From a bacterium (lineage in GTDB: Bacteria > UBA8248): a stretch of 64,000 nucleotides of DNA. The stretch lies in NCBI GenBank assembly GCA_963692865.2, contig OY843592.1, positions 3,360,001 to 3,424,000 on the forward strand. The letters run 5' to 3'. Below the pieces are notes generated by a model that was not told where the DNA came from, did not search any database, and saw only the letters and a program-made list of their open reading frames with translations. Position 1 is the first letter of the stretch. Every line of letters begins with the position of its first letter. This document shows, in pieces, positions 1-64,000 of this stretch. Made by a program: the position numbers and the translations under genes.

Positions 1-370
1 GGCTCATCCCTTCCTGAACGCTGGGCGCCACTGGTTTTTCGGTATAGATGTGCTTCCCCGCGGCGATGGCGCGCTTGAGGACTTCCACCCGCAAATGCGT
101 GGCCGCAGCGTCGAAGAAGACGGGATACGCCGTATCCCCGAGAGCCGCATCCAAACTGGTCGTCCATGCAAGGCCGCCGTGTTCCGTCGCCAGTTTCGCG
201 AGGCGCTCTCCGTTCCTGCCGACGAGCAGGAGTTTTGGCAGGATTCTCTCGCCGCCGACTTCGAGGCCGCCCTCGCCGATGATGGGCATGAGCGAGTTTC
301 TCAGGTGCTGGAAGGAACAGATGCCGCCCGTCGCACCGTGCAGAATGATTCCCAACGCCTGCGTCGCCAT
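1..370 (-). CDS. Gfo/Idh/MocA family oxidoreductase (runs off the window start)
   Basis: Not in ORF track; manual translation from ATG 370 gives MATQALGIILHGATGG...AIAAGKHIYTEKPVA, containing the EKP motif. Confidence 0.8.
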   Translation of the reverse strand, partial: MATQALGIILHGATGGICSFQHLRNSLMPIIGEGGLEVGGERILPKLLLVGRNGERLAKLATEHGGLAWTTSLDAALGDTAYPVFFDAAATHLRVEVLKRAIAAGKHIYTEKPVAPSVQEGMS

Positions 371-412
371 GTTTCCGTCCTGTCCCACGCCCAAGATTTC
401 GCGAGAACGCTC

Positions 413-1543
413 CTAGTCCTCGAGGCCCGCCATCAACTCCGCAGGTTCGATGGGCAGCTTCAATTCTTCGCCTCGCTTGGCCGAGAGGTCCATCGCCATG
501 GTCAGCACGAGGTTGCGGTGCCCCTCAGCGGCGGTCGCATGGGGCGTGCGCTTGCCCGAATAAATCCGTTGGAACCAGGAATTGGTCTCCTCGCGCATCG
601 GCCCCCAGAGTTCTCCATCATACGTGTCGCCCGGCGGGAAGCTGGTGAGGAAATCGACGTTGCGTTGCGCCTCCAGGTCGAAATCCTCCGGGTTATAGGC
701 GGGACCCTGCGAGAATTCAGACGCCATCACCACATCGCGGTGCGTGTCCTCGATGTCCACCACGCCCTTCGTGCCCACGATGCCGATTTCGAGTCCATAC
801 ACCGCGCCGGGCCATTCCTTGGGCAGCGCCCAGCAGATGTTCATGCTCCAGATGGCGCCGCTATCCATCGTGAACACGCCGAAGGTGGCGTCCTTGGTGC
901 CGAGATCGCTCAATATCCCCTCGGTCGAGCGCGCGAAGATGGAGACCGGCTTGGCGTCGCCCATCAGCCACAGGCACATATCAAGACTGTGGGTGCCGGA
1001 GACGACCATGGGCGTCAGGAAGCGGCGGTCCTGGGAAAGGCGAACCTCCCCGGTCGGCGCCATGCGGTTCATGAAGGCGCGCGTGACCGCCGCGGTGACG
1101 TCGCCGATCTGGCCGCTCTCGACGCGATCCTTGACAGCCAGAAAACGCCTGCGAAAACGCTGGGTGTAGCCGACCACGGCGTCCACGCCGGCCGATTCTA
1201 TCGCCGCGAGTACGGAGGCCGACTCGCGCGCGTCGGTGGCGAGCGGTTTTTCGATCAGCATGGAAAGGCCGCGCTCCGCCGCGGCGAGCGTGGGTTCGAC
1301 GTGCGCCCAGGTCGAGGTGGCGATGATCGCCGCATCCACCTCGGGACGGGAGATGAGTTCGTGAAAATCGGTGGTGAAGTAATCGGCCCCGATGTCTTGC
1401 TTGAGTTGTTGCCCCACCCGCTCGTTCATGTCGGAGAGGCCGATCCAACCGATTCCGGGGAAATCCCTGGCCAGCGCGCCCCGCATGCGCCCCACCACCC
1501 CGCAGCCGACGATGGCCAGCCCGAGTTCCTTTCTATCCGCCAT
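413..1543 (-). CDS. Gfo/Idh/MocA family oxidoreductase
   Basis: GCGVVG Rossmann motif, LIEKPLA, GTHSLD. Confidence 0.88.
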   Translation of the reverse strand: MADRKELGLAIVGCGVVGRMRGALARDFPGIGWIGLSDMNERVGQQLKQDIGADYFTTDFHELISRPEVDAAIIATSTWAHVEPTLAAAERGLSMLIEKPLATDARESASVLAAIESAGVDAVVGYTQRFRRRFLAVKDRVESGQIGDVTAAVTRAFMNRMAPTGEVRLSQDRRFLTPMVVSGTHSLDMCLWLMGDAKPVSIFARSTEGILSDLGTKDATFGVFTMDSGAIWSMNICWALPKEWPGAVYGLEIGIVGTKGVVDIEDTHRDVVMASEFSQGPAYNPEDFDLEAQRNVDFLTSFPPGDTYDGELWGPMREETNSWFQRIYSGKRTPHATAAEGHRNLVLTMAMDLSAKRGEELKLPIEPAELMAGLED

Positions 1544-1604
1544 TCCTGTTCCTTTCGTTTATATGGGTATCGTCTGTATGACTTCGTGTATGCAGCCGGC
1601 AAGT

Positions 1605-1635
1605 AAAAAGCCGCGGAGACCCCGCGGCCGTTTTT
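1605..1635. terminator. Intrinsic terminator after tRNA-fMet (possibly bidirectional)
   Basis: GCCGCGG/CCGCGGC stem flanked by A5 and T5. Confidence 0.65.
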
Positions 1636-1639
1636 CGCT

Positions 1640-1716
<77 letters not shown>

Positions 1717-1727
1717 TCGATATGTGT

Positions 1728-1756
1728 TATCTACTCCCGCACGAGCATTCTGTCAA
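1728..1756 (-). promoter_or_regulatory. sigma70-like promoter of tRNA-fMet
   Basis: TTGACA-17 nt-TAGATA just upstream of the tRNA. Confidence 0.55.
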
Positions 1757-1822
1757 GGAGAGGGGAGTTCTTCAGAGACACCGGGGAGGCTCTTTTGACG
1801 CCGATGAAACGAAAATCAGGAA

Positions 1823-2146
1823 TCATTTCTTTGAGGGAATGAACTCGTAGACGACTTCCCCTTTCTTGACCAAGCCTAAGTCTTCGCGCGCGATTTTCTC
1901 GATAGCCCGCTCATCGGAGCGCAAGGAGCGAATCTCAGCGCGCAACGCCTTGTTCTTCGCCTCGATTTCCTCGATCTCTTTTTTGAGTTCGAAAACGCGC
2001 TCTTTGTTCACGATGACGGCGAGATATCCGTCCCGGCCCAGCAAGGCGGAGCCGAGCAGCAAGACGATGACGCCCGCAGATATCCAGAAAAAGAGTCTGG
2101 CTTTTGGCGATTGGCCCGTTGTGGAAGATCGTCCTGCTTTTCGCAT
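1823..2146 (-). CDS. ftsB: Septum formation initiator (FtsB/DivIC family)
   Basis: One TM helix, coiled coil, IEKIAREDLGLVKKGE motif. Confidence 0.8.
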   Translation of the reverse strand: MRKAGRSSTTGQSPKARLFFWISAGVIVLLLGSALLGRDGYLAVIVNKERVFELKKEIEEIEAKNKALRAEIRSLRSDERAIEKIAREDLGLVKKGEVVYEFIPSKK

Positions 2147-2181
2147 CGCGCTCAGATTCCGAGACGCGCGAACTTTACTGC

Positions 2182-3461
<1,280 letters not shown>

Positions 3462-3465
<4 letters not shown>

Positions 3466-4319
3466 GAGATGTATTTTCCAATCAATTGATGCAGGCGCTC
3501 TTTCGTCTCTTGCGGCATGCGTGCCGGGTCGGTCATGAGAGCCGTCGCCAAAGAGCCGGCAAAGGGGCTGTCACCGGCGATCTCGGGCGCCGCTTCCTTG
3601 ATGATCTCCTGCGCGAGGGCCGCGTTGCTTCTTACGAGAGCGATCACGGCTTCCACGCTCACCGCCTCTTCCTCCTCGTGCCAGCAGTCATAATCCGTCG
3701 CCAGCGCGATGGTTGCGTAGCTCATCTCCGCCTCGCGCGCGAGCTTCGCCTCGGGCATGTTCGTCATCCCGATGATCGAAGCGCCCCAATCGCGGTAGCG
3801 GAAACTCTCCGCCCGGCTGCTGAACTGGGGGCCTTCCATGCAGACGTACGTGCCGCCCGCGTGCGCCGTCGCGCCCGCCCGGAGGGCCGCGCCCATCAGG
3901 GTCTCGCTCAAAACCCCGCATACCGGGTCCGCCATCGAAACATGGGCGACGACGCCGTCGCCGAAAAACGTGCTCGCGCGCGTTTTTGTGAGATCGATGA
4001 ACTGGTCGGGAATCACGATGTGGCCCGGATGAATCTCTTCTTTCAGGCTGCCCACCGCGCTGACGGAAATCAGCCATTCCACACCCAGTTGCTTGAATCC
4101 GTGGATGTTGGCCCGGAAGGGGATCTCATGCGGCAGATATACGTGCCCGATTCCGTGCCTGGGCAGAAACGCGATCCGCTTGCCGGAGAGCGTTCCCAGA
4201 ACGTAGGGGGCCGAGGGCGCGCCGTAGGGCGTATCGATCGCGCGTTCTTCCACCTCGCCCAGTTCCGCCATCTCGTAGAGGCCGCTGCCGCCGATGACTC
4301 CGATATTCACATCAGACAC
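3462..4319 (-). CDS. mtnP: S-methyl-5'-thioadenosine phosphorylase
   Basis: [32 protein letters not shown]. Confidence 0.93.
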
Positions 4320-4339
4320 TTATATAACCTCGTTCGTCA

Positions 4340-5350
4340 TCACTTCACCGGGGCCGCCCGGATCATTCCCTTCTCGATCAGCGCCTCGGCAATCTGCACC
4401 GCGTTGAGGGCGGCGCCTTTTCTCAGGTTATCCGCCACCACCCAGAGGTTGAGGGTATTTTCCCGGGAATCATCCCGGCGGATGCGGCCGACGTATACCG
4501 GGTCTTCTCCGTCCGCGTCCTTGGGCATGGGATAGGAGAACGATTCCACGTCGTCCAGCACCTCCACGCCCGGCGCGCGGGAGAGCAATGCCCGCGCCTC
4601 CTCGGGTGAAACGGTCTCCTCGAACTCCACGTTCACGGATTCCGAGTGCGCGTTGAAAACGGGCACCCGCACGCACGTGGCGCTGATCGCCAGATGAGGC
4701 GCGCCCATGATCTTCCGCGTCTCATCGACCATCTTCCTCTCTTCTTTGGTATGGCCGCCGTCCAGAAAAACGTCGATATGGGGCAGGCAATTGAAGGCGA
4801 TCTCATGGGGCATTTTCCTGGGAACCGTTTCATCGCCCTCGATTTGCGCCTGCATCTCGTCTATTGCGGCTTGCCCCGCCCCGCTCACCGCCTGATAGGT
4901 GCTCACGACGACTCGCCTGATGCGTGCGGCGTCGTGAAGGGGTTTGAGCGCCACCACGAGCTGGATGGTGGAGCAGTTCGGGTTGGCGATGACCCCCTGG
5001 TGAGCGGCCAATGCTTCGGGGTTCACCTCCGGCACCACGAGGGGCACGCCCTCATCCATGCGGAAGGCGCTGGAATTATCCACCACCACCGAACCGGCCT
5101 TGACGGCGGCGGGCGCGAACTCCAAAGAGCGGGAAGCGCCGCAGGAAAAAAGCGCCAGGTCCACACCACAGAACGCATTCTCGGTGAGCCGGCTTACCGT
5201 AAGCTCGGCGCCGCGAAACGGGATTTTCCGACCGACGCTGCGCGCACTCGCGAGCAAAACGACCTCATCGGCGGGAAAATTCCGCTCCTCCAGGATTCGG
5301 AGCATCTCCCGGCCCACGGCGCCCGTGGCGCCTGCGACGGCGACGCGCAT
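4340..5350 (-). CDS. asd: Aspartate-semialdehyde dehydrogenase
   Basis: GATGAVG, NPNCST, CVRVPV, DNLRKGAALNA; ATG overlaps the leuB stop (TGATG). Confidence 0.96.
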   Translation of the reverse strand: MRVAVAGATGAVGREMLRILEERNFPADEVVLLASARSVGRKIPFRGAELTVSRLTENAFCGVDLALFSCGASRSLEFAPAAVKAGSVVVDNSSAFRMDEGVPLVVPEVNPEALAAHQGVIANPNCSTIQLVVALKPLHDAARIRRVVVSTYQAVSGAGQAAIDEMQAQIEGDETVPRKMPHEIAFNCLPHIDVFLDGGHTKEERKMVDETRKIMGAPHLAISATCVRVPVFNAHSESVNVEFEETVSPEEARALLSRAPGVEVLDDVESFSYPMPKDADGEDPVYVGRIRRDDSRENTLNLWVVADNLRKGAALNAVQIAEALIEKGMIRAAPVK

Positions 5351-6438
5351 CACGACGCTCCTCCCGCCAGGACGGCGATGCGCTCGCCCATCTCGGCGCA
5401 ACCCACCGCTGTGGCGCCAGGCGTGTGGATGTCGGACGTTCTGAGTCCCTCATCGAGCGCTGCGGCCACGGCCGCCTCGATGGCTTCGGCCACGTCCACG
5501 CGCTTTAACGAATAGCGGCACAGCATGGCGGCCGACATAATGGCCGCAATCGGGTTCGCCTTGTCCTGGCCGGCGATGTCGGGCGCCGTGCCGTGCACCG
5601 GCTCATACAAGCCGAAACCCGTCTCGTTCACGTTCGCCGAGGCGAGCATGCCGATGGAGCCCGTGAGCATGGAGGCGCAGTCGCTCAGGATGTCGCCGAA
5701 CATGTTGCCCGTGACGATGACGTCGAATTGCAGCGGGTCGCGAATCAACTGCATCGCCGCGTTGTCCACGTACATGTGGCTGGTTTCGATTTCCGGGAAC
5801 TCTCCGGCAACATCACCGGCGACCCTGCGCCACAGGCGGCCGTTGTCGAGAACGTTCTCCTTGTCCACCGAGCAGAGCTTTTTCCCGCGCACGGACGCCA
5901 GCTCGAACGCGAGGCGAACGATCTGGCGGATCTCCCCCGTGGTGTACGTCATCGTGTCGACCGCCTTTTCCTCATCCGCTGAGAGGCGCTCGATTCCCCT
6001 GGGCCGGCCGAAATAAATGCCGCTCACGCCCTCGCGCACGACGAGGAGGTCCAGACCGCGCACCACCTCGGGCTTGAGCGAGGAGGCTTCCACCAGCGGA
6101 TCGAACATGACGGCGGGCCTTAGATTGGCGAAGAGGTTCAACTCTTTCCTCAGGCCCAGAATGGCCTGCTCGGGGCGTTTGTCGCGCGAGAGTTCATCCC
6201 ATTTCGGACCTCCCACGGCGCCGAACAGCCCGGCGTCGCTCCTCCGGCAGAGGGCGAGGGTTTCTTCGGGCAGAGGCTCTCCCGTCGCGTCATAAGCCGC
6301 GCCGCCGCAAAGACCCTCCTCGAATTCGAAATCCGCGCCGAAGCGAGCGCCCGACGCCTCCAGCACCGAGCGCGCCTGCGCCACTACTTCCTGGCCGATG
6401 CCGTCGCCCGGCAAAACGGCTATCTGGTAACTCCTCAC
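5350..6438 (-). CDS. leuB: 3-isopropylmalate dehydrogenase
   Basis: LPGDGIG, NMFGDILSD, EPVHGTAPDIAG; GTG start inferred. Confidence 0.95.
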   Translation of the reverse strand: MRSYQIAVLPGDGIGQEVVAQARSVLEASGARFGADFEFEEGLCGGAAYDATGEPLPEETLALCRRSDAGLFGAVGGPKWDELSRDKRPEQAILGLRKELNLFANLRPAVMFDPLVEASSLKPEVVRGLDLLVVREGVSGIYFGRPRGIERLSADEEKAVDTMTYTTGEIRQIVRLAFELASVRGKKLCSVDKENVLDNGRLWRRVAGDVAGEFPEIETSHMYVDNAAMQLIRDPLQFDVIVTGNMFGDILSDCASMLTGSIGMLASANVNETGFGLYEPVHGTAPDIAGQDKANPIAAIMSAAMLCRYSLKRVDVAEAIEAAVAAALDEGLRTSDIHTPGATAVGCAEMGERIAVLAGGAS

Positions 6439-6455
6439 CGAAAACTCTCCTCTCC

Positions 6456-7064
6456 TTATTGCGCTTCGCTCTCGAAATTCGTGACGTAGGGCAGACGCTG
6501 CGCTACCTCCTCGACCCGGGGGAGATTTCCGCGCAAATTGGCGAGCATGTCCCACGTACCGGCCAGAAAGGCGGCCTTGCGCGTCTCCTGGATGTCGATG
6601 GAAATGACGCGCTCGTCGTAGCTTACCGTGGAATTCCCGATGTCCACGGTGAAGCGCGTCTCCGGATATTCCTGCGCCTGCTTGATCAACTCGTTCACGT
6701 CATCCGCCGACGCCACGCCGAGCGGCACGCCGATGGCGAAGCAGTTTCCCGCGAAAATCTCGGCGAACGATACCCCGACGAGCACGTCGATGCCGAAGCG
6801 CTTGAGCGCCTGCGGGGCGTGCTCGCGCGAGGAGCCCGAACCGAAGTTCTTGCCCACGAACATCATGCTCGCCCCTTTGTGAGCGGGGTTGTCGACGGGA
6901 TGATCGGGCGTGTTCTCGCGCTCATCGCAAAACAGGGCCTTCTCGATGCCATCGAAGGTGATGGACTTGAGAAAGCGGGCCGGCGTGATCCTGTCGGTAT
7001 CGATGTCGTCGCGCGGCATCGGAATGGCCTTGCCCACGATTTTTTCGATTCTTTTCGCGCTCAT
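6456..7064 (-). CDS. leuD: 3-isopropylmalate dehydratase small subunit
   Basis: [24 protein letters not shown]; ATG overlaps the leuC stop. Confidence 0.95.
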
Positions 7065-8473
7065 GCTTGTTCTCCCATCTCTCTGGGGTCCGCGATGCAG
7101 CCCGCAATCGCCGATGAGGCGACGACGGCCGGGCTGCCGAGGTGGGTTCTTCCGCGCGGGCTGCCCTGGCGCCCGATGAAATTGCGATTCGAGGTGGAGA
7201 TGCTCCTCTCGGCGCCCACGAGTTGATCCGGGTTCATGCCCAGGCACATCGAACACCCCGCTTCGCGCCATTCCGCGCCCGCTTCGGCGAAAACTTCGTG
7301 CAGTCCCTCTTCTTCGGCCTGTTGTTTCACCTGCTGGGAGCCGGGCACCACCAGCATCCTGACGCCCGGGTGCACCTTGTTGCCCTTCATCAGACGCGCG
7401 CCCTCGCGCAAGTCGGAGATTCTCGAATTCGTGCACGAACCCAGGAAGGCAACATCCACCTTCGTGCCGAGAATCGAACCGCCGGGCTTCAAGTCCATGA
7501 ATTCATAACCGTGTTCCGCCGTCTTCCTGTCCTCGCCCGCGAAGCTGTCCACCTCTGGAAGGGGCTGTGAAATCCCGACCGAGTGCCCCGGATTGATGCC
7601 CCAGGTGACCATCGGCTCGATGGATTCACCCGCAATCTCGTAGACGTCGTCATATTCCGCGTCATCGCCCGAGGCGATATCTCGCCAATACGCGAGGCCC
7701 CTCTCCCAGGCTTCTCCCTCGGGGCTGAACTCGCGGCCCTCGAGATAATCGAACGTCGTCTCGTCGGGATTCACGTAACCGATTCGGGCGCCGCCCTCGA
7801 TGCTCATGTTGCAGACCGTCATGCGTCCTTCCATCGACATGGCATCGAAAACGTCGCCGCCGTATTCGTAGGCGAAGCCCAGGCCGCCCTTGATGCCCAG
7901 ATCGTGAATGACGCGCAACGTAACGTCCTTGGGCGTCACGCCGGGACCGAGAGCGCCCGTGACCTCGATTCGCTTCACCTTCAGGCGATTCAGCGCCAGG
8001 GTCTGCGTCGCCAGGACGTGGCCCACCTCGGTCGTGCCGATGCCGAAACCCAGAGAACCCATCGCGCCGTGCGTGCTCGTGTGGCTGTCGCCGCAGGCGA
8101 TGGTCATGCCCGGCTGGCTGAGTCCCAACTCCGGCCCGATGACGTGAACGATGCCCTGCTTGCCGGAACCCAGGTGCAGAAAGAGGACGCCGAACTCGTT
8201 CACGTTCTGCTCCAGGGCGGCCATCATCTGTTCGGCCTGCTCGTCCTCGTAGGGCCTGATCTGGCTCAGCGTGGGGATGATGTGATCCACCGTCCCTATC
8301 GTGCGGCCGGGAAAGGCGACGCCGGCGCCGATTTCCTTGAGCATCCCGAACGCCTGGGGCGTCGTTACCTCATGGATGAGGTGCAGGCCGATGAAAATCT
8401 GGTCCTGCCCCGAATCGAGTCTGGCCACGGTGTGGGAATCCCAAACCTTATCGTAGAGCGTGTTTTTCGACAT
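7061..8473 (-). CDS. leuC: 3-isopropylmalate dehydratase large subunit
   Basis: [32 protein letters not shown]. Confidence 0.96.
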
Positions 8474-8528
8474 GGCATTACCCTCGAAATGATCTACAAA
8501 TTCTTACGCATCATGTTGAAATCGATTG

Positions 8529-9347
8529 TCAGGAAACTGTTTTCGAGCGATCGAGACCTTCGCGCAACGAGGCGATGTAATCGCAAGCCGCCCCCATCTT
8601 GCCTTCTCGGGACTCTTGCGCCTCCATGACGTCGATGAGCGCGCTGCCCACGATGACGCCGTCTGCGTGCCCGGCCACCTCCGCCGCCTGCTCGGGCGTC
8701 TTGATGCCGAACCCCACGAGGACGGGGCGGTTCTTCACCCGGTTGATCCGCCCAAGCGTGGCGCCCAAATCCGAGTCCAGGGCGTCGCGCGCGCCGGTGA
8801 CCCCCATCTGCCCGACGTAGTAGATGAAGCCGCCGCCCGCGTCGTTCACCAGTTCGATGCGCTCCTGCGTGCTCGTGGGGGCGAGCATGAAGACGGGTTC
8901 CAGCGGATAATCGTTCATGATGTCGAGGAGAGCGCTCGCCTCTTCGGGGGGCAGGTCGGGCACGATGACGGCGTCGGCCCCCACCTGCGATGCGCCTCGC
9001 ACGAATTCCGCGAGGCCCATGGCGATGACGGGGTTGTAATACGTCATCAGCACCAAAGGCGTATCGGGTATATCCGCGCGGACCTCACCCACCATCTCCA
9101 GGACGCCGCTCAGGCGCGTTCCGCCCGCAAGCGAGCGCATGCTCGAGCGCTGGATGGTGGGGCCGTCCGCCAGGGGATCGCTGAAGGGAACCCCTACCTC
9201 GAAGCCGTCCGCCCCCGCCTCGGTCATGAGGGGCAACAGTTCGCGGGTGAAGCCCAGGTCCGGATCCCCCGCGGTGATGAACGGGAAAAGACCGGCTCTG
9301 CCCTGCGCGCGCAAACGCTCGAAACACGCTTCCAGCCTGCCGCCCAT
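8529..9347 (-). CDS. trpA: Tryptophan synthase alpha chain
   Basis: PFSDPLADGPTIQ, MTYYNP, GFGI, GSA. Confidence 0.96.
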   Translation of the reverse strand: MGGRLEACFERLRAQGRAGLFPFITAGDPDLGFTRELLPLMTEAGADGFEVGVPFSDPLADGPTIQRSSMRSLAGGTRLSGVLEMVGEVRADIPDTPLVLMTYYNPVIAMGLAEFVRGASQVGADAVIVPDLPPEEASALLDIMNDYPLEPVFMLAPTSTQERIELVNDAGGGFIYYVGQMGVTGARDALDSDLGATLGRINRVKNRPVLVGFGIKTPEQAAEVAGHADGVIVGSALIDVMEAQESREGKMGAACDYIASLREGLDRSKTVS

Positions 9348-10564
9348 CAGCGCACATCCTCGTCATCGAGCATTTCCGACAAAAACCCCTCCGCCTGATG
9401 CACGTCCTTGTCCCCACGGCCGGAGAGGCACAACACCACTGTCTTGTACTCGCCCGCCTCTCTCGTCTCCTCGGCCAGGCGACCCAGCCAGGAAATCGCG
9501 TGGGCGCTCTCGAACGCGGGGATGATGCCCTCCAGCACGGAGAGCTTCTGGAACGCCTTGAGCGCGTCGTGGTCTTCGACGGTCACGTAGCGCGCGCGCC
9601 CTGAATCCTTCAAATGGGAGTGCTCGGGCCCCACGCCCGGATAATCGAGTCCCGCGGACACCGAATGGGCGGGTATGATCTGCCCGTCATCGTCATAGAG
9701 CAGGAACGTCTCGCAGCCATGCAGTACACCCACGCGGCCGGCGCTCAAGGACGCGCCGTGCTCCTCGGTATCCAGACCCCTGCCGCCTGCTTCCACGCCG
9801 ATTAGCTCGACCTCCGCATCGTCCACGAAAGGATGGAACAGGCCGATGGAATTGCTGCCGCCTCCGACGCAGGCCACGCAGGCGTCGGGAAGCCGGCCTT
9901 CGGCCTCGAGAACCTGCGCGCGCGCCTCGCGTCCGATGACGGACTGGAAGTCGCGAATCATCTCGGGGAAGGGATGCGGCCCCACCACCGAACCGATGAT
10001 GTAGTGGGTCGTTCTTACAGAAGCCGTCCAGTCGCGCAGCGTCTCGTTCGTGGCGTCCTTCAAGGTCTTGCTGCCCGAGGTGACCGGAATCACCCGCGCG
10101 CCCAGAAGGCGCATGCGGAAAACGTTGAGCGATTGCCTGCCGATGTCCTCCTCGCCCATGTAGACGTCGCAATCCAGTCCGAACAGCGCCGCCGCCGTGG
10201 CGGTGGCCACCCCGTGCTGGCCCGCGCCCGTCTCCGCGATGATGCGCGTTTTCCCCAGCCTCCGGGCCAGCAGGACCTGGGCGAGCGTGTTGTTTATCTT
10301 GTGGGCGCCCGTGTGGCAGAGGTCCTCGCGCTTGAGATAGACCCTGAGCGCGCCCAGATCGTCGGATAACCGCTCGGCCAGATACAGCGGCGTGGGCCTG
10401 CCTACGAATTCTCTTAAGTAATCGGCGAGTTCTTCGTGATACGCCGGGTCGCTCCGGGCTTCCTCGTAAGCGGCTTCGAGTTCCTCGAGAGCGGGCATAA
10501 GGGTTTCCGGGACATAGCGCCCCCCGAACCGACCGAACCTTCCCCTGGAGACCAATTCACTCAT
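9347..10564 (-). CDS. trpB: Tryptophan synthase beta chain
   Basis: [41 protein letters not shown]. Confidence 0.97.
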
Positions 10565-11211
10565 CTTCTCATTTCCTCGAGTTCGGTTATCGCCGCGCGC
10601 GCGTTTTGTATGAAATCCATTACCCGCTCGGGGTCTTTTCGGGCCAAAACCGCACCCTCCACCCCGCTGCTCGAATCCACGCCGTAGGGCTGAACGCTCC
10701 TCACGGCCTCGGCCACGTTCTCGGGTTTGAGGCCGCCCGAGAGGATGATGGGCCTCGCCCCGGCCGCCAAGCGGGCCAGTTCCCAATCGAAGGTCTCGCC
10801 CGTGCCGCCGAGCGCGCCCTTCACGTAGGCGTCCAGCAATATGGCGCAGCCTGGAAAGTCGTCTATCCGCGCTATCGTCTCGGGCCCCTTGACCCTCAAA
10901 CCCCGGAGCACGCGCAAGCCCTGCGCCATGAGCCGGCGGCAATCCTCAGGCGTCTCGTCGCCATGAAGCTGCGCCGCGTCCAGGCCGACCCGACGCGCGA
11001 TTTCGAGGACGCGCTCGGGGGGCTCGTTCACGAAGACGCCGACCCGCGTCCCGAAAGGGGGCAACGCCTCCGCCATCTCTCTCGCCTGCTCCACCTCCAG
11101 ACACCGGGGAGTGCCAGGAACGAAATTCAGCCCCAGGGCGTCGGCGCCCGCCACCAAGGCGAATTCCGCATCCTCGGCGGTGGTGACTCCACAAATCTTC
11201 ACGCGGATCAT
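10561..11211 (-). CDS. trpF: Phosphoribosylanthranilate isomerase
   Basis: [29 protein letters not shown]. Confidence 0.95.
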
Positions 11212-11382
11212 GGTGCGAAACCCTCCCGAGCAGAGCAAGCATTTATAGCACAGAGTCGAAGCGCAAGCCTAGCGCAAGGAACGCAATACAGGCGCAGTGC
11301 GAGACGATACCAGCAGACCGGGCACGTGCGTCAGCTTGGACTTGGGAGATGCAAATTACGGAGGTATGGAAGCGTCGGCCAG

Positions 11383-12096
11383 TTAGCCGCCGCCCAGATA
11401 CATCATCTTGACTTCCTGGTTGTTCAGGAGTTCGTGGCCGCCGCCTTGATAGCGGTTCCTGCCGAGTTCGAGCACGTAGCCACGATCTGAAATTTCCAGA
11501 GCGCGCGCGGCGTTCTGCTCGACGAGCATGATCGTAAGTCCTTCTTTGGCGAGGCTCACGATTTTCTCGAACACTTCGGTCACGAAACGGGGGCTCAAGC
11601 CCAGGGAAGGCTCATCGAGCATGATCATCTTGGGTCGTGTCATCAGCGCGCGGCCCATGGCCAGCATCTGCTGCTCGCCGCCGCTCATCGTGCCCCCCAA
11701 CTGCTTTTGCCGCTCACCGAGGCGCGGGAAGAGCGTGAAGACGTAATCCATCGCCTCGTCGATTTTCTTCTGATCACGCTCGATGTAGGCGCCCATCTCC
11801 AGGTTTTCCTTGACCGTCATCTGGTTGAAGACGATGCGGCCCTGCGGCACGTAGCCCAGCCCCCGGCCCAGAATCTGATCCGGACGACTGCCCACGATGT
11901 TCTGTCCCTCGAACTCTATCTCGCCGCCGAGGTAGTTGATGAAGCCCATGATAATCTTGAAAGTCGTGGATTTCCCGGCACCGTTGGGCCCGATGACGGC
12001 CACCACCTCGTCTTTGTTCACGTGGAGCGACACGTCGTGGAGTATCTGGATTCGGCCATACGCCGCGTTGACATCCTTGAGATCTAATAGCGCCAT
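11383..12096 (-). CDS. livF: LIV-type ABC transporter ATP-binding protein (LivF-like)
   Basis: GPNGAGKST, MSGGEQQMLA, LDEPSLGL. Confidence 0.88.
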   Translation of the reverse strand: MALLDLKDVNAAYGRIQILHDVSLHVNKDEVVAVIGPNGAGKSTTFKIIMGFINYLGGEIEFEGQNIVGSRPDQILGRGLGYVPQGRIVFNQMTVKENLEMGAYIERDQKKIDEAMDYVFTLFPRLGERQKQLGGTMSGGEQQMLAMGRALMTRPKMIMLDEPSLGLSPRFVTEVFEKIVSLAKEGLTIMLVEQNAARALEISDRGYVLELGRNRYQGGGHELLNNQEVKMMYLGGG

Positions 12097-12822
12097 TTAT
12101 CTGTGTCCAAAATATGCTTCGATAACGTCTTCGTTTGCCTGAATATCCTCGGGCAGACCTTCGGCGATCTTCACGCCGTAGTCCAGGACGAACACTTTCT
12201 CGCAGTGGTTCATGATGACGTTCATGTCGTGTTCCACGATGAGAATCGTCTTTCCCTGGTCTTCCTGAAGATGGTGAATGTGGTCGAGCAGGTTGTTGAG
12301 CAGGGTCCTGTTGACGCCAGCCGCGGGCTCATCCAGGAGGATGAGGTCGGGGTCCGTCATGAGGGCGCGGGCGAATTCGAGGAGTTTCTGCTGTCCGTAA
12401 GAAAGGTTTCCACCGTACTCGCCGCGAAGTTTCGTGAGCGTGACGAATTCCATCAAATGCTCTGCGCGCTCACGCGCCTCGCGCACAGGAATCTTCATGC
12501 TGGAGGCTGAGAGCATGTTCTCGAACACCGTCATCTCGCGATAGATGCGCGTAATCTGGAAGGTGCGGCTGATGCCCCTGTTGAAGACCTCATAGGGCCT
12601 CAAACCCACGATATTCTCTCCGTTGTAAAACACCTCTCCGCTGTCCGCCTCAAGAACGCCCGTGAGCAGGTTGAACGTGGTGGTCTTGCCGGAGCCGTTC
12701 GGGCCAATAAGTCCCGATATCTGACCCTTGGGCACCTGAAAAGTGCACCCATCCACCGCCTTGATGCCCCCGAAGTATTTCTTCAGGTGTTGAATGTCGA
12801 GAGCAATTTCTGTTTCGGCCAT
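12097..12822 (-). CDS. livG: LIV-type ABC transporter ATP-binding protein (LivG-like)
   Basis: [24 protein letters not shown]. Confidence 0.88.
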
Positions 12823-12843
12823 TTTCTCGCGCTGCTCCGTTTC

Positions 12844-13782
12844 TTAGTGAACCATACCCTTGCGCGCCCAGCCTTTATCGATGGCGAATCCCATCAACCC
12901 GCGCGGCATGAACCGGGCCACGAGGACGATGAAGATGCCGAATGCGATAAGGTGGGCCGTCGGGAACTTCACCCAGGTAATTTCCTGAACGATATACAAG
13001 ACGAACGTGCCCAGAATGGGTCCGATCACCGTTCCCTTGCCGCCGAACATTGCGAATAGCTTCATGTATATGGTTACAAGGATGAAGAACTCGGTTTCGG
13101 GGTCGATGTAGAGAACCTTGTACGCCTGAATGCCGCCGGCCGCCGCCGGGAAGATGGCGGAGAGCGCGAAGGCGGAAAGCTTGTAGAACGTGGTGTTGAT
13201 GCCCAGGCTTTCGGCGGCGATTTCGTCCTCTCGTATGGCGTTCAGGCGGATCCCGAACCTCGAATGCCCTACCCAATAGGACACGACAATGGTGACCAGC
13301 ATGACCACCAGCATGGCGAAATACGTTTCAAAGGAGTTTTCAATGTTGGGTAGTCCGATTCCCTCTCCGCCGTGCGTGAGATCTTCCCACACCGTGGCGA
13401 CCACGCGCGTGCCCTCCGCCGCGCCGAGCATGGCGATGGCGAAATATGGGCCTTTGAGGCGCAAAACCGGGAACCCGATTATCAATGAGATCACGAAGGA
13501 GACGAATACGCCCACGAAAAGGGTCGGTATCCAATGCCAGCCGTAGTCCACCACCAGAATGCCCGTCGCATACGCGCCGATGCCGTAGAACATGACGTGG
13601 CCGAACGACACGTAGCCCGTGTAGCCGCTGATGATGTTCCAACTCAAGGAAAGAACGACGTACATCATCGTGAACATAATGACGGAGCGCTGATACAGAT
13701 TGATGTTCGAGGGCAACGCGCACAAGATGATTATGAGTATGGCCAGCAATCCGAAATTACGGAGGTGTTCATTTTGGCCCAT
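12844..13782 (-). CDS. livM: LIV-type ABC transporter permease (LivM-like)
   Basis: GYTGYVSFGH, LRLKGPYFAI, AIREDEIAAESLGIN. Confidence 0.86.
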   Translation of the reverse strand: MGQNEHLRNFGLLAILIIILCALPSNINLYQRSVIMFTMMYVVLSLSWNIISGYTGYVSFGHVMFYGIGAYATGILVVDYGWHWIPTLFVGVFVSFVISLIIGFPVLRLKGPYFAIAMLGAAEGTRVVATVWEDLTHGGEGIGLPNIENSFETYFAMLVVMLVTIVVSYWVGHSRFGIRLNAIREDEIAAESLGINTTFYKLSAFALSAIFPAAAGGIQAYKVLYIDPETEFFILVTIYMKLFAMFGGKGTVIGPILGTFVLYIVQEITWVKFPTAHLIAFGIFIVLVARFMPRGLMGFAIDKGWARKGMVH

Positions 13783-13793
13783 TCAGAGCTCTC

Positions 13794-14783
13794 CTAGTTT
13801 TCTTTCGGCCCCATCAGGCCGCGAGGCCTGATCAGCAGCACGAAAACCATCATCCCGTAGGACGCAATTTCCACCATGGCGGTACCGTTGGGGATCATGA
13901 AGGATATGAGGCTCTCGATAACCGCGAGCATCACCCCTCCGATGAGCGCACCGATATAGTGGCCCCTGCCTCCAAGCACGATGATGGCGAAGGCTTGCAG
14001 CGTATACAACACGCCCGTTTCCGGGTTGAAGCCGAACTGAATCGAGACCAGGGCGCCGCCCGCCACGGCCAGCGCCGCAGCGAGTCCCGAGGTAATCATG
14101 TAGATATGGTAAATGTTGATGCCGCAGACCATGGCGACGTCCGCGTTTTGCGCCGTCGCGCGTATCGCCTTGCCGAGGCGGTGAATTTTCAGAAATATAA
14201 AGACGCTGATGGAGATGAAGGCGGCCATCACGAAGCTGATGATCTTGCTCCTGCTCACCGCGATGGTCTCGGTGAGTTGAAACGCGTCGGGAGCGTAGGG
14301 GATGGTGCGGTAATCGGTGGTAAAGATGGCTTCGACGATATGAATGATCGTGAGGCCCATGCCGAAGGTTATCAGCAAGGGCGTCAGTTCCGGCCCGCCC
14401 ACAACAGCGTTCAACAACAGCTTCTGGATGAGTAGCCCGATGACAAAAGCGATGGGAAGCGTGAGGAACAAGGCGAGGAGCGGGTCGATTCCCACATAGA
14501 AGAAGAACATCCAGGTCAGGTAGGCGCCCAGCATCACCAGCTCGCCATGCGCCACGTTGATGATGCGCATGACGCCGAAGATGAGGGTAAGCCCCACGGC
14601 GAACATGGCGTAGACGCCGCCCTGCATGATGCCGTTCAGGATGACGGTGGTCAGGTCCGCCAGCCATTGAAGGTCAAAGAAGACGTTATCCGTATAAATT
14701 CCGACGCCGAACGGTATGGTGTACGCCGCCACCAAAAACAACGCCAGCCAGTACTTACTACGGATTTCCGCTTTTTCCTGCAT
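13794..14783 (-). CDS. livH: LIV-type ABC transporter permease (LivH-like)
   Basis: GLTLIFGVMRIINVAHGE, GKAIRATAQN. Confidence 0.86.
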   Translation of the reverse strand: MQEKAEIRSKYWLALFLVAAYTIPFGVGIYTDNVFFDLQWLADLTTVILNGIMQGGVYAMFAVGLTLIFGVMRIINVAHGELVMLGAYLTWMFFFYVGIDPLLALFLTLPIAFVIGLLIQKLLLNAVVGGPELTPLLITFGMGLTIIHIVEAIFTTDYRTIPYAPDAFQLTETIAVSRSKIISFVMAAFISISVFIFLKIHRLGKAIRATAQNADVAMVCGINIYHIYMITSGLAAALAVAGGALVSIQFGFNPETGVLYTLQAFAIIVLGGRGHYIGALIGGVMLAVIESLISFMIPNGTAMVEIASYGMMVFVLLIRPRGLMGPKEN

Positions 14784-14913
14784 GAGAGATCAAGTCTCCG
14801 CTAACGACTGCACAAAAGAATCTGATACTTTTTACCTTCGCGCCGGAGCCGCTTTTATCAGCCCCGGCGCGAAAGTTCAAGTATTTATTGCATTTTCGCG
14901 TCTAATGCAACCC

Positions 14914-16110
14914 CTAGTTCTTGCCCCTGTCCTTCCAATTGGGCATCGGCAGCTTGTAGGGGACTTCCGATATCTTCTTGGGCCATACGATCTTGCGCTC
15001 GCCGTTCAATATCTGGAAGGTCAATCCCTCGTGCTGGTTCAAGTTGTTCTTATCCACTTTCCAGGGACCGATGACGGTCGTGGTCTTCATGGTGCGCAAC
15101 GCCTTCCACACCTTGTCCCGGTCCGCAGAGCCGGCCTTCGCCACCGCGTCGCCGAAAATCTGAAGGGACGCATAGGACTGACCCGCGTGGTAGTTGGGGT
15201 TCACGCCGTAGCGTTTCTTATACGCCGCGATGAACTCCTTCATGCCGGGCCTCTTGAGAATGGCCGGCTTCGGCTCCCACTGGCTGAAGCCCAGAACGTA
15301 TTCGGCCGTGTTGCCGAGCTGTTTGGCGAACTTCGGAAGGCCCGGGCCGACGGTTCCGGCGAAAATCTTGAGGTTGATGTTCAGTTCGCGAAGCTGGCGA
15401 ATCTGCGCTGCGGCGTCCGCGAAATAGCTGTTCGAGATGAGCGCTTCCGCGCGGCGCGCCTTGATCTTCTGCAAAAGCGCGGTGAAGTCGGTCTGCTTGC
15501 GCGGATAGTTCTCGTTCAGCACCACTTTGAGGCCGAGCTTCTTCGCCCATTCCACGGCGCCCTCAGCAGACTGACGCGGGAAAAGGCTGTCCTCGCCGAC
15601 AATGGCGATTCGCTTCACACCGATGTCCCTGGCGATGTGAATCGCGCCCTTCTGGTAGTCCTGGGCGACGGCGATGATGTTGAACAGATATTTGCGGCCT
15701 TTCTTCCAGATGATGCCCGAGGAGGCGCCCGGCGCCATCGTGGGGTACTTGTACCTTTCCAGCACGTTGGCCACGGCGTCGGTGATGCCGCTGGAGTAGG
15801 GGCCGATGGTCAGGTTCACCTTGTCCTGCGTGATCAGCTTCTCATAGAGCTTGATGCTCGTCTGCTTGTCAGATTTGTCGTCCAGGATGGTGAAGTCGAT
15901 TTTCTTGCCGAGCCACCCTTTTCCGGCGTTCACCTGATCCACATACAGCTTGTAGGAGTTCACCATACGTCCGGCGGGCTCGGCGTAGCGGCCCGTCTGC
16001 GAAATGGCGATTCCCAGAGAGACCTTGTCCATCGCGTAGCTTTTCTCCACGAAGGGAGCAGCCGAGAGGGCGAGAGCAAAGCCGAGAATCAAAACCAGGC
16101 TTTTCTTCAT
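14914..16110 (-). CDS. LIV-family substrate-binding protein, paralog 1
   Basis: Signal peptide, DDKSD, GPYSSG; ATG 16110 chosen by alignment to paralog 2. Confidence 0.88.
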   Translation of the reverse strand: MKKSLVLILGFALALSAAPFVEKSYAMDKVSLGIAISQTGRYAEPAGRMVNSYKLYVDQVNAGKGWLGKKIDFTILDDKSDKQTSIKLYEKLITQDKVNLTIGPYSSGITDAVANVLERYKYPTMAPGASSGIIWKKGRKYLFNIIAVAQDYQKGAIHIARDIGVKRIAIVGEDSLFPRQSAEGAVEWAKKLGLKVVLNENYPRKQTDFTALLQKIKARRAEALISNSYFADAAAQIRQLRELNINLKIFAGTVGPGLPKFAKQLGNTAEYVLGFSQWEPKPAILKRPGMKEFIAAYKKRYGVNPNYHAGQSYASLQIFGDAVAKAGSADRDKVWKALRTMKTTTVIGPWKVDKNNLNQHEGLTFQILNGERKIVWPKKISEVPYKLPMPNWKDRGKN

Positions 16111-16281
16111 TTCTTTACACTCCTTTAATCCTTTAATGGAAACAAAAAATACTGCCATACAACAGAGAAACAAGATGAAATTACTGCTCACACGTTAACG
16201 GCAACAATAAGATTCTTTCTTCGCGAGAAGTTCAACTTCACGAAGTGATGGATACGCATTTTAGCCGTCAATAACGGCGAT

Positions 16282-16309
16282 ATGATACGCATATTGTTTC
16301 ATATGTCAA
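16282..16309 (-). promoter_or_regulatory. sigma70-like promoter upstream of binding protein 1 and the transporter genes
   Basis: TTGACA-16 nt-TATCAT. Confidence 0.5.
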
Positions 16310-16363
16310 AGGGGGTTTTGCAAAGAATTTGTGAAAACCCTTCAAATCGTTTTTACCACGGCG

Positions 16364-16402
16364 AAAATCCCGCCCCGCGCGAAACCGGGCGCGGGGCGGG
16401 AT
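16364..16402 (-). terminator. Intrinsic terminator after binding protein 2
   Basis: ATCCCGCCCCGCGC/GCGCGGGGCGGGAT 14-bp stem with T-run on the minus strand. Confidence 0.7.
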
Positions 16403-16445
16403 CAAGCGATTGTGCAGGAAAACTAGTTTTATCCCTTAAGCTGCT

Positions 16446-17642
16446 CTAGTTCTTGGCCCTGTCCTTCCATTTGGGCATCGGCAGCTTGTAGGGAACTTCC
16501 GATATCTTCTTGGGCCACACGATTTTGCGCTCGCCGTTCAATATCTGGAAGGTCAAGCCCTCGTGATTGTTCATGCCGGTTTCATCCACTTTCCAGGGAC
16601 CGATGATGGTCGTGGTGCTCATGGTGCGCATCGTCCGCCATACCTTGTCCCTGTCAATGGAGCCGGCTCGTTTCACCGCTTCGCCGAAAACCTGCATGGA
16701 CGCATAGGACTGGCCCGCGTGGTAGTTCGGCTTCACGCCGTAACGCTTCTCATACGCCGCGATGAAAGCCCTCATGCCGGGCCGCTTGAGGATTTCCGGC
16801 TTCGGCTCCCACTGGCTGAAGCCCAGAACGTACTCCGCCGTGTTGCCGAGCTGCTTGGCGAACTTGGGCAGGCCCGGGCCGACGGTTCCGGCGAATATCT
16901 TCATGTTGATGTTGAGCTCGCGAAGCTGGCGAATCTGCGCCGCAGCGTCAGCGAAGTAGCTGTTCGAGATGAGCGCCTCCGCGCGGCGCGCCTTGATCTT
17001 CTGGAGCAATGCTGTGAAGTCGGTCTGCTTGCGCGGATAGTTCTCGTTCAGCACCACCTTGAGACCGAGCTTCTTCGCCCAGTCCACGGCGCCTTCCGCC
17101 GACTGGCGCGGGAAGAGGCTGTCCTCGCCGATGATGGCGATTCTCTTGACGCCGATGTCCTTGGCGATGTGGAGCGCGCCCTTCTGGTAGTCCTGGGCGA
17201 CGGCGATGATGTCGAAGAGATACTTGCGGCCCTTCTTCCAGATGATGCCCGAGGCGGCGCCCGGCGCCAGCGTGGGGTACTTGTATCTTTCGAGCACGTT
17301 GGCCACGGCGTCGGTGATGCCGCTGGAGTAGGGGCCCATGGTCAGGTCCACCTTGTCCTGCGTGATCAGCTTCTCATAGAGCTTGATGCTGGTCTGCTTG
17401 TCCGACTTGTCGTCCAGGATGATCATGTCGATCTTCTTGCCGAGCCAACCACCCTTGGCGTTCATCTGGTCCACGTACAGATGGTAGGAGTTCACCATAC
17501 GTCCGGCGGGCTCGGCGTAGCGGCCCGTCTGCGAAATGGCGATCCCCAGCGTGACCTTGTCCTTCGCATGGCCTTTCTCCACGAAGGGAGCAGCCGTGAA
17601 GGCGAGGGCAAAGCCGAGAACCAAAACAAGGCTTTTCTTCAT
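16446..17642 (-). CDS. LIV-family substrate-binding protein, paralog 2
   Basis: Near-identical to paralog 1 over most of its length. Confidence 0.88.
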   Translation of the reverse strand: MKKSLVLVLGFALAFTAAPFVEKGHAKDKVTLGIAISQTGRYAEPAGRMVNSYHLYVDQMNAKGGWLGKKIDMIILDDKSDKQTSIKLYEKLITQDKVDLTMGPYSSGITDAVANVLERYKYPTLAPGAASGIIWKKGRKYLFDIIAVAQDYQKGALHIAKDIGVKRIAIIGEDSLFPRQSAEGAVDWAKKLGLKVVLNENYPRKQTDFTALLQKIKARRAEALISNSYFADAAAQIRQLRELNINMKIFAGTVGPGLPKFAKQLGNTAEYVLGFSQWEPKPEILKRPGMRAFIAAYEKRYGVKPNYHAGQSYASMQVFGEAVKRAGSIDRDKVWRTMRTMSTTTIIGPWKVDETGMNNHEGLTFQILNGERKIVWPKKISEVPYKLPMPKWKDRAKN

Positions 17643-17736
17643 CTCCTATACTCCTCTTATGGAAGTTCAAAAGTTGCGCCGCCATCATTATACGACGCGC
17701 TACGGTTGAACAACCTTCGCCATACAAGCCGCCTTC

Positions 17737-18930
17737 CTAGTTCTTGGCCCTGTCCTTCCATTTGGGCATCGGCAGCTTGTAGGGGACTTCCGCGATACTC
17801 TTCGGCCAGACGATCTTGCGCTGACCGTCGAGAATCTGGAAGGTCAGGCCGTCATGATCGTTCAGGTTGTTCTTGTCCACCTTCCATTTCCCCATGATGG
17901 TCTGGAACTGCGAGGTGCGCAGCGTCTTCCAGACCTTATCGCGATCATACGAACCCGCCTTCTGAACCGCCTGGCTCATAATCTGCATCGATACCCAGGC
18001 GATTCCGGCGTGGTAGTTCGGCTTCACTTTGTGACGCTTCACGTACGAGTCGATGAAATGCTCCATGCCCGGGAACTTCAGAATTTCGGGCCGCGGCTCC
18101 CACTGGCTGAAGCCCAGCACGTATTCCGCCGTGTTGCCGAGTTGTTTCGCGAACTTGGGCAGGCCCGGGCCGACGGTTCCGGCGAAGATCTTGAGGTTGA
18201 TGTTCAGCTCTCTGAGCTGTCGAATCTGGGCCACGGCATCCGCAAAATAGCTGTTCGAGATGAGCGCATCCGCGCGGCGCGCCTTGATCTTCTGAAGCAG
18301 CGCGGTGAAGTCGGTCTGCTTGCGCGGATAATTCTCGTTCAGCACCACATCGATGCCGAGATGCTTCGCCCAATGGACTGCGCCCTCGGCCGACTGCCTG
18401 GGGAAGAGGCTGTCCTCGCCGACGATGGCGATTCGCTTCACGCCGATTTCCTTGGCGAGAAAAACGGCGCCCCTCTGATAGTTCTGGGCGATGGCGTTCT
18501 GGTTGAAAAGATATTTTCTGCCTTTTTGCCAGATGATGCCGGAGGAGGCCCCCGGCGCCAGCGTGGGGTACTTGTACCGTTCCAGCACGTTGGCCACCGC
18601 GTCGGTGATGCCGCTCGAGTAGGGGCCGAGCGTGATGTCGACCTTGTCCTGCGTGATGAGCTTCTCGTAGAGCTTGATGCTGGTCTGCTTGTCCGATTTG
18701 TCGTCCAGGAGAGTGACTTTAATTTTCTTGCCCAGCAGACCGCCCTTGGCGTTTAGCTGATCGACGTACAGCTTGTAGGCGTTAACGAACCTGCCGGCCG
18801 GCTCCGCATAACGGCCTGTTTGGGAGATGGCTCCGCCGAAGTGGATTTCGTTCGCAGCCAGGGCCGGACTCATGAACAACGCCGTCGTCACCAAAAATGC
18901 GACTGTAATGAAGATGCGAGTTACTTTCAT
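17737..18930 (-). CDS. LIV-family substrate-binding protein, paralog 3
   Basis: Shares VLNENYPRKQTDFTALLQKIKARRA and GPYSSGITDAVAN. Confidence 0.88.
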   Translation of the reverse strand: MKVTRIFITVAFLVTTALFMSPALAANEIHFGGAISQTGRYAEPAGRFVNAYKLYVDQLNAKGGLLGKKIKVTLLDDKSDKQTSIKLYEKLITQDKVDITLGPYSSGITDAVANVLERYKYPTLAPGASSGIIWQKGRKYLFNQNAIAQNYQRGAVFLAKEIGVKRIAIVGEDSLFPRQSAEGAVHWAKHLGIDVVLNENYPRKQTDFTALLQKIKARRADALISNSYFADAVAQIRQLRELNINLKIFAGTVGPGLPKFAKQLGNTAEYVLGFSQWEPRPEILKFPGMEHFIDSYVKRHKVKPNYHAGIAWVSMQIMSQAVQKAGSYDRDKVWKTLRTSQFQTIMGKWKVDKNNLNDHDGLTFQILDGQRKIVWPKSIAEVPYKLPMPKWKDRAKN

Positions 18931-19074
18931 GTTCTATCCTCCTTTCAAGTAAAAAACATCGAAACTTACGGCGGAAATCCGCCCTTTCTTCAAATGCTTC
19001 CAAAGCAGGATGAAACGAAGCTCTATATGCGCAGCATCAACGATACGCGAAACGTATCGGGGGTCATCTTCACT

Positions 19075-20262
19075 TCAGCGCTTATTTCTCTCCTTCCATC
19101 TGGGCGTCGGCAGCTTGTAGGGAACTTCCGCGAGTTCCTTCGGCCAGACGATTCTGCGCCTCCCGTCGAGAATCTGGAACGTCAGGCCGTCCCGATCGTT
19201 GAGGTTGTTCTCATCCACCTTCCACCTCCCCATCACGGTCTGGAACGCCGAAGCGCGCAGCGTCTTCCAGACCTTTTCGCGATCATGGGAACCCGCTTTC
19301 AGAATCGCCTGACTCACTACCTCAATCGCCCCGTAGGCCATGGCGACATGATCGCTGGGCTTCACCCCGTGGCGCTTCTCATAAGAGGCGATGAGTTCCC
19401 TCATGCCCGGAAACTTCAGGGCGTCGGGTTGCGGCTCCCACTGGCTGAAGCCCAGAACGTACTCCGCCGTGGGGCCGAGTTGCCTGGCGAATTTGGGCAG
19501 GCCGGGGCCGATGGTTCCGGCGAAGATATGGAGGTTGATGTTGAGTTCGCGAAGCTGGCGAATCTGCGCGGCGGCGTCCGCGAAGTAGCTGTTCGAGAAA
19601 AGCGCGTCCGCGCGGCGCGCCTTGATCTTCTGAAGCAGCGCGGTGAAATCCGTCTGCTTGCGCGGATAGTTCTCGTTCAGCACCACCTTGATGCCGAGTT
19701 CCTTCGCCCACTCCACGGCGCCCTCGGCCGATTGACGCGGGAAGAGGCTGTCCTCGCCGATGATGGCGATTCGCTTCACCCCGATTTCCTTCGCGATGTG
19801 CAGGGCGCCCTTGTGGTTTTTCTGGGCTACGGCGTTTTGGTTGAAAAGGTATTTTCGGCCCTTCTCCCACAGCCCCCTGGAGGAGGCGCCCGGCGCCAGC
19901 GTGGGGTATTCGTGCCTTTCAAAGAGGTTGGCCACCGCGTCGGTGATGCCGCTGGAATAGGGGCCGAGCGTGAGATCGACCTTCTCCTGCGTGATGAGCC
20001 TCTCGTAGAGCTTGATGCTGGTCTGCTTGTCCGACTTGTCGTCCAGGAGAACCAGTTTCACCTTCTTGCCCAGCAGACCGCCCCTGGCGTTTTGCCGGTC
20101 GGCGAACAGGCGATAAGCGTTCACGAACCGGCCCGCCGGCTCCGCGTAGCGGCCCGTATGGGAGATGGACCCGCCGATGGTGATTTCATCCGCCGCCCGG
20201 ACCGAAGCGGCGAGGAGCGTCGCCGTCACCAAAAACGCGATGGCGATGAAGGTTCGAGACAC
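19075..20262 (-). CDS. LIV-family substrate-binding protein, paralog 4
   Basis: Same conserved blocks; GTG start. Confidence 0.85.
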   Translation of the reverse strand: MSRTFIAIAFLVTATLLAASVRAADEITIGGSISHTGRYAEPAGRFVNAYRLFADRQNARGGLLGKKVKLVLLDDKSDKQTSIKLYERLITQEKVDLTLGPYSSGITDAVANLFERHEYPTLAPGASSRGLWEKGRKYLFNQNAVAQKNHKGALHIAKEIGVKRIAIIGEDSLFPRQSAEGAVEWAKELGIKVVLNENYPRKQTDFTALLQKIKARRADALFSNSYFADAAAQIRQLRELNINLHIFAGTIGPGLPKFARQLGPTAEYVLGFSQWEPQPDALKFPGMRELIASYEKRHGVKPSDHVAMAYGAIEVVSQAILKAGSHDREKVWKTLRASAFQTVMGRWKVDENNLNDRDGLTFQILDGRRRIVWPKELAEVPYKLPTPRWKERNKR

Positions 20263-20475
20263 TTTCTTTCTCTCCTTCGAAGCTTGGAAAAATATAAAAA
20301 CCGGCGACGGCGCGCCCGCCGCATCAGGCGATTCCGAAACAAACGCAGCGAGATTATCGGTATGCCGCCATCAACAAAACGCGAAAAAGCAATATCCGAC
20401 AAAGGACGCCAAACGCCGTTCGTCGGCGCGATTCATTGGAGGAATGTGTAAATTCTAGCCGGAAGGGGGAAAATG

Positions 20476-20937
20476 TCAAACGCGCTGATTCTGCGCTTTT
20501 TGAGGTTCCGCCGTCTCCGCATCGACCGCGCATCCCTCCACCCAAGACACACCACTCTCGCCGTATTCCTTCTTCCATATCGGCACGATCTGCTTGATGC
20601 GGTCGATCGCGTAGCGGCACGCCTTGAAGGCCGCGTCCCGGTGGGCGGAGGCCGCCGCGATGCCCACCGCGATATCGCCGATTGCGAGGGCGCCCACCCG
20701 ATGGGCCATCGCCAGGTGCGTGACGCCGAAGCGCTCTTCGATCTCCTCAGCCACCTGGCGCATCTTCTTCTCCGCCATCCCAGGATATGCATGGTATTCG
20801 AGGTGCGTTACCCCCTGCCCCGCGCTATGGTTGCGAACCTTGCCCACGAACGTGCAGAGTCCGCCGAGTTCGGGAGAAGCGAGGCTGTCCGCCAACTCGT
20901 CCATGTCGATGGCGGAATCGGTGATGCGGCAGATCAT
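20476..20937 (-). CDS. moaE: Molybdopterin synthase catalytic subunit
   Basis: FVGKVRN, LEYHAY, HRVG, VPIWKKE; ATGA overlap with moaD. Confidence 0.93.
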   Translation of the reverse strand: MICRITDSAIDMDELADSLASPELGGLCTFVGKVRNHSAGQGVTHLEYHAYPGMAEKKMRQVAEEIEERFGVTHLAMAHRVGALAIGDIAVGIAAASAHRDAAFKACRYAIDRIKQIVPIWKKEYGESGVSWVEGCAVDAETAEPQKAQNQRV

Positions 20938-21185
20938 GCGCAACCTCCGCTGATGGGTGGAATCAGCGCCAGTTCATCGCCCGCATCCACGGGCGTGCCC
21001 TCGCCCGCGAACTCCTGGTTGACGGAGACGGCGATGGACTCCATGCGTCCGGAAAAAACCGGGAACCGCTCGGCGAGGCTGTCCCTCAAATCGGCTACCG
21101 TGGCGCTTTCGGGCACTTCGAGGTCGATTTCGTCCTCTCCCGTCACCTCTTTAGCCCAGGCGAAGCATTTGACGCGAACTTTCAT
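20934..21185 (-). CDS. moaD: Molybdopterin synthase sulfur carrier
   Basis: VSVNQEF, IPPISGG followed by a CA extension. Confidence 0.9.
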   Translation of the reverse strand: MKVRVKCFAWAKEVTGEDEIDLEVPESATVADLRDSLAERFPVFSGRMESIAVSVNQEFAGEGTPVDAGDELALIPPISGGCA

Positions 21186-21318
21186 GCGATTCCTCACTCG
21201 TGATTCCGCGATTCATGATCTCACCCCGGGATGATAGATATTCCAACCGGCGGAATCAAGGGGTCGCCGCGCCGGCTCGTTCTTCTTGTCCGTCATTTTC
21301 GGGTGTATACTCCGCGCC

Positions 21319-22479
21319 ATGAAAATCGCCTCTCATCCCGAACTCTCCAAAGCCCTGACGGATGCGCTCGAAGACGGCCCCATCCCCTTTCGCCGCTTTA
21401 TGGAACTCGCCCTCTATCATCCCGGAGGCGGCTACTATCGCCGGGAAAAACCGCCGATCGGCCCGGACGGGGATTTCTACACCTCTCCCCACCAAAGCCC
21501 CTGGCTCGGGCGGATGATCGCGCCGCTCATCGAGAAAATCAGGCGGCGCATGGGAGAGTCGCCTCGGCTTCATGTTTGGGAATACGGCCCCGGAGAGGGA
21601 TGGCTCGCCTTCGATATTCTCGAGGCGATCCGATCCTCACAGGCGGCCCTCCACCAAGCCATGGTCTATACGTTCGCCGAGCAAAGCGCGCAGGCCAGGG
21701 CGCGGATTCGGGAAAAGTTCCAGGACTCGGACGACGTTCGATTCGCCGACGCCTCCCGATATCCGCCCGAAGGCTTCGAGGGCGTCGTGCTCGCCCATGA
21801 GTTCCTGGACGCCCTGCCCGTCCACGCCCTCATCCGGAAAGAGGGGCGTCTACAGGAAAGATACGTGGCGCGGCGAGGCGAGAGGCTCATTTTCTGCGAG
21901 GGCGCGCTCTCGGATGAACGCCTGACCGGCTGGTTCTCCGAATTGGGGGTCCGGCTCTCGCCCGAGCAGACGGCGGAGGTGAACTTGAGCGCCATCGACT
22001 GGATGAGCGGAACGGCGCGCCGGATGGAGCGGGGCGCCGTTATGCTCTTCGACTACGGCTTCTCCGCGCGCGTCCTCTACGGCCCCGCACGCCCCGACGG
22101 CGCGCTGCGCGGCTACCGAAACCACACCCTCGTGAGCGACGTGCTCTCACATCCCGGAGAAACCGACCTCACCACCCACGTCGACTTCACCTCCATCCTG
22201 CGGGCTGCTGCGTCGCAAGGCATGGAGCTTGCGGGCTTCACCGATCAGACGCGCTTTCTTCTGGGCGCGGACCTTCCCCGGGCGGTGGAGAACATGAAGG
22301 ACGGGGACGATGAGACGGCGAGGCGCGAGCGCCAGTCCATCATGGGGATCATGGACCCCACCGGCCTGGGCGGGGCGATCAAGGTGATGCTGCTTTCCAA
22401 GAACCTGAGCCTGAGCGATTTGAGCGAATTCTCGATGAAGCCCGACGACAGGGAGTCTCTCGAAACCCTCTTCGGCTAG
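21319..22479 (+). CDS. SAM-dependent methyltransferase, MidA/NDUFAF7 family
   Basis: FMELALYHPGGGYY, GDFYTSP, EFLDALP, DLTTHVDF. Confidence 0.88.
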   Translation: MKIASHPELSKALTDALEDGPIPFRRFMELALYHPGGGYYRREKPPIGPDGDFYTSPHQSPWLGRMIAPLIEKIRRRMGESPRLHVWEYGPGEGWLAFDILEAIRSSQAALHQAMVYTFAEQSAQARARIREKFQDSDDVRFADASRYPPEGFEGVVLAHEFLDALPVHALIRKEGRLQERYVARRGERLIFCEGALSDERLTGWFSELGVRLSPEQTAEVNLSAIDWMSGTARRMERGAVMLFDYGFSARVLYGPARPDGALRGYRNHTLVSDVLSHPGETDLTTHVDFTSILRAAASQGMELAGFTDQTRFLLGADLPRAVENMKDGDDETARRERQSIMGIMDPTGLGGAIKVMLLSKNLSLSDLSEFSMKPDDRESLETLFG

Positions 22480-24335
22480 ACTTCCGCCGGGCGGATGGCG
22501 CGCAGTTCGAGCTGCACCGTGGTCTTGCCGCGCCATCGGTTCAGGCCGGGGGAGAACGCCACGTCCAGCCTGCCCTTCAAGAGTTCCGGCTCCTTGAGCA
22601 GCCCCCCCATGCCGAAGCCGATGGCCTCTCTTTCTTCGCGGAACTGTCGCAGGCTGAGTTTCAGGTGTTCGCCATCCCGGCCCACGCAGCCCGGGCTTCC
22701 CGCCACCTCGACGCGGGAGGCGAAGAAAACGGGCCGCGGGTTCTCCTCCCCGAAGGGCGCCATGTTCTCGAGTTGCTCCAGGAGCGGCGCGTCCATACTG
22801 GAGAGGTCGACGCGGGCGTCGAGCATGAGTTCGCGCTCATCCGCTCCGGTCTTTTCCATCTCGCGAATCACCTCCCGGAAGCGCTCCCTGAAAGCGCCTA
22901 TCTTCTCCTCCGCCACCTTGAGGCCCGCGGCGCCCTTGTGTCCGCCGAACTGGATCAGAAGGGCCGAGCAGCGCTCGAGCGCATCATATACGTTAAGACC
23001 CATGGCGGAGCGGACCGATCCCTTGCCCACCCCGTCCTTCAGGTGGATGAGTGCCGAGGGCCGGTGATACTCCTCCACGAGCTTTGCGGCCACGATGCCC
23101 ACCACGCCGGGGTGCCATTTGTCGCTCGCGAGCACGATGGCCCCATCGCGGGCGTCCGCTCCCGACGCGTCCATGACCGCCACCGCCTCCTCCCAGGCTT
23201 GCTGCTGCAAGTTCTGGCGCTGCCGGTTCCACTCCTCGAGCACCTCCGCGCGCGAGCGCGCCTCTCCCTCCTCGTCGGCGGTGAGAAGCTCGACGCCCAG
23301 GGAGGCTTCTCCTACCCGACCCGCCGCGTTGAGCCTCGGCGCGAGGGTGAAGGAGACGTGCCCGACGTTGAGCGTCTGGGCCTTGAGGTTCGCCGCGGCC
23401 TGTAAGGCGCGAATCCCGGCCTTTCGCCGATCCAGGGCCTCGAATCCGCCCTCGGCCACTTCGGGGGGCGAGAGGATCTCCAGCCCGTGGCGAACGAAAA
23501 TGTGATTCTCGTCCCGCAGGGGAACGACGTCGGCCACCGTGCCCAACGCCACCAGGTCGAGGTGCTGCTTCAGGTTCGGAAGCGGCGCCCCGAACCCGAC
23601 CTCGTGCAGGCGTCGCCTGACGGCCATGATCAGCTTGAAAGCGACCCCGACCCCGCTGAGTCCCTCAAAAGGATACCCGCAGCCCGGCCTGCGGGGGTTC
23701 AGGGCGGCCACGCAGGGCGGCAACTCATCGGGCGGGCTGTGATGATCCGTGATGACGAGGCTTATCCCCATCCGCTCGGCTTCCCTGGCGGCGGCCTGCG
23801 CGTTGATTCCGCAATCGACAGTCACCACCGTGTCGCAACCCGCCGCCTTGAGCTTTTCCAGGCCCTTTCGTTGCAGGCCGTATCCCTCGTCCAGGCGACT
23901 CGGGATGTAGTAGGCAACCTTGACGCCCACCTGGGTGAAAAACCGGCACAGAAGCGCCGTGGCGGAGATGCCGTCCACGTCGTAATCCCCATAAACGCCG
24001 ATGGGGCGGCGGCTTCTGATGCGCTCCAGGAGGTGGGAGACGGCCTCCTCCATCCCTTTCATCAGAAACGGATCGTGCAATCCTGACAGGGGAGCGTCCA
24101 GGAACCTGCGCGCCTCATCGGGGTCTTCAATTCCCCTTTGCGCGAGAAGTTTTCCCATCAGGGGAGGGAGGTTCAATTCGCGGGAAAGTTTTTCGGCCGA
24201 TTCCTTATCGACCGGGCGCAGAGTCCACTTGCGGGGAAAGGCGAGCGGGCCGGTGGAATCGCTCATCGGCCCTTCACGCTCCCCTGCTCCGCCCGCAGCC
24301 GCCGCGCCGGGGAAGTCGATTCCGAACAAACGCAT
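22476..24335 (-). CDS. recJ: Single-stranded-DNA-specific exonuclease RecJ
   Basis: GDYDVDG, TVDCG, TDHH, LGTVADVVPL, PRLNAAGR, GGHKGAAG; start may be 24266. Confidence 0.95.
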   Translation of the reverse strand: MRLFGIDFPGAAAAGGAGEREGPMSDSTGPLAFPRKWTLRPVDKESAEKLSRELNLPPLMGKLLAQRGIEDPDEARRFLDAPLSGLHDPFLMKGMEEAVSHLLERIRSRRPIGVYGDYDVDGISATALLCRFFTQVGVKVAYYIPSRLDEGYGLQRKGLEKLKAAGCDTVVTVDCGINAQAAAREAERMGISLVITDHHSPPDELPPCVAALNPRRPGCGYPFEGLSGVGVAFKLIMAVRRRLHEVGFGAPLPNLKQHLDLVALGTVADVVPLRDENHIFVRHGLEILSPPEVAEGGFEALDRRKAGIRALQAAANLKAQTLNVGHVSFTLAPRLNAAGRVGEASLGVELLTADEEGEARSRAEVLEEWNRQRQNLQQQAWEEAVAVMDASGADARDGAIVLASDKWHPGVVGIVAAKLVEEYHRPSALIHLKDGVGKGSVRSAMGLNVYDALERCSALLIQFGGHKGAAGLKVAEEKIGAFRERFREVIREMEKTGADERELMLDARVDLSSMDAPLLEQLENMAPFGEENPRPVFFASRVEVAGSPGCVGRDGEHLKLSLRQFREEREAIGFGMGGLLKEPELLKGRLDVAFSPGLNRWRGKTTVQLELRAIRPAEV

Positions 24336-24345
24336 CGCTCATAAA

Positions 24346-26145
24346 TCACTCACGACCGCGCCCGCCCGGGGCGCTCTTCGAGGGCCACGCGTCGCCGCCC
24401 TGAGCCCGAGCCGCTTCTTCGGAATTCTCCGCAGACAATTCGTCGGGGGAATCATCAAGGGGCGATTCGGCGACCGGAACGATCCCCGGGCCAAGTTCCT
24501 CGAAATCCGCCTCCCCGTCCGGCCCCGCACGCGGAGAGGCGCGCCTGCGCCACCCGTCCCTGATGGAAGGCTTCGGCATGGATCGCGCCATCATCTCGCG
24601 CGCCCCCTGGAAATGGGCGTTCACGGGATTCGAAAAATTCCGGTTCAACGAAACCATCGAGCGCACCAACTCACCCGTGAGGCTCTTGGGCCGGCAGGCG
24701 TTTCCGTTCATGAGAATCGAGAAAGCGAGGATTTCCCCGTTTCGGGCGGCCGCATATCCACTGAAGGCGCGCACGCCGTTCAACACGCCCGTCTTCACCC
24801 GCACCCGGCGCGAATCGACTCCGCGTCGGCGTCTTTTCTTCACCGTCCCGTCTACGCCGAACACGGCCAGCGACGCCATGAACTCGGGCCGCAGCCTGAA
24901 ATCGTTGTGCGCCGCTTCGAGCAGAAGCGCCAGAGCGCGCGGCGAGGCGCGGTTCATCCTGCTCAGGCCCGAACCGTCGGCGAGGGCGATCTCTTTCGCA
25001 GAGACTCCGGTGGAGATCAGGAAATCCCGCACGACGCGCAGGCCTTTTTCCGCCGTACCCGGCGCGCCGTGCGCTTCGGCGCCCATCGTCTTGAGAACCT
25101 GCTCGGCCACGAAATTGTTGCTGAACTTGTTGAGTCCGGTCACCACCTCGCTCAGGGGCGGCGAGAGGTTTCGCGCGAGAAGCTTCGCATCCGGCGGCGT
25201 GGCGGCCCGCCGGATTCCGCCCTTCAAGGCGATTCCCTGCCTTTCGAGTTCGACAGCGACCGCGCCGGCGGTGAAGGCGGTGGGGTCCGTAACGGGCACC
25301 CGATACAGCTTCATCCTCTTCCCCGCCGGAAACAAGCCGCTAATCTGCACGACATCCTTTCCTTTGGAGCGCCTGCGCCCGAGCCGGATTCTCAAGCTCC
25401 TGCGCGAGGTCTTCACCCTCGCATGGAGACGAAGCGCGCGCGAGGGCGGCTCGAGATTCGCCAAAGCCTGCGTACCGACCCCATCTCCCGGAGCCACGAG
25501 CACGTTCGCCGAACCAAAATTCAGGGACAAGGCCCCGTGCGGGGCCAGATACGGCCGGATGGAGCGGCCCACGCGCCACCCGCGCCCATGCTTCTTGTCG
25601 TCGAAAAACGCATCGTCCGCCACCAGATCGCCCTCGATGCGCCTTACGCCGCGCAGCTTGAGGCGGCGAACGAAGTCGCGCATCCTTTCATGCACGAAAA
25701 GCGGATCACCGTAGCCCTTGAGATAAAGGTCTCCCCGCAGGACGCCGCCTCGAACCTTGCCCTTCGCGTAGAAATCGGTGGCGAAGCGGTAGTCCGGCCC
25801 CAGGCGCGCGAGCGCGGCGGCGGCGATGAACAGCTTCACGTTCGACGCAGGAATCCGCTTTGTGGCGGCATTATGGGAGTAGAGCGTCTGCGCTGTGGAA
25901 ACCGAGCGAATGTAAAGGCCCAGGCGTCCGGGGCGGGCGCATTGCCTCTTGAGGGCGCGCCTTACCCTGGCCTGGAAGGCGGCCTTCGAGACGATGCCTT
26001 TTTTTGAAGCGATTCTTTTGTTCGGAGCGCGCCTTTTTCTTGCGGCGAGGGCGTCCGAGGAGCACAAGGCGATGAGGCACAAAACAATCGCCCATAGGGA
26101 AAATCTCAAAAACCGGCCCGCTGAATCCTGTCCCATGATTCTCAT
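24346..26145 (-). CDS. dacB: D-alanyl-D-alanine carboxypeptidase/endopeptidase (PBP4, peptidase S13)
   Basis: PASNVK (SxxK), SNN, DGSGLSR, KTG. Confidence 0.9.
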   Translation of the reverse strand: MRIMGQDSAGRFLRFSLWAIVLCLIALCSSDALAARKRRAPNKRIASKKGIVSKAAFQARVRRALKRQCARPGRLGLYIRSVSTAQTLYSHNAATKRIPASNVKLFIAAAALARLGPDYRFATDFYAKGKVRGGVLRGDLYLKGYGDPLFVHERMRDFVRRLKLRGVRRIEGDLVADDAFFDDKKHGRGWRVGRSIRPYLAPHGALSLNFGSANVLVAPGDGVGTQALANLEPPSRALRLHARVKTSRRSLRIRLGRRRSKGKDVVQISGLFPAGKRMKLYRVPVTDPTAFTAGAVAVELERQGIALKGGIRRAATPPDAKLLARNLSPPLSEVVTGLNKFSNNFVAEQVLKTMGAEAHGAPGTAEKGLRVVRDFLISTGVSAKEIALADGSGLSRMNRASPRALALLLEAAHNDFRLRPEFMASLAVFGVDGTVKKRRRRGVDSRRVRVKTGVLNGVRAFSGYAAARNGEILAFSILMNGNACRPKSLTGELVRSMVSLNRNFSNPVNAHFQGAREMMARSMPKPSIRDGWRRRASPRAGPDGEADFEELGPGIVPVAESPLDDSPDELSAENSEEAARAQGGDAWPSKSAPGGRGRE

Positions 26146-26193
26146 ATTCGGTGTCCGTCACGCGCCGGGCGGGGGCGGGAATACCGGGTATTC

Positions 26194-26751
26194 TCACAAA
26201 AAAGCGAGAGCCTGCATCACTTGCTGAACCGACGGGCGGTCACTGGGATATTTGCCCACGTGAACGTAGCGAACCACGCCGTTCTTGTCGATGATGAAAG
26301 TGGCGGGCCGGGCGATATCCTCTCTCGGATGAAGCACCCCGTATTGCTTGATAATTCGCTTCTTCGCGTCCGATATCAGGAGATACCGAATGCCCAATTC
26401 CCGCGTCGTCTTGTTCATCTCGAGCGCGTTGTCCGCGCTGACGGCGATGATTTCGGCCTGAAGCCCGTGAATTTTCCCTGAAAATCGTTGGAACTCGACG
26501 AGTTGCCGTTGGCAGATGACTCAGAAATGACCCCGATAAAAGATCATCAAGAGGTTCTTCTTGCCCTTGAGATCGGACAGCTTGAAGCCCTGGATTTCAA
26601 ACGCATGCGCCTTATCCCCCACCTTGGGACGATTCTCATCGAAAGGCGCTGCAGCCGCTCCATCCACGCTCATCACGCTCATGAGGAGGAAAGCGAGCGC
26701 CGTCGCCGCCGGGCGCAAAGCTCGCCTGAAAGAAAACCTGCACCATCTCAT
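26194..26751 (-). CDS. Selenocysteine-containing peroxiredoxin-like (AhpC/TSA) protein with signal peptide
   Basis: ORF-track pieces 26521..26787 and 26194..26418 are in frame across TGA 26523-26521: FYRGHF-U-VICQRQL...ARPATFIIDKNGVVRY; GGAGG before ATG 26751. Confidence 0.85.
26492..26504 (-). promoter_or_regulatory. Candidate bacterial SECIS hairpin (peroxiredoxin-like gene)
   Basis: AACUC-GUC-GAGUU at +17..+29 from the UGA. Confidence 0.6.
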
Positions 26752-26879
26752 CGGGGAAACCCTCCGGGTCATCAAGTCGAAAAACACCGCCGGGTCGAAT
26801 CTTAATCCGCCCGGAGCGGGCTGTAAACCATTCGGACGCGCCGCATTGACGATAAGAGGCGGCGTATGCGAATCTCCAA

Positions 26880-28454
26880 ATGTCTCCCGCCCGCCGGTAT
26901 GATCAGGTGAGAAACCAATCGCTTGCTCTTGTAGTTCTCATGCTGGCGTGCGCGAGTTTATACGCCTGCGGGGAAAATCGCTCAACGAAAGGCGACGCCA
27001 TCGTCGTCGGCATCGGAACCAACCCCACGCAACTCGACCCGAGGCTGGCGCAAGACGCCGTCTCCTCCAAGCTGCTGCGCTTCGTCTTCAGCCGCCTGAT
27101 ATCAAAGGACCACGAGGGCCGCACCGTCCTGGAACTCGCCGAGAAGTGGGAGCGGCCCACGCCCCTCGTTCACCGCTTCGAACTCAGGCGCGGGGTACGG
27201 TTCCACAACGGAGAAGCCCTCACCTCATCGGACGTGAAATACACCTTCGACTCCATACGCGACCCCTCGCTCGCCTCCCCCAAAGCGGCGGGACTTAAAG
27301 AGCTCGCGCGCATCGAAACGCCCACGCCGCACAGTGTCGTCTTTCATCTCAAGGAACCTTCCGCCTCGTTCGCGGAATCCCTCATGGTCGGCATACTCCC
27401 CAAAAGCGCGCGCGAAACGGGGAGCCGCTTCGCCCACAAACCCGTCGGCGCCGGTCCGTTTCAGTTCGTGGAATTCACGCCGGACGAGCGAATCACCTTA
27501 AAAGCGTTCGCTGGCCACTTCGCCGGCAAGCCCGCTTATGAGCGCCTCATCTTCCGGATTCTTCCCGAGGAGACCATCCGCGTCCTGGAACTAGAAAGCG
27601 GCGGGGTCGACTTCCTCCAGAACGCTTTCTCGCCCGACGTTTTGCCGCGCCTCATCAAAAACAAGCGGCTCAGGATACGAAAGCGCCTGGGGACGAACTT
27701 CAGCTATATCGGCTTCAACATGAGCGACCCGATTCTCTCCAAACTCGAGGTGCGGCGCGCGATAGCCCACGCCATCGACAGGCGGCCCATCGTGCGCTTC
27801 ATCCACAAGGGTCTCGTCCAGGAGGCGGACAGCCTGCTGCCCCCCGATCACTGGGCGCACCGAAGAGGTCTCCCAAGCTACGCGCACGACCCGGCCCTCG
27901 CAGTGAAACTCCTCGATGCGGCGGGCTATCCCGACCCCGACGGGCCGGGGCCTCGCCCGCGCTTTACGCTCGTCTACAAAACCTCGCAAAACGAGCTTGG
28001 CCGCCGCATCGCCACCGTGTTCGGCCATCAACTCGCCCGCGTGGGAATCAAGATGAAAATCCGCTCCTATGAGTGGGGCACGTTTTTCGGCGACGTCAGA
28101 AACGGGAACTTCCAGCTCTACAGCCTGACGTGGGTCGGCATATCGGACCCCGACATCTACCGCTACATCTTTCACAGCCGCTTCACCCCGCCGGCGGGCC
28201 TCAACCGCGGCCTCTACAAAAACGCGCGCGTGGACGCGCTTCTGGAAGAAGCCCACCAGTCCGATGACCCCGAGATTCGCGCCCGCGCCTACGGCGAGAC
28301 GCAGCGCATCCTGAGCGAGGAGCTCCCCTACATCAACCTGTGGCACAGCGTGAACGTGGCCGTCTTCGACAAGCGCATATCGGGCTATCGGGTATATCCG
28401 GATGCGGATTTCATCTCACTGGCGAAAGCGACTCTTTCACCCCTGGCGGAGTGA
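26880..28454 (+). CDS. Peptide/nickel ABC transporter substrate-binding lipoprotein (DppA/OppA family)
   Basis: Lipobox LYAC, LRRGVRFHNG, PVGAGPF, VRRAIAHAID; start uncertain. Confidence 0.9.
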   Translation: MSPARRYDQVRNQSLALVVLMLACASLYACGENRSTKGDAIVVGIGTNPTQLDPRLAQDAVSSKLLRFVFSRLISKDHEGRTVLELAEKWERPTPLVHRFELRRGVRFHNGEALTSSDVKYTFDSIRDPSLASPKAAGLKELARIETPTPHSVVFHLKEPSASFAESLMVGILPKSARETGSRFAHKPVGAGPFQFVEFTPDERITLKAFAGHFAGKPAYERLIFRILPEETIRVLELESGGVDFLQNAFSPDVLPRLIKNKRLRIRKRLGTNFSYIGFNMSDPILSKLEVRRAIAHAIDRRPIVRFIHKGLVQEADSLLPPDHWAHRRGLPSYAHDPALAVKLLDAAGYPDPDGPGPRPRFTLVYKTSQNELGRRIATVFGHQLARVGIKMKIRSYEWGTFFGDVRNGNFQLYSLTWVGISDPDIYRYIFHSRFTPPAGLNRGLYKNARVDALLEEAHQSDDPEIRARAYGETQRILSEELPYINLWHSVNVAVFDKRISGYRVYPDADFISLAKATLSPLAE

Positions 28455-28457
28455 TAG

Positions 28458-29378
28458 ATGCGGAAATTCCTCTTAAGGCGCGTTTTGCTGCTCATCCCCG
28501 TCCTGTGGGGGGTGACGACGCTCGTCTTCATCGTCACGCAGGTGCTGCCGGGCGACCCGGTGGACCTCATGCTGGGCGAGACCGCCCGCCCGGCACAGCG
28601 CGAACAACTGCGCAAGACACTCGGGCTGGACAGGCCCATCGGCGTTCAATACGCCGAATACATGGGCGGGCTCCTGCGGGGAGACCTGGGGAATTCACTC
28701 CACCAGAAACGAGCGGTCTCGGCCATCATCTTCGAGCGCACCTACGCTTCGGCGGAACTCACGCTCGCCTCGATGGCCGTTGCGCTGCTCATCTCGCTTC
28801 CGCTGGGAATCGCCGCGGCGCGAAGACAGGGCACGGCGCTCGACCTGGGGGCGGGCTTTCTCGCCGTGGCGGGGGCGAGCATGCCCGTATTCTGGCTCGG
28901 GCCGCTGCTCATCATCGTCTTCTCCATCGGGCTGGGCTGGCTGCCCGTCTCGGGTCGGGAAGGTAGTTTCAGCCTCGTCCTCCCGGCCGTGACGCTCGGC
29001 GCTGCGCTCTCACCGATATTGATGCGCATGACGCGCTCGAGCCTTCTGGAAGTGCTGCCGCAAGACTACATCGCCGCGGCGCGGGCGAAGGGCATCTCGG
29101 AGAGGCGGGTGCTCTGGCTCCACGCGCTCAAGAACGCGTGCCTGCCGCTCATCACCATCCTCAGCCTCCAGCTCGGCGCCCTGCTCTCCGGCGCGATTAT
29201 CACCGAGACCGTCTTCGCCTGGCCCGGCGTGGGGCGGCTGGTGATCCAGGCCATCGCCGCACGCGACTACCCTCTCGTGCAGGGTTGCGTGCTGTTCATC
29301 GCCGCCGTCTACGTGAGCGCGAACTTTCTGGCCGACGTCGCCTACGCCTGGCTGGACCCGCGCGTGAGGCTCACATGA
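28458..29378 (+). CDS. Peptide ABC transporter permease (DppB/OppB)
   Basis: PGDPV, DYIAAARAKG, ETVFAWPGVG. Confidence 0.92.
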   Translation: MRKFLLRRVLLLIPVLWGVTTLVFIVTQVLPGDPVDLMLGETARPAQREQLRKTLGLDRPIGVQYAEYMGGLLRGDLGNSLHQKRAVSAIIFERTYASAELTLASMAVALLISLPLGIAAARRQGTALDLGAGFLAVAGASMPVFWLGPLLIIVFSIGLGWLPVSGREGSFSLVLPAVTLGAALSPILMRMTRSSLLEVLPQDYIAAARAKGISERRVLWLHALKNACLPLITILSLQLGALLSGAIITETVFAWPGVGRLVIQAIAARDYPLVQGCVLFIAAVYVSANFLADVAYAWLDPRVRLT

Positions 29379-30184
29379 GGCGCGGCCTGTCCATTTACCT
29401 GGGCGGGGGAATCATCTCCCTTTTGCTCGTCGCCACCCTGGCCGCCCCTCTTCTCTCGCCCCAAAACCCCTACGAGATGGAACTATCCCTGGGGCTGGCG
29501 GCTCCCGAGGCGGCACACCCCTTCGGTCGGGACAAACTCGGCCGCGACATCCTGAGCCGCGTCCTCTACGGGGGGAGGACCTCGCTAATGGTGGGCTTCG
29601 CCGCCGTCTCGATATCCGTACTTCTGGGCGTCGTCATCGGAGGAATCGCGGGCTATCTGGGCGGGGTGTGGGATGAGGCGATCATGCGCGTGACAGACGT
29701 GTTCCTGGCCTTTCCGGGCATATTGCTCGCCATCGCGCTCATGTCGGTGCTCGCGCCGAGTCTTTGGAACATCGTCATTTCGCTGTCGGTCTTTGGATGG
29801 GTGGGCTACGCGCGCCTCACCCGCGCGCAGGTGCTGGCGCTGCGCGAACGCGAATTCGTTACCGCCGCCCGCGCAGCGGGCGCGGCGCCCGGGCGAATCC
29901 TCACCCGCCACCTGCTCACGAACGTCATCTCCCCGGTCATCGTGGAGGCGAGCATCGGCATGGCGGGTGCGATTCTCGCAGAATCGGGGCTCTCGTTCCT
30001 GGGGTTGGGAATACAACCGCCCGATCCGAGTTGGGGGGCGATGCTGGCCGAGGGGCGCGACTTTCTGCTCGTCGCCCCGCATCTGACGATTTATCCGGGA
30101 ATCGCCATTGCCCTCACCGTCATGGGCCTGAACGTCCTGGGCGACGGGTTGAGAGACCTGCTCGACCCGACTCAGAAGAGATAG
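29375..30184 (+). CDS. Peptide ABC transporter permease (DppC/OppC)
   Basis: HPFGRDKLGRD, LSFLGLG, GDGLRDLLDP; ATGA overlap. Confidence 0.92.
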   Translation: MRRGLSIYLGGGIISLLLVATLAAPLLSPQNPYEMELSLGLAAPEAAHPFGRDKLGRDILSRVLYGGRTSLMVGFAAVSISVLLGVVIGGIAGYLGGVWDEAIMRVTDVFLAFPGILLAIALMSVLAPSLWNIVISLSVFGWVGYARLTRAQVLALREREFVTAARAAGAAPGRILTRHLLTNVISPVIVEASIGMAGAILAESGLSFLGLGIQPPDPSWGAMLAEGRDFLLVAPHLTIYPGIAIALTVMGLNVLGDGLRDLLDPTQKR

Positions 30185-30639
30185 AGGAAGTACCAGCGCC
30201 GCTTTTTCTTCTTCTCTTTTTTCACGGCGGGGGCGGGAGCCTCTTGCCTGGGCGCGGACCCCGGCCCTTTTTCTCTTTTCAGTTGGGGAACGGGCTTCGG
30301 TTTGGGAATTTTGGCGATGTCGACCAATGCGCCGTGCGGAAAGGTGGTGCTGCGAACCTCCTTTTTGAAAAACGTCTCAGGCTGAACAAGGTGGCAAGCG
30401 AGGCACCGGGTAGCGGCGCGCAGCGGGCTCTTCTCGCCGTAGCGAAGTTGTTGCTTCTCGACGTGCGGGGATTCCTGGAAGCTTGCGTGCAGATGGCAGC
30501 TTTGGCAGTAGGATTTGACGACCACGTTCTCCTCCGCAAGAGGAAGAGAACCGCGCACCGCCCTTTCGATGGGCTTGCGCTGGCAGGCGGAAACGAGCAG
30601 CAAGCAGACCGCCAGCGCCATGAGCCATGAGTTCTTCAT
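30172..30639 (-). CDS. Putative diheme c-type cytochrome lipoprotein
   Basis: Lipobox-like VSAC; CQSCH and CLACH. Confidence 0.65.
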   Translation of the reverse strand: MKNSWLMALAVCLLLVSACQRKPIERAVRGSLPLAEENVVVKSYCQSCHLHASFQESPHVEKQQLRYGEKSPLRAATRCLACHLVQPETFFKKEVRSTTFPHGALVDIAKIPKPKPVPQLKREKGPGSAPRQEAPAPAVKKEKKKKRRWYFLYLF

Positions 30640-30737
30640 CCAGCCGCTCCCAGAAATCTACGTCCCCGAAACACCTCATTCCGCTCAGGAGCGCGCAGTA
30701 TACGGACTGCGCCTGTACGCCGCAACGAAGCCGCGCG

Positions 30738-31151
30738 TCAGGCGCTTTCCCTGCGATTCGCCACCGTTTCACGCACATAGGTGACGATGTCCTCCATCGT
30801 CGCGCCCGGGGTGAAAATCTCGTCCACCCCCTTTTCCTTGAGAAAGGGAATGTCCTCATCCGGCACGATGCCGCCCCCGAAGAGCAGGACGTCCTCCATG
30901 CCGTGCCCATCGAGCAGTTCACGGATTCTGGGAAACAGGTGGTTGTGCGCGCCGGATAGAATCGAGAGACCCACGCAGTCGACGTCCTCCTGCATGGCGG
31001 TCGAAGCGATTTGCTCGGGCGTCTGGCGGATGCCCGTGTAGATCACCTCCATGCCGGCGTCCCTGAGAGCGCGCGCGACCACCTTGGCCCCCCTGTCATG
31101 GCCGTCGAGGCCGGGCTTGCCCACCAGCACCCGTATTTTTCTCTCGCTCAT
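30738..31151 (-). CDS. Cobalamin-binding subunit (methylmalonyl-CoA mutase C-terminal-like)
   Basis: [30 protein letters not shown]. Confidence 0.92.
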
Positions 31152-31325
31152 CCGCCGCCTCCACGCTTGATGCAATCCGGAAGGTTACAACCCCGATTAT
31201 CCTGTAAAGAAAGCCGCGTTTCAAACGAACTCCGGGGGCGTATCGACTTTTCCCAAAAGTTTGCGTAACCTCGAAACAACCAGACAAGAGCGTTTCCGAA
31301 TCACGTCGCCCCACAGGATTTTCAC

Positions 31326-33362
31326 ATGACGCCCACGCGGGAAATCTACTGGAACATCGTCTTCGGCCCCTTGATCTACCTGCTCGCCGCGGCGGCCATC
31401 GGCGTGATGTCCTACGGCATCTACCAGCGCGTGCGCCTTTGGCGGCTGGGCGGAGGGGAACTCAGAACCGATAATCCGGCGAAGCGCCTCTGGGGCGTGG
31501 TGGACGAGTTGGTGCTCCACCGCCGGATGCTGCGGGACACCTACCCGGGCCTCATGCACCTGTTCATCTTCTATGGCTTTTTCGTCGAACTCATCGCCAC
31601 CTCGATGATAGCCGTCCAGGAATGGACGGGAATCCACTACTTGAAGGGAAACCTCTACCTGGGCTACTCGCTGCTGAGCGACGGCTTCGGGCTTTTGGGG
31701 ATCGTCGGCATCGTGATGGCTCTCTGGCGGCGTCTGGTGATGAAGCCCGAGCGCATGAACTCGGTGCTCGACGACTATCTGGCGCTCTGGCTGCTCCTGC
31801 TCGTCTTCGTCCAGGGCTTCGTCGTGGAGGGGCTGCGCATCGCGGCGACGGAATTACGGGACAACCCGGCCCTGGCCCCCTGGTCGCCCGGCGGCTACGC
31901 GGTCGCCCTGACCCTCCAGGGGCTGAGCGTCGAAACGCTCCGGTTCCTCCACCGCATCAACTGGTGGTTCCACGCCGTCACCGCATTCGTCCTGCTCGGC
32001 TACATGGGATTCGGGAAGTTCAACCACATCTGGTACGGCCTGTTGAACATGTTCTGCAGGAACCTGGGACCCAGCGGCAAGCTGAGCTTCATCGACATCG
32101 AGGCGACGATGGAAGCGGACCCCGAGGCCATCGAAACCCTGGGCGTCGAGAAAATCGAGGGATACACCTGGAAGAACCTGCTCGATCTGGACGCCTGCAC
32201 GAACTGCGGCCGCTGCCAGGACGTCTGCCCCGCCTACATGAGCGGCGTGCCGCTCAGCCCCAAAAAGCTTATCCAGGACATGAAGACCCACCTGAGCGAG
32301 GCGGGTCCGGCGGCGCTCGCGGAAAACGGAGAAGCCGCCGAGAGGCCGCCCCTGTTCGGCGAGCCCGGGGACGAACCCGCCGTGCTCGAGGAAGAACTCT
32401 GGGGCTGCCGCACCTGCGGGGCCTGCCAGCAGGAGTGCCCCGTGTTCATCGAGCACATCCCCAAGATGGTGGACATGCGGCGCTACCTGGTGATGATGGA
32501 ATCCAAAACGAGCGAGGACGCGCGCCAGTTCCTGAAGTCGATGGACGAACGGCTCCACCCCTGGGTGGGCGCGCAGCATAACCGCGAGGAGTGGTACGAG
32601 GGTCTGGACGTGAAAGTCCTCGCAAGCGGCGAGAAGGCGGAATACCTCTATTGGGTGGGCTGTACGGGCTCGATGATCGACCGCAACATCGAGGTATCAA
32701 AGGCGATGGTGAAGATTTTGAGCGCGGCGGGCGTGGACTTCGCCATCCTGGGCGCGGAGGAGGTCTGCACGGGCGACCCGGCCCGGCGCGTCGGGGGCGA
32801 ATTCACCTTCCAGATGTGCGCAAAGCAGAACATCGAGACGCTGAACGGCTATGAGGTGCAGAAAATCATCACCACATGCCCGCATTGCTTCAACACGTAC
32901 AAGAACGAATACCCCGACTTCGGGGGAAACTACGAGGTGGTGCACCACACGCAACTCATCGCGGAACTCATCAAATCAGGAAGGCTCAAGCTCAAGAAAT
33001 CGCTCGGCTCACTCACCTATCACGACCCCTGCTACCTGGGCCGCCACAACGGCGTATACGACGCGCCGCGCGAGGTTTTGCACCAGATATCGGACGGCGG
33101 CTTCACCGAACTCGCGCGCAACCGCTCGCGTTCTCTGTGCTGCGGCGCGGGAGGCGGCTACGCCTGGATGGACGACGAACCCCAAAAGCGCATCAACCAC
33201 GAGCGGCTCGAGGACGTGAAGGCCTGCGGGGCCAAAACCGCCGCCGTATCGTGTCCCTTCTGCATGCAGATGTTCGACGACGCACTCAAGGCGCTCGACC
33301 CGGAGAAGAACATCCGCGCCGCCGACATCGCCGAACTCGTCGCCGAGGCGATTGAGGAATAG
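31326..33362 (+). CDS. Membrane Fe-S oxidoreductase (FadF/HdrD-like, with CCG domains)
   Basis: N-terminal TM helices, CTNCGRCQDVCP, CRTCGACQQECP, TCPHC, HDPCYLGR, CCGAGGG. Confidence 0.88.
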   Translation: MTPTREIYWNIVFGPLIYLLAAAAIGVMSYGIYQRVRLWRLGGGELRTDNPAKRLWGVVDELVLHRRMLRDTYPGLMHLFIFYGFFVELIATSMIAVQEWTGIHYLKGNLYLGYSLLSDGFGLLGIVGIVMALWRRLVMKPERMNSVLDDYLALWLLLLVFVQGFVVEGLRIAATELRDNPALAPWSPGGYAVALTLQGLSVETLRFLHRINWWFHAVTAFVLLGYMGFGKFNHIWYGLLNMFCRNLGPSGKLSFIDIEATMEADPEAIETLGVEKIEGYTWKNLLDLDACTNCGRCQDVCPAYMSGVPLSPKKLIQDMKTHLSEAGPAALAENGEAAERPPLFGEPGDEPAVLEEELWGCRTCGACQQECPVFIEHIPKMVDMRRYLVMMESKTSEDARQFLKSMDERLHPWVGAQHNREEWYEGLDVKVLASGEKAEYLYWVGCTGSMIDRNIEVSKAMVKILSAAGVDFAILGAEEVCTGDPARRVGGEFTFQMCAKQNIETLNGYEVQKIITTCPHCFNTYKNEYPDFGGNYEVVHHTQLIAELIKSGRLKLKKSLGSLTYHDPCYLGRHNGVYDAPREVLHQISDGGFTELARNRSRSLCCGAGGGYAWMDDEPQKRINHERLEDVKACGAKTAAVSCPFCMQMFDDALKALDPEKNIRAADIAELVAEAIEE

Positions 33363-33612
33363 GAGCCGCCCGACTTCTTGTCCCGCCCGATGCGGCGTCG
33401 GCCCCGTATTTTCGTTTCGTTTCACATACTCGCCCGCCATTTTCGCGGCGGGAGTCCGCAATCCCGAGCCTTTCCGGCGTCTTTTTTTTTGAAAAACGAA
33501 ATAAATAAAGAGATAATCGACCGTATCGGAGCGACGCCGACGATATCAACCCGCTCGCGAGACCGATCCGAATCAGGGCGGATGCTCCCGTACCGACGTT
33601 GGGAGGAACCGG

Positions 33613-34452
33613 ATGAGAAACATGCTCCGGAGATTCAAAAAATTGTTCGGGGCTTCGCGCGAAGGCGAGGAACAGGCTCCGCCTTCTTTCCTGCCGGAAA
33701 GCGCGGAAATCCGCGAGGAGACGCTTGACGGACGGGAGCTCACGTCTGAGACCGAAAACGCCCGATTCCTCGGTGAAATCGTCAACCGCTCCATTCATCT
33801 GAGCCAACTCGCCGGCGAACAGGCGAAGGCGGGGGATATCGAGGGCGCCATCGAGACCGCCCGAGGCATCGGCAGCGCCCTTTTCTACGCCTCCGCCTTG
33901 CGGGAAATCGCCATCGCGCAGGCGAGGGCGGGACACATCAGCGAAGCCATCGAAACGATACGCCGAATCGACGACCCCGATGATCAGATGGAGGCGCTCA
34001 AGCACTTCTCCGCCGTTCAGAGTGGTCCCGCCGCTGCAATCGCCTCCCACACGTTGAACGCCGCACTGGAGGCTATCGAGGAGATCCGCGACGAAAAAAG
34101 CCTTTCCGAAGAAGCGTGGCGAAACGTCATGGACCTGACCGAGGCGGGAGATTTCACCGCCGCCGTTCAGAGCGCCCGCGAAATCGGCGATCCTTCCTGG
34201 CGCTCATGGGCGTTACAGGAAATCGCCACGGGCCAGGCGAATGCGGGAGACTTCCCCTCCGCTCTCAACTCCGCGGGCGGCATCAGCAAGATTCCCTACC
34301 GCTCCTGGGCCTATCGGGACATCGCCGTTGCGCAGGCCGAAGCCGGGCAAATCGACGCCGCCCTCGATACCGCGCAGCGCATTGAAGACCCCGAGGACAG
34401 CGAGCAGGCGCTGGCGGCCATCGAAGAACAAAAGGAGCAACGCGGCGACTAG
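33613..34452 (+). CDS. Hypothetical helical-repeat (TPR-like) protein, copy 1
   Basis: Repeated ALxEIAxAQAxAGxxxxAxxTAxxI units. Confidence 0.65.
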   Translation: MRNMLRRFKKLFGASREGEEQAPPSFLPESAEIREETLDGRELTSETENARFLGEIVNRSIHLSQLAGEQAKAGDIEGAIETARGIGSALFYASALREIAIAQARAGHISEAIETIRRIDDPDDQMEALKHFSAVQSGPAAAIASHTLNAALEAIEEIRDEKSLSEEAWRNVMDLTEAGDFTAAVQSAREIGDPSWRSWALQEIATGQANAGDFPSALNSAGGISKIPYRSWAYRDIAVAQAEAGQIDAALDTAQRIEDPEDSEQALAAIEEQKEQRGD

Positions 34453-34768
34453 CGCGTGAAACCGAGGTGTCGATTCCGGTGGACTCTTCGGCGAAGCAAG
34501 GAGGGAGTCAGGGAGCGCCCGGACCTTCGCCCCCTGTCTGGTTCGGGCTTCGGCCGCGGATTTCGACAAGTCTCCCGAAACTCTCCCGCCATTTTCGCAA
34601 CGACGGGCCGGAAACTTCGGTTATTTCTTGACAAGAATGAAGCGGCGTATTGAAATGCGAATGCGGCACAAGACTCAATCCGTTTGAACCGAATCGGTGG
34701 AGAAGCCTCGTTGACGCATCATGCCTCCGGGGGGTGATGTTCCCGCATGGGGCATTGAGGAACACCCG

Positions 34769-35605
34769 GTGCCAAAGATATTCAGAAACCTGATGAAACG
34801 TCTCGGCATTTCCCGCGAAGGAGAGAAGTCGGTTCCGGCTGCCTCCGGCGAATCGGAGCGCACGAAGGGAACAGATACAGCCGGCCAGACGCACGAATCG
34901 GCGGATGAAATCTCCCGATACTTCGAGGAGACCACCAATAACTCCATGTCCCTTCACCGGCTCGTCTCCGCTCAGGCGGAGGCGGAGGATATCGATGACG
35001 CCATCGAGACCGCAAAGGGCATCGGCAGTTCCCTGTTTTACGCCGCCGCCCTGATGAAAATCGGCATCGCGCAAGCGCAGGCGGGACATATCCAGGGCGC
35101 CATAGAGACGATACGCCGCATCGACGACCCCGAGGATTGCGCCGAGGTGCTGAAGCACTTCTCCTACATCAAGAACATGGCCAGTCCGGAAACCATCGAC
35201 GATTTAATCAGAGTCTCTATGGAAGGAATCAGAGAAATCCGCGACGACGAGGATTCCGCCCGGACATCCTGGGAAACCGCCACGAGTCTGGCCGGGAAGG
35301 GAGATTTCACCGCCGCCGTTCAGGCCGCGCGTGACATCGCCGACCCCTTCTGGCGCTCGTGGACCTTACAGGAAATCGCCACCGCGCAGGCGCTGGCGGG
35401 GCGTTTCGCCGCCGCTCTCAAATGCGCAGGCGGCATAGGCCAACCCATCTACCGCTCCTGGGCCTATAAAGATATCGCAACCGCGCAGGTAGAGGCGGGA
35501 CAAATCGACGCCGCTCTCGATACCGCGCGCCGCATCGAAGACCCCGAACACCGCGCCGAAGCGACGGCGGCCATCGAAAAACTCAAGGAACAACGCGGCG
35601 AGTAG
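34769..35605 (+). CDS. Hypothetical helical-repeat (TPR-like) protein, copy 2
   Basis: Colinear paralog of copy 1; GTG start after GAGG. Confidence 0.65.
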   Translation: MPKIFRNLMKRLGISREGEKSVPAASGESERTKGTDTAGQTHESADEISRYFEETTNNSMSLHRLVSAQAEAEDIDDAIETAKGIGSSLFYAAALMKIGIAQAQAGHIQGAIETIRRIDDPEDCAEVLKHFSYIKNMASPETIDDLIRVSMEGIREIRDDEDSARTSWETATSLAGKGDFTAAVQAARDIADPFWRSWTLQEIATAQALAGRFAAALKCAGGIGQPIYRSWAYKDIATAQVEAGQIDAALDTARRIEDPEHRAEATAAIEKLKEQRGE

Positions 35606-35751
35606 CGAGCGGCACCCCATCCCGAGTACTTACCCTGAAATCAAACGTCCGCCGATAAAAACCGCAGCCGAAGCCGCGCGGCCTTCTGTGCGCTCCGGCG
35701 CATCATCGGGGTGTCCTCAAGCGGCGTGGGCGAAGCTGGGAAGTCCGTCCG

Positions 35752-36447
35752 TCAGCGGGATTCGTCTTCGCGACCGGCGGGGGCGACGCGGATGTCGCCG
35801 TACCAGCCCCGCGCCGAAAGCCCGCTGTTGTCCGAGTCGGTCATGATGGCGACGTGGGTGACCTCGGTGATGTCGCGGCCGAAGTAGCGCCTGAAATCCT
35901 CGCGCATGTTCCGGCGATGGGTGCGCCACCGCCCGGCGTGGCTCGCGCCCGAATCGACGGCGACCATGCGCGCTTTTTTCGTGAAGGGGTTCGGCCAGGA
36001 GGAGCCTTCGGGCCGGCGGCTGGCCCAGACGTAGACCACCGAATCCGGGAAAGAGAGCATCCCGGCGCCGGGGGCGATGAAATACACGCGGGCGGCGAAG
36101 TCGTCCCCCTCTTTCGATAGTTCATCCGGCGGGTCGACGGGGCGCTCGACCCGCCAGCGCCAGATGAGGATCGGCGTTTTCGTGAGGTCGATCTTCCGCT
36201 CCAGAACGAGGCCGGACGCGGCCCCCTCGCTCACCGCCTCGAGGACGATTTCGCCCCCCCGGTCCCTGACGAGGCGATAGCGGGTCTCTCCCTTGAAGCT
36301 CTTGGAGCGCCAGCCTGTGAGGTCGCCCGCCGAAAATCGTCCGAGCGCTACCTCCTGCGCGCGGGGGGCGCCGGGAGCGAGCGCGAGGAGCGCGACCAAC
36401 GAACCGAGGGCCACGGCGGGGAATTTACGAAAACGGTAAGGGCGCAC
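35752..36447 (-). CDS. DUF3047-like exported protein
   Basis: Signal peptide, WRWRV, DDFAARVY, YVWA, AIMTDSDN. Confidence 0.78.
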   Translation of the reverse strand: MRPYRFRKFPAVALGSLVALLALAPGAPRAQEVALGRFSAGDLTGWRSKSFKGETRYRLVRDRGGEIVLEAVSEGAASGLVLERKIDLTKTPILIWRWRVERPVDPPDELSKEGDDFAARVYFIAPGAGMLSFPDSVVYVWASRRPEGSSWPNPFTKKARMVAVDSGASHAGRWRTHRRNMREDFRRYFGRDITEVTHVAIMTDSDNSGLSARGWYGDIRVAPAGREDESR

Positions 36448-36457
36448 CCGGAAAACC

Positions 36458-37126
36458 TCAGCGGCAAAACGGCCATATCTGATACCACGAATCGCAGCGG
36501 AACCTCGATTCGCAGCGCGCGAGCTGGGCCTGGTAGCGCCGGGCGGTCTCGGCCACCCGCTGCGCGGCGCGCCGCAGGGCGGGCTTCTTTTTCCAGGTGC
36601 CGCGCCGGTAGCCGCCCCTTCCGTCGTGGTAGGCGAGATAGAGCCTGCGCGCGTCGCGCAGGGAGATGCCCAGTTCGCGCCGGGTCTTGGCGTTGTACCA
36701 GCCGATGAAGTCGAGCGCGTCCTTCATGCTCGTCCGGCTGCTCAAGGCGCTGCCGCGCTCCGCCTTGTACTCACGCCAGGTCTGGTTCAGGGACTGCGCA
36801 TAGCCCAGGGCCGTAGAGGCGCGGCCGAGCGGGATGAACAGGAACCATCGCATCGGCGGCCTCGCGTGGCTCTGGAAGCTCGATTCCTTCCACACGAACG
36901 CCATGAGCACGTGCACCGGCGTGCCCCAGCGCTTCTCGGACGCGCGGGCGTAGTCGTACCAGTCGGGCTGCTGCTCGAAAACCGCGCAGATGTTCCCCTG
37001 CCGCCTCGGCGTGGGCGTCACGCAGCCGCTTACGAGGAAAGCGAGGGCGATGGCCAAGGCGACACGGCGGCGCAAGCGCGCGCGCCATTTCCAGAGTCCG
37101 TTCGAGCGAACGAGTGAGAAAGGCAT
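36458..37126 (-). CDS. Lytic transglycosylase SLT-like lipoprotein
   Basis: Lipobox VSGC, KESSF, STALGYAQ, DFIGWY, LYLAYHDG; start uncertain. Confidence 0.75.
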   Translation of the reverse strand: MPFSLVRSNGLWKWRARLRRRVALAIALAFLVSGCVTPTPRRQGNICAVFEQQPDWYDYARASEKRWGTPVHVLMAFVWKESSFQSHARPPMRWFLFIPLGRASTALGYAQSLNQTWREYKAERGSALSSRTSMKDALDFIGWYNAKTRRELGISLRDARRLYLAYHDGRGGYRRGTWKKKPALRRAAQRVAETARRYQAQLARCESRFRCDSWYQIWPFCR

Positions 37127-37195
37127 CGGCTCATCATCTCCATGACCGGGCGGAGATGCGTTTGTTGTTAATAAATGCACGGCAAAAGGTTTTGT

Positions 37196-37398
37196 CAATC
37201 ATTTTCGCCCAAAAATGAGCGACAAACGGCTTTGTTGTTCATACGTGAGCGACAAGGCGTTTTTTTCGTCTCTATTCGGGCGGCGATGGTGCGTTTCTGC
37301 CAACGAGTGCGAAAAAACCGGCGTTTCCGATCACTTTCAGCCCAAAAGTGCTGCACAAACAAGTTTGTGTTGCATAGATGCGCCTCAAAACGGCTTTT
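37196..37398. repeat. 203-bp direct repeat, copy downstream of fic
   Basis: Aligns without gaps to 38633-38835 with scattered substitutions. Confidence 0.92.
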
Positions 37399-38500
37399 TC
37401 CCCTCCGCAGTGTTGAGTAAATCAGGGAATGAAAGGATAGGCGATCGGCGACCTCCCCCACTTCTAACAACGCTCAGGACTTCATTTTGCCGAAGCACTC
37501 GAAGCACACGCCGCGCCGTCGGCTCAGGAATGCCCGCCGTGTTCACAAAATCAATGCTGCGGAAAATTGGACGCTCAAAGATCCAGTCCAGGGCGTGGAC
37601 GGCGTAGTGGGAGCGGGTCAATTCCGCCACACGTATTTTCATGTCCTCGTAGAGGTCGAGAATGGCCCTGGCTTTGGCCAGATTGTCCTCCGCCTGCACC
37701 TTCACCCCTTCGAGAAAGAATCTGGACCAGCCAGTCCAATCTTCGTCGCGCGAGACGGCGAGCAGCCCATCATAATACGCATCGCGATGCGCTTCGAAAT
37801 AGGCGCTGATGTAGAACATGGGACGGCTGATGAGACCACGCTGCCAAAGGAAAAGAGGCGCCAGCATCCGCCCCAGTCGGCCGTTGCCGTCCAGGAAAGG
37901 GTGCAGGGCTTCGAACTCGGCGTGCAGAACGGCCGCCTGCACCAGTAGAGCGGGCGTATCCTGGTGCATATATCGTTCCCAGGCGCTCATGGCCTCGTCG
38001 AGTTTCTCCGCCCCGATAGGCACGAACGTGGCGGTGTCGATGGAACATCCCGGCGGCCCGATCCAGTTGGGGATGCGCCTATACTCACCGGGGGACTTGT
38101 TCCTCCCACGCACCCCGGAAAGCAATAAGCGGTGTGTCTCGCGGATGACTCTCCCGGAAAGCGGCAACGTTTCCAACATCTTCTCTGCATTCCGCATCGC
38201 GGCGCGGTAGTTGCGTATTTCTTCGATGTCGTCACGACGTTCAGGGGAATCCACCTCCTGCCCCGCCTCGAACTCCAGCACTTCGCCCATGGTGGCCTGG
38301 GTGCCCTCGATGCGCGAGGAGAGCACCGCCTCCTGGGTAGTCAAAGGCGAAAGCAACACGCCGGGGTTGGGGATGGCGGCAAGCACGCCGTCGTAGCGCG
38401 CCAGGGCCGCGACCGCAGGGCCGAGCAGCGGCACGAGCGCTTCCCAATCGAGGCTATCCTCGGGAGGAAAACGCCCTTCATGGTAGTGAACCGGAGTCAT
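37385..38500 (-). CDS. Fic family protein (class II, with C-terminal HTH-like region)
   Basis: HPFLDGNGRLGR catalytic motif; N-terminal inhibitory SSRIEG. Confidence 0.93.
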   Translation of the reverse strand: MTPVHYHEGRFPPEDSLDWEALVPLLGPAVAALARYDGVLAAIPNPGVLLSPLTTQEAVLSSRIEGTQATMGEVLEFEAGQEVDSPERRDDIEEIRNYRAAMRNAEKMLETLPLSGRVIRETHRLLLSGVRGRNKSPGEYRRIPNWIGPPGCSIDTATFVPIGAEKLDEAMSAWERYMHQDTPALLVQAAVLHAEFEALHPFLDGNGRLGRMLAPLFLWQRGLISRPMFYISAYFEAHRDAYYDGLLAVSRDEDWTGWSRFFLEGVKVQAEDNLAKARAILDLYEDMKIRVAELTRSHYAVHALDWIFERPIFRSIDFVNTAGIPEPTARRVLRVLRQNEVLSVVRSGGGRRSPILSFPDLLNTAEGKKPF

Positions 38501-38632
38501 CTATCCTATCCAAACCTCTTCATAAAACTGTTGATGATGATTTTCTCCATCGAAAAAAGCGCTCAGTCGCCCACAAACCAACTCTTGATGATACTACTTA
38601 TCTCTTGATAATGAAATTGATGCCGCCCTTGC

Positions 38633-38835
38633 CAATCATTTTCGCCCAAAAGTGAGCGGCAAGCGGTTTTGTCGTTCATACGTGAGCGACAAGGCGTTTT
38701 TTTCGTCTCTATTCGGGCGGCGATAGTGCGTTTCTGCCAACGAGTGCGAAAAAACCGGCGTTTCTGATCACTTTCAGCCCAAAAGTGATCCACAAACAAG
38801 TTTGTGTTGCATAGATGCGCCTCAAAACGGCTTTT
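38633..38835. repeat. 203-bp direct repeat, copy upstream of fic
   Basis: Aligns to 37196-37398. Confidence 0.92.
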
Positions 38836-38879
38836 CTCTGCCGTGATACTGAAAATATGGGCGGTGGACGGATTTCGTA

Positions 38880-40037
38880 TCAGTTGAGCAGATGCTTGGC
38901 GATGACCTGGCGGAGTATCTCGTTCGTCCCCTCGTAGATCTGCGTCACCTTCGAAGCCCGGTAGAAGCGCTCCACGGGATACTCGCGCATGTAGCCGTTG
39001 CCCCCGTGGAGTTGAACGCCCTCCTCCGCGTTGCGCTGGGCGGCGTCGGTGGCGAACACCTTGGCGACGGCGGCTTCGGCCGAGTAGGGCGCGCCCGCCT
39101 CCTTGAGCCGCGCCGCCTTGAGCGTCAGCAGACGCGCGCCGTGGACGCGCACGGCCATGTCGGCGAGCTTCCAGCCCACCGGCTGGTGATCCTTTATCGG
39201 CGCGCCGAACGTCTCGCGCTCGCGCGCGTAGGCCACCGAGGCGTCGAGACACGCCCGCGCGAAGCCCAGCCCCTGGGCGGCGACGATGATGCGCCCCGAA
39301 TCCAGGATGCGCATCGCGAGCTCGAAGCCCTGCCCCTCATCCCCCATGCGGTTCGCCTCGGGCAGTTCCACGGCGTCGAAGCGAAGTTCCGATATCGAAC
39401 ACCCGTGCATCCCCATCTTGTCCTCGCTGCGCACGACCTCGAATCCCCGGGCGTCGCTCGGGACGAGAAAGGCGCTCAGCCCCTTGTGGCGCATGGCGCG
39501 ATCGGTCACCGCGAAGAGAAGGCACAGGCCCGCCTGCTTGCCGCTCGTGATGAAGCGCTTGACGCCGCTTACGCGGTAGACGTCCCCCTCGCGCACGGCG
39601 CTGGTGGTGAGCGAGGCGGCGTCAGAACCCGCGCCCGGCTCCGTCAGCGCGAAGGCGCCGATGCACTCGCCGCTCGCCAGGTCGTAGAGGAATTTTTCTT
39701 TTTGCCCCTCGCTCCCGTAGAGATACAAGGGATCGCAGACCAGCGAGTTGTGCGCCGCGAAAATCGCGCTCGTCGAAGGGCACGCGGCGGCGACTTCTTC
39801 CGTCGCCAGCGCCATCGAGACGGGGTCCGCGCCGCCTCCGCCGTAGGAATCCGGCACCGTGAGGCCCATCAGCCCGAGCTCGCCCATCCCCTTCACGACC
39901 TCCGCCGGGAAGCGGCCCTCGTCTATCTCCGCCGCCACCGGGGCGATCTCGCGCTCGCAGAAATCGCGCACCATATCGCGCACCATCTTCTGCTCGTCGC
40001 TCAGGAAACCATTGTTCTGCATCACCCAAGCCTCCAC
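38880..40037 (-). CDS. Acyl-CoA dehydrogenase
   Basis: FALTEPGAGSD, QLHGGNGY, IYEGTNEI. Confidence 0.94.
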   Translation of the reverse strand: MEAWVMQNNGFLSDEQKMVRDMVRDFCEREIAPVAAEIDEGRFPAEVVKGMGELGLMGLTVPDSYGGGGADPVSMALATEEVAAACPSTSAIFAAHNSLVCDPLYLYGSEGQKEKFLYDLASGECIGAFALTEPGAGSDAASLTTSAVREGDVYRVSGVKRFITSGKQAGLCLLFAVTDRAMRHKGLSAFLVPSDARGFEVVRSEDKMGMHGCSISELRFDAVELPEANRMGDEGQGFELAMRILDSGRIIVAAQGLGFARACLDASVAYARERETFGAPIKDHQPVGWKLADMAVRVHGARLLTLKAARLKEAGAPYSAEAAVAKVFATDAAQRNAEEGVQLHGGNGYMREYPVERFYRASKVTQIYEGTNEILRQVIAKHLLN

Positions 40038-40226
40038 GGCGAATCGCTCCGCCGCCTCCGGTTCATTCCATAGACCCGACCTTTCAGGCCGACAATGTAG
40101 CAGGGCCTTGCCCGAAAATCACCTAAGCGGCATCATGGGGCGAAAATCGAAAGTTATGTCAGTTCACCCACCGGGATGATTCCCCGGAATCCCGAAGGCT
40201 GCGTACAGGCGCACAAGGAGAAGACC

Positions 40227-41207
40227 ATGACGGACAACATAGGCGTCCTCACGAGAGAGGACGTGCTCGATAGCCTCAATAACCTGCGCGCGGCGCAGGA
40301 GGTCGATTATTCGGCGTTTTATTCGAGCCACCTGGGCGGCGTGGTGACGGACCCCGCCCTGATGGTCATCCCCTTCGACGACCACATGGTCCACCGGGGC
40401 CACGGCATCTTCGACACGGCGGCCATCATCGAGGGGAAGATCTATGATCTCGAAAACCACCTGGACCGCTTTATCCGATCGGCGGAGGCGTCCAAGCTCG
40501 AACTGCCGAGCCGAGAGGAGATGCGCGAGATCGTCATCCGCACGAGCGCGCTCTCGGGCCGCCGCGAGGGATCCATCCGCTACTGGGCCTCCTCGGGAAC
40601 CGGAAATCTCGGGCTGATACCCGCCGGAGACGCCAAGCCCGCCTTTTTCGTGATGATCTTCGGCGGACTCGATTATCCCGAGCGCTACTACGCCGAGGGG
40701 ATGCGCGTGATGACGACCACCTACCCCATCAAGCCGCCGCTCTACGCGGTCACCAAGAGCACGAACTACCTGCCCAACACCCTCATGCAGATGGAGGCGA
40801 AAGAAGGCGGCCTCGACAACGGCATCTTCGTGGACGAGGCGGGCAACGTGGGCGAGGGCTCGAACATGAACTGCGCCTTCGTTACGGCGGGCGGCGTGCT
40901 GCGCCATCCCAGATTCGACAACATTCTCTCGGGCTGCACCGTGAAGCGCCTGCTCGAACTCGCGAGCCGTCTGGTGGAGCAGGGCGTCATCAATGACGTG
41001 GTGGTGGATGACATCCCCGCCGCCGAGGCCAAGGCGTCCGCCGAGATGATGCTCATCGGAAGCTCGATATACGTCGCCCCCGTCGTGCAGTGGGACGATC
41101 AGGTCATCGGGGACGGAAAACCCGGCCCCGTGACGAAGGCGATGCGCGAGTTGCTCGAAGAAGACATGCGCTCGGGCGAGGGAATGCTCATCGACGTGCC
41201 GTATTAG
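40227..41207 (+). CDS. Aminotransferase class IV (D-amino-acid transaminase/ADC lyase-like)
   Basis: DDHMVHRGHGIFDT, HLDRF, KSTNYLPN, EGSNMN, ILSGCT; AGGAG before ATG 40227. Confidence 0.88.
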   Translation: MTDNIGVLTREDVLDSLNNLRAAQEVDYSAFYSSHLGGVVTDPALMVIPFDDHMVHRGHGIFDTAAIIEGKIYDLENHLDRFIRSAEASKLELPSREEMREIVIRTSALSGRREGSIRYWASSGTGNLGLIPAGDAKPAFFVMIFGGLDYPERYYAEGMRVMTTTYPIKPPLYAVTKSTNYLPNTLMQMEAKEGGLDNGIFVDEAGNVGEGSNMNCAFVTAGGVLRHPRFDNILSGCTVKRLLELASRLVEQGVINDVVVDDIPAAEAKASAEMMLIGSSIYVAPVVQWDDQVIGDGKPGPVTKAMRELLEEDMRSGEGMLIDVPY

Positions 41208-41247
41208 CCGGCCCGAGGTTCGCAAGGCTGTTGCGATAAGCCCTTTG

Positions 41248-41411
41248 GGGCTGTAGAGAAAGTCCTGAATTCGTGATTCGACGAATGGAGCCGACCGGGG
41301 AGGAGTATCCGTAGGGACAGGCCTCCGTGCCTGTCCGAGGTCGCGACCTGTAGATAGCCCCGAGGAAGGGTTGTGACTACAAGAGGCGGTGCGGTTTTGT
41401 TCGTCATTCCG
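41248..41411 (+). repeat. 164-bp element, inverted copy of 43540-43703
   Basis: Shares GCCGACCGGGGAGG, GCCTGTCCGAGGT, AGCCCCGAGGA and GAGGCGGTGCGGTTTTGTTCG with the reverse complement of 43540-43703. Confidence 0.85.
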
Positions 41412-41430
41412 GCAAAAGCCGCCGCACCGA

Positions 41431-41514
41431 CCTCACCCTGAGTAGCCGCCGAAGGCGGCGTATCGAAGGGCGCTCCCTCGATACGGCGCGCGAGCGCGCC
41501 TACTCGGGATGAGG
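41431..41514. repeat. REP-like inverted doublet forming a multi-hairpin structure
   Basis: Outer CCTCACCCTGAGTAG/CTACTCGGGATGAGG; inner GCCGCC/GGCGGC, CGTATCGA/TCGATACG, GGCGCGC/GCGCGCC. Confidence 0.7.
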
Positions 41515-41550
41515 GAATTGTGTCATCGCGGGTCGGACCCAATTTATGAG

Positions 41551-41802
41551 GGGCTGTTGAAATACCTCTTTCGGATCGGACCGAACCTCTCCCCCCTAGG
41601 CCAGGATGTCAATATGCGTGTAGGGGTCGCATATATGCGACCCGCATTGTGAAGGCGAAAAGGCAGGGCCGCATGATATGTCAGACATATATGTCTGACC
41701 TACAATGCCATCGCGTTTTGCGTTGCAGGACAGGCACAGGGGCCTGTCCCTATAAACCTTCTACTTGCAGGCTCCCCATCCGGAAGACCTTTTCAACAAC
41801 CC
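41551..41802. mobile_element. MITE-like element containing REP-like palindromes
   Basis: Terminal inverted repeats GGGCTGTTGAAA / TTTCAACAACCC; internal GTAG-type palindromes; no transposase. Confidence 0.55.
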
Positions 41803-41809
41803 TCTATGC

Positions 41810-43213
41810 CTACTTTTTCTTCGGCGGGGCGTGGATGGCCTCGCCGTGCACGTCCAATGCCGCCTCCATCACGGCTTCCGAGAGCGTGGGGTGGGAATGG
41901 ATGGTGCCGGCCAAGTCCGAGGCGGTGACGTTGTGCCGCATGGCGACGGCGGCCTCGTGCACGATGTCGGCGGCGTGCGCGCCCACGATGTGAACGCCCA
42001 GAATGGCGTCATCGCCCGCGTCGGCGATGACCTTCACCTCCCCTTCCAGCGCGCGTTCGGCCTGCGCCTTGCCCAGGGCGCGGACCGGGAATTTGCCCAC
42101 GCGCACCGCGCGCCCCGCCTTCGTAGCCTCGTGCTCGGCCATTCCGACGACGCCGATCTCGGGATGCGTGAAGATGCCCGCCGGAATCGCGCGGTAATCC
42201 ATCCGTATCTCTGCGCCCATGGCGTTCTCGGCCGCGGCGACGCCCTCCGCGGAGGCCACGTGCGCGAGCATGGGTTCGCCCACCACGTCGCCCGCCGCGT
42301 AGACGCCGGAGACGTTCGTCTCCATCATGTCGTTCACCTTGATTTCGCCGCGGGGCCCGAGCTCGACGCCGATTCGCTCAAGGCCCAGGCCGTCCGTGTT
42401 CATCGTCCGGCCCACGGATACGAGCACCAGATCCGCGCGCTCCTCCTCCTCCGAACCCTCGAAGCCGGCGGCCATCTCGCCCCCATCGCGCGAGACGGAG
42501 GTTATCTTCTCGTTCAGGCGCACCTTGATCTTCTGCTTTCTGAGTTCGCGCGCCATGAGTTTCGAGACGTCCTCGTCTCCCAACGGCAGGACGCGGTCGA
42601 GCAATTCCACCATCGTAACCTCCGCGCCCAGTTCTCTATAGAGACACGCGAACTCACAGCCGATGACGCCCGCGCCCACGATGAGCACTTTATCGGGGAG
42701 TGTTTTCAAGTGAACGGCCTGTTCGGATGAGATGATCCGCTCGCCGTCGATGGGAAAGGCGGGAATCTGCGCGGGCCGCGAACCCGTGGCGATGATGATC
42801 TTGTCGGCGGATATGATCTCGTGCGCCCCGTCTTTTCCGCGCACGGAAATCCTGCCCGTCTCCAGAATCTCGGCCTCGCCCGCCACGTGGCCCACCCCGT
42901 GGGCCTTGAACAGCCCGCCGATTCCGCGCACGAGGCCTGCGACTATCTTGTCCTTGCGCTCGACCATGGCGGCGAGGTCGGCGCGCACCTCGCCGGTGAC
43001 CTCGATGCCGTAGGCGTCCGCGTTCTTGATGTTCCGGTAGACTTCCGCCGCGGCGATCAGGCTCTTGCTCGGGATGCAGCCCCAGTTCAGGCAGGTGCCG
43101 CCCAGTTCGCCGCGTTCGACCACCACGCAGTTTCCCCCGCCCTGGGCGGCGCGCACGCCCGCCACATAGCCCGCCGGGCCGCCTCCGATCACCGCCACGT
43201 CATACGCCGCCAT
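41810..43213 (-). CDS. lpdA: Dihydrolipoyl dehydrogenase
   Basis: GGGPAGY, GGTCLNWGCIPSK, GAGVIG, HSHPTLSEA. Confidence 0.96.
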   Translation of the reverse strand: MAAYDVAVIGGGPAGYVAGVRAAQGGGNCVVVERGELGGTCLNWGCIPSKSLIAAAEVYRNIKNADAYGIEVTGEVRADLAAMVERKDKIVAGLVRGIGGLFKAHGVGHVAGEAEILETGRISVRGKDGAHEIISADKIIIATGSRPAQIPAFPIDGERIISSEQAVHLKTLPDKVLIVGAGVIGCEFACLYRELGAEVTMVELLDRVLPLGDEDVSKLMARELRKQKIKVRLNEKITSVSRDGGEMAAGFEGSEEEERADLVLVSVGRTMNTDGLGLERIGVELGPRGEIKVNDMMETNVSGVYAAGDVVGEPMLAHVASAEGVAAAENAMGAEIRMDYRAIPAGIFTHPEIGVVGMAEHEATKAGRAVRVGKFPVRALGKAQAERALEGEVKVIADAGDDAILGVHIVGAHAADIVHEAAVAMRHNVTASDLAGTIHSHPTLSEAVMEAALDVHGEAIHAPPKKK

Positions 43214-43260
43214 GCTCCCTCCCTCGGGTGTCGCTGTTCTCGGGCGAGAATTCCCGGCCC

Positions 43261-43289
43261 ATTAGACCAAGGTTCCGCGCTGATGCCAA
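43261..43289 (-). promoter_or_regulatory. Candidate lpdA promoter
   Basis: TTGGCA-17 nt-TCTAAT with TG extension; conserved in a second copy near 44707-44735. Confidence 0.5.
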
Positions 43290-43317
43290 ACGGGGCTGTT
43301 AAAGCCCCCCTGACAAG

Positions 43318-43703
43318 GGATTGTTGAAAAAGCGCCACCTCGCTCAGTCGATTCCTCCCTCATCGGTCGGTATCGAACACCGCCGTCATTCCGGCGAAAG
43401 CCGGAATCCATTCTCAAGCGGAATGACAATGCTTTGTCTTTTCATCTCCTAGTCGTTGGCGAGAAGCAATCAGAAGCCAAAAAACAAAGGCAAAGCAAAT
43501 GGATTCCGCAAACCCTCCCTCCCCGGTCGGGTCTGACATCGGAATGGCGAACAAAACCGCACCGCCTCCTGTAGTGACAGCCCCTCCTCGGGGCTGTCCC
43601 ACAAGTCGCAACCTCGGACAGGCGCAGGGCCTGTCCGCTACAGCCCCCTCCCCGGTCGGCCAACATGCGACGAATCGCGAAACCAGGGCTTTTTCAATAA
43701 CCC
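43318..43703. mobile_element. MITE-like element containing REP-like palindromes
   Basis: Ends GGATTGTTGAAAAAGC / GCTTTTTCAATAACCC; internal GTCATTCCGGCGAAAGCCGGAATCC and GGACAGGC..GCCTGTCC. Confidence 0.55.
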
Positions 43704-43815
43704 ATTACGGGTGGGGCAGTCTCCAAGTATACAAACTTAACATCAGGCCCAATATGTGCCATGATTTTCAATTCCTTAGTGGCAGGCGTTCGCCTGCTTG
43801 CCGGAGGGCAGGAAG

Positions 43816-44058
43816 ATGAACTCACAGCATGACAAGAACCGGGCTGCATACAACGCCATGAAGGAAGAAATGGAGGCTGAACACTTCGGAAGGGCGGCAT
43901 TGCTCCATGACGGGGAAATTGTGGAAATTTATAACGATAGCGGTGACGCATATGCGATCGGTTGCGAGAAATTCGGTCTTGGCAATTTCTCAATCGAAAA
44001 CATCGGTGAACCGCCGATATCTCTCGGCGTTTTCACCATGTGCCTGCCCAAATCCTAA
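43816..44058 (+). CDS. Small hypothetical protein (DUF5678-like)
   Basis: HFGRAALLHDGEIVEIY..DAY..G pattern; directly precedes a retropepsin-like gene. Confidence 0.6.
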   Translation: MNSQHDKNRAAYNAMKEEMEAEHFGRAALLHDGEIVEIYNDSGDAYAIGCEKFGLGNFSIENIGEPPISLGVFTMCLPKS

Positions 44059-44074
44059 GCCAACAAAACACTAG

Positions 44075-44512
44075 ATGCCTACGTTCCGGGGTCGGGTGGA
44101 AAACAGAGAAGTCTGCCTGTTTGTCGCCATTTCGATCGGGAGCCCGCCATCGGCGCGGACCGAGCCTAAATCTTATCCGGCAATACTGGATACGGGCGCG
44201 CAAGGCACCATGATATCCCAGAAGGTGGTCGATGAAGGAAAACTGTCCAGCATCGGTTTGACCGATATCATCCCCGTCAGCGGGAATCCAATCCAAACCG
44301 AAAAATACAGGGTGAGGGTCGACATCCCGATTGGAGAGCAATTGGAGACATCGGGAGGAGGAACCGGCCCATGGCTCAATCTACGAGGCAAGGAAATCGA
44401 AGTTTCCTTGCTTCCGTTCCAGCCCAATAATTTCGACGTATTGCTCGGCATGGATTTTCTGTCGGAAGTTCACTTTACCATGTACAAGGACGAATTCATC
44501 CTCAGTATTTGA
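44075..44512 (+). CDS. Retropepsin-like (clan AA) aspartyl protease
   Basis: AILDTGAQGT and DVLLGMDFL. Confidence 0.82.
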   Translation: MPTFRGRVENREVCLFVAISIGSPPSARTEPKSYPAILDTGAQGTMISQKVVDEGKLSSIGLTDIIPVSGNPIQTEKYRVRVDIPIGEQLETSGGGTGPWLNLRGKEIEVSLLPFQPNNFDVLLGMDFLSEVHFTMYKDEFILSI

Positions 44513-44626
44513 TGATCCTTTTGACGAGCGCTTGCCATACGGCTTTGTCCGGTGTGGGGAGGTGACGGCGCTCTTCGATATGGCGATCACTGCTCCTCGC
44601 TTTGCTCCTGTCCAAGTCGCAGGATA

Positions 44627-44741
44627 CGCCTCCGATCACCGCCGCTTCATACGCCGCCATGTTTCCTCCTTTGAATAAGGCGATCCAAGAACCGAAACCC
44701 AAGCCCATTAGACCAAGGTTCCGCCCCGATGCCGAATGGGG
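44627..44741 (-). pseudogene. Duplicated 5' end of lpdA (promoter, RBS, first 11 codons)
   Basis: ATGGCGGCGTATGAAGCGGCGGTGATCGGAGGCG (MAAYEAAVIGG) versus lpdA MAAYDVAVIGG; GCCCATTAGACCAAGGTTCCGC shared with 43257-43278. Confidence 0.8.
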
Positions 44742-44797
44742 GGAGGGATTCAGACTAAATCCACTCGGAAGCAACCTTGACAAGGAAAACTGAATAA

Positions 44798-44807
44798 TGT
44801 AGCTACA
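44798..44807. promoter_or_regulatory. Palindromic operator candidate for the RelB/DinJ antitoxin
   Basis: TGTAGCTACA perfect palindrome downstream of TTGACA (44777). Confidence 0.5.
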
Positions 44808-44836
44808 ATGAGGCTACACGCAAAGGGGGACGCTAT

Positions 44837-45094
44837 ATGCCGACGGATACAGTCGTACGCGCCCGAATCGACAGCGAGACCAAGGCCCGCGCCACCGAGG
44901 CGCTGAACGCCATGGGCCTTTCGGTTTCCGATGCGATTCGCCTGCTCATGATGCGCGTGGCGGAGGAGCGAAGGCTGCCCTTCGTCGTCCGCGCGCCGAA
45001 TCCCGCCACCCGCAAGGCGATGAAAGAACTCGACGAGGGCAAGGGGGAGCGCTTCGACAGCGCCGAGGAATTGTTCGAGGATCTGGGCACCTAG
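44837..45094 (+). CDS. RelB/DinJ family antitoxin (no adjacent toxin)
   Basis: VVRARID..K..A...L..MGLSVSDAIRL, LPF, PN..T..AM.E, ELFEDL. Confidence 0.88.
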   Translation: MPTDTVVRARIDSETKARATEALNAMGLSVSDAIRLLMMRVAEERRLPFVVRAPNPATRKAMKELDEGKGERFDSAEELFEDLGT

Positions 45095-45224
45095 TTTAAT
45101 ACTTGCTTCCACTCCCTTCCTTTGAAGAAATGTATCCCCAAAGAGACCGATTACGCTTTACGATAGATCGCAGAATGCGTCATTCTTCGGGTGGTCTGCT
45201 TGGGTCCAGTAAAGGAGAACCTGA

Positions 45225-46529
45225 ATGCCGTGCGCTGGGATTAAAGTAAATTCGGGCGATTCGTTTACCATTATCCCGTGTCAGTTTTCATCTAATTATC
45301 CAGAAAATGAGTTGATGGAAGTGGACGGCAAACAATTGTGCCACTTTCACGCACCGCTTGAAGATAACAGCGGCAATCTCACAGAAAAGGGAAAATGGAG
45401 GCAAGATAAAAATCAGAAATTTTATGCGGAAATCTCGGAATTGCGAGAAAAACTCCTAAATTCAGCAGACGATCAAGTATTAGATTTAAGTGGTATTGTT
45501 TTTCCCGGTTATGTGAATTTTCAAGGACAAAAATTTCCTGAAGTTGATTTTTCTAATGCCCGATTCAGTGGTGTTTATGCCAATTTCAAAGGCGCTATCT
45601 TCAAGGGATATGCCAAATTTCACCAGGCTATTTTCAGCGTTCATGCGGAATTTCGAAACGCCACATTCGAAAAGGACGCGGACTTTTTTTCTGCACAATT
45701 CAAAAAAAAAGCTGAATTCCGCTGCACCAAATTCATGGGTGGAGACGCTGATTTTCGAAAAACCGAATTCAACGAGCAGACAGACTTCAAAAATGCCTAT
45801 TTCAAAGAAAACGCTTATTTCACTTCTAAAGGAAATAGCAATCATGCAAATTCTTTTCAAGACGTGGTTGATTTTTCTGGTGCAAAATTTCTTTGTAAAG
45901 CTATTTTTGACAATCGAAAATTTCTACAAGAAACCATCTTCAAAAATTGCACCTTCCATAAAGCACCTCGTTTTCATAACTGTCAGCTTCACCAGGATAC
46001 AAATTTCACGGACGCGGATTTTCGGGACACGAAAAGCGACAAGGCGATTGGTGCATATCAAACGCTGAAACTGGACATGGAGGAAAAAAGGGCGCGGCAG
46101 GAGCAGTTGATGTTTTACGCCCTAGAGATGAAGAGCAGGCGGCATACGGAAAAAAAGAAGCTGGTCAAATTCCTTTCATGGCTATACGAGGTAACGTCCG
46201 ATTACGGACAAAGCATTTCTCGCCCATTGCTATGGCTGGGAGGTTCTTATTTAATTTTCGCGACTATTTACACAATCTTTTTCAACGAACTTCTCATAGA
46301 ACGCTTGGTAAATGCAGATAATTTGCATTTATTTTTTAGCTTTAGTCTGGAGCAGATTATTCGCCCATTCGGCGCGTTGGATTCTTCTTCATTGTCCGAG
46401 TTTCTCAAAAAAGTTTGCTCTCCAAATCTTTTGACCCTGCGCCTCATCGCAGGTCTTCAATCGCTCTTGAGTCTCTTGCTTCTGCTCCTGAGCGCTCTCG
46501 CTGCGCGCTGGCGCTTCAAGATCGGGTGA
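45225..46529 (+). CDS. Pentapeptide-repeat protein with C-terminal membrane domain
   Basis: Many AxFxxAxF repeats; LYEVTSDYGQSISRP followed by hydrophobic helices; AT-rich DNA. Confidence 0.75.
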   Translation: MPCAGIKVNSGDSFTIIPCQFSSNYPENELMEVDGKQLCHFHAPLEDNSGNLTEKGKWRQDKNQKFYAEISELREKLLNSADDQVLDLSGIVFPGYVNFQGQKFPEVDFSNARFSGVYANFKGAIFKGYAKFHQAIFSVHAEFRNATFEKDADFFSAQFKKKAEFRCTKFMGGDADFRKTEFNEQTDFKNAYFKENAYFTSKGNSNHANSFQDVVDFSGAKFLCKAIFDNRKFLQETIFKNCTFHKAPRFHNCQLHQDTNFTDADFRDTKSDKAIGAYQTLKLDMEEKRARQEQLMFYALEMKSRRHTEKKKLVKFLSWLYEVTSDYGQSISRPLLWLGGSYLIFATIYTIFFNELLIERLVNADNLHLFFSFSLEQIIRPFGALDSSSLSEFLKKVCSPNLLTLRLIAGLQSLLSLLLLLLSALAARWRFKIG

Positions 46530-46601
46530 GGAAGCGGGACAGATGCGGAACAACTACCCCGCCGCCGGCATTGCGAAACACATTCTGGAGCACATGTAGT
46601 T

Positions 46602-47342
46602 ATGTCCACGATTTCCAGCATCGAATGGACCGAGATGACATGGAACCCGGTGACCGGCTGCACGAAGATCAGCCCCGGATGCAAGCACTGCTACGCCGAG
46701 AGGATGTCGAAACGGCTACAGGCCATGGGAATGAATAAATACAAAAACGGATTTTCCATAGCCACCCACGATTCATCTCTCGATGAACCATTGAGGTGGA
46801 AGAAACCGCGCCTCGTCTTCGTCAACTCCATGTCCGATCTGTTTCACAAGTCAGTGCCGTCCGGTTTCATCGAGTCCGTTTTCGAGGTGATGAACCGCGC
46901 GCCTCGGCACACGTTTCAGGTACTCACCAAGCGGCCGAACCGCGCCGCTCTGCTCGGCAGGAGGCTGAACTGGACGCCCAACATCTGGCTCGGCGCGAGC
47001 ATCGAATCCGAAAAATGGCTCGGGCGTCTCGCGCCGCTCAGGGCAACCGGCGCGCGGACGAAGTTCCTCTCCCTCGAACCCCTGCTCGGCCCCTTGCCAA
47101 GCTTGAATTTGACGGGCATCGACTGGGTGATCGTCGGTGGGGAGTCCGGGCCGGGCGCGAGGCCGATGGAGCCGGACTGGGTGAGGGAGATTCGCGACAA
47201 CTGCGTACACAGCGGCACGCCCTTTTTCTTCAAGCAATGGGGCGGCGTATTCAAGAAAAAGACGGGCCGTGTGCTCGACGACAGAACGTGGGACGAAATG
47301 CCGGAGGCGGCGCGATTGCGCACGGACGAGACATGCGGATAA
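46602..47342 (+). CDS. DUF5131 / phage Gp37-Gp68 family protein (three-Cys motif)
   Basis: [51 protein letters not shown]. Confidence 0.9.
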
Positions 47343-47355
47343 TCCAACACCCGCC

Positions 47356-47859
47356 CTAACCCCCGAACACGTCCCTCAACTCCGATATCCTGAGCAACAG
47401 CATGAGCGGCTCGCGATCCGAGAACGCGCGGAAGCCGAAGCGCTCGTAAAAATTCCCGGCTCTCTCATCGAGCGCCTGGACGATGACGGCGCGCGCGCCG
47501 ATGAGGTCCACCGCCGCCAGGGCTCTCCGGCATGCGTCTCCGATCAGATCGCCGCCCAGACCCCTGCCCTGATAGTCCAAATCCACCGCGAGCTGTCCGA
47601 GAAGGATCACCGGAATCGGTTCGGGCATGTTTCTGCCGACGCGAGAGGAAACCCGCCGCCTCTCCACCGAGCCGGCAGCGAGGCTGTAAAAGGCGACCAC
47701 GCGCCCGCTCTCGCATACGACATACGTCCGCGCGCCGCCCTTCGACTCGTTCAGCCTGCTCTTGCTTTTCAGCCAGGCGTCGAGGCTCCGCGCGCCGGAG
47801 TCGAACCGCGATACGTCGTGGTGCGCGCCCAGCGGCTCGGGCCCCGTCAACTCTCCCAC
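47356..47859 (-). CDS. GNAT acetyltransferase toxin (TacT/AtaT-like)
   Basis: FDSG..LD.WL, PIPVILLGQLAVD, QGRGLG, FYERFGF. Confidence 0.87.
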   Translation of the reverse strand: MGELTGPEPLGAHHDVSRFDSGARSLDAWLKSKSRLNESKGGARTYVVCESGRVVAFYSLAAGSVERRRVSSRVGRNMPEPIPVILLGQLAVDLDYQGRGLGGDLIGDACRRALAAVDLIGARAVIVQALDERAGNFYERFGFRAFSDREPLMLLLRISELRDVFGG

Positions 47860-48104
47860 AGCGGCCTGCGCATGAGGCGCTCGCGCAACCGGTCGTTTGG
47901 TTCGGCGGGCGCTTCGAGGGCCGCCAGAAACGCATCGAAGGCTTCATCGTCGAGCGCGATGACGGGCCGCTCGTTCAGCGTCTCTATCGCCGCCGCCTCG
48001 CTCGCCCTGAGCACGAACTCGGTGCGCGTGACGCCCCGAATCTCCGCGGCCCTGTCAATAAGCGCCAGGCGTTCGTCTTTCACCCTGAGATTCATCTGGC
48101 CCAT
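47847..48104 (-). CDS. DUF1778 family antitoxin
   Basis: NLRV....LIDRAA, TRTEFVL, F.AFL.AL..P..PN. Confidence 0.88.
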   Translation of the reverse strand: MGQMNLRVKDERLALIDRAAEIRGVTRTEFVLRASEAAAIETLNERPVIALDDEAFDAFLAALEAPAEPNDRLRERLMRRPLWES

Positions 48105-48225
48105 TCACCGCCTCTCCCGGTTGCTGGACATGGATTTGCGCAACCCTTGATGTATAGCGTTTGCATATACGATTGTCAAGACATATCGCCCCTCGCCTCT
48201 TGAATCGAAACCAACCCACTGGCAA

Positions 48226-48470
48226 GGGGTTGTTGAAAAAGCTATCCCTCTCGCATCAACCACGTTTTACCCGTAGGTCAGACATATATGTCTGACATAT
48301 CATGCGGCCCGGCTTTTTTCGCCTCTCCGGCGGCGGGCCGCATGATATGCGGCCCCTACAGTCAAACCCAATCGGCAAGGAAACATGGACAGGCACGGGG
48401 GCCTGTCCCTACGGCTAACGCGGCTTTGTCCGTCATTCCGGCTTGCGTCGGAATGACGGACAAAGCCGCA
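48226..48470. repeat. Cluster of REP-like palindromes after a GGGTTGTTGAAAAAGC end
   Basis: GTAGGTCAGACATATATGTCTGACATATCATGCGGCCC (inverted copy near 41665-41703), GGACAGGC..GCCTGTCCCTAC, 21-bp stem GCGGCTTTGTCCGTCATTCCG. Confidence 0.75.
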
Positions 48471-48619
48471 AACGCTCCCCACTGGGCGACAATGCCTGTT
48501 AAGGAGGGAGTAATTGTAAACATGCGTAGCGTGACCTTGAAGAAATCCCCTCTCCACTCGACACCATCTCCATCAAAATATATATTATAGATATAATCTT
48601 TTGAGAGGAGGATAATTGC

Positions 48620-48859
48620 ATGGGTGCGAAATCGCACATCGCCAAATGGGGCGACAGCCTGGCCGTCCGCATCCCGAAGCCCATCGCCGAGCAATGGGGC
48701 GTCCGGGAAGGTTCGGCCATCGAGATGAGCGCGCGCGGCGACCGGGTGGTGATGCGCAAGAGAGGCTACCGGCTGGCCGACATGCTCGCCGAGATGAACG
48801 CGGACAACCTCCACGCCGAACAGGACGCCGGCACGGCGCAGGGCGCCGAGGCGTGGTAG
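48620..48859 (+). CDS. mazE: AbrB/MazE family antitoxin
   Basis: KWGDSLAVRIPK, Y.L.DML, G.E.W. Confidence 0.88.
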   Translation: MGAKSHIAKWGDSLAVRIPKPIAEQWGVREGSAIEMSARGDRVVMRKRGYRLADMLAEMNADNLHAEQDAGTAQGAEAW

Positions 48860-49218
48860 CGAGACGGGAAGTTACCGGCGCGGACTACGTTCCGGGCAGA
48901 GGCGACGTCGTCTGGCTATCCTTCACCCCCCAGGCCGGACACGAGCAGGCGGGCCGCCGCCCCGCGCTGGTCGTCAGCCCGCGAAGCTATAACGAGAAGA
49001 GCAGTCTGGCGCTGTTCTGCCCCATCACTTCGAGAGCCAAGGGCTATCCCTTCGAGGCGGCGCTGCCCGCCGATGGCCCGGTCACGGGCGTGGTTCTCGC
49101 CGATCAGGTGAAGAGCCTCGACTGGCGGGCCAGAGGCGCGCGCCTGGCGTCCAAAGCTCCGCCGCGCGTGGTGGGCGAAGCGCTGGAAAAACTGGCCGTC
49201 CTCCTGGAGCAGGACTGA
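48853..49218 (+). CDS. mazF: MazF/PemK endoribonuclease toxin
   Basis: YVP.RGDVVW..F.PQAGHEQAGRRPALVVSP, CPITS, DQVKSLDWRAR; GTG start overlapping mazE. Confidence 0.92.
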   Translation: MVARREVTGADYVPGRGDVVWLSFTPQAGHEQAGRRPALVVSPRSYNEKSSLALFCPITSRAKGYPFEAALPADGPVTGVVLADQVKSLDWRARGARLASKAPPRVVGEALEKLAVLLEQD

Positions 49219-49328
49219 GGCGGGCGCATCTGCGATAATCCATCGACGAGCGGATTATGCTATAATCGCGGGAAACGAAAACCGCGCGCCGCTCCGCCCT
49301 GTCGGCGCAGCCTCTTCGGGGATACGAC

Positions 49329-50255
49329 ATGAAAGAAGGCATGAGACCCGGCGACCGCCTGCCCTATTCGGCCATCATCGATCGCAAGCCGCTCAAACTT
49401 CCCGAAGGCGCGCGCCTGGCGCTCTGGCCCGTCCTGGCGCTGGAGGTGTGGGACATCGTGCGGCCCATGGCGCGCATGGTGATACCCCCGCCCCAGGGGA
49501 CGCCGATGCTCCCCGATCATCCCAACTGGAGCTGGCACGAATACGGGATGCGGGTCGGCGTGTGGCGCATCAAGCGCATGCTCGACGATCTGGGCGTGCG
49601 CCCGACGGTGACGCTGAACGCCCGCACCTGCCTGGAGTATCCGCGCGTCGCCGGTGCGTGCCTGGAAGCGGGCTGGGAGTTCAACGCCCACTCCTACGAG
49701 CAGGTGCCGATGCACAAGCTCGACGACGAGCGCGCGACCATCGACAAGTGCATGGGCATCATCACGGATTTCTGCGGCAAGAGGCCGCGCGGCTGGTTCG
49801 GACCGGGGTTGACCCAGACGTATAAGACGCTGGATCTGCTCGCCGAGGCCGGTATCGAATACATCGGCGACTGGGTGCTCGACGACCAGCCGGTGCACGT
49901 GAAGACGACGGCCGGCAAGTCGGTCGTGGCGCTGCCCTACAACTACGAGCTCCACGACATCGTGAGCATGGCGATCCAGTATCACGAGTCCCGGGTCTTC
50001 CGCGACCGCGCGATTGATTACTTCGAGACCGTTTACGCCGAAAGCCACGAATCCACCAAGGTAATGTCGGTCGCCATGCACCCCTACCTCTCGGGTTCGC
50101 CGCACCGGATCAAATACGTGCGCGAGACCTTCGAGCATATCCTCTCCAAGCCGGGGGTGGTTTGCTGGGACGGCGAGCAGATTCTCGACTGGTTCCTGAA
50201 AGAACGCCCGGCGCCGAAACCCCGCAGGAGCCGCGCCGGGAGGAAAAGTACCTAG
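49329..50255 (+). CDS. Polysaccharide deacetylase family protein (PuuE/allantoinase-like)
   Basis: WSWHEYGMRVGVWR, PRGWFGPG, DDQP, MHPYLSG. Confidence 0.82.
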   Translation: MKEGMRPGDRLPYSAIIDRKPLKLPEGARLALWPVLALEVWDIVRPMARMVIPPPQGTPMLPDHPNWSWHEYGMRVGVWRIKRMLDDLGVRPTVTLNARTCLEYPRVAGACLEAGWEFNAHSYEQVPMHKLDDERATIDKCMGIITDFCGKRPRGWFGPGLTQTYKTLDLLAEAGIEYIGDWVLDDQPVHVKTTAGKSVVALPYNYELHDIVSMAIQYHESRVFRDRAIDYFETVYAESHESTKVMSVAMHPYLSGSPHRIKYVRETFEHILSKPGVVCWDGEQILDWFLKERPAPKPRRSRAGRKST

Positions 50256-50916
50256 CCCGACGACGACGCGGTCCGGCGCCAGTCGCCCGCAGCGTCGCCG
50301 AACCGGCCTGCCGGGAGCGCCCGGAAACCGAAGCGCTCATGGAGGCTTCTCGTCCGTTTCTCCCTCGAAGAAGGTTTCTTTCCGGCGACGCCGCCGAAAG
50401 ATACGCCGAAAGACACGCCATTCACGGACACGGCGGATACGCGGGGGGAGGCGTCTTTGGGGCGAACGCCCGGCAATCTCCGCGCCGCCCCGGCCGCTCG
50501 AACCACGCATTTCCCCGCAGTTGCGGGTTCCGGGGCGGCGTATCATTCTCCCGCTCGACGCGACGCCGATCCGGGAACCGCCCCGCGAGAATCCCCCGTC
50601 GCGCCGTCCGGGCGCGCGGGAGAGGGCGTCACCGGGACGGGCGCCGGGCGGCGAAATCGAGACGAATCAATTCTGAAAAATAAGATAAAATTGGATAAAT
50701 TCACGACGTTTTTCGATAAATTTCCGGCGTTTTTCCCGGGGCGTCCGGGGCGTTCTCGGGGGCGTTCTCGCGCGATGCAGGCGCCCCGGCCGGCGGCTCC
50801 GCAATCCGGGTTCAGGCGCCCCGGCGCCGATCGGAGGGCGCGCCGCCGCTTCCGGATGCGAGGCGGCGGGAGACGGCGGGGCGGTTTTCGGCCGCCGTTT
50901 CCCCCTCTCGCGCCGG

Positions 50917-51031
50917 TTATCCACAGAAAAACACAACATTTGGTGATAACGTGTGGGTAACCTCATATATTTTGTGTATATTCGTTTTTGGGGTATTGAC
51001 AGACGGGGGCAAAGCATACTACATTTAGTGG
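50917..51031 (+). promoter_or_regulatory. nrdJ promoter with NrdR boxes and DnaA boxes
   Basis: TTATCCACA (50917), TGTGGGTAA (50952), NrdR-like ACACAACATTTGGTGA (50931) and ATACTACATTTAGTGG (51016), TTGACA (50996). Confidence 0.65.
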
Positions 51032-51100
51032 CACGGCTTGATTTCGTCATACCAAATGTATCCCCACCACGGCGGGGCGCTCTTGCGGAGGAGGCTGGCA

Positions 51101-54100
51101 GTGGAGTTTGAGAGGCATTTCACCCGGGACGGAGATGAAGCATACCGCGGCATCCGCTTCGCGCCGCGCGCCTCGCGCATCACCAACCCGGACGGCTCGG
51201 TCGTCTTCGAGGCGAAGGACATCATGGCGCCGGAGAACTGGTCCCAGGTGGCCGTCGACATTCTGGCGCAAAAATACTTCCGAAAAGCCGGCGTCCCCGC
51301 CCATTCGAAAAAAATTCCCGAAGACGGCGTGCCCGAGTGGCTCCAGCGCTCGGAGCCGGACACGGAGAAACTCGAGTCCCTGCCCGAGGAAGAGCAATTC
51401 GGATGCGAGCGAGACGCCCGGGACGTTTTCCACCGCATGGCGGGGTGCTGGACGTATTGGGGCTGGAAACACGGCTATTTTCATACCGAAGAAGACGCCA
51501 AGGCGTTTTACGAGGAGCTTTTATACATCCTGGCAAGCCAGATGGCGGCTCCCAACTCGCCGCAGTGGTTCAATACGGGCCTCCACTGGGCCTACGGCAT
51601 TACGCGCCCCGCACAAGGCCATTTCTATTGCGACCCCGAAACCGGGGAAATACGCCGCTCCACCAACGCTTATGAGCGTCCCCAGCCCCATGCGTGCTTC
51701 ATACAATCGGTGAGAGACGATCTCGTCAACGAGGGCGGGATCATGGACCTATGGACGCGCGAGGCGCGCATCTTCAAATACGGCTCGGGAACCGGCACGA
51801 ATTTCTCGAGCCTGAGGGCGGAAGGCGAATCCCTCTCGGGAGGCGGAAAAAGCTCCGGCCTGATGAGTTTCCTCAAGATTGGGGACCGCGCCGCCGGCGC
51901 CATCAAGTCGGGCGGCACGACGCGCCGGGCGGCGAAGATGGTCACGCTCGACATCGACCATCCCGACATCGAGGAATTCATCAACTGGAAGGTGAATGAA
52001 GAACAGAAAGTAGCCGCCTTGGTATCAGGCAGCAAGATGTGCAACCGGCATATGAACGCCATTCTCGGAGCTTGTCTCGAGGGGAAGAACCTGGGCTTGA
52101 ACGGCACCTTCCACCAGCCGGACAAGAACCCATCACTCGCCAAGGCGGTACGCGCCGCCAGATTCGCCGGCGTTCCGGACAACTACATTCATCGCACCCT
52201 TCAACTCGCGCGACAAGGCGTCACCGAAATCGAGTTCGAGGAATTCGACACGAATTGGGAGGGCGAGGCCTACACTTCGGTATCCGGGCAAAACTCAAAC
52301 AATTCCATACGCGTATCAGACGGGTTCATGAAAGCCGTCGAGAAAAACACGGATTGGAGCCTGATTCGGCGCACCGATGGGGAAATCGCCGGCTCCGTCA
52401 GCTCCAAAGAGCTTTGGGATCAGATTGGATATGCGGCGTGGTGTTGCGCAGACCCCGGCCTCCAATTCGACACGACCATCAACGACTGGCACACGTGCGC
52501 CACCGATGGACGCATCAACGGCTCTAATCCCTGCTCCGAATACATGTTCCTCGATGACACCGCATGCAATCTTGCGTCGATGAACCTCATGAAATTCCTG
52601 GATACCGAAAAGAACCATTTCCAGATAAAAGACTACCGCCACGTTATTCGGTTATTAACGGTCGTCCTCGAGATTTCAGTGCTCATGGCGCAATTCCCCA
52701 GTGAAGAAATAGCCAAGCGCTCACATGAATACCGAACCCTGGGGCTTGGATACGCCAACCTCGGCACTGTTTTAATGGTTCTCGGTATTCCTTACGATTC
52801 GCCGGAAGCGGAAGCATGGTGCGGCGCTCTCACATCCATCATGACTGGCTGCTCGTACGCCACCAGCGCCGAGATGGCCGGAGAACTAGGCGCTTTCGCA
52901 AGGTACCAGGACAACCAAGAGCATATGTTGCGAGTTCTGAGAAACCACCGCCGAGCAGCTTATTCAGTGCCTGAAGCCGAATACGAAATGCTCTCGAAAA
53001 CACCAAAAGGAATCGTTGCCGAAATCTGTCCCCACTATCTTCTCCAAGCGGCACGAGAGGCATGGGATGACGCGTTGGCCATCGGCTACCGAAACGGTTA
53101 CCGGAATGCGCAAGCCACCGTCATCGCGCCGACGGGCACCATCGGCCTGGTGATGGATTGCGATACAACGGGAATCGAGCCGGATTTCGCTTTGGTGAAA
53201 TTCAAAAAACTGGCCGGAGGCGGTTATTTCAAGATCATCAACCAGTCTGTTCCTCTTGCCTTACGGCATCTGGGCTATGACGACGAAGAGATACGCGAAA
53301 TCGTCGCCTACTGCCGAGGGCGCGGCACCCTCACGAATGCGCCTCATATCAATCCAGAATCTCTGCACGCAAAAGGATTTACCAGCAAGACCCTCGAAAA
53401 GGTGGAAGCCGCGCTTGAAGGGGCGTTTGAAATTCAGTTCGCCTTCAACAAATACTCCCTAGGTGAAGACTTCTGCCGTGAGCAATTGGGGCTCGATGAA
53501 GCGCAAATCGCCGACTGGAATCTGAATCTGCTCGAAGCCATCGGTTTCACTCCGGAACAAATAACCGAAGCGAATGATTTCGTTTGCGGCAAAATGACGC
53601 TCGAGGGCGCACCCAATCTAAAAGAAGAGCATCTGGCTGTTTTCGATTGCGCGAGCAAATGCGGGCGCGAAGGCAAGCGCTTTATCAGCCCCTTGGCGCA
53701 TGTTCGGATGATGTCGGCGGCGCAGCCTTTCATATCGGGCGCCATCAGCAAAACCATCAACATGCCCGTTGAATCGACGATTCAAGACATATTGGATATC
53801 TATCATGAATCGTGGCAACGGATGACCAAAGCCATTGCGATTTACCGTGACGGCTCGAAACTAAGCCAACCGCTTTCCGCGCAAAGCGAGGCGGAACTCT
53901 TTTGTGATGTCGGCGAGGAAGAAACAACTTCCCAAAGCGCTCCGGTTCACGTAGCCCAACAGATCGTGCGCCGGATTATTTACCAATCCAGAAGACGCAA
54001 GTTGCCCACCCGCCGTGGTGGATACACGCAAAAAGCCGTCATCGGCGGGCACAAAGTGTATCTTAGAACCGGCGAGTACGAAGATGGTTCTATCGGCGAA

Positions 54101-54691
54101 ATTTTCATAGATATGCACAAAGAAGGCGCCGCTTTCAGAAGCCTCATGAACTGTTTCGCCATCGCAATTTCGCTGGGACTCCAGCACGGCGTTCCCCTGG
54201 ATGAATTTGTGGACGCCTTCGTCTTCACGCGCTTCGAACCCGGGGGCATGGTCTCGGGCAACCCGCACATCAAGATGAGCACATCCATCATCGATTACAT
54301 CTTCCGTGAGTTGGCGGTTTCATATCTCGGACGCCACGACCTTGCGCAAGTCGTTTTGGAGGATCTGAGAAGCGACACCATTGGGCGCCCACAGGAAGAG
54401 ATTCCCGAATTCGACGCCGAGGAAGAAGAAGCGATTCAAACCGTATTTCCAGGAGCGGATACGAGCGCACCACGCAGTGACCGGGTAAGTTTGAACTATG
54501 AAAAAGAATCCGCCCACGCTTCCCTGACGCCGGTAACAGAAACAGGTTCCGCTCTCGATTCACGTATCGAAGAAGCCCGCGCCAAAGGTTACGAGGGTGA
54601 GGCATGCAGCGATTGTGGTTTGTTCACCTTGGTAAGAAACGGCACCTGCCTGAAATGTATGACATGTGGCGCGACGAGTGGATGCTCTTGA
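51101..54691 (+). CDS. nrdJ: Vitamin B12-dependent (class II) ribonucleotide reductase
   Basis: [35 protein letters not shown]-terminal TSCPD-like region and CxxC..CxxC..GCS tail; GTG after GGAGGAGG. Confidence 0.96.
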
Positions 54692-54700
54692 AATAACTTA

Positions 54701-54996
54701 CCCGTCGTGGGGGAAACGGGCGGACTCTGCGACGGGACGAGAGTCGGGGGAGAATCCTCGGTGGGTTGTCCCCCGACTCTCACCAAAAATGGAATTTTAG
54801 CGAATTCTCTTGCTGCGGGGGAAACGGGCGGACTCTGCGGCAGGACCGGGAGCCGAGGATAATACACCTCGGGGGTTGAGTCCTTGGCTCCCACTATTAA
54901 GTTGAATAAGGTTCCCTGCTGCGGGGGAAACGGGCGGACTCTGTGGCAGGTCGAGAGCCGGTGAAGTCTCCTGGGGGGAGTTCTTCATCGGCTCTC
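54701..54996 (+). ncRNA. Tandem array of three two-hairpin structured units (unknown family)
   Basis: Invariant GGGGGAAACGGGCGGACTCT at 54709, 54817 and 54923; covarying flanking stems and second hairpins. Confidence 0.6.
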
Positions 54997-55006
54997 CCTT
55001 TCCCGC

Positions 55007-55035
55007 TTGACACCCGGAGTTCCTTCGCCTACCTT
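55007..55035 (+). promoter_or_regulatory. sigma70-like promoter of tRNA-Ala
   Basis: TTGACA-17 nt-TACCTT. Confidence 0.6.
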
Positions 55036-55048
55036 CAAGTTCCTTTGT

Positions 55049-55124
55049 GGGGGTGTAGCTCAGATGGGAGAGCGCGTGGATCGCACCCACGAGGTCAGGG
55101 GTTCGAATCCCCTCACCTCCACCA
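55049..55124 (+). tRNA. tRNA-Ala (CGC)
   Basis: 76-nt cloverleaf, G3:U70 pair, CGTGG/CCACG anticodon stem with CGC, encoded CCA. Confidence 0.95.
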
Positions 55125-55141
55125 GCGCAATTTCCTGAAAT

Positions 55142-55996
55142 TCAATCCCACACGTCAAGCATAGCGAGAGCCGCCTCTCGCGTCCTCATCCCTTCTCGTA
55201 CTCCACGCTTTTCCGCCATCTCGTTCATGCATGAAACGACGCCGTCTTCCCATGTGCTCATCACATCACCAATGCGCGCGCTCATGGCTCCGACCGCCGC
55301 CACCGCAATCCCCTCTCGCGCCAGATAGGGAAAAGAAGCGATACCGGAATCATCTTTTCCCCGTCCCGCGTCATTCGCAATCACACCTCTAAGATTGAGC
55401 TTAATGACATGGGGGACGAGAGTGAGCCCGCAATGTGACGCTTGAATAAAAACATCATCTGGCCTTGGTTCCTGCATAGAGCGCAAGACGGGAATTCCCC
55501 ATGAGGCACGTATATTACCATTCGGAAATTGCTCTAGTTCATATATTCTATCATCTAGGCTTTCTTCGACAATCACTTTCCGTCCTTCTTCGGCATCGAG
55601 CAAATAATCCGATGCCTCAGCAATGGACTGACCAATTTCAACACCAAGAGTTTGCGCTACTTGATTCGCATGGCCGACTACGCCTTCATAAACAGATTTT
55701 CCTACGGCGAGTCTGGCGGACATGGTCTCACACGCCACTGCAGGCACGTGATAATTCTGAGCCAAGTGAAGACCGCTGATCCCTGCATCGTCCTTTCCAA
55801 CTCCTGCAGCATGGGCAATAATTGCCCTCACCCCTAACCGCATTGCCCAGGCAATCGTCATTCGTGCAGCGTAAGAACCCGCAACGAGAACGTCCCTTCT
55901 CCCAACCTTCTCGCCAAAATACGTCATCGAATCCGCCGAAAGAATACGGCCGCGCACGTCTTCATCATGAATCGTCTGTTCATCCATCGTCATCAT
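55142..55996 (-). CDS. Hypothetical protein with an internal domain duplication
   Basis: Two copies of AG(V/R)GKDD(A/S)GI...MSAR...GVV...N..A...GV..G; start uncertain. Confidence 0.7.
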   Translation of the reverse strand: MMTMDEQTIHDEDVRGRILSADSMTYFGEKVGRRDVLVAGSYAARMTIAWAMRLGVRAIIAHAAGVGKDDAGISGLHLAQNYHVPAVACETMSARLAVGKSVYEGVVGHANQVAQTLGVEIGQSIAEASDYLLDAEEGRKVIVEESLDDRIYELEQFPNGNIRASWGIPVLRSMQEPRPDDVFIQASHCGLTLVPHVIKLNLRGVIANDAGRGKDDSGIASFPYLAREGIAVAAVGAMSARIGDVMSTWEDGVVSCMNEMAEKRGVREGMRTREAALAMLDVWD

Positions 55997-56108
55997 ATTT
56001 TCTTTCGCAAAGCGTGAAGCAAAATGGGTATATTGCAGATATGCCAGATGAAAAAATCGCCCGGCTGATATCTCAACCGGGCGTTGAATGATTTTCTCCT
56101 GCCAGAAG

Positions 56109-56276
56109 CTAGTAATCAGCAGGAGCAATTCCCCCTTCGCCGTCACTCAAAAAAGAGAAATCGACACTTTCATCGTCGTCAGACACATCATAATCCAAAT
56201 CCGTTGGCAATACGTCTCCAGACTCAGCAAAAAACTCATGGTCCAAGACAACATCACTTTCATTGAACTCGATCAT
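56109..56276 (-). CDS. Small, highly acidic hypothetical protein (55 aa)
   Basis: GAGGAAG before ATG; 18 Asp/Glu and no Lys/Arg. Confidence 0.45.
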   Translation of the reverse strand: MIEFNESDVVLDHEFFAESGDVLPTDLDYDVSDDDESVDFSFLSDGEGGIAPADY

Positions 56277-56544
56277 TTCTTCCTCATCCCATGGGCGGTT
56301 CGATACGAATTTGCCTGGGTTTCGCCACAGGCGACACCACAAAGCGCGGGAGTATACAAAAATCATCAAAAAAAGCAACACTTTTTTATGTATAAGTTCT
56401 TATTTTTCAACTGATAAAAGAGGGAATGAGCTTCAGATAACCTTGGATAGAACTTGCATGGCCCCGCACGCGCATAAGCACAAAGAGCCTACACCAAATG
56501 AGAAAATGCTCGCTCGAAAAATGGTTAGACGAGAAGGTCTGTTT

Positions 56545-57210
56545 CTACGCCATGTCTTCCGCTTGAAATTCGATTCGACCCCCAGGTGGTTCCACCACCA
56601 AGTGAAGCGCCTCGGCCAGTCTTCCGGAAAGATGCCACATGCCACAAATAAAAGTGAGTTCCACTATCTGCCTATTTGAAAAGTATTTTTTCATCTCACT
56701 AAACGCGAAATCGTTATGCTTCGCCGTTAACTTCGAAACCTCATCCGCCCAGCGGATAACGGCTTTTTCCTTATCATCAAACAAATCGCTGTCTTTCCAA
56801 TTATCGCTTTCCAACAGATTGATTTGATCCTGCGTAAGACCCAGAGCTCGACCGAGCTCCACGTTGTGCCCGATTCAGTTGTTACACTCCGTCAATATCG
56901 CCGTTTTGACGATGACGAGCTCCATGAGTCGGATGTAATCGGACTCCGTCTTCAATCGATTCGTACGGAGCTTTTGGTCGAGCAACATCCATGCTTCCAT
57001 GGTAGGAGGAGCATTTGCCAAAAGCTGCAAAAAGCGCGGGACGGTACCCCACATCCGCTTCGACCAATCGTAAAGTGGAGCGAGTTCCTCCTTGAGCTCC
57101 TCAGGAACATTTTCAGGATCAACAAAAGGTAGTCTCGGCAATGGGCACGCCATCATCTCTTCGGTCACGCCCAGACTATCCGGTAAACTTGTTCCTTCGT
57201 CCACAGGCAT
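56545..57210 (-). CDS. Selenocysteine-containing AhpD/carboxymuconolactone decarboxylase family protein
   Basis: In-frame TGA 56877-56875 in ELVIVKTAILTECNN-U-IGH (CxxU..H); continues into GLTQDQI...FDDKEKAVIRWADE...QIVELT. Confidence 0.88.
56844..56859 (-). promoter_or_regulatory. Candidate bacterial SECIS hairpin (AhpD-like gene)
   Basis: GAGCUC-GGUC-GAGCUC at +16..+31 from the UGA. Confidence 0.7.
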
Positions 57211-57232
57211 TGGATTCTCCTTGAAAAGTGAT

Positions 57233-59488
57233 TTATACGCTGTTCGCAGCCAGAGCTTCTCGAATATGGTGCGGGCCAACAGGCAATGAGAAAATGGGCG
57301 TTCCGACGGCATCTTGTATAGCATTCACTATCGCAGCCGCAGTCGCCACAATGGGTGGTTCACCTACACCTCGCATCCCGTAAGGCGTACCCTCGGCCGG
57401 GTTGTCATACAAAACGGTTTTCAGCTCGGGCATATCCATGCTGGTAGGTATCAGATATTCGTGGAAAGTATCGCCGTGCAAATTCCCATCCGGACGCCGG
57501 GGCTGCTCTTCCATGAGGGCTAATCCAAGTCCCTGGATCATGGCGCCTTCAATCTGACCTACCACGGACAATGGATTGATGGCGAATCCCACATCCTGCA
57601 CGCATGTAAGGCGCAAAACCCTGATTTCTCCGAGTTCGGGATTTACAGCTACATCCGCTATCTGTCCGGTATGTATCGGACATGGAGGCGGCTTTGCGCT
57701 TTCGCCTTGTCCAATCAAAAATCCCTGAATTTCAGGCGCCGCCTTGGCCACCTGCGCAAGTGTCAGGGCACGCTCGGGCGCCGAAGCCACTTTGACTTGA
57801 CCGTCTTCCAGAATCAGGTCGTCGGCAGCGGCTTCGAGTTTTATACTCGCCACATTCAATATTTTGTTTCGCAAATCGCGCGCGGCGCTCAATGTAGCCA
57901 TTCCCACCGCACGCGTCGCTTTACTGCCCGATGCCGCCGATGACTCAGGAACTGAATCCGTGTCACCGTTCGTGTAGCGCACTTCATCCAAACCTACGCC
58001 CAACTCCTCGGCGGCTAGTTGGCATATGGAAGTACTCATACCCGTGAGATTCACCGTTCCCGATATCACTTGCACGGTGCCGTCTTGATTCAGGCGAACC
58101 GTGCAACTGGACGCCTCTCCCGGTCCCGGCCAATATCCACAAGCAATGCCGCGGCCGAGTTGCCAGCCATCTCCCTCAAGCTCTCCGCTAACCTCAACCT
58201 TTTCCCCCCAATTCCCTTCTACGGCCGTTGAATCGAGCACACTACGCATGGATGGGTTTTGCTCCTTTCCAGCCAGTGTTTCATCCCCCGGCTGAAGCGA
58301 ATTGATTCGTCTAATCTCGAGTGGGTCAATCCCCAACTCACGCGCGATGATGTCCATCTGCACTTCGGTGGCAAAGTGGTATTGGGGACCGCTCGGCGCA
58401 CGCACGGGACCACACACAGGACCATTGGTATAGACCGTACATGCGCGAATCCTGACGTTGGGAATGCGATATGAGGATGAGCCCATCAGCATCTTGCTGC
58501 TGCATTGGAACGGCGCGCCTCGGCCGTATGCTCCATGATCCATTGTCACATCAAGCTCACGAGCTACAAACGTACCGTCATTCTTCACCGCTGTGCGTAT
58601 GGTGATGAAATGGGGGTGTCTCGGATTTACTCCGATATGATCTTCTTCACGGGTCATCTCCATGCGCACGGGCTGATCTGTCTTCAAAGCCAAAAGAGCG
58701 GCGATATGCTCATAAGTGCTCTTGAGCTTTGCGCCAAACCCACCGCCGATTTCAGTAGGAATGACACGAACTTGCGTCGCCGGAAACCCAAGCGCCTCGG
58801 CCACATCCGCACGAATGGCCCACGCATCCTGCGTGGTTGTCCAGATGGTGACTTTCCCGTCGGCGCCAGCCTCGGCAACGCATGCGTGAGGCTCGATATA
58901 GCCGGCATGGACGAACGGCGTGGAAAAAGTATGCTCAAAAATGCGATCCGCTTCTTCGTATCCGGCATCGACATCTCCAATTTCTTTTTCAAAGCGAGCA
59001 ATGATGTTTTTATCCGCATTCGGCCCAAGTCCCAATTCTCGCCAATCTTCATGAACGGCAAGACCCTTGCCGGCCCGGCTGTCCAAGCCGTTGACTATCG
59101 GTTCTAATACATCATATTCCACACGAATCGACTTGATGGCAGCTTGGGCGGCATCCATGTTCTCTGCGGCCACGGCAGCCACCGGTTCTCCGCCGTAGCG
59201 AACAAAACCGTCCTGTGCAAACCAACTCTGATCCTTGATGTTGGCGCCGAACCGAATGCGAGGAGCTTCATCTCGCGTCATGACTGCACGAACGCCAGGT
59301 AACTTCCGCGCCTCGGTCGCATCCACCCTTTTCACTTTCGCATAGGGATGCGGGCTGCCCAAGACCAGCCCGATAAGTGCGCGGCCCGATGGGACATCAG
59401 CCGCATATTTGGCGCTTCCAGCTACTTTATCCGGGGCATCGATTCGTGTGAGGCCTATACCCGCCACTTTATAGTCTGTCATTTCCAC
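57233..59488 (-). CDS. Xanthine dehydrogenase family molybdopterin-binding subunit
   Basis: DKVAGSAKYAAD, YIEPH, IGGGFGAK, GQIEG..IQGLG, GVGEPP. Confidence 0.92.
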   Translation of the reverse strand: MEMTDYKVAGIGLTRIDAPDKVAGSAKYAADVPSGRALIGLVLGSPHPYAKVKRVDATEARKLPGVRAVMTRDEAPRIRFGANIKDQSWFAQDGFVRYGGEPVAAVAAENMDAAQAAIKSIRVEYDVLEPIVNGLDSRAGKGLAVHEDWRELGLGPNADKNIIARFEKEIGDVDAGYEEADRIFEHTFSTPFVHAGYIEPHACVAEAGADGKVTIWTTTQDAWAIRADVAEALGFPATQVRVIPTEIGGGFGAKLKSTYEHIAALLALKTDQPVRMEMTREEDHIGVNPRHPHFITIRTAVKNDGTFVARELDVTMDHGAYGRGAPFQCSSKMLMGSSSYRIPNVRIRACTVYTNGPVCGPVRAPSGPQYHFATEVQMDIIARELGIDPLEIRRINSLQPGDETLAGKEQNPSMRSVLDSTAVEGNWGEKVEVSGELEGDGWQLGRGIACGYWPGPGEASSCTVRLNQDGTVQVISGTVNLTGMSTSICQLAAEELGVGLDEVRYTNGDTDSVPESSAASGSKATRAVGMATLSAARDLRNKILNVASIKLEAAADDLILEDGQVKVASAPERALTLAQVAKAAPEIQGFLIGQGESAKPPPCPIHTGQIADVAVNPELGEIRVLRLTCVQDVGFAINPLSVVGQIEGAMIQGLGLALMEEQPRRPDGNLHGDTFHEYLIPTSMDMPELKTVLYDNPAEGTPYGMRGVGEPPIVATAAAIVNAIQDAVGTPIFSLPVGPHHIREALAANSV

Positions 59489-59587
59489 CTCAGAGAAAAT
59501 ATGGCTTAAACCATTGAATTTTATTTGTCATTCGACAATCTGTTATAGCTTTAACCAAGCAGTGTACAAATTTGATCGGCAATTTGC

Positions 59588-59989
59588 CTATTCTGGAACA
59601 TCTTGTGGCCTCACGCCATGAGTAGCCCTAATTTTTGTTTTGATATTTCCTCTCACGTTAAAATCGCCCTCAATCCACATCCACTTCGGCTCACAAACTT
59701 CAACCAGATCATCAAGAATGGTGCTGACCACTTGCTCATGAAATATTTCTCGATCCCGGTAATTATTGATGTAGAGTTTCAGGGATTTCAACTCCACTAT
59801 CTTATCTCCAGGAATGTATTTGATACGGATGGTGGCGAAGTCGGGAAAATTGCTGATCGGGCAAAGACACGTGAATTCGGGAATGGTGAAATCGACGATG
59901 TAATCCCGCTGTCCCGAGGGGTTGGGAACGGCTTCAAGCCTCGCCTCTGCGAGCATCTTCGCGCCGTACTTCATCTCGCCTTGAGACAT
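59588..59989 (-). CDS. queF: PreQ0 reductase QueF (type I)
   Basis: PEFTCLCP..PDFA, VELKSLKLY, FHE, FNVRGNI. Confidence 0.94.
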   Translation of the reverse strand: MSQGEMKYGAKMLAEARLEAVPNPSGQRDYIVDFTIPEFTCLCPISNFPDFATIRIKYIPGDKIVELKSLKLYINNYRDREIFHEQVVSTILDDLVEVCEPKWMWIEGDFNVRGNIKTKIRATHGVRPQDVPE

Positions 59990-59994
59990 TTTCG

Positions 59995-61095
59995 TTATTC
60001 TCCAGGGGTCAGATTCACAAGCAAGGCACCGTCCTTTCGTGCTACAAACGTATCATGCGCTTCTTGATATTCTTTTAGAGGGAATCGATGGGTAATGTAC
60101 GGATCCACATGCATTCTACCTGCGTGAATGAGCGCTAAAACCTCATCTCCACAATTGGGATTCGCTCGAACGCCGAAAATATCCATTTCCTCGAGCACGA
60201 CGCGTTTCCATGCCATATCAGGAATGTTTTCCGGTATGCCGGTAATGGCGACTCGCGCACCTTTGCCTCCACAATCGACACTCCACTTGAAGCTATCCGT
60301 GGTGCCAGCCGTCTCCAGCACTACGTCGGCTTTTTTCCCGCTCGTCATTTCATTTATACGTTCCGGCACGCCGCCGTCGCGGTAGCTGACAATTTCAGCT
60401 CCTTGTTCTCCCAAAATCTCGAGCCTTCTGCCACCGCCCACGACAATCACGCGTCCTGCGCCCAACGCCTTGGCGGATTCATACGCGAAAACGCCTATGG
60501 GGCCTGAACCCAATATCACGACCGTATCGCCCGGATTGATGCCTGCGCGCTTCGCCGTCCAGAGACCACAGCCAGCCGGGTCCACGGCCGACCCATGCTC
60601 AAACGACATTCCCTCGGGCATCTTGTGCAATGCGCGTATGTTGTTGACGACATACTCCGCATATGATCCTTGCGTAATATGTCCATATTGCCTGTGGCCC
60701 GTGACTGTATTCCCGTAATTATAGCAGAGGTTATAGCGGCCTATCAGACACATGCGACAGGCGCCGCATCCGGCATGGCTCGTCCCCGCAACGGCATCTC
60801 CCATCTTGAGACCGAACCCCATGGTCATCGGACCCATGGCCACGATTCTGCCGGACCATTCATGCCCCAAAATAGCCGGAAGCTGGGGCGGCCAGTTGGG
60901 GAGGTGACCGCCTTTGATGATCTCGATGTCCGTACCACAAATCGTGGTGCATTCCACTTTTACGAGCACTTCCCCGATGCCCGGTTCCGGAACGGGAACG
61001 GATTGTATTTCCAGATTTTCAGGCGCGGTCATCACGACCGCTTCCATCCTGTCTCCCACCTTTTCACCGTAGCGCACATCAAATTGTGAGGACAT
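59995..61095 (-). CDS. Zinc-dependent alcohol dehydrogenase (MDR family)
   Basis: ICGTD, LGHEWSG, CGACRMC..GRYNLC, GSGPIG. Confidence 0.9.
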   Translation of the reverse strand: MSSQFDVRYGEKVGDRMEAVVMTAPENLEIQSVPVPEPGIGEVLVKVECTTICGTDIEIIKGGHLPNWPPQLPAILGHEWSGRIVAMGPMTMGFGLKMGDAVAGTSHAGCGACRMCLIGRYNLCYNYGNTVTGHRQYGHITQGSYAEYVVNNIRALHKMPEGMSFEHGSAVDPAGCGLWTAKRAGINPGDTVVILGSGPIGVFAYESAKALGAGRVIVVGGGRRLEILGEQGAEIVSYRDGGVPERINEMTSGKKADVVLETAGTTDSFKWSVDCGGKGARVAITGIPENIPDMAWKRVVLEEMDIFGVRANPNCGDEVLALIHAGRMHVDPYITHRFPLKEYQEAHDTFVARKDGALLVNLTPGE

Positions 61096-61221
61096 AAAAT
61101 CTCGCTCTCCTTGGAGCATTGGTTTTCGTGATTAGAATCAATAATGAAAGCAACTATTTTCAAAATCGGATAACTACTTTCATGCAAGTAGTTCAAATCG
61201 ATAAAACTATGAAGCACAATA

Positions 61222-64000
61222 CTAGGCGTTCATTTCTCCTTTCTGTGGAGAATGCACATCCACCTCCTCTCTCGTAAGCCATTTGCCCGTCCATATACGC
61301 CACCAAAATCGCCCCACATCGTTTCCTATCAATGACATGACCGGAACCAGAACAAGTGTTATCACCGTGGCGAAAAGCAGTCCGAAGCATAAACTAATCG
61401 CCATGGGAATCAAGAATTGCGCCTGGAAGCTTTTCTCGAACAACATTGGCCCCAATCCCGCCGCAGTCGTTAATGTGGTCAGAACAATAGCTCTCCATCT
61501 GGCGACACCCGCCTGCTGTAGCGCATCTTCTATCGGCATTCCGTTTTTGATGCTCCGATTTGCGAAATCCAAAAGCACCAGAGAATCATTCACCACAACT
61601 CCGGTAAGAGCCAAGATACCCATCATGCTCAAGATGGAGATATCGAAACCCATGACAATATGCCCCCAAATTGCGCCTACAATTCCAAACGGAATGGCGC
61701 TCATGACGACGAAGGGCTGGAAATAGCTCCTGAACAGCGTGGCCAAAATCGTGAAAATGATGGCAATCGCGAGCGAAAAAGCGCGGAACAGGCTGTCGAA
61801 TGACTCCTGCGTCTCTTTAGCCTGACCCTCAAATCTAACCCCTACCCCGTTATAGCGGTTCAGGAACTTTGGGAAGAAATTCGCATTCAAGTCATTTAGA
61901 ACCTCGGTGGGATTGGCGCGGTCCTGGTCGATTTCGGCCGTTACATTAATCGCCCTTGATCTGGCTACTCGTCTTATGGCATCAAGCCCTTGAATCATAT
62001 CGACTTCCGCCACCTCATGGAAAGGGATTTCCGCCCCCGATGACGTCCTGACCCTCATTTTTCTAATATCTTCCAGAGAACGCCTCTCCTCGGACGGATA
62101 GCGAAGCTTGACCTTCACGTCATCCCGGCCACGTTGCAGACGCAGGACTTGCAGCCCGAAAAAGCGCGCGCGTAACTGACGCCCCAAGTCATCCAGATTC
62201 ACTCCCAGAACGCGGGCCTGTGGCTTCAATGATGTTCGGAACTCAAGCTTTCCAGGCCGGAAATCATCTTGAACATCATATAGGCCGGGATATTTAGTTA
62301 ACTCCCGCTTGAACTCCTGAGTTGCTCTTCTCAAAGTCCCGATGTCATCACCATAAAACTGCACATCTATAGGTTTACCACCGGGCGGTCCTGCTCCTCC
62401 TCCACTGAAAGTAAGGCTCATCACATCGGGAATTTCTCCTGTATTTTCACGCCATCGGTTGATGATTTCCTCCGAGCTGATTCCTCTGGCTTCTGAGGGC
62501 AGCATCTCGATAATCACCTGCGCCATATGACTCCCTCCCACGACGCGCCCGCCGCCTGGGTCAAGATTCTCACCCAGTATTGTAAATACATGTTTGACGA
62601 CTGGTTCACCCGTTTTCGAGCGGACAACTTCGTCAAGAGCAACGGCTGCCTGCTCTATCTTTTGCGCGGCGTTTTGCGTTTGCCGAATCGGGGTTCCCAG
62701 CGGGAACAGAATTTTGGCGTGCACCCAATCGGAATCGATTTTTGGAAAAAACAAAAATCTTACATGCCCGCCAACGGCTAAACCTACCGTCACCATAAAA
62801 ACCACCAAAGCCAGGGAGATGACCAGATACCTGGCGTTGAGGCAAAATTTCAGAATCGGCGCATAAAATCGATGGATGAGCCAGTTTATGGCTCTATCGA
62901 TGGCGTTTCTCATGCGAGATGAGAGCCCACCCGCCCTGGGAGGCCGCACCCAATGCCCCAGATGAGCCGGCAGAATGAATAACGACTCGATGAGAGAAGC
63001 GATTAAGGCGGCGATGATGGCCGCCGGGAGCACCGCCATGAATTTCCCGACCGTTCCTTCCACCATCAGCAAGGGAGCGAAAGCCACAATGGATGTCACG
63101 ACAGTCGCGGTGACCGGCAGGACGACTTCGTAACAGCCGTCAATAGCCGCCTGAACGCGATTTTTCCCTCTTTCCATATGCGAATAGATATTTTCAGCCA
63201 CTACAATGGCGTCGTCCACCAGTATCCCTAAAACCATGATGAAGGCGAACATCGAGAGCATGTTGAGCGTGCCGCCGGAGAAATTCAAGAATCCCAACGC
63301 CGTCAAAAGGGAGACGGGAATTCCCATCGCTACCCAAAAAGAAAGGCGAATGTTCAAAAACAGCCACATGGAGATGAAAACCAAAACGAGTCCGACGCGA
63401 CCGTTTCTCAACAAAAGATCGAGCCGGTCCTGTATCAAACGCGAGGTATCCGCCCAATGGGCCAAATCCAAACCTTCGGGTAGTTCTTTCCGCTTTTTCT
63501 TGACGTATTCAACTACCGTTTTAGAAATCGAAAGCGCATCTTCCTCATCGGTTCGATACACCAGGATGAGCGCAGCCGGTTTACCGTTGAATCGACCCGA
63601 TTTATCGCTGTCTTCAAAAGCGTCGACCACACGGGCAATATCACCGAGTCTCAAAATTGCGCCGTCTTTTTGGGTAAGTAATTCAAGCCGCTCGAACTCA
63701 GGGCCCGTGTAACGCTTTCCCAACGTCCTGATCCTGATTCTCCGCTCCGCAGAACGGATATCTCCGCCTGAGAGTTCCAGCACATTCTTGCGAATGATAT
63801 TCGCGACCCGCTCAAACGTCAGACCATAGCGGCGCAACATCTCCTCAGAGACTTCGATTGAAATTTCCCAATCTCTCAAGCCGCTCAGAACCACCTTTGA
63901 AATGTTGGGCAAATCCAGCAATTCATCTTTGATCTCCGTGGTTTTTCGTTTCAGGACTTCTTCGGACACATTGCCGAACAAGGAAAGACGAACCACTTGA
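61222..64000 (-). CDS. RND efflux transporter permease (AcrB family), 5' part outside the window
   Basis: LGILVDDAIVVAENI, GVVVNDS, LTTLTT, QFLIPMAISL. Confidence 0.92.
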   Translation of the reverse strand, partial: QVVRLSLFGNVSEEVLKRKTTEIKDELLDLPNISKVVLSGLRDWEISIEVSEEMLRRYGLTFERVANIIRKNVLELSGGDIRSAERRIRIRTLGKRYTGPEFERLELLTQKDGAILRLGDIARVVDAFEDSDKSGRFNGKPAALILVYRTDEEDALSISKTVVEYVKKKRKELPEGLDLAHWADTSRLIQDRLDLLLRNGRVGLVLVFISMWLFLNIRLSFWVAMGIPVSLLTALGFLNFSGGTLNMLSMFAFIMVLGILVDDAIVVAENIYSHMERGKNRVQAAIDGCYEVVLPVTATVVTSIVAFAPLLMVEGTVGKFMAVLPAAIIAALIASLIESLFILPAHLGHWVRPPRAGGLSSRMRNAIDRAINWLIHRFYAPILKFCLNARYLVISLALVVFMVTVGLAVGGHVRFLFFPKIDSDWVHAKILFPLGTPIRQTQNAAQKIEQAAVALDEVVRSKTGEPVVKHVFTILGENLDPGGGRVVGGSHMAQVIIEMLPSEARGISSEEIINRWRENTGEIPDVMSLTFSGGGAGPPGGKPIDVQFYGDDIGTLRRATQEFKRELTKYPGLYDVQDDFRPGKLEFRTSLKPQARVLGVNLDDLGRQLRARFFGLQVLRLQRGRDDVKVKLRYPSEERRSLEDIRKMRVRTSSGAEIPFHEVAEVDMIQGLDAIRRVARSRAINVTAEIDQDRANPTEVLNDLNANFFPKFLNRYNGVGVRFEGQAKETQESFDSLFRAFSLAIAIIFTILATLFRSYFQPFVVMSAIPFGIVGAIWGHIVMGFDISILSMMGILALTGVVVNDSLVLLDFANRSIKNGMPIEDALQQAGVARWRAIVLTTLTTAAGLGPMLFEKSFQAQFLIPMAISLCFGLLFATVITLVLVPVMSLIGNDVGRFWWRIWTGKWLTREEVDVHSPQKGEMNA

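Follow-up and report, generated by a model that had tools for sequence, protein, structure and literature searches.

What are the three similar units that lie between nrdJ, the gene of a class II (B12-dependent) ribonucleotide reductase, and the gene of tRNA-Ala(CGC), and what might they do there? The units occupy the gap between the two genes (54692–55048) in the 64-kb stretch of DNA that was analyzed, which is referred to here as the window. A previous description of this stretch, the sequence-only reading, proposed an array of structured RNA of an unrecognized family, and the present analysis follows up on that proposal.

The nrdJ locus

The nrdJ gene is found on the + strand at 51101–54691 within an open reading frame of 51038–54691 that ends with a TGA stop codon, and its product matches the Pfam families PF02867, PF08471 and PF12637 (TSCPD). 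The GTG codon at 51101 is likely to be the start of the gene since the resulting protein of 1196 aa equals its best homolog in length (94% identity, 100% of query). The G+C content drops gradually from approximately 0.61 to 0.53 inside nrdJ (around 51100–52600), with the window at about 62% before the drop and about 52% after it. A chimeric contig was suspected from this drop and discarded; because the nrdJ product is so similar to its best homolog over the full 1196 aa, there is no sign of an assembly join.

The region upstream of nrdJ contains a perfect TTATCCACA at 50917–50925, which is the DnaA-box consensus, and two AT-rich imperfect palindromes (~50932–50975) that resemble NrdR boxes, with about 11–12 of 16 positions agreeing by eye. 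Two promoter-like sites, GTGATA-17-TATATT at 50943–50971 and TTGACA-18-TACATT at 50996–51025, are also present, and no cobalamin riboswitch was found in this upstream region. Further away, a PemK/MazF-like toxin domain is encoded on the + strand at 48616–49218 (PF02452), and a DUF5131 open reading frame at 46602–47342 (+) matches the candidate defense families PDC-M41B and PDC-M30B. Since both adjoin a low-G+C stretch at 44–46 kb (0.484), this region may be a small island.

The downstream neighbor of the array, tRNA-Ala(CGC), is located on the + strand at 55049–55124 and is conserved across the related loci described below. A convergent open reading frame of 334 aa (55142–56146, - strand) ends 18 nt beyond the tRNA gene and occupies the same position in 12 of 17 related loci. 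In its product, a G-x-G-K-D-D-x-G-I motif is repeated internally, and no Pfam family above cut-off, no NCBIfam family and no PADLOC match was found for it.

Anatomy of the array

Three + strand units are present at 54701–54781, 54808–54892 and 54915–54996, each composed of a first hairpin (hairpin 1) and a second hairpin (hairpin 2). The first unit begins 9 nt past the nrdJ TGA codon, and this distance ranges from 9 to 20 nt past the stop codon across loci. A direct-repeat finder returned three copies with start-to-start distances of 108 and 106 nt, and a repeat finder placed the inverted repeats of hairpin 2 at 54739–54781, 54848–54892 and 54953–54996. Together with folding, these results reproduce the three-unit + strand array of the sequence-only reading in its coordinates, its sequences and its two hairpins per unit.

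Hairpin 1 consists of a covarying outer stem, a GGGG/CUCU inner helix and a 12-nt loop, GAAACGGGCGGA, while hairpin 2 is a helix of 12–14 bp with a CCU..GG apex. The 21-mer GGGGGAAACGGGCGGACTCTG has three occurrences in the 64-kb window when both strands are searched with up to three mismatches, compared to an expectation of 0.00 from 100 shuffles.

In unit 1, hairpin 1 (54701–54736, +) has the outer stem CCCGUCGU/GCGACGGG, and the GGGG/CUCU helix pairs 54709–54712 with 54725–54728 around the loop at 54713–54724. Hairpin 2 (54739–54781, +) has 13 bp and an apical CCU..GG stem-loop, and is followed by ACCAAAAA. The first linker (54782–54807, +) is AU-rich and poorly conserved, and is shortened to 14 nt in some relatives. 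Hairpin 1 of unit 2 (54808–54845, +) presents the invariant core at 54817–54837 on an outer stem of UCUUGCUGC/GCGGCAGGA, and the hairpin 2 that follows (54848–54892, +) has 12 bp, a AUAAUACA internal loop and a CCUCGGGGG apex. The second linker (54893–54914, +) is again AU-rich and poorly conserved. Unit 3 is composed of a hairpin 1 (54915–54950, +) with the outer stem CCUGCUGC/GUGGCAGG and the core at 54923–54943, and a 14-bp hairpin 2 (54953–54996, +) that is probably the 3' end or terminator hairpin of an nrdJ-array transcript.

Folding energies on the + strand were -58.1, -49.4 and -51.2 kcal/mol for units 1–3, with z-scores relative to shuffles of -7.2, -5.1 and -3.5. On the - strand, the folds were much weaker at -42.6, -30.3 and -40.9 kcal/mol, a loss of 10–19 kcal/mol.

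Distribution of the array

Relatives were sought with the core 18-mer GGGGAAACGGGCGGACTC in one genome per species, covering 185,579 species, and 35 loci were identified. A covariance model made from the three units of the window separated these loci cleanly. Seventeen loci in 17 genomes contributed 43 further units that scored 72–108 bits, for a total of 46 units including the window, of which 37 are distinct. The other 18 loci, from Streptomyces, Aeromonas, Chloroflexota and others, matched in the core only (at most 22 bits), had neither NrdJ nor tRNA-Ala beside them and were set aside as chance matches. As carriers were found only through an exact 18-mer, the distribution of the family is a lower bound.

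Four carrier records are named, and these are metagenome-assembled genomes of Nitrospinota or Nitrospinaceae. In 17/17 loci, the array is immediately preceded by the C-terminal part of NrdJ (73–95% identical) and followed by a same-strand tRNA-Ala(CGC); the synteny that the sequence-only reading had named as a check is thus complete. With the window included, three units are found in 11 sources, two in six and one in the remaining source.

The window was compared with the 4227 covariance models of Rfam 15, and only two tRNA matches reached the gathering threshold. In a permissive scan of 54500–55200 (to E = 10), the best match to the array, to miRNA models with a threshold of 100, scored 19.5 bits, and RNaseP_arch, for which the threshold is 84, scored 18.2 bits. 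The 17 related loci returned 16 tRNA matches at gathering thresholds and nothing more, which agrees with the earlier impression of an unrecognized family. No match to the array was found in phage and plasmid collections using blastn in its distant mode, and neither keywords nor the core entered as text led to a description of the element in the portion of the literature that is open to full-text searching. The array is a strongly supported family of structured RNA from a clade of marine-type Nitrospinota, apparently not described before, and is confined to the gap between nrdJ and tRNA-Ala(CGC).

Covariation and the strand under selection

Across the 46 units, 99.6% of 924 stem cells of the alignment form standard pairs, and compensatory changes on both sides occur in 17 of 25 pairs. 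None of 500 column shuffles reached any of the five measures used, and when the 3' partners were slid by 1–3 columns as a control, pairing fell to 47–52%. RNAalifold predicted the same two helices and added a small apical helix in hairpin 2. When orthologous units were considered alone, changes on both sides of a pair were observed between species in 8 pairs of the first unit, 10 of the middle unit and 9 of the last. Since pairs also change among orthologous units of one array position, the covariation is not merely an effect of comparing paralogs, and the covarying stems that had been read from three copies extend to the family.

The non-Watson-Crick pairs are informative with respect to strand. 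All 14 non-Watson-Crick pairs among the 75 stem cells of the window are G-U or U-G, with no A-C and no mismatch. Among the 1150 stem cells of all units there are 178 G-U or U-G pairs, 2 A-C and 4 G-G. From the ratio of 178 to 2, selection must therefore have acted on + strand RNA, as the sequence-only reading had argued from the window. The array is a + strand structured RNA element of one to three tandem modules, each approximately 81–85 nt in length and containing two hairpins.

The same counts bear on the view that the units are a repeat at the DNA level, either a REP, BIME or MITE-like palindrome or a DNA site bound by a protein. GC-rich palindromic repeats in an intergenic position are what such elements look like; however, strand-specific G-U pairing reflects selection on one RNA strand, and all units share one orientation. 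The 18-mer scan identified a single locus in each of the 17 carriers, eight of which are chromosome-level records, and the 46-sequence covariance model found no further copy in the 64-kb window with every position scored and filters off. The dispersed copies that would have spoken for a REP or MITE are thus absent, as is similarity to phages or plasmids, and a DNA-level repeat is hardly credible. REP and BIME elements in enterobacterial 3' UTRs do offer a likeness, since these palindromes, too, are rich in G+C, follow a stop codon and can stabilize the upstream mRNA, but REP sequences number in the hundreds per genome and occur in both orientations, whereas the array occurs once per genome in one.

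Conservation of the core and history of the array

The sequence AACGGGCGGACUCUG, 15 contiguous bases, is identical in 46/46 units. The full 20-mer is unchanged in 38 of 46, and its variants affect no positions other than the first two bases of the loop and the initial G of the inner helix, so that the last 10 of the 12 loop bases never vary. The inner helix GGG(G)/CUCU retains fixed G-U wobbles: columns 12/32 and 14/30 are G-U in 44 and 46 of the 46 units, respectively, and never G-C. The CCU..GG apex of hairpin 2 is also fixed across units.

This conservation may be compared with that of the surroundings. Over the final 300 codons of nrdJ, identity to the window at fourfold-degenerate sites is 41–71% in the 17 loci. 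Among the three-unit loci, the nine closest have whole units that are 88–99% identical to those of the window and linkers that are 46–85% identical. The nearest relative in another genome is the unit at the same array position for 43 of the 46 units, and paralogs within one locus are 51–73% identical outside the core. Because units group by array position and paralogs have diverged outside the core, the duplications are old, and the identical core reflects purifying selection and not recent copying. Some arrays have since been reduced or rearranged. The middle unit in two loci (L007 and L017) has lost hairpin 1 and retains hairpin 2, and the only unit of another (L012) joins a hairpin 1 of the first type to a hairpin 2 of the last type, as would be expected from recombination through the shared core.

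Coding potential was considered as a source of the conservation and rejected, given that the linker lengths differ by non-multiples of three (27/25/22/14 and 22/21/20/18/17 nt) and that the substitutions are pairwise compensatory.

The sequence-only reading also pointed out that GACUCU of hairpin 1 can pair with the 5' arm of hairpin 2, and it listed a tandem switch among the possible functions. The alternative pairing with AGAGUC is complete in unit 1 of the window, as described; over the family, complete pairing requires a hairpin 2 that reads GAGAGUC, and all six pairs are available in 10/46 units, whereas 32 units can form five and 4 units can form four. At the key position, a change from U to C is compensated in the 3' arm of hairpin 2 itself and not in the core. 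A helix between the core and hairpin 2 was consequently rejected as a switch, and the proposal of a tandem switch loses its footing.

A tandem aptamer for a small molecule, or a self-cleaving ribozyme, could still be imagined to sense a nucleotide or a cobalamin-related ligand and alter the fate of the mRNA. Approximately 20 fixed bases between covarying helices are also the signature of a catalytic or ligand-binding core, and the tandem layout recalls cooperative aptamers. The two hairpins of each unit are nevertheless independent, there is no junction, and a pseudoknot has no support, although the candidate partners of the loop are themselves invariant, which makes covariation uninformative on the latter point. 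No riboswitch or ribozyme family matched even at E = 10, and a riboswitch in a 3'-UTR position is, to our knowledge, without precedent. An aptamer or ribozyme is very improbable on these grounds.

Transcription of the array

The linkers span 14–27 nt across loci, and a strict consensus scan identified no promoter-like site in 54300–55300. Linkers of this length are too short for promoters and none was found by the scan, so the array probably lacks internal promoters. In the last units, at least five T residues are present in the 10-nt tail in 11 of 17 cases, compared to 0/17 for the first units. The last tail of the window, CCTTTCCCGC (54997–55006), is a weaker U-tract that was not called by a terminator scan; from its relatives, the transcript of the window would also be expected to end at the last hairpin.

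A promoter-like site for the tRNA gene begins where this tail ends. It is composed of TTGACA, 17 nt and TACCTT (55007–55035, +), and stops 13 nt short of the tRNA. Its second hexamer matches at 3/6 positions, for which reason the site escaped the strict consensus scan; however, a TTGACA-N17/18-TAnnnT site is found before the tRNA in 18/18 intergenic regions and ends 13–15 nt before it. With no room for promoters in the linkers, a U-tract at the last hairpin and a separate promoter-like site for the tRNA, the array is most likely the nrdJ 3' UTR, which would end with the last hairpin, and the tRNA most likely has its own promoter.

Such a position raises the question of whether the hairpins serve only in cis by terminating nrdJ transcription, shielding the mRNA from 3' exonucleases and insulating the strong tRNA promoter against read-through, with no partner in trans. 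The array does follow the stop codon directly and is itself followed at once by a conserved promoter-like site, its hairpins are very stable with the last one usually followed by a U-tract, and a single unit suffices in one genome. Terminators and stabilizers, however, need no fixed loop, and here 15 bases are unchanged in 46/46 units where neutral sites are near saturation. Hairpin 1 would also be unnecessary for termination. We regard a purely cis-acting 3'-end structure as unlikely.

The neighboring tRNA gene suggests another role. The modules could be processed by the enzymes of tRNA maturation or bind tRNA-Ala(CGC), with hairpin 2 of the first unit mimicking an acceptor/T-arm minihelix and serving as a substrate for RNase P. 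This hairpin has a helix of 12–13 bp and is followed by ACCA in 15/17 first units (54782–54785 in the window), much as a tRNA minihelix would be at its 3' end, and leads into an A-rich tail; tRNA-Ala(CGC) is adjacent in 17/17 loci, and the invariant loop contains GCG, the codon of that tRNA. Nonetheless, CCA is missing from the middle and last units, hairpin 2 lacks a G3-U70-type pair, and no tRNA-like or T-box Rfam model matches the array. By a simple count, a given triplet is expected in a 12-nt loop about 1 in 6 times, and the promoter-like site in 18/18 regions argues that the tRNA is transcribed on its own. A tRNA-linked role is thus quite unlikely, if a little less so than an aptamer.

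Complements of the core

When both strands of the 64-kb window were searched with the 21-nt core, the best site outside the array reached -33.6 kcal/mol, within the range of ten shuffled cores (-31.8 to -36.7 kcal/mol), and no site was found at the start region of nrdJ. An exact 11-nt complement of the core, CCGTTTCCCCC, is present at 50895–50905 in a GC-rich hairpin upstream of nrdJ. A match of this kind was equalled by 5 of 1000 shuffled cores in an 800-nt region, with the region having been picked after the match was seen. The hairpin (50852–50916) has a folding energy of -49.8 kcal/mol, with the core complement in its 3' arm and a resemblance to the core in its 5' arm. It scored 16.3 bits with covariance models (E about 0.3–0.7) and lies upstream of both predicted nrdJ promoter-like sites. 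As a partner for the core, this anti-core site may be considered a weak lead. A second exact 11-nt complement, CAGAGTCCGCC, at 20855–20865 (+) is probably due to chance, with 90 of 300 shuffles producing a complement of equal length in the window.

A match to ribosomal RNA was rejected as due to chance. The core has an 8-nt complement to positions 1399–1406 of E. coli 16S rRNA; however, matches of at least 8 nt in 16S, 23S or 5S rRNA were obtained with 201 of 500 shuffled cores, and the energy of the core/16S duplex was worse than for 31/40 shuffles, the rRNA used being that of E. coli.

A model for the function of the array

A partner that reads the sequence of the core appears to be required, because a terminator or stabilizer hairpin would not fix 15–20 bases. 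We tentatively prefer to read the array as a source of several copies of a processed 3'-UTR RNA that would pair, through the invariant core, with a conserved RNA. A general, RNase E-type endoribonuclease would cleave the precursor containing nrdJ and the array within the AU-rich linkers, which, being unconserved and flanked by very stable hairpins, are plausible sites for such an enzyme. Cutting would release stable RNAs of approximately 85–105 nt; as a variant, the modules may stay on the mRNA. The core would then pair with an equally conserved partner RNA, beginning with the open loop and continuing into the weak G-U helix. A weak helix beside an open 12-nt loop would make a natural entry point for pairing. 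A riboregulator or RNA sponge could in this manner be supplied in as many as three copies by one nrdJ transcript, and its output would be tied to nrdJ transcription.

The most serious competitor, nearly as probable as the pairing model, is that the units are protein-binding modules. Hairpin 1 would be the site of an RNA-binding protein, and the array would either titrate that protein as a sponge similar to CsrB/RsmZ or recruit it in cis for the stability or 3'-end formation of nrdJ mRNA. An invariant loop with invariant closing wobbles on a covarying stem is a typical pattern of protein sites, several copies would suit titration, and the fixed CCU..GG apex of hairpin 2 could provide a second contact. 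The loop of hairpin 1 also exposes a GGA at its 3' edge in 46/46 units, in keeping with the repeated, loop-exposed GGA motifs of CsrB and RsmZ. With respect to CsrA, the context of this motif is GCGGA in all units, while CsrA and RsmE prefer A(N)GGA, and a CsrA site needs few fixed bases and not 15–20. The array also differs from CsrB and RsmZ by having one GGA per hairpin 1, inside an invariant block of 15–20 nt, and by most likely belonging to an mRNA 3' UTR and not to a stand-alone gene. No gene for an RNA-binding protein is linked to the array, whose neighbors are nrdJ, the tRNA and, in 12/17 loci, the 334-aa open reading frame that belongs to no family.

Pairing with RNA is, by inference, slightly favored over a pure protein site because the G-U pairs of the inner helix never become G-C, as expected if both strands also pair elsewhere. 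The fixed G-U pairs and the invariant 15-nt block would suit a protein or ligand pocket equally well, and seeds directed at ribosome-binding sites do not usually have G-rich loops. Arrays contain 1–3 copies and two genomes lack the middle hairpin 1, so dosage is not strictly needed. It is solely the position of the array that suggests a link to the regulation of ribonucleotide reductase. Among the functions that were originally listed, a processed 3'-UTR RNA or multicopy sRNA fits the anatomy best and the tandem switch is not supported. The more general proposal of a polycistronic riboregulator, in which up to three modules in the 3' UTR of a housekeeping mRNA, that of nrdJ, are cut out and act in trans through the invariant 20-nt core, either pairing with an invariant RNA or titrating a protein, is best regarded as doubtful at present.

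Comparison with known systems

The closest parallels are the 3'-UTR-derived sRNAs of enterobacteria such as CpxQ, SdhX and MicL. These are encoded on the mRNA strand right after the stop codon, share the terminator hairpin of the mRNA, carry a short conserved segment before a covarying 3' hairpin and have an output coupled to the parent gene. The array shares with them its strand, its proximity to the stop codon, a terminal hairpin and a conserved single-stranded segment. It differs from what is described for them in that the module is repeated 1–3 times, the conserved segment is G-rich and held within a closed 12-nt loop, and the array resembles no Rfam family in sequence. We know of no 3'-UTR-derived sRNAs with tandem modules.

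Sibling sRNA genes, including PrrF1/PrrF2, LhrC1-4 and the NsiR1 arrays, also place near-identical cores head to tail at one locus. Whereas each of these genes has its own promoter and terminator, the linkers of the array are 14–27 nt in length with no promoter-like site, and its copies must for this reason come from one transcript. Type III antitoxins (ToxI) and CRISPR arrays, in turn, resemble the array as tandem repeats on one precursor that could be cut into units. Neither a toxin endoribonuclease nor a cas gene is adjacent to the array, and its units are 81–85 nt in length with two hairpins. In place of a type III toxin, a tRNA gene is found downstream, followed by the 334-aa open reading frame with no Pfam, NCBIfam or PADLOC family. 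Unlike CRISPR, the "spacers" of the array are short AU-rich linkers (14–27 nt) with no unique sequence, and whole units are orthologous between species.

Implications for Nitrospinota

The array represents a new RNA family with an unusual layout in which tandem modules with an invariant core of 15–20 nt are most likely co-transcribed in the 3' UTR of an mRNA. If the modules are processed, they would constitute a repeat array that operates with no dedicated nuclease gene, unlike CRISPR and ToxI, and with no promoter for each copy, unlike sibling sRNAs. If they are released and act in trans, the range of bacterial multicopy regulators known to arise from one transcript would be wider. Nitrospinota are major marine nitrite oxidizers, and we know of no RNA regulators that have been described in them. 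The array offers a concrete and testable way to approach post-transcriptional control in this phylum, in connection with the synthesis of DNA precursors, and, if the proposal of a polycistronic riboregulator is true, it would couple deoxynucleotide synthesis to another process in these nitrite-oxidizing bacteria.
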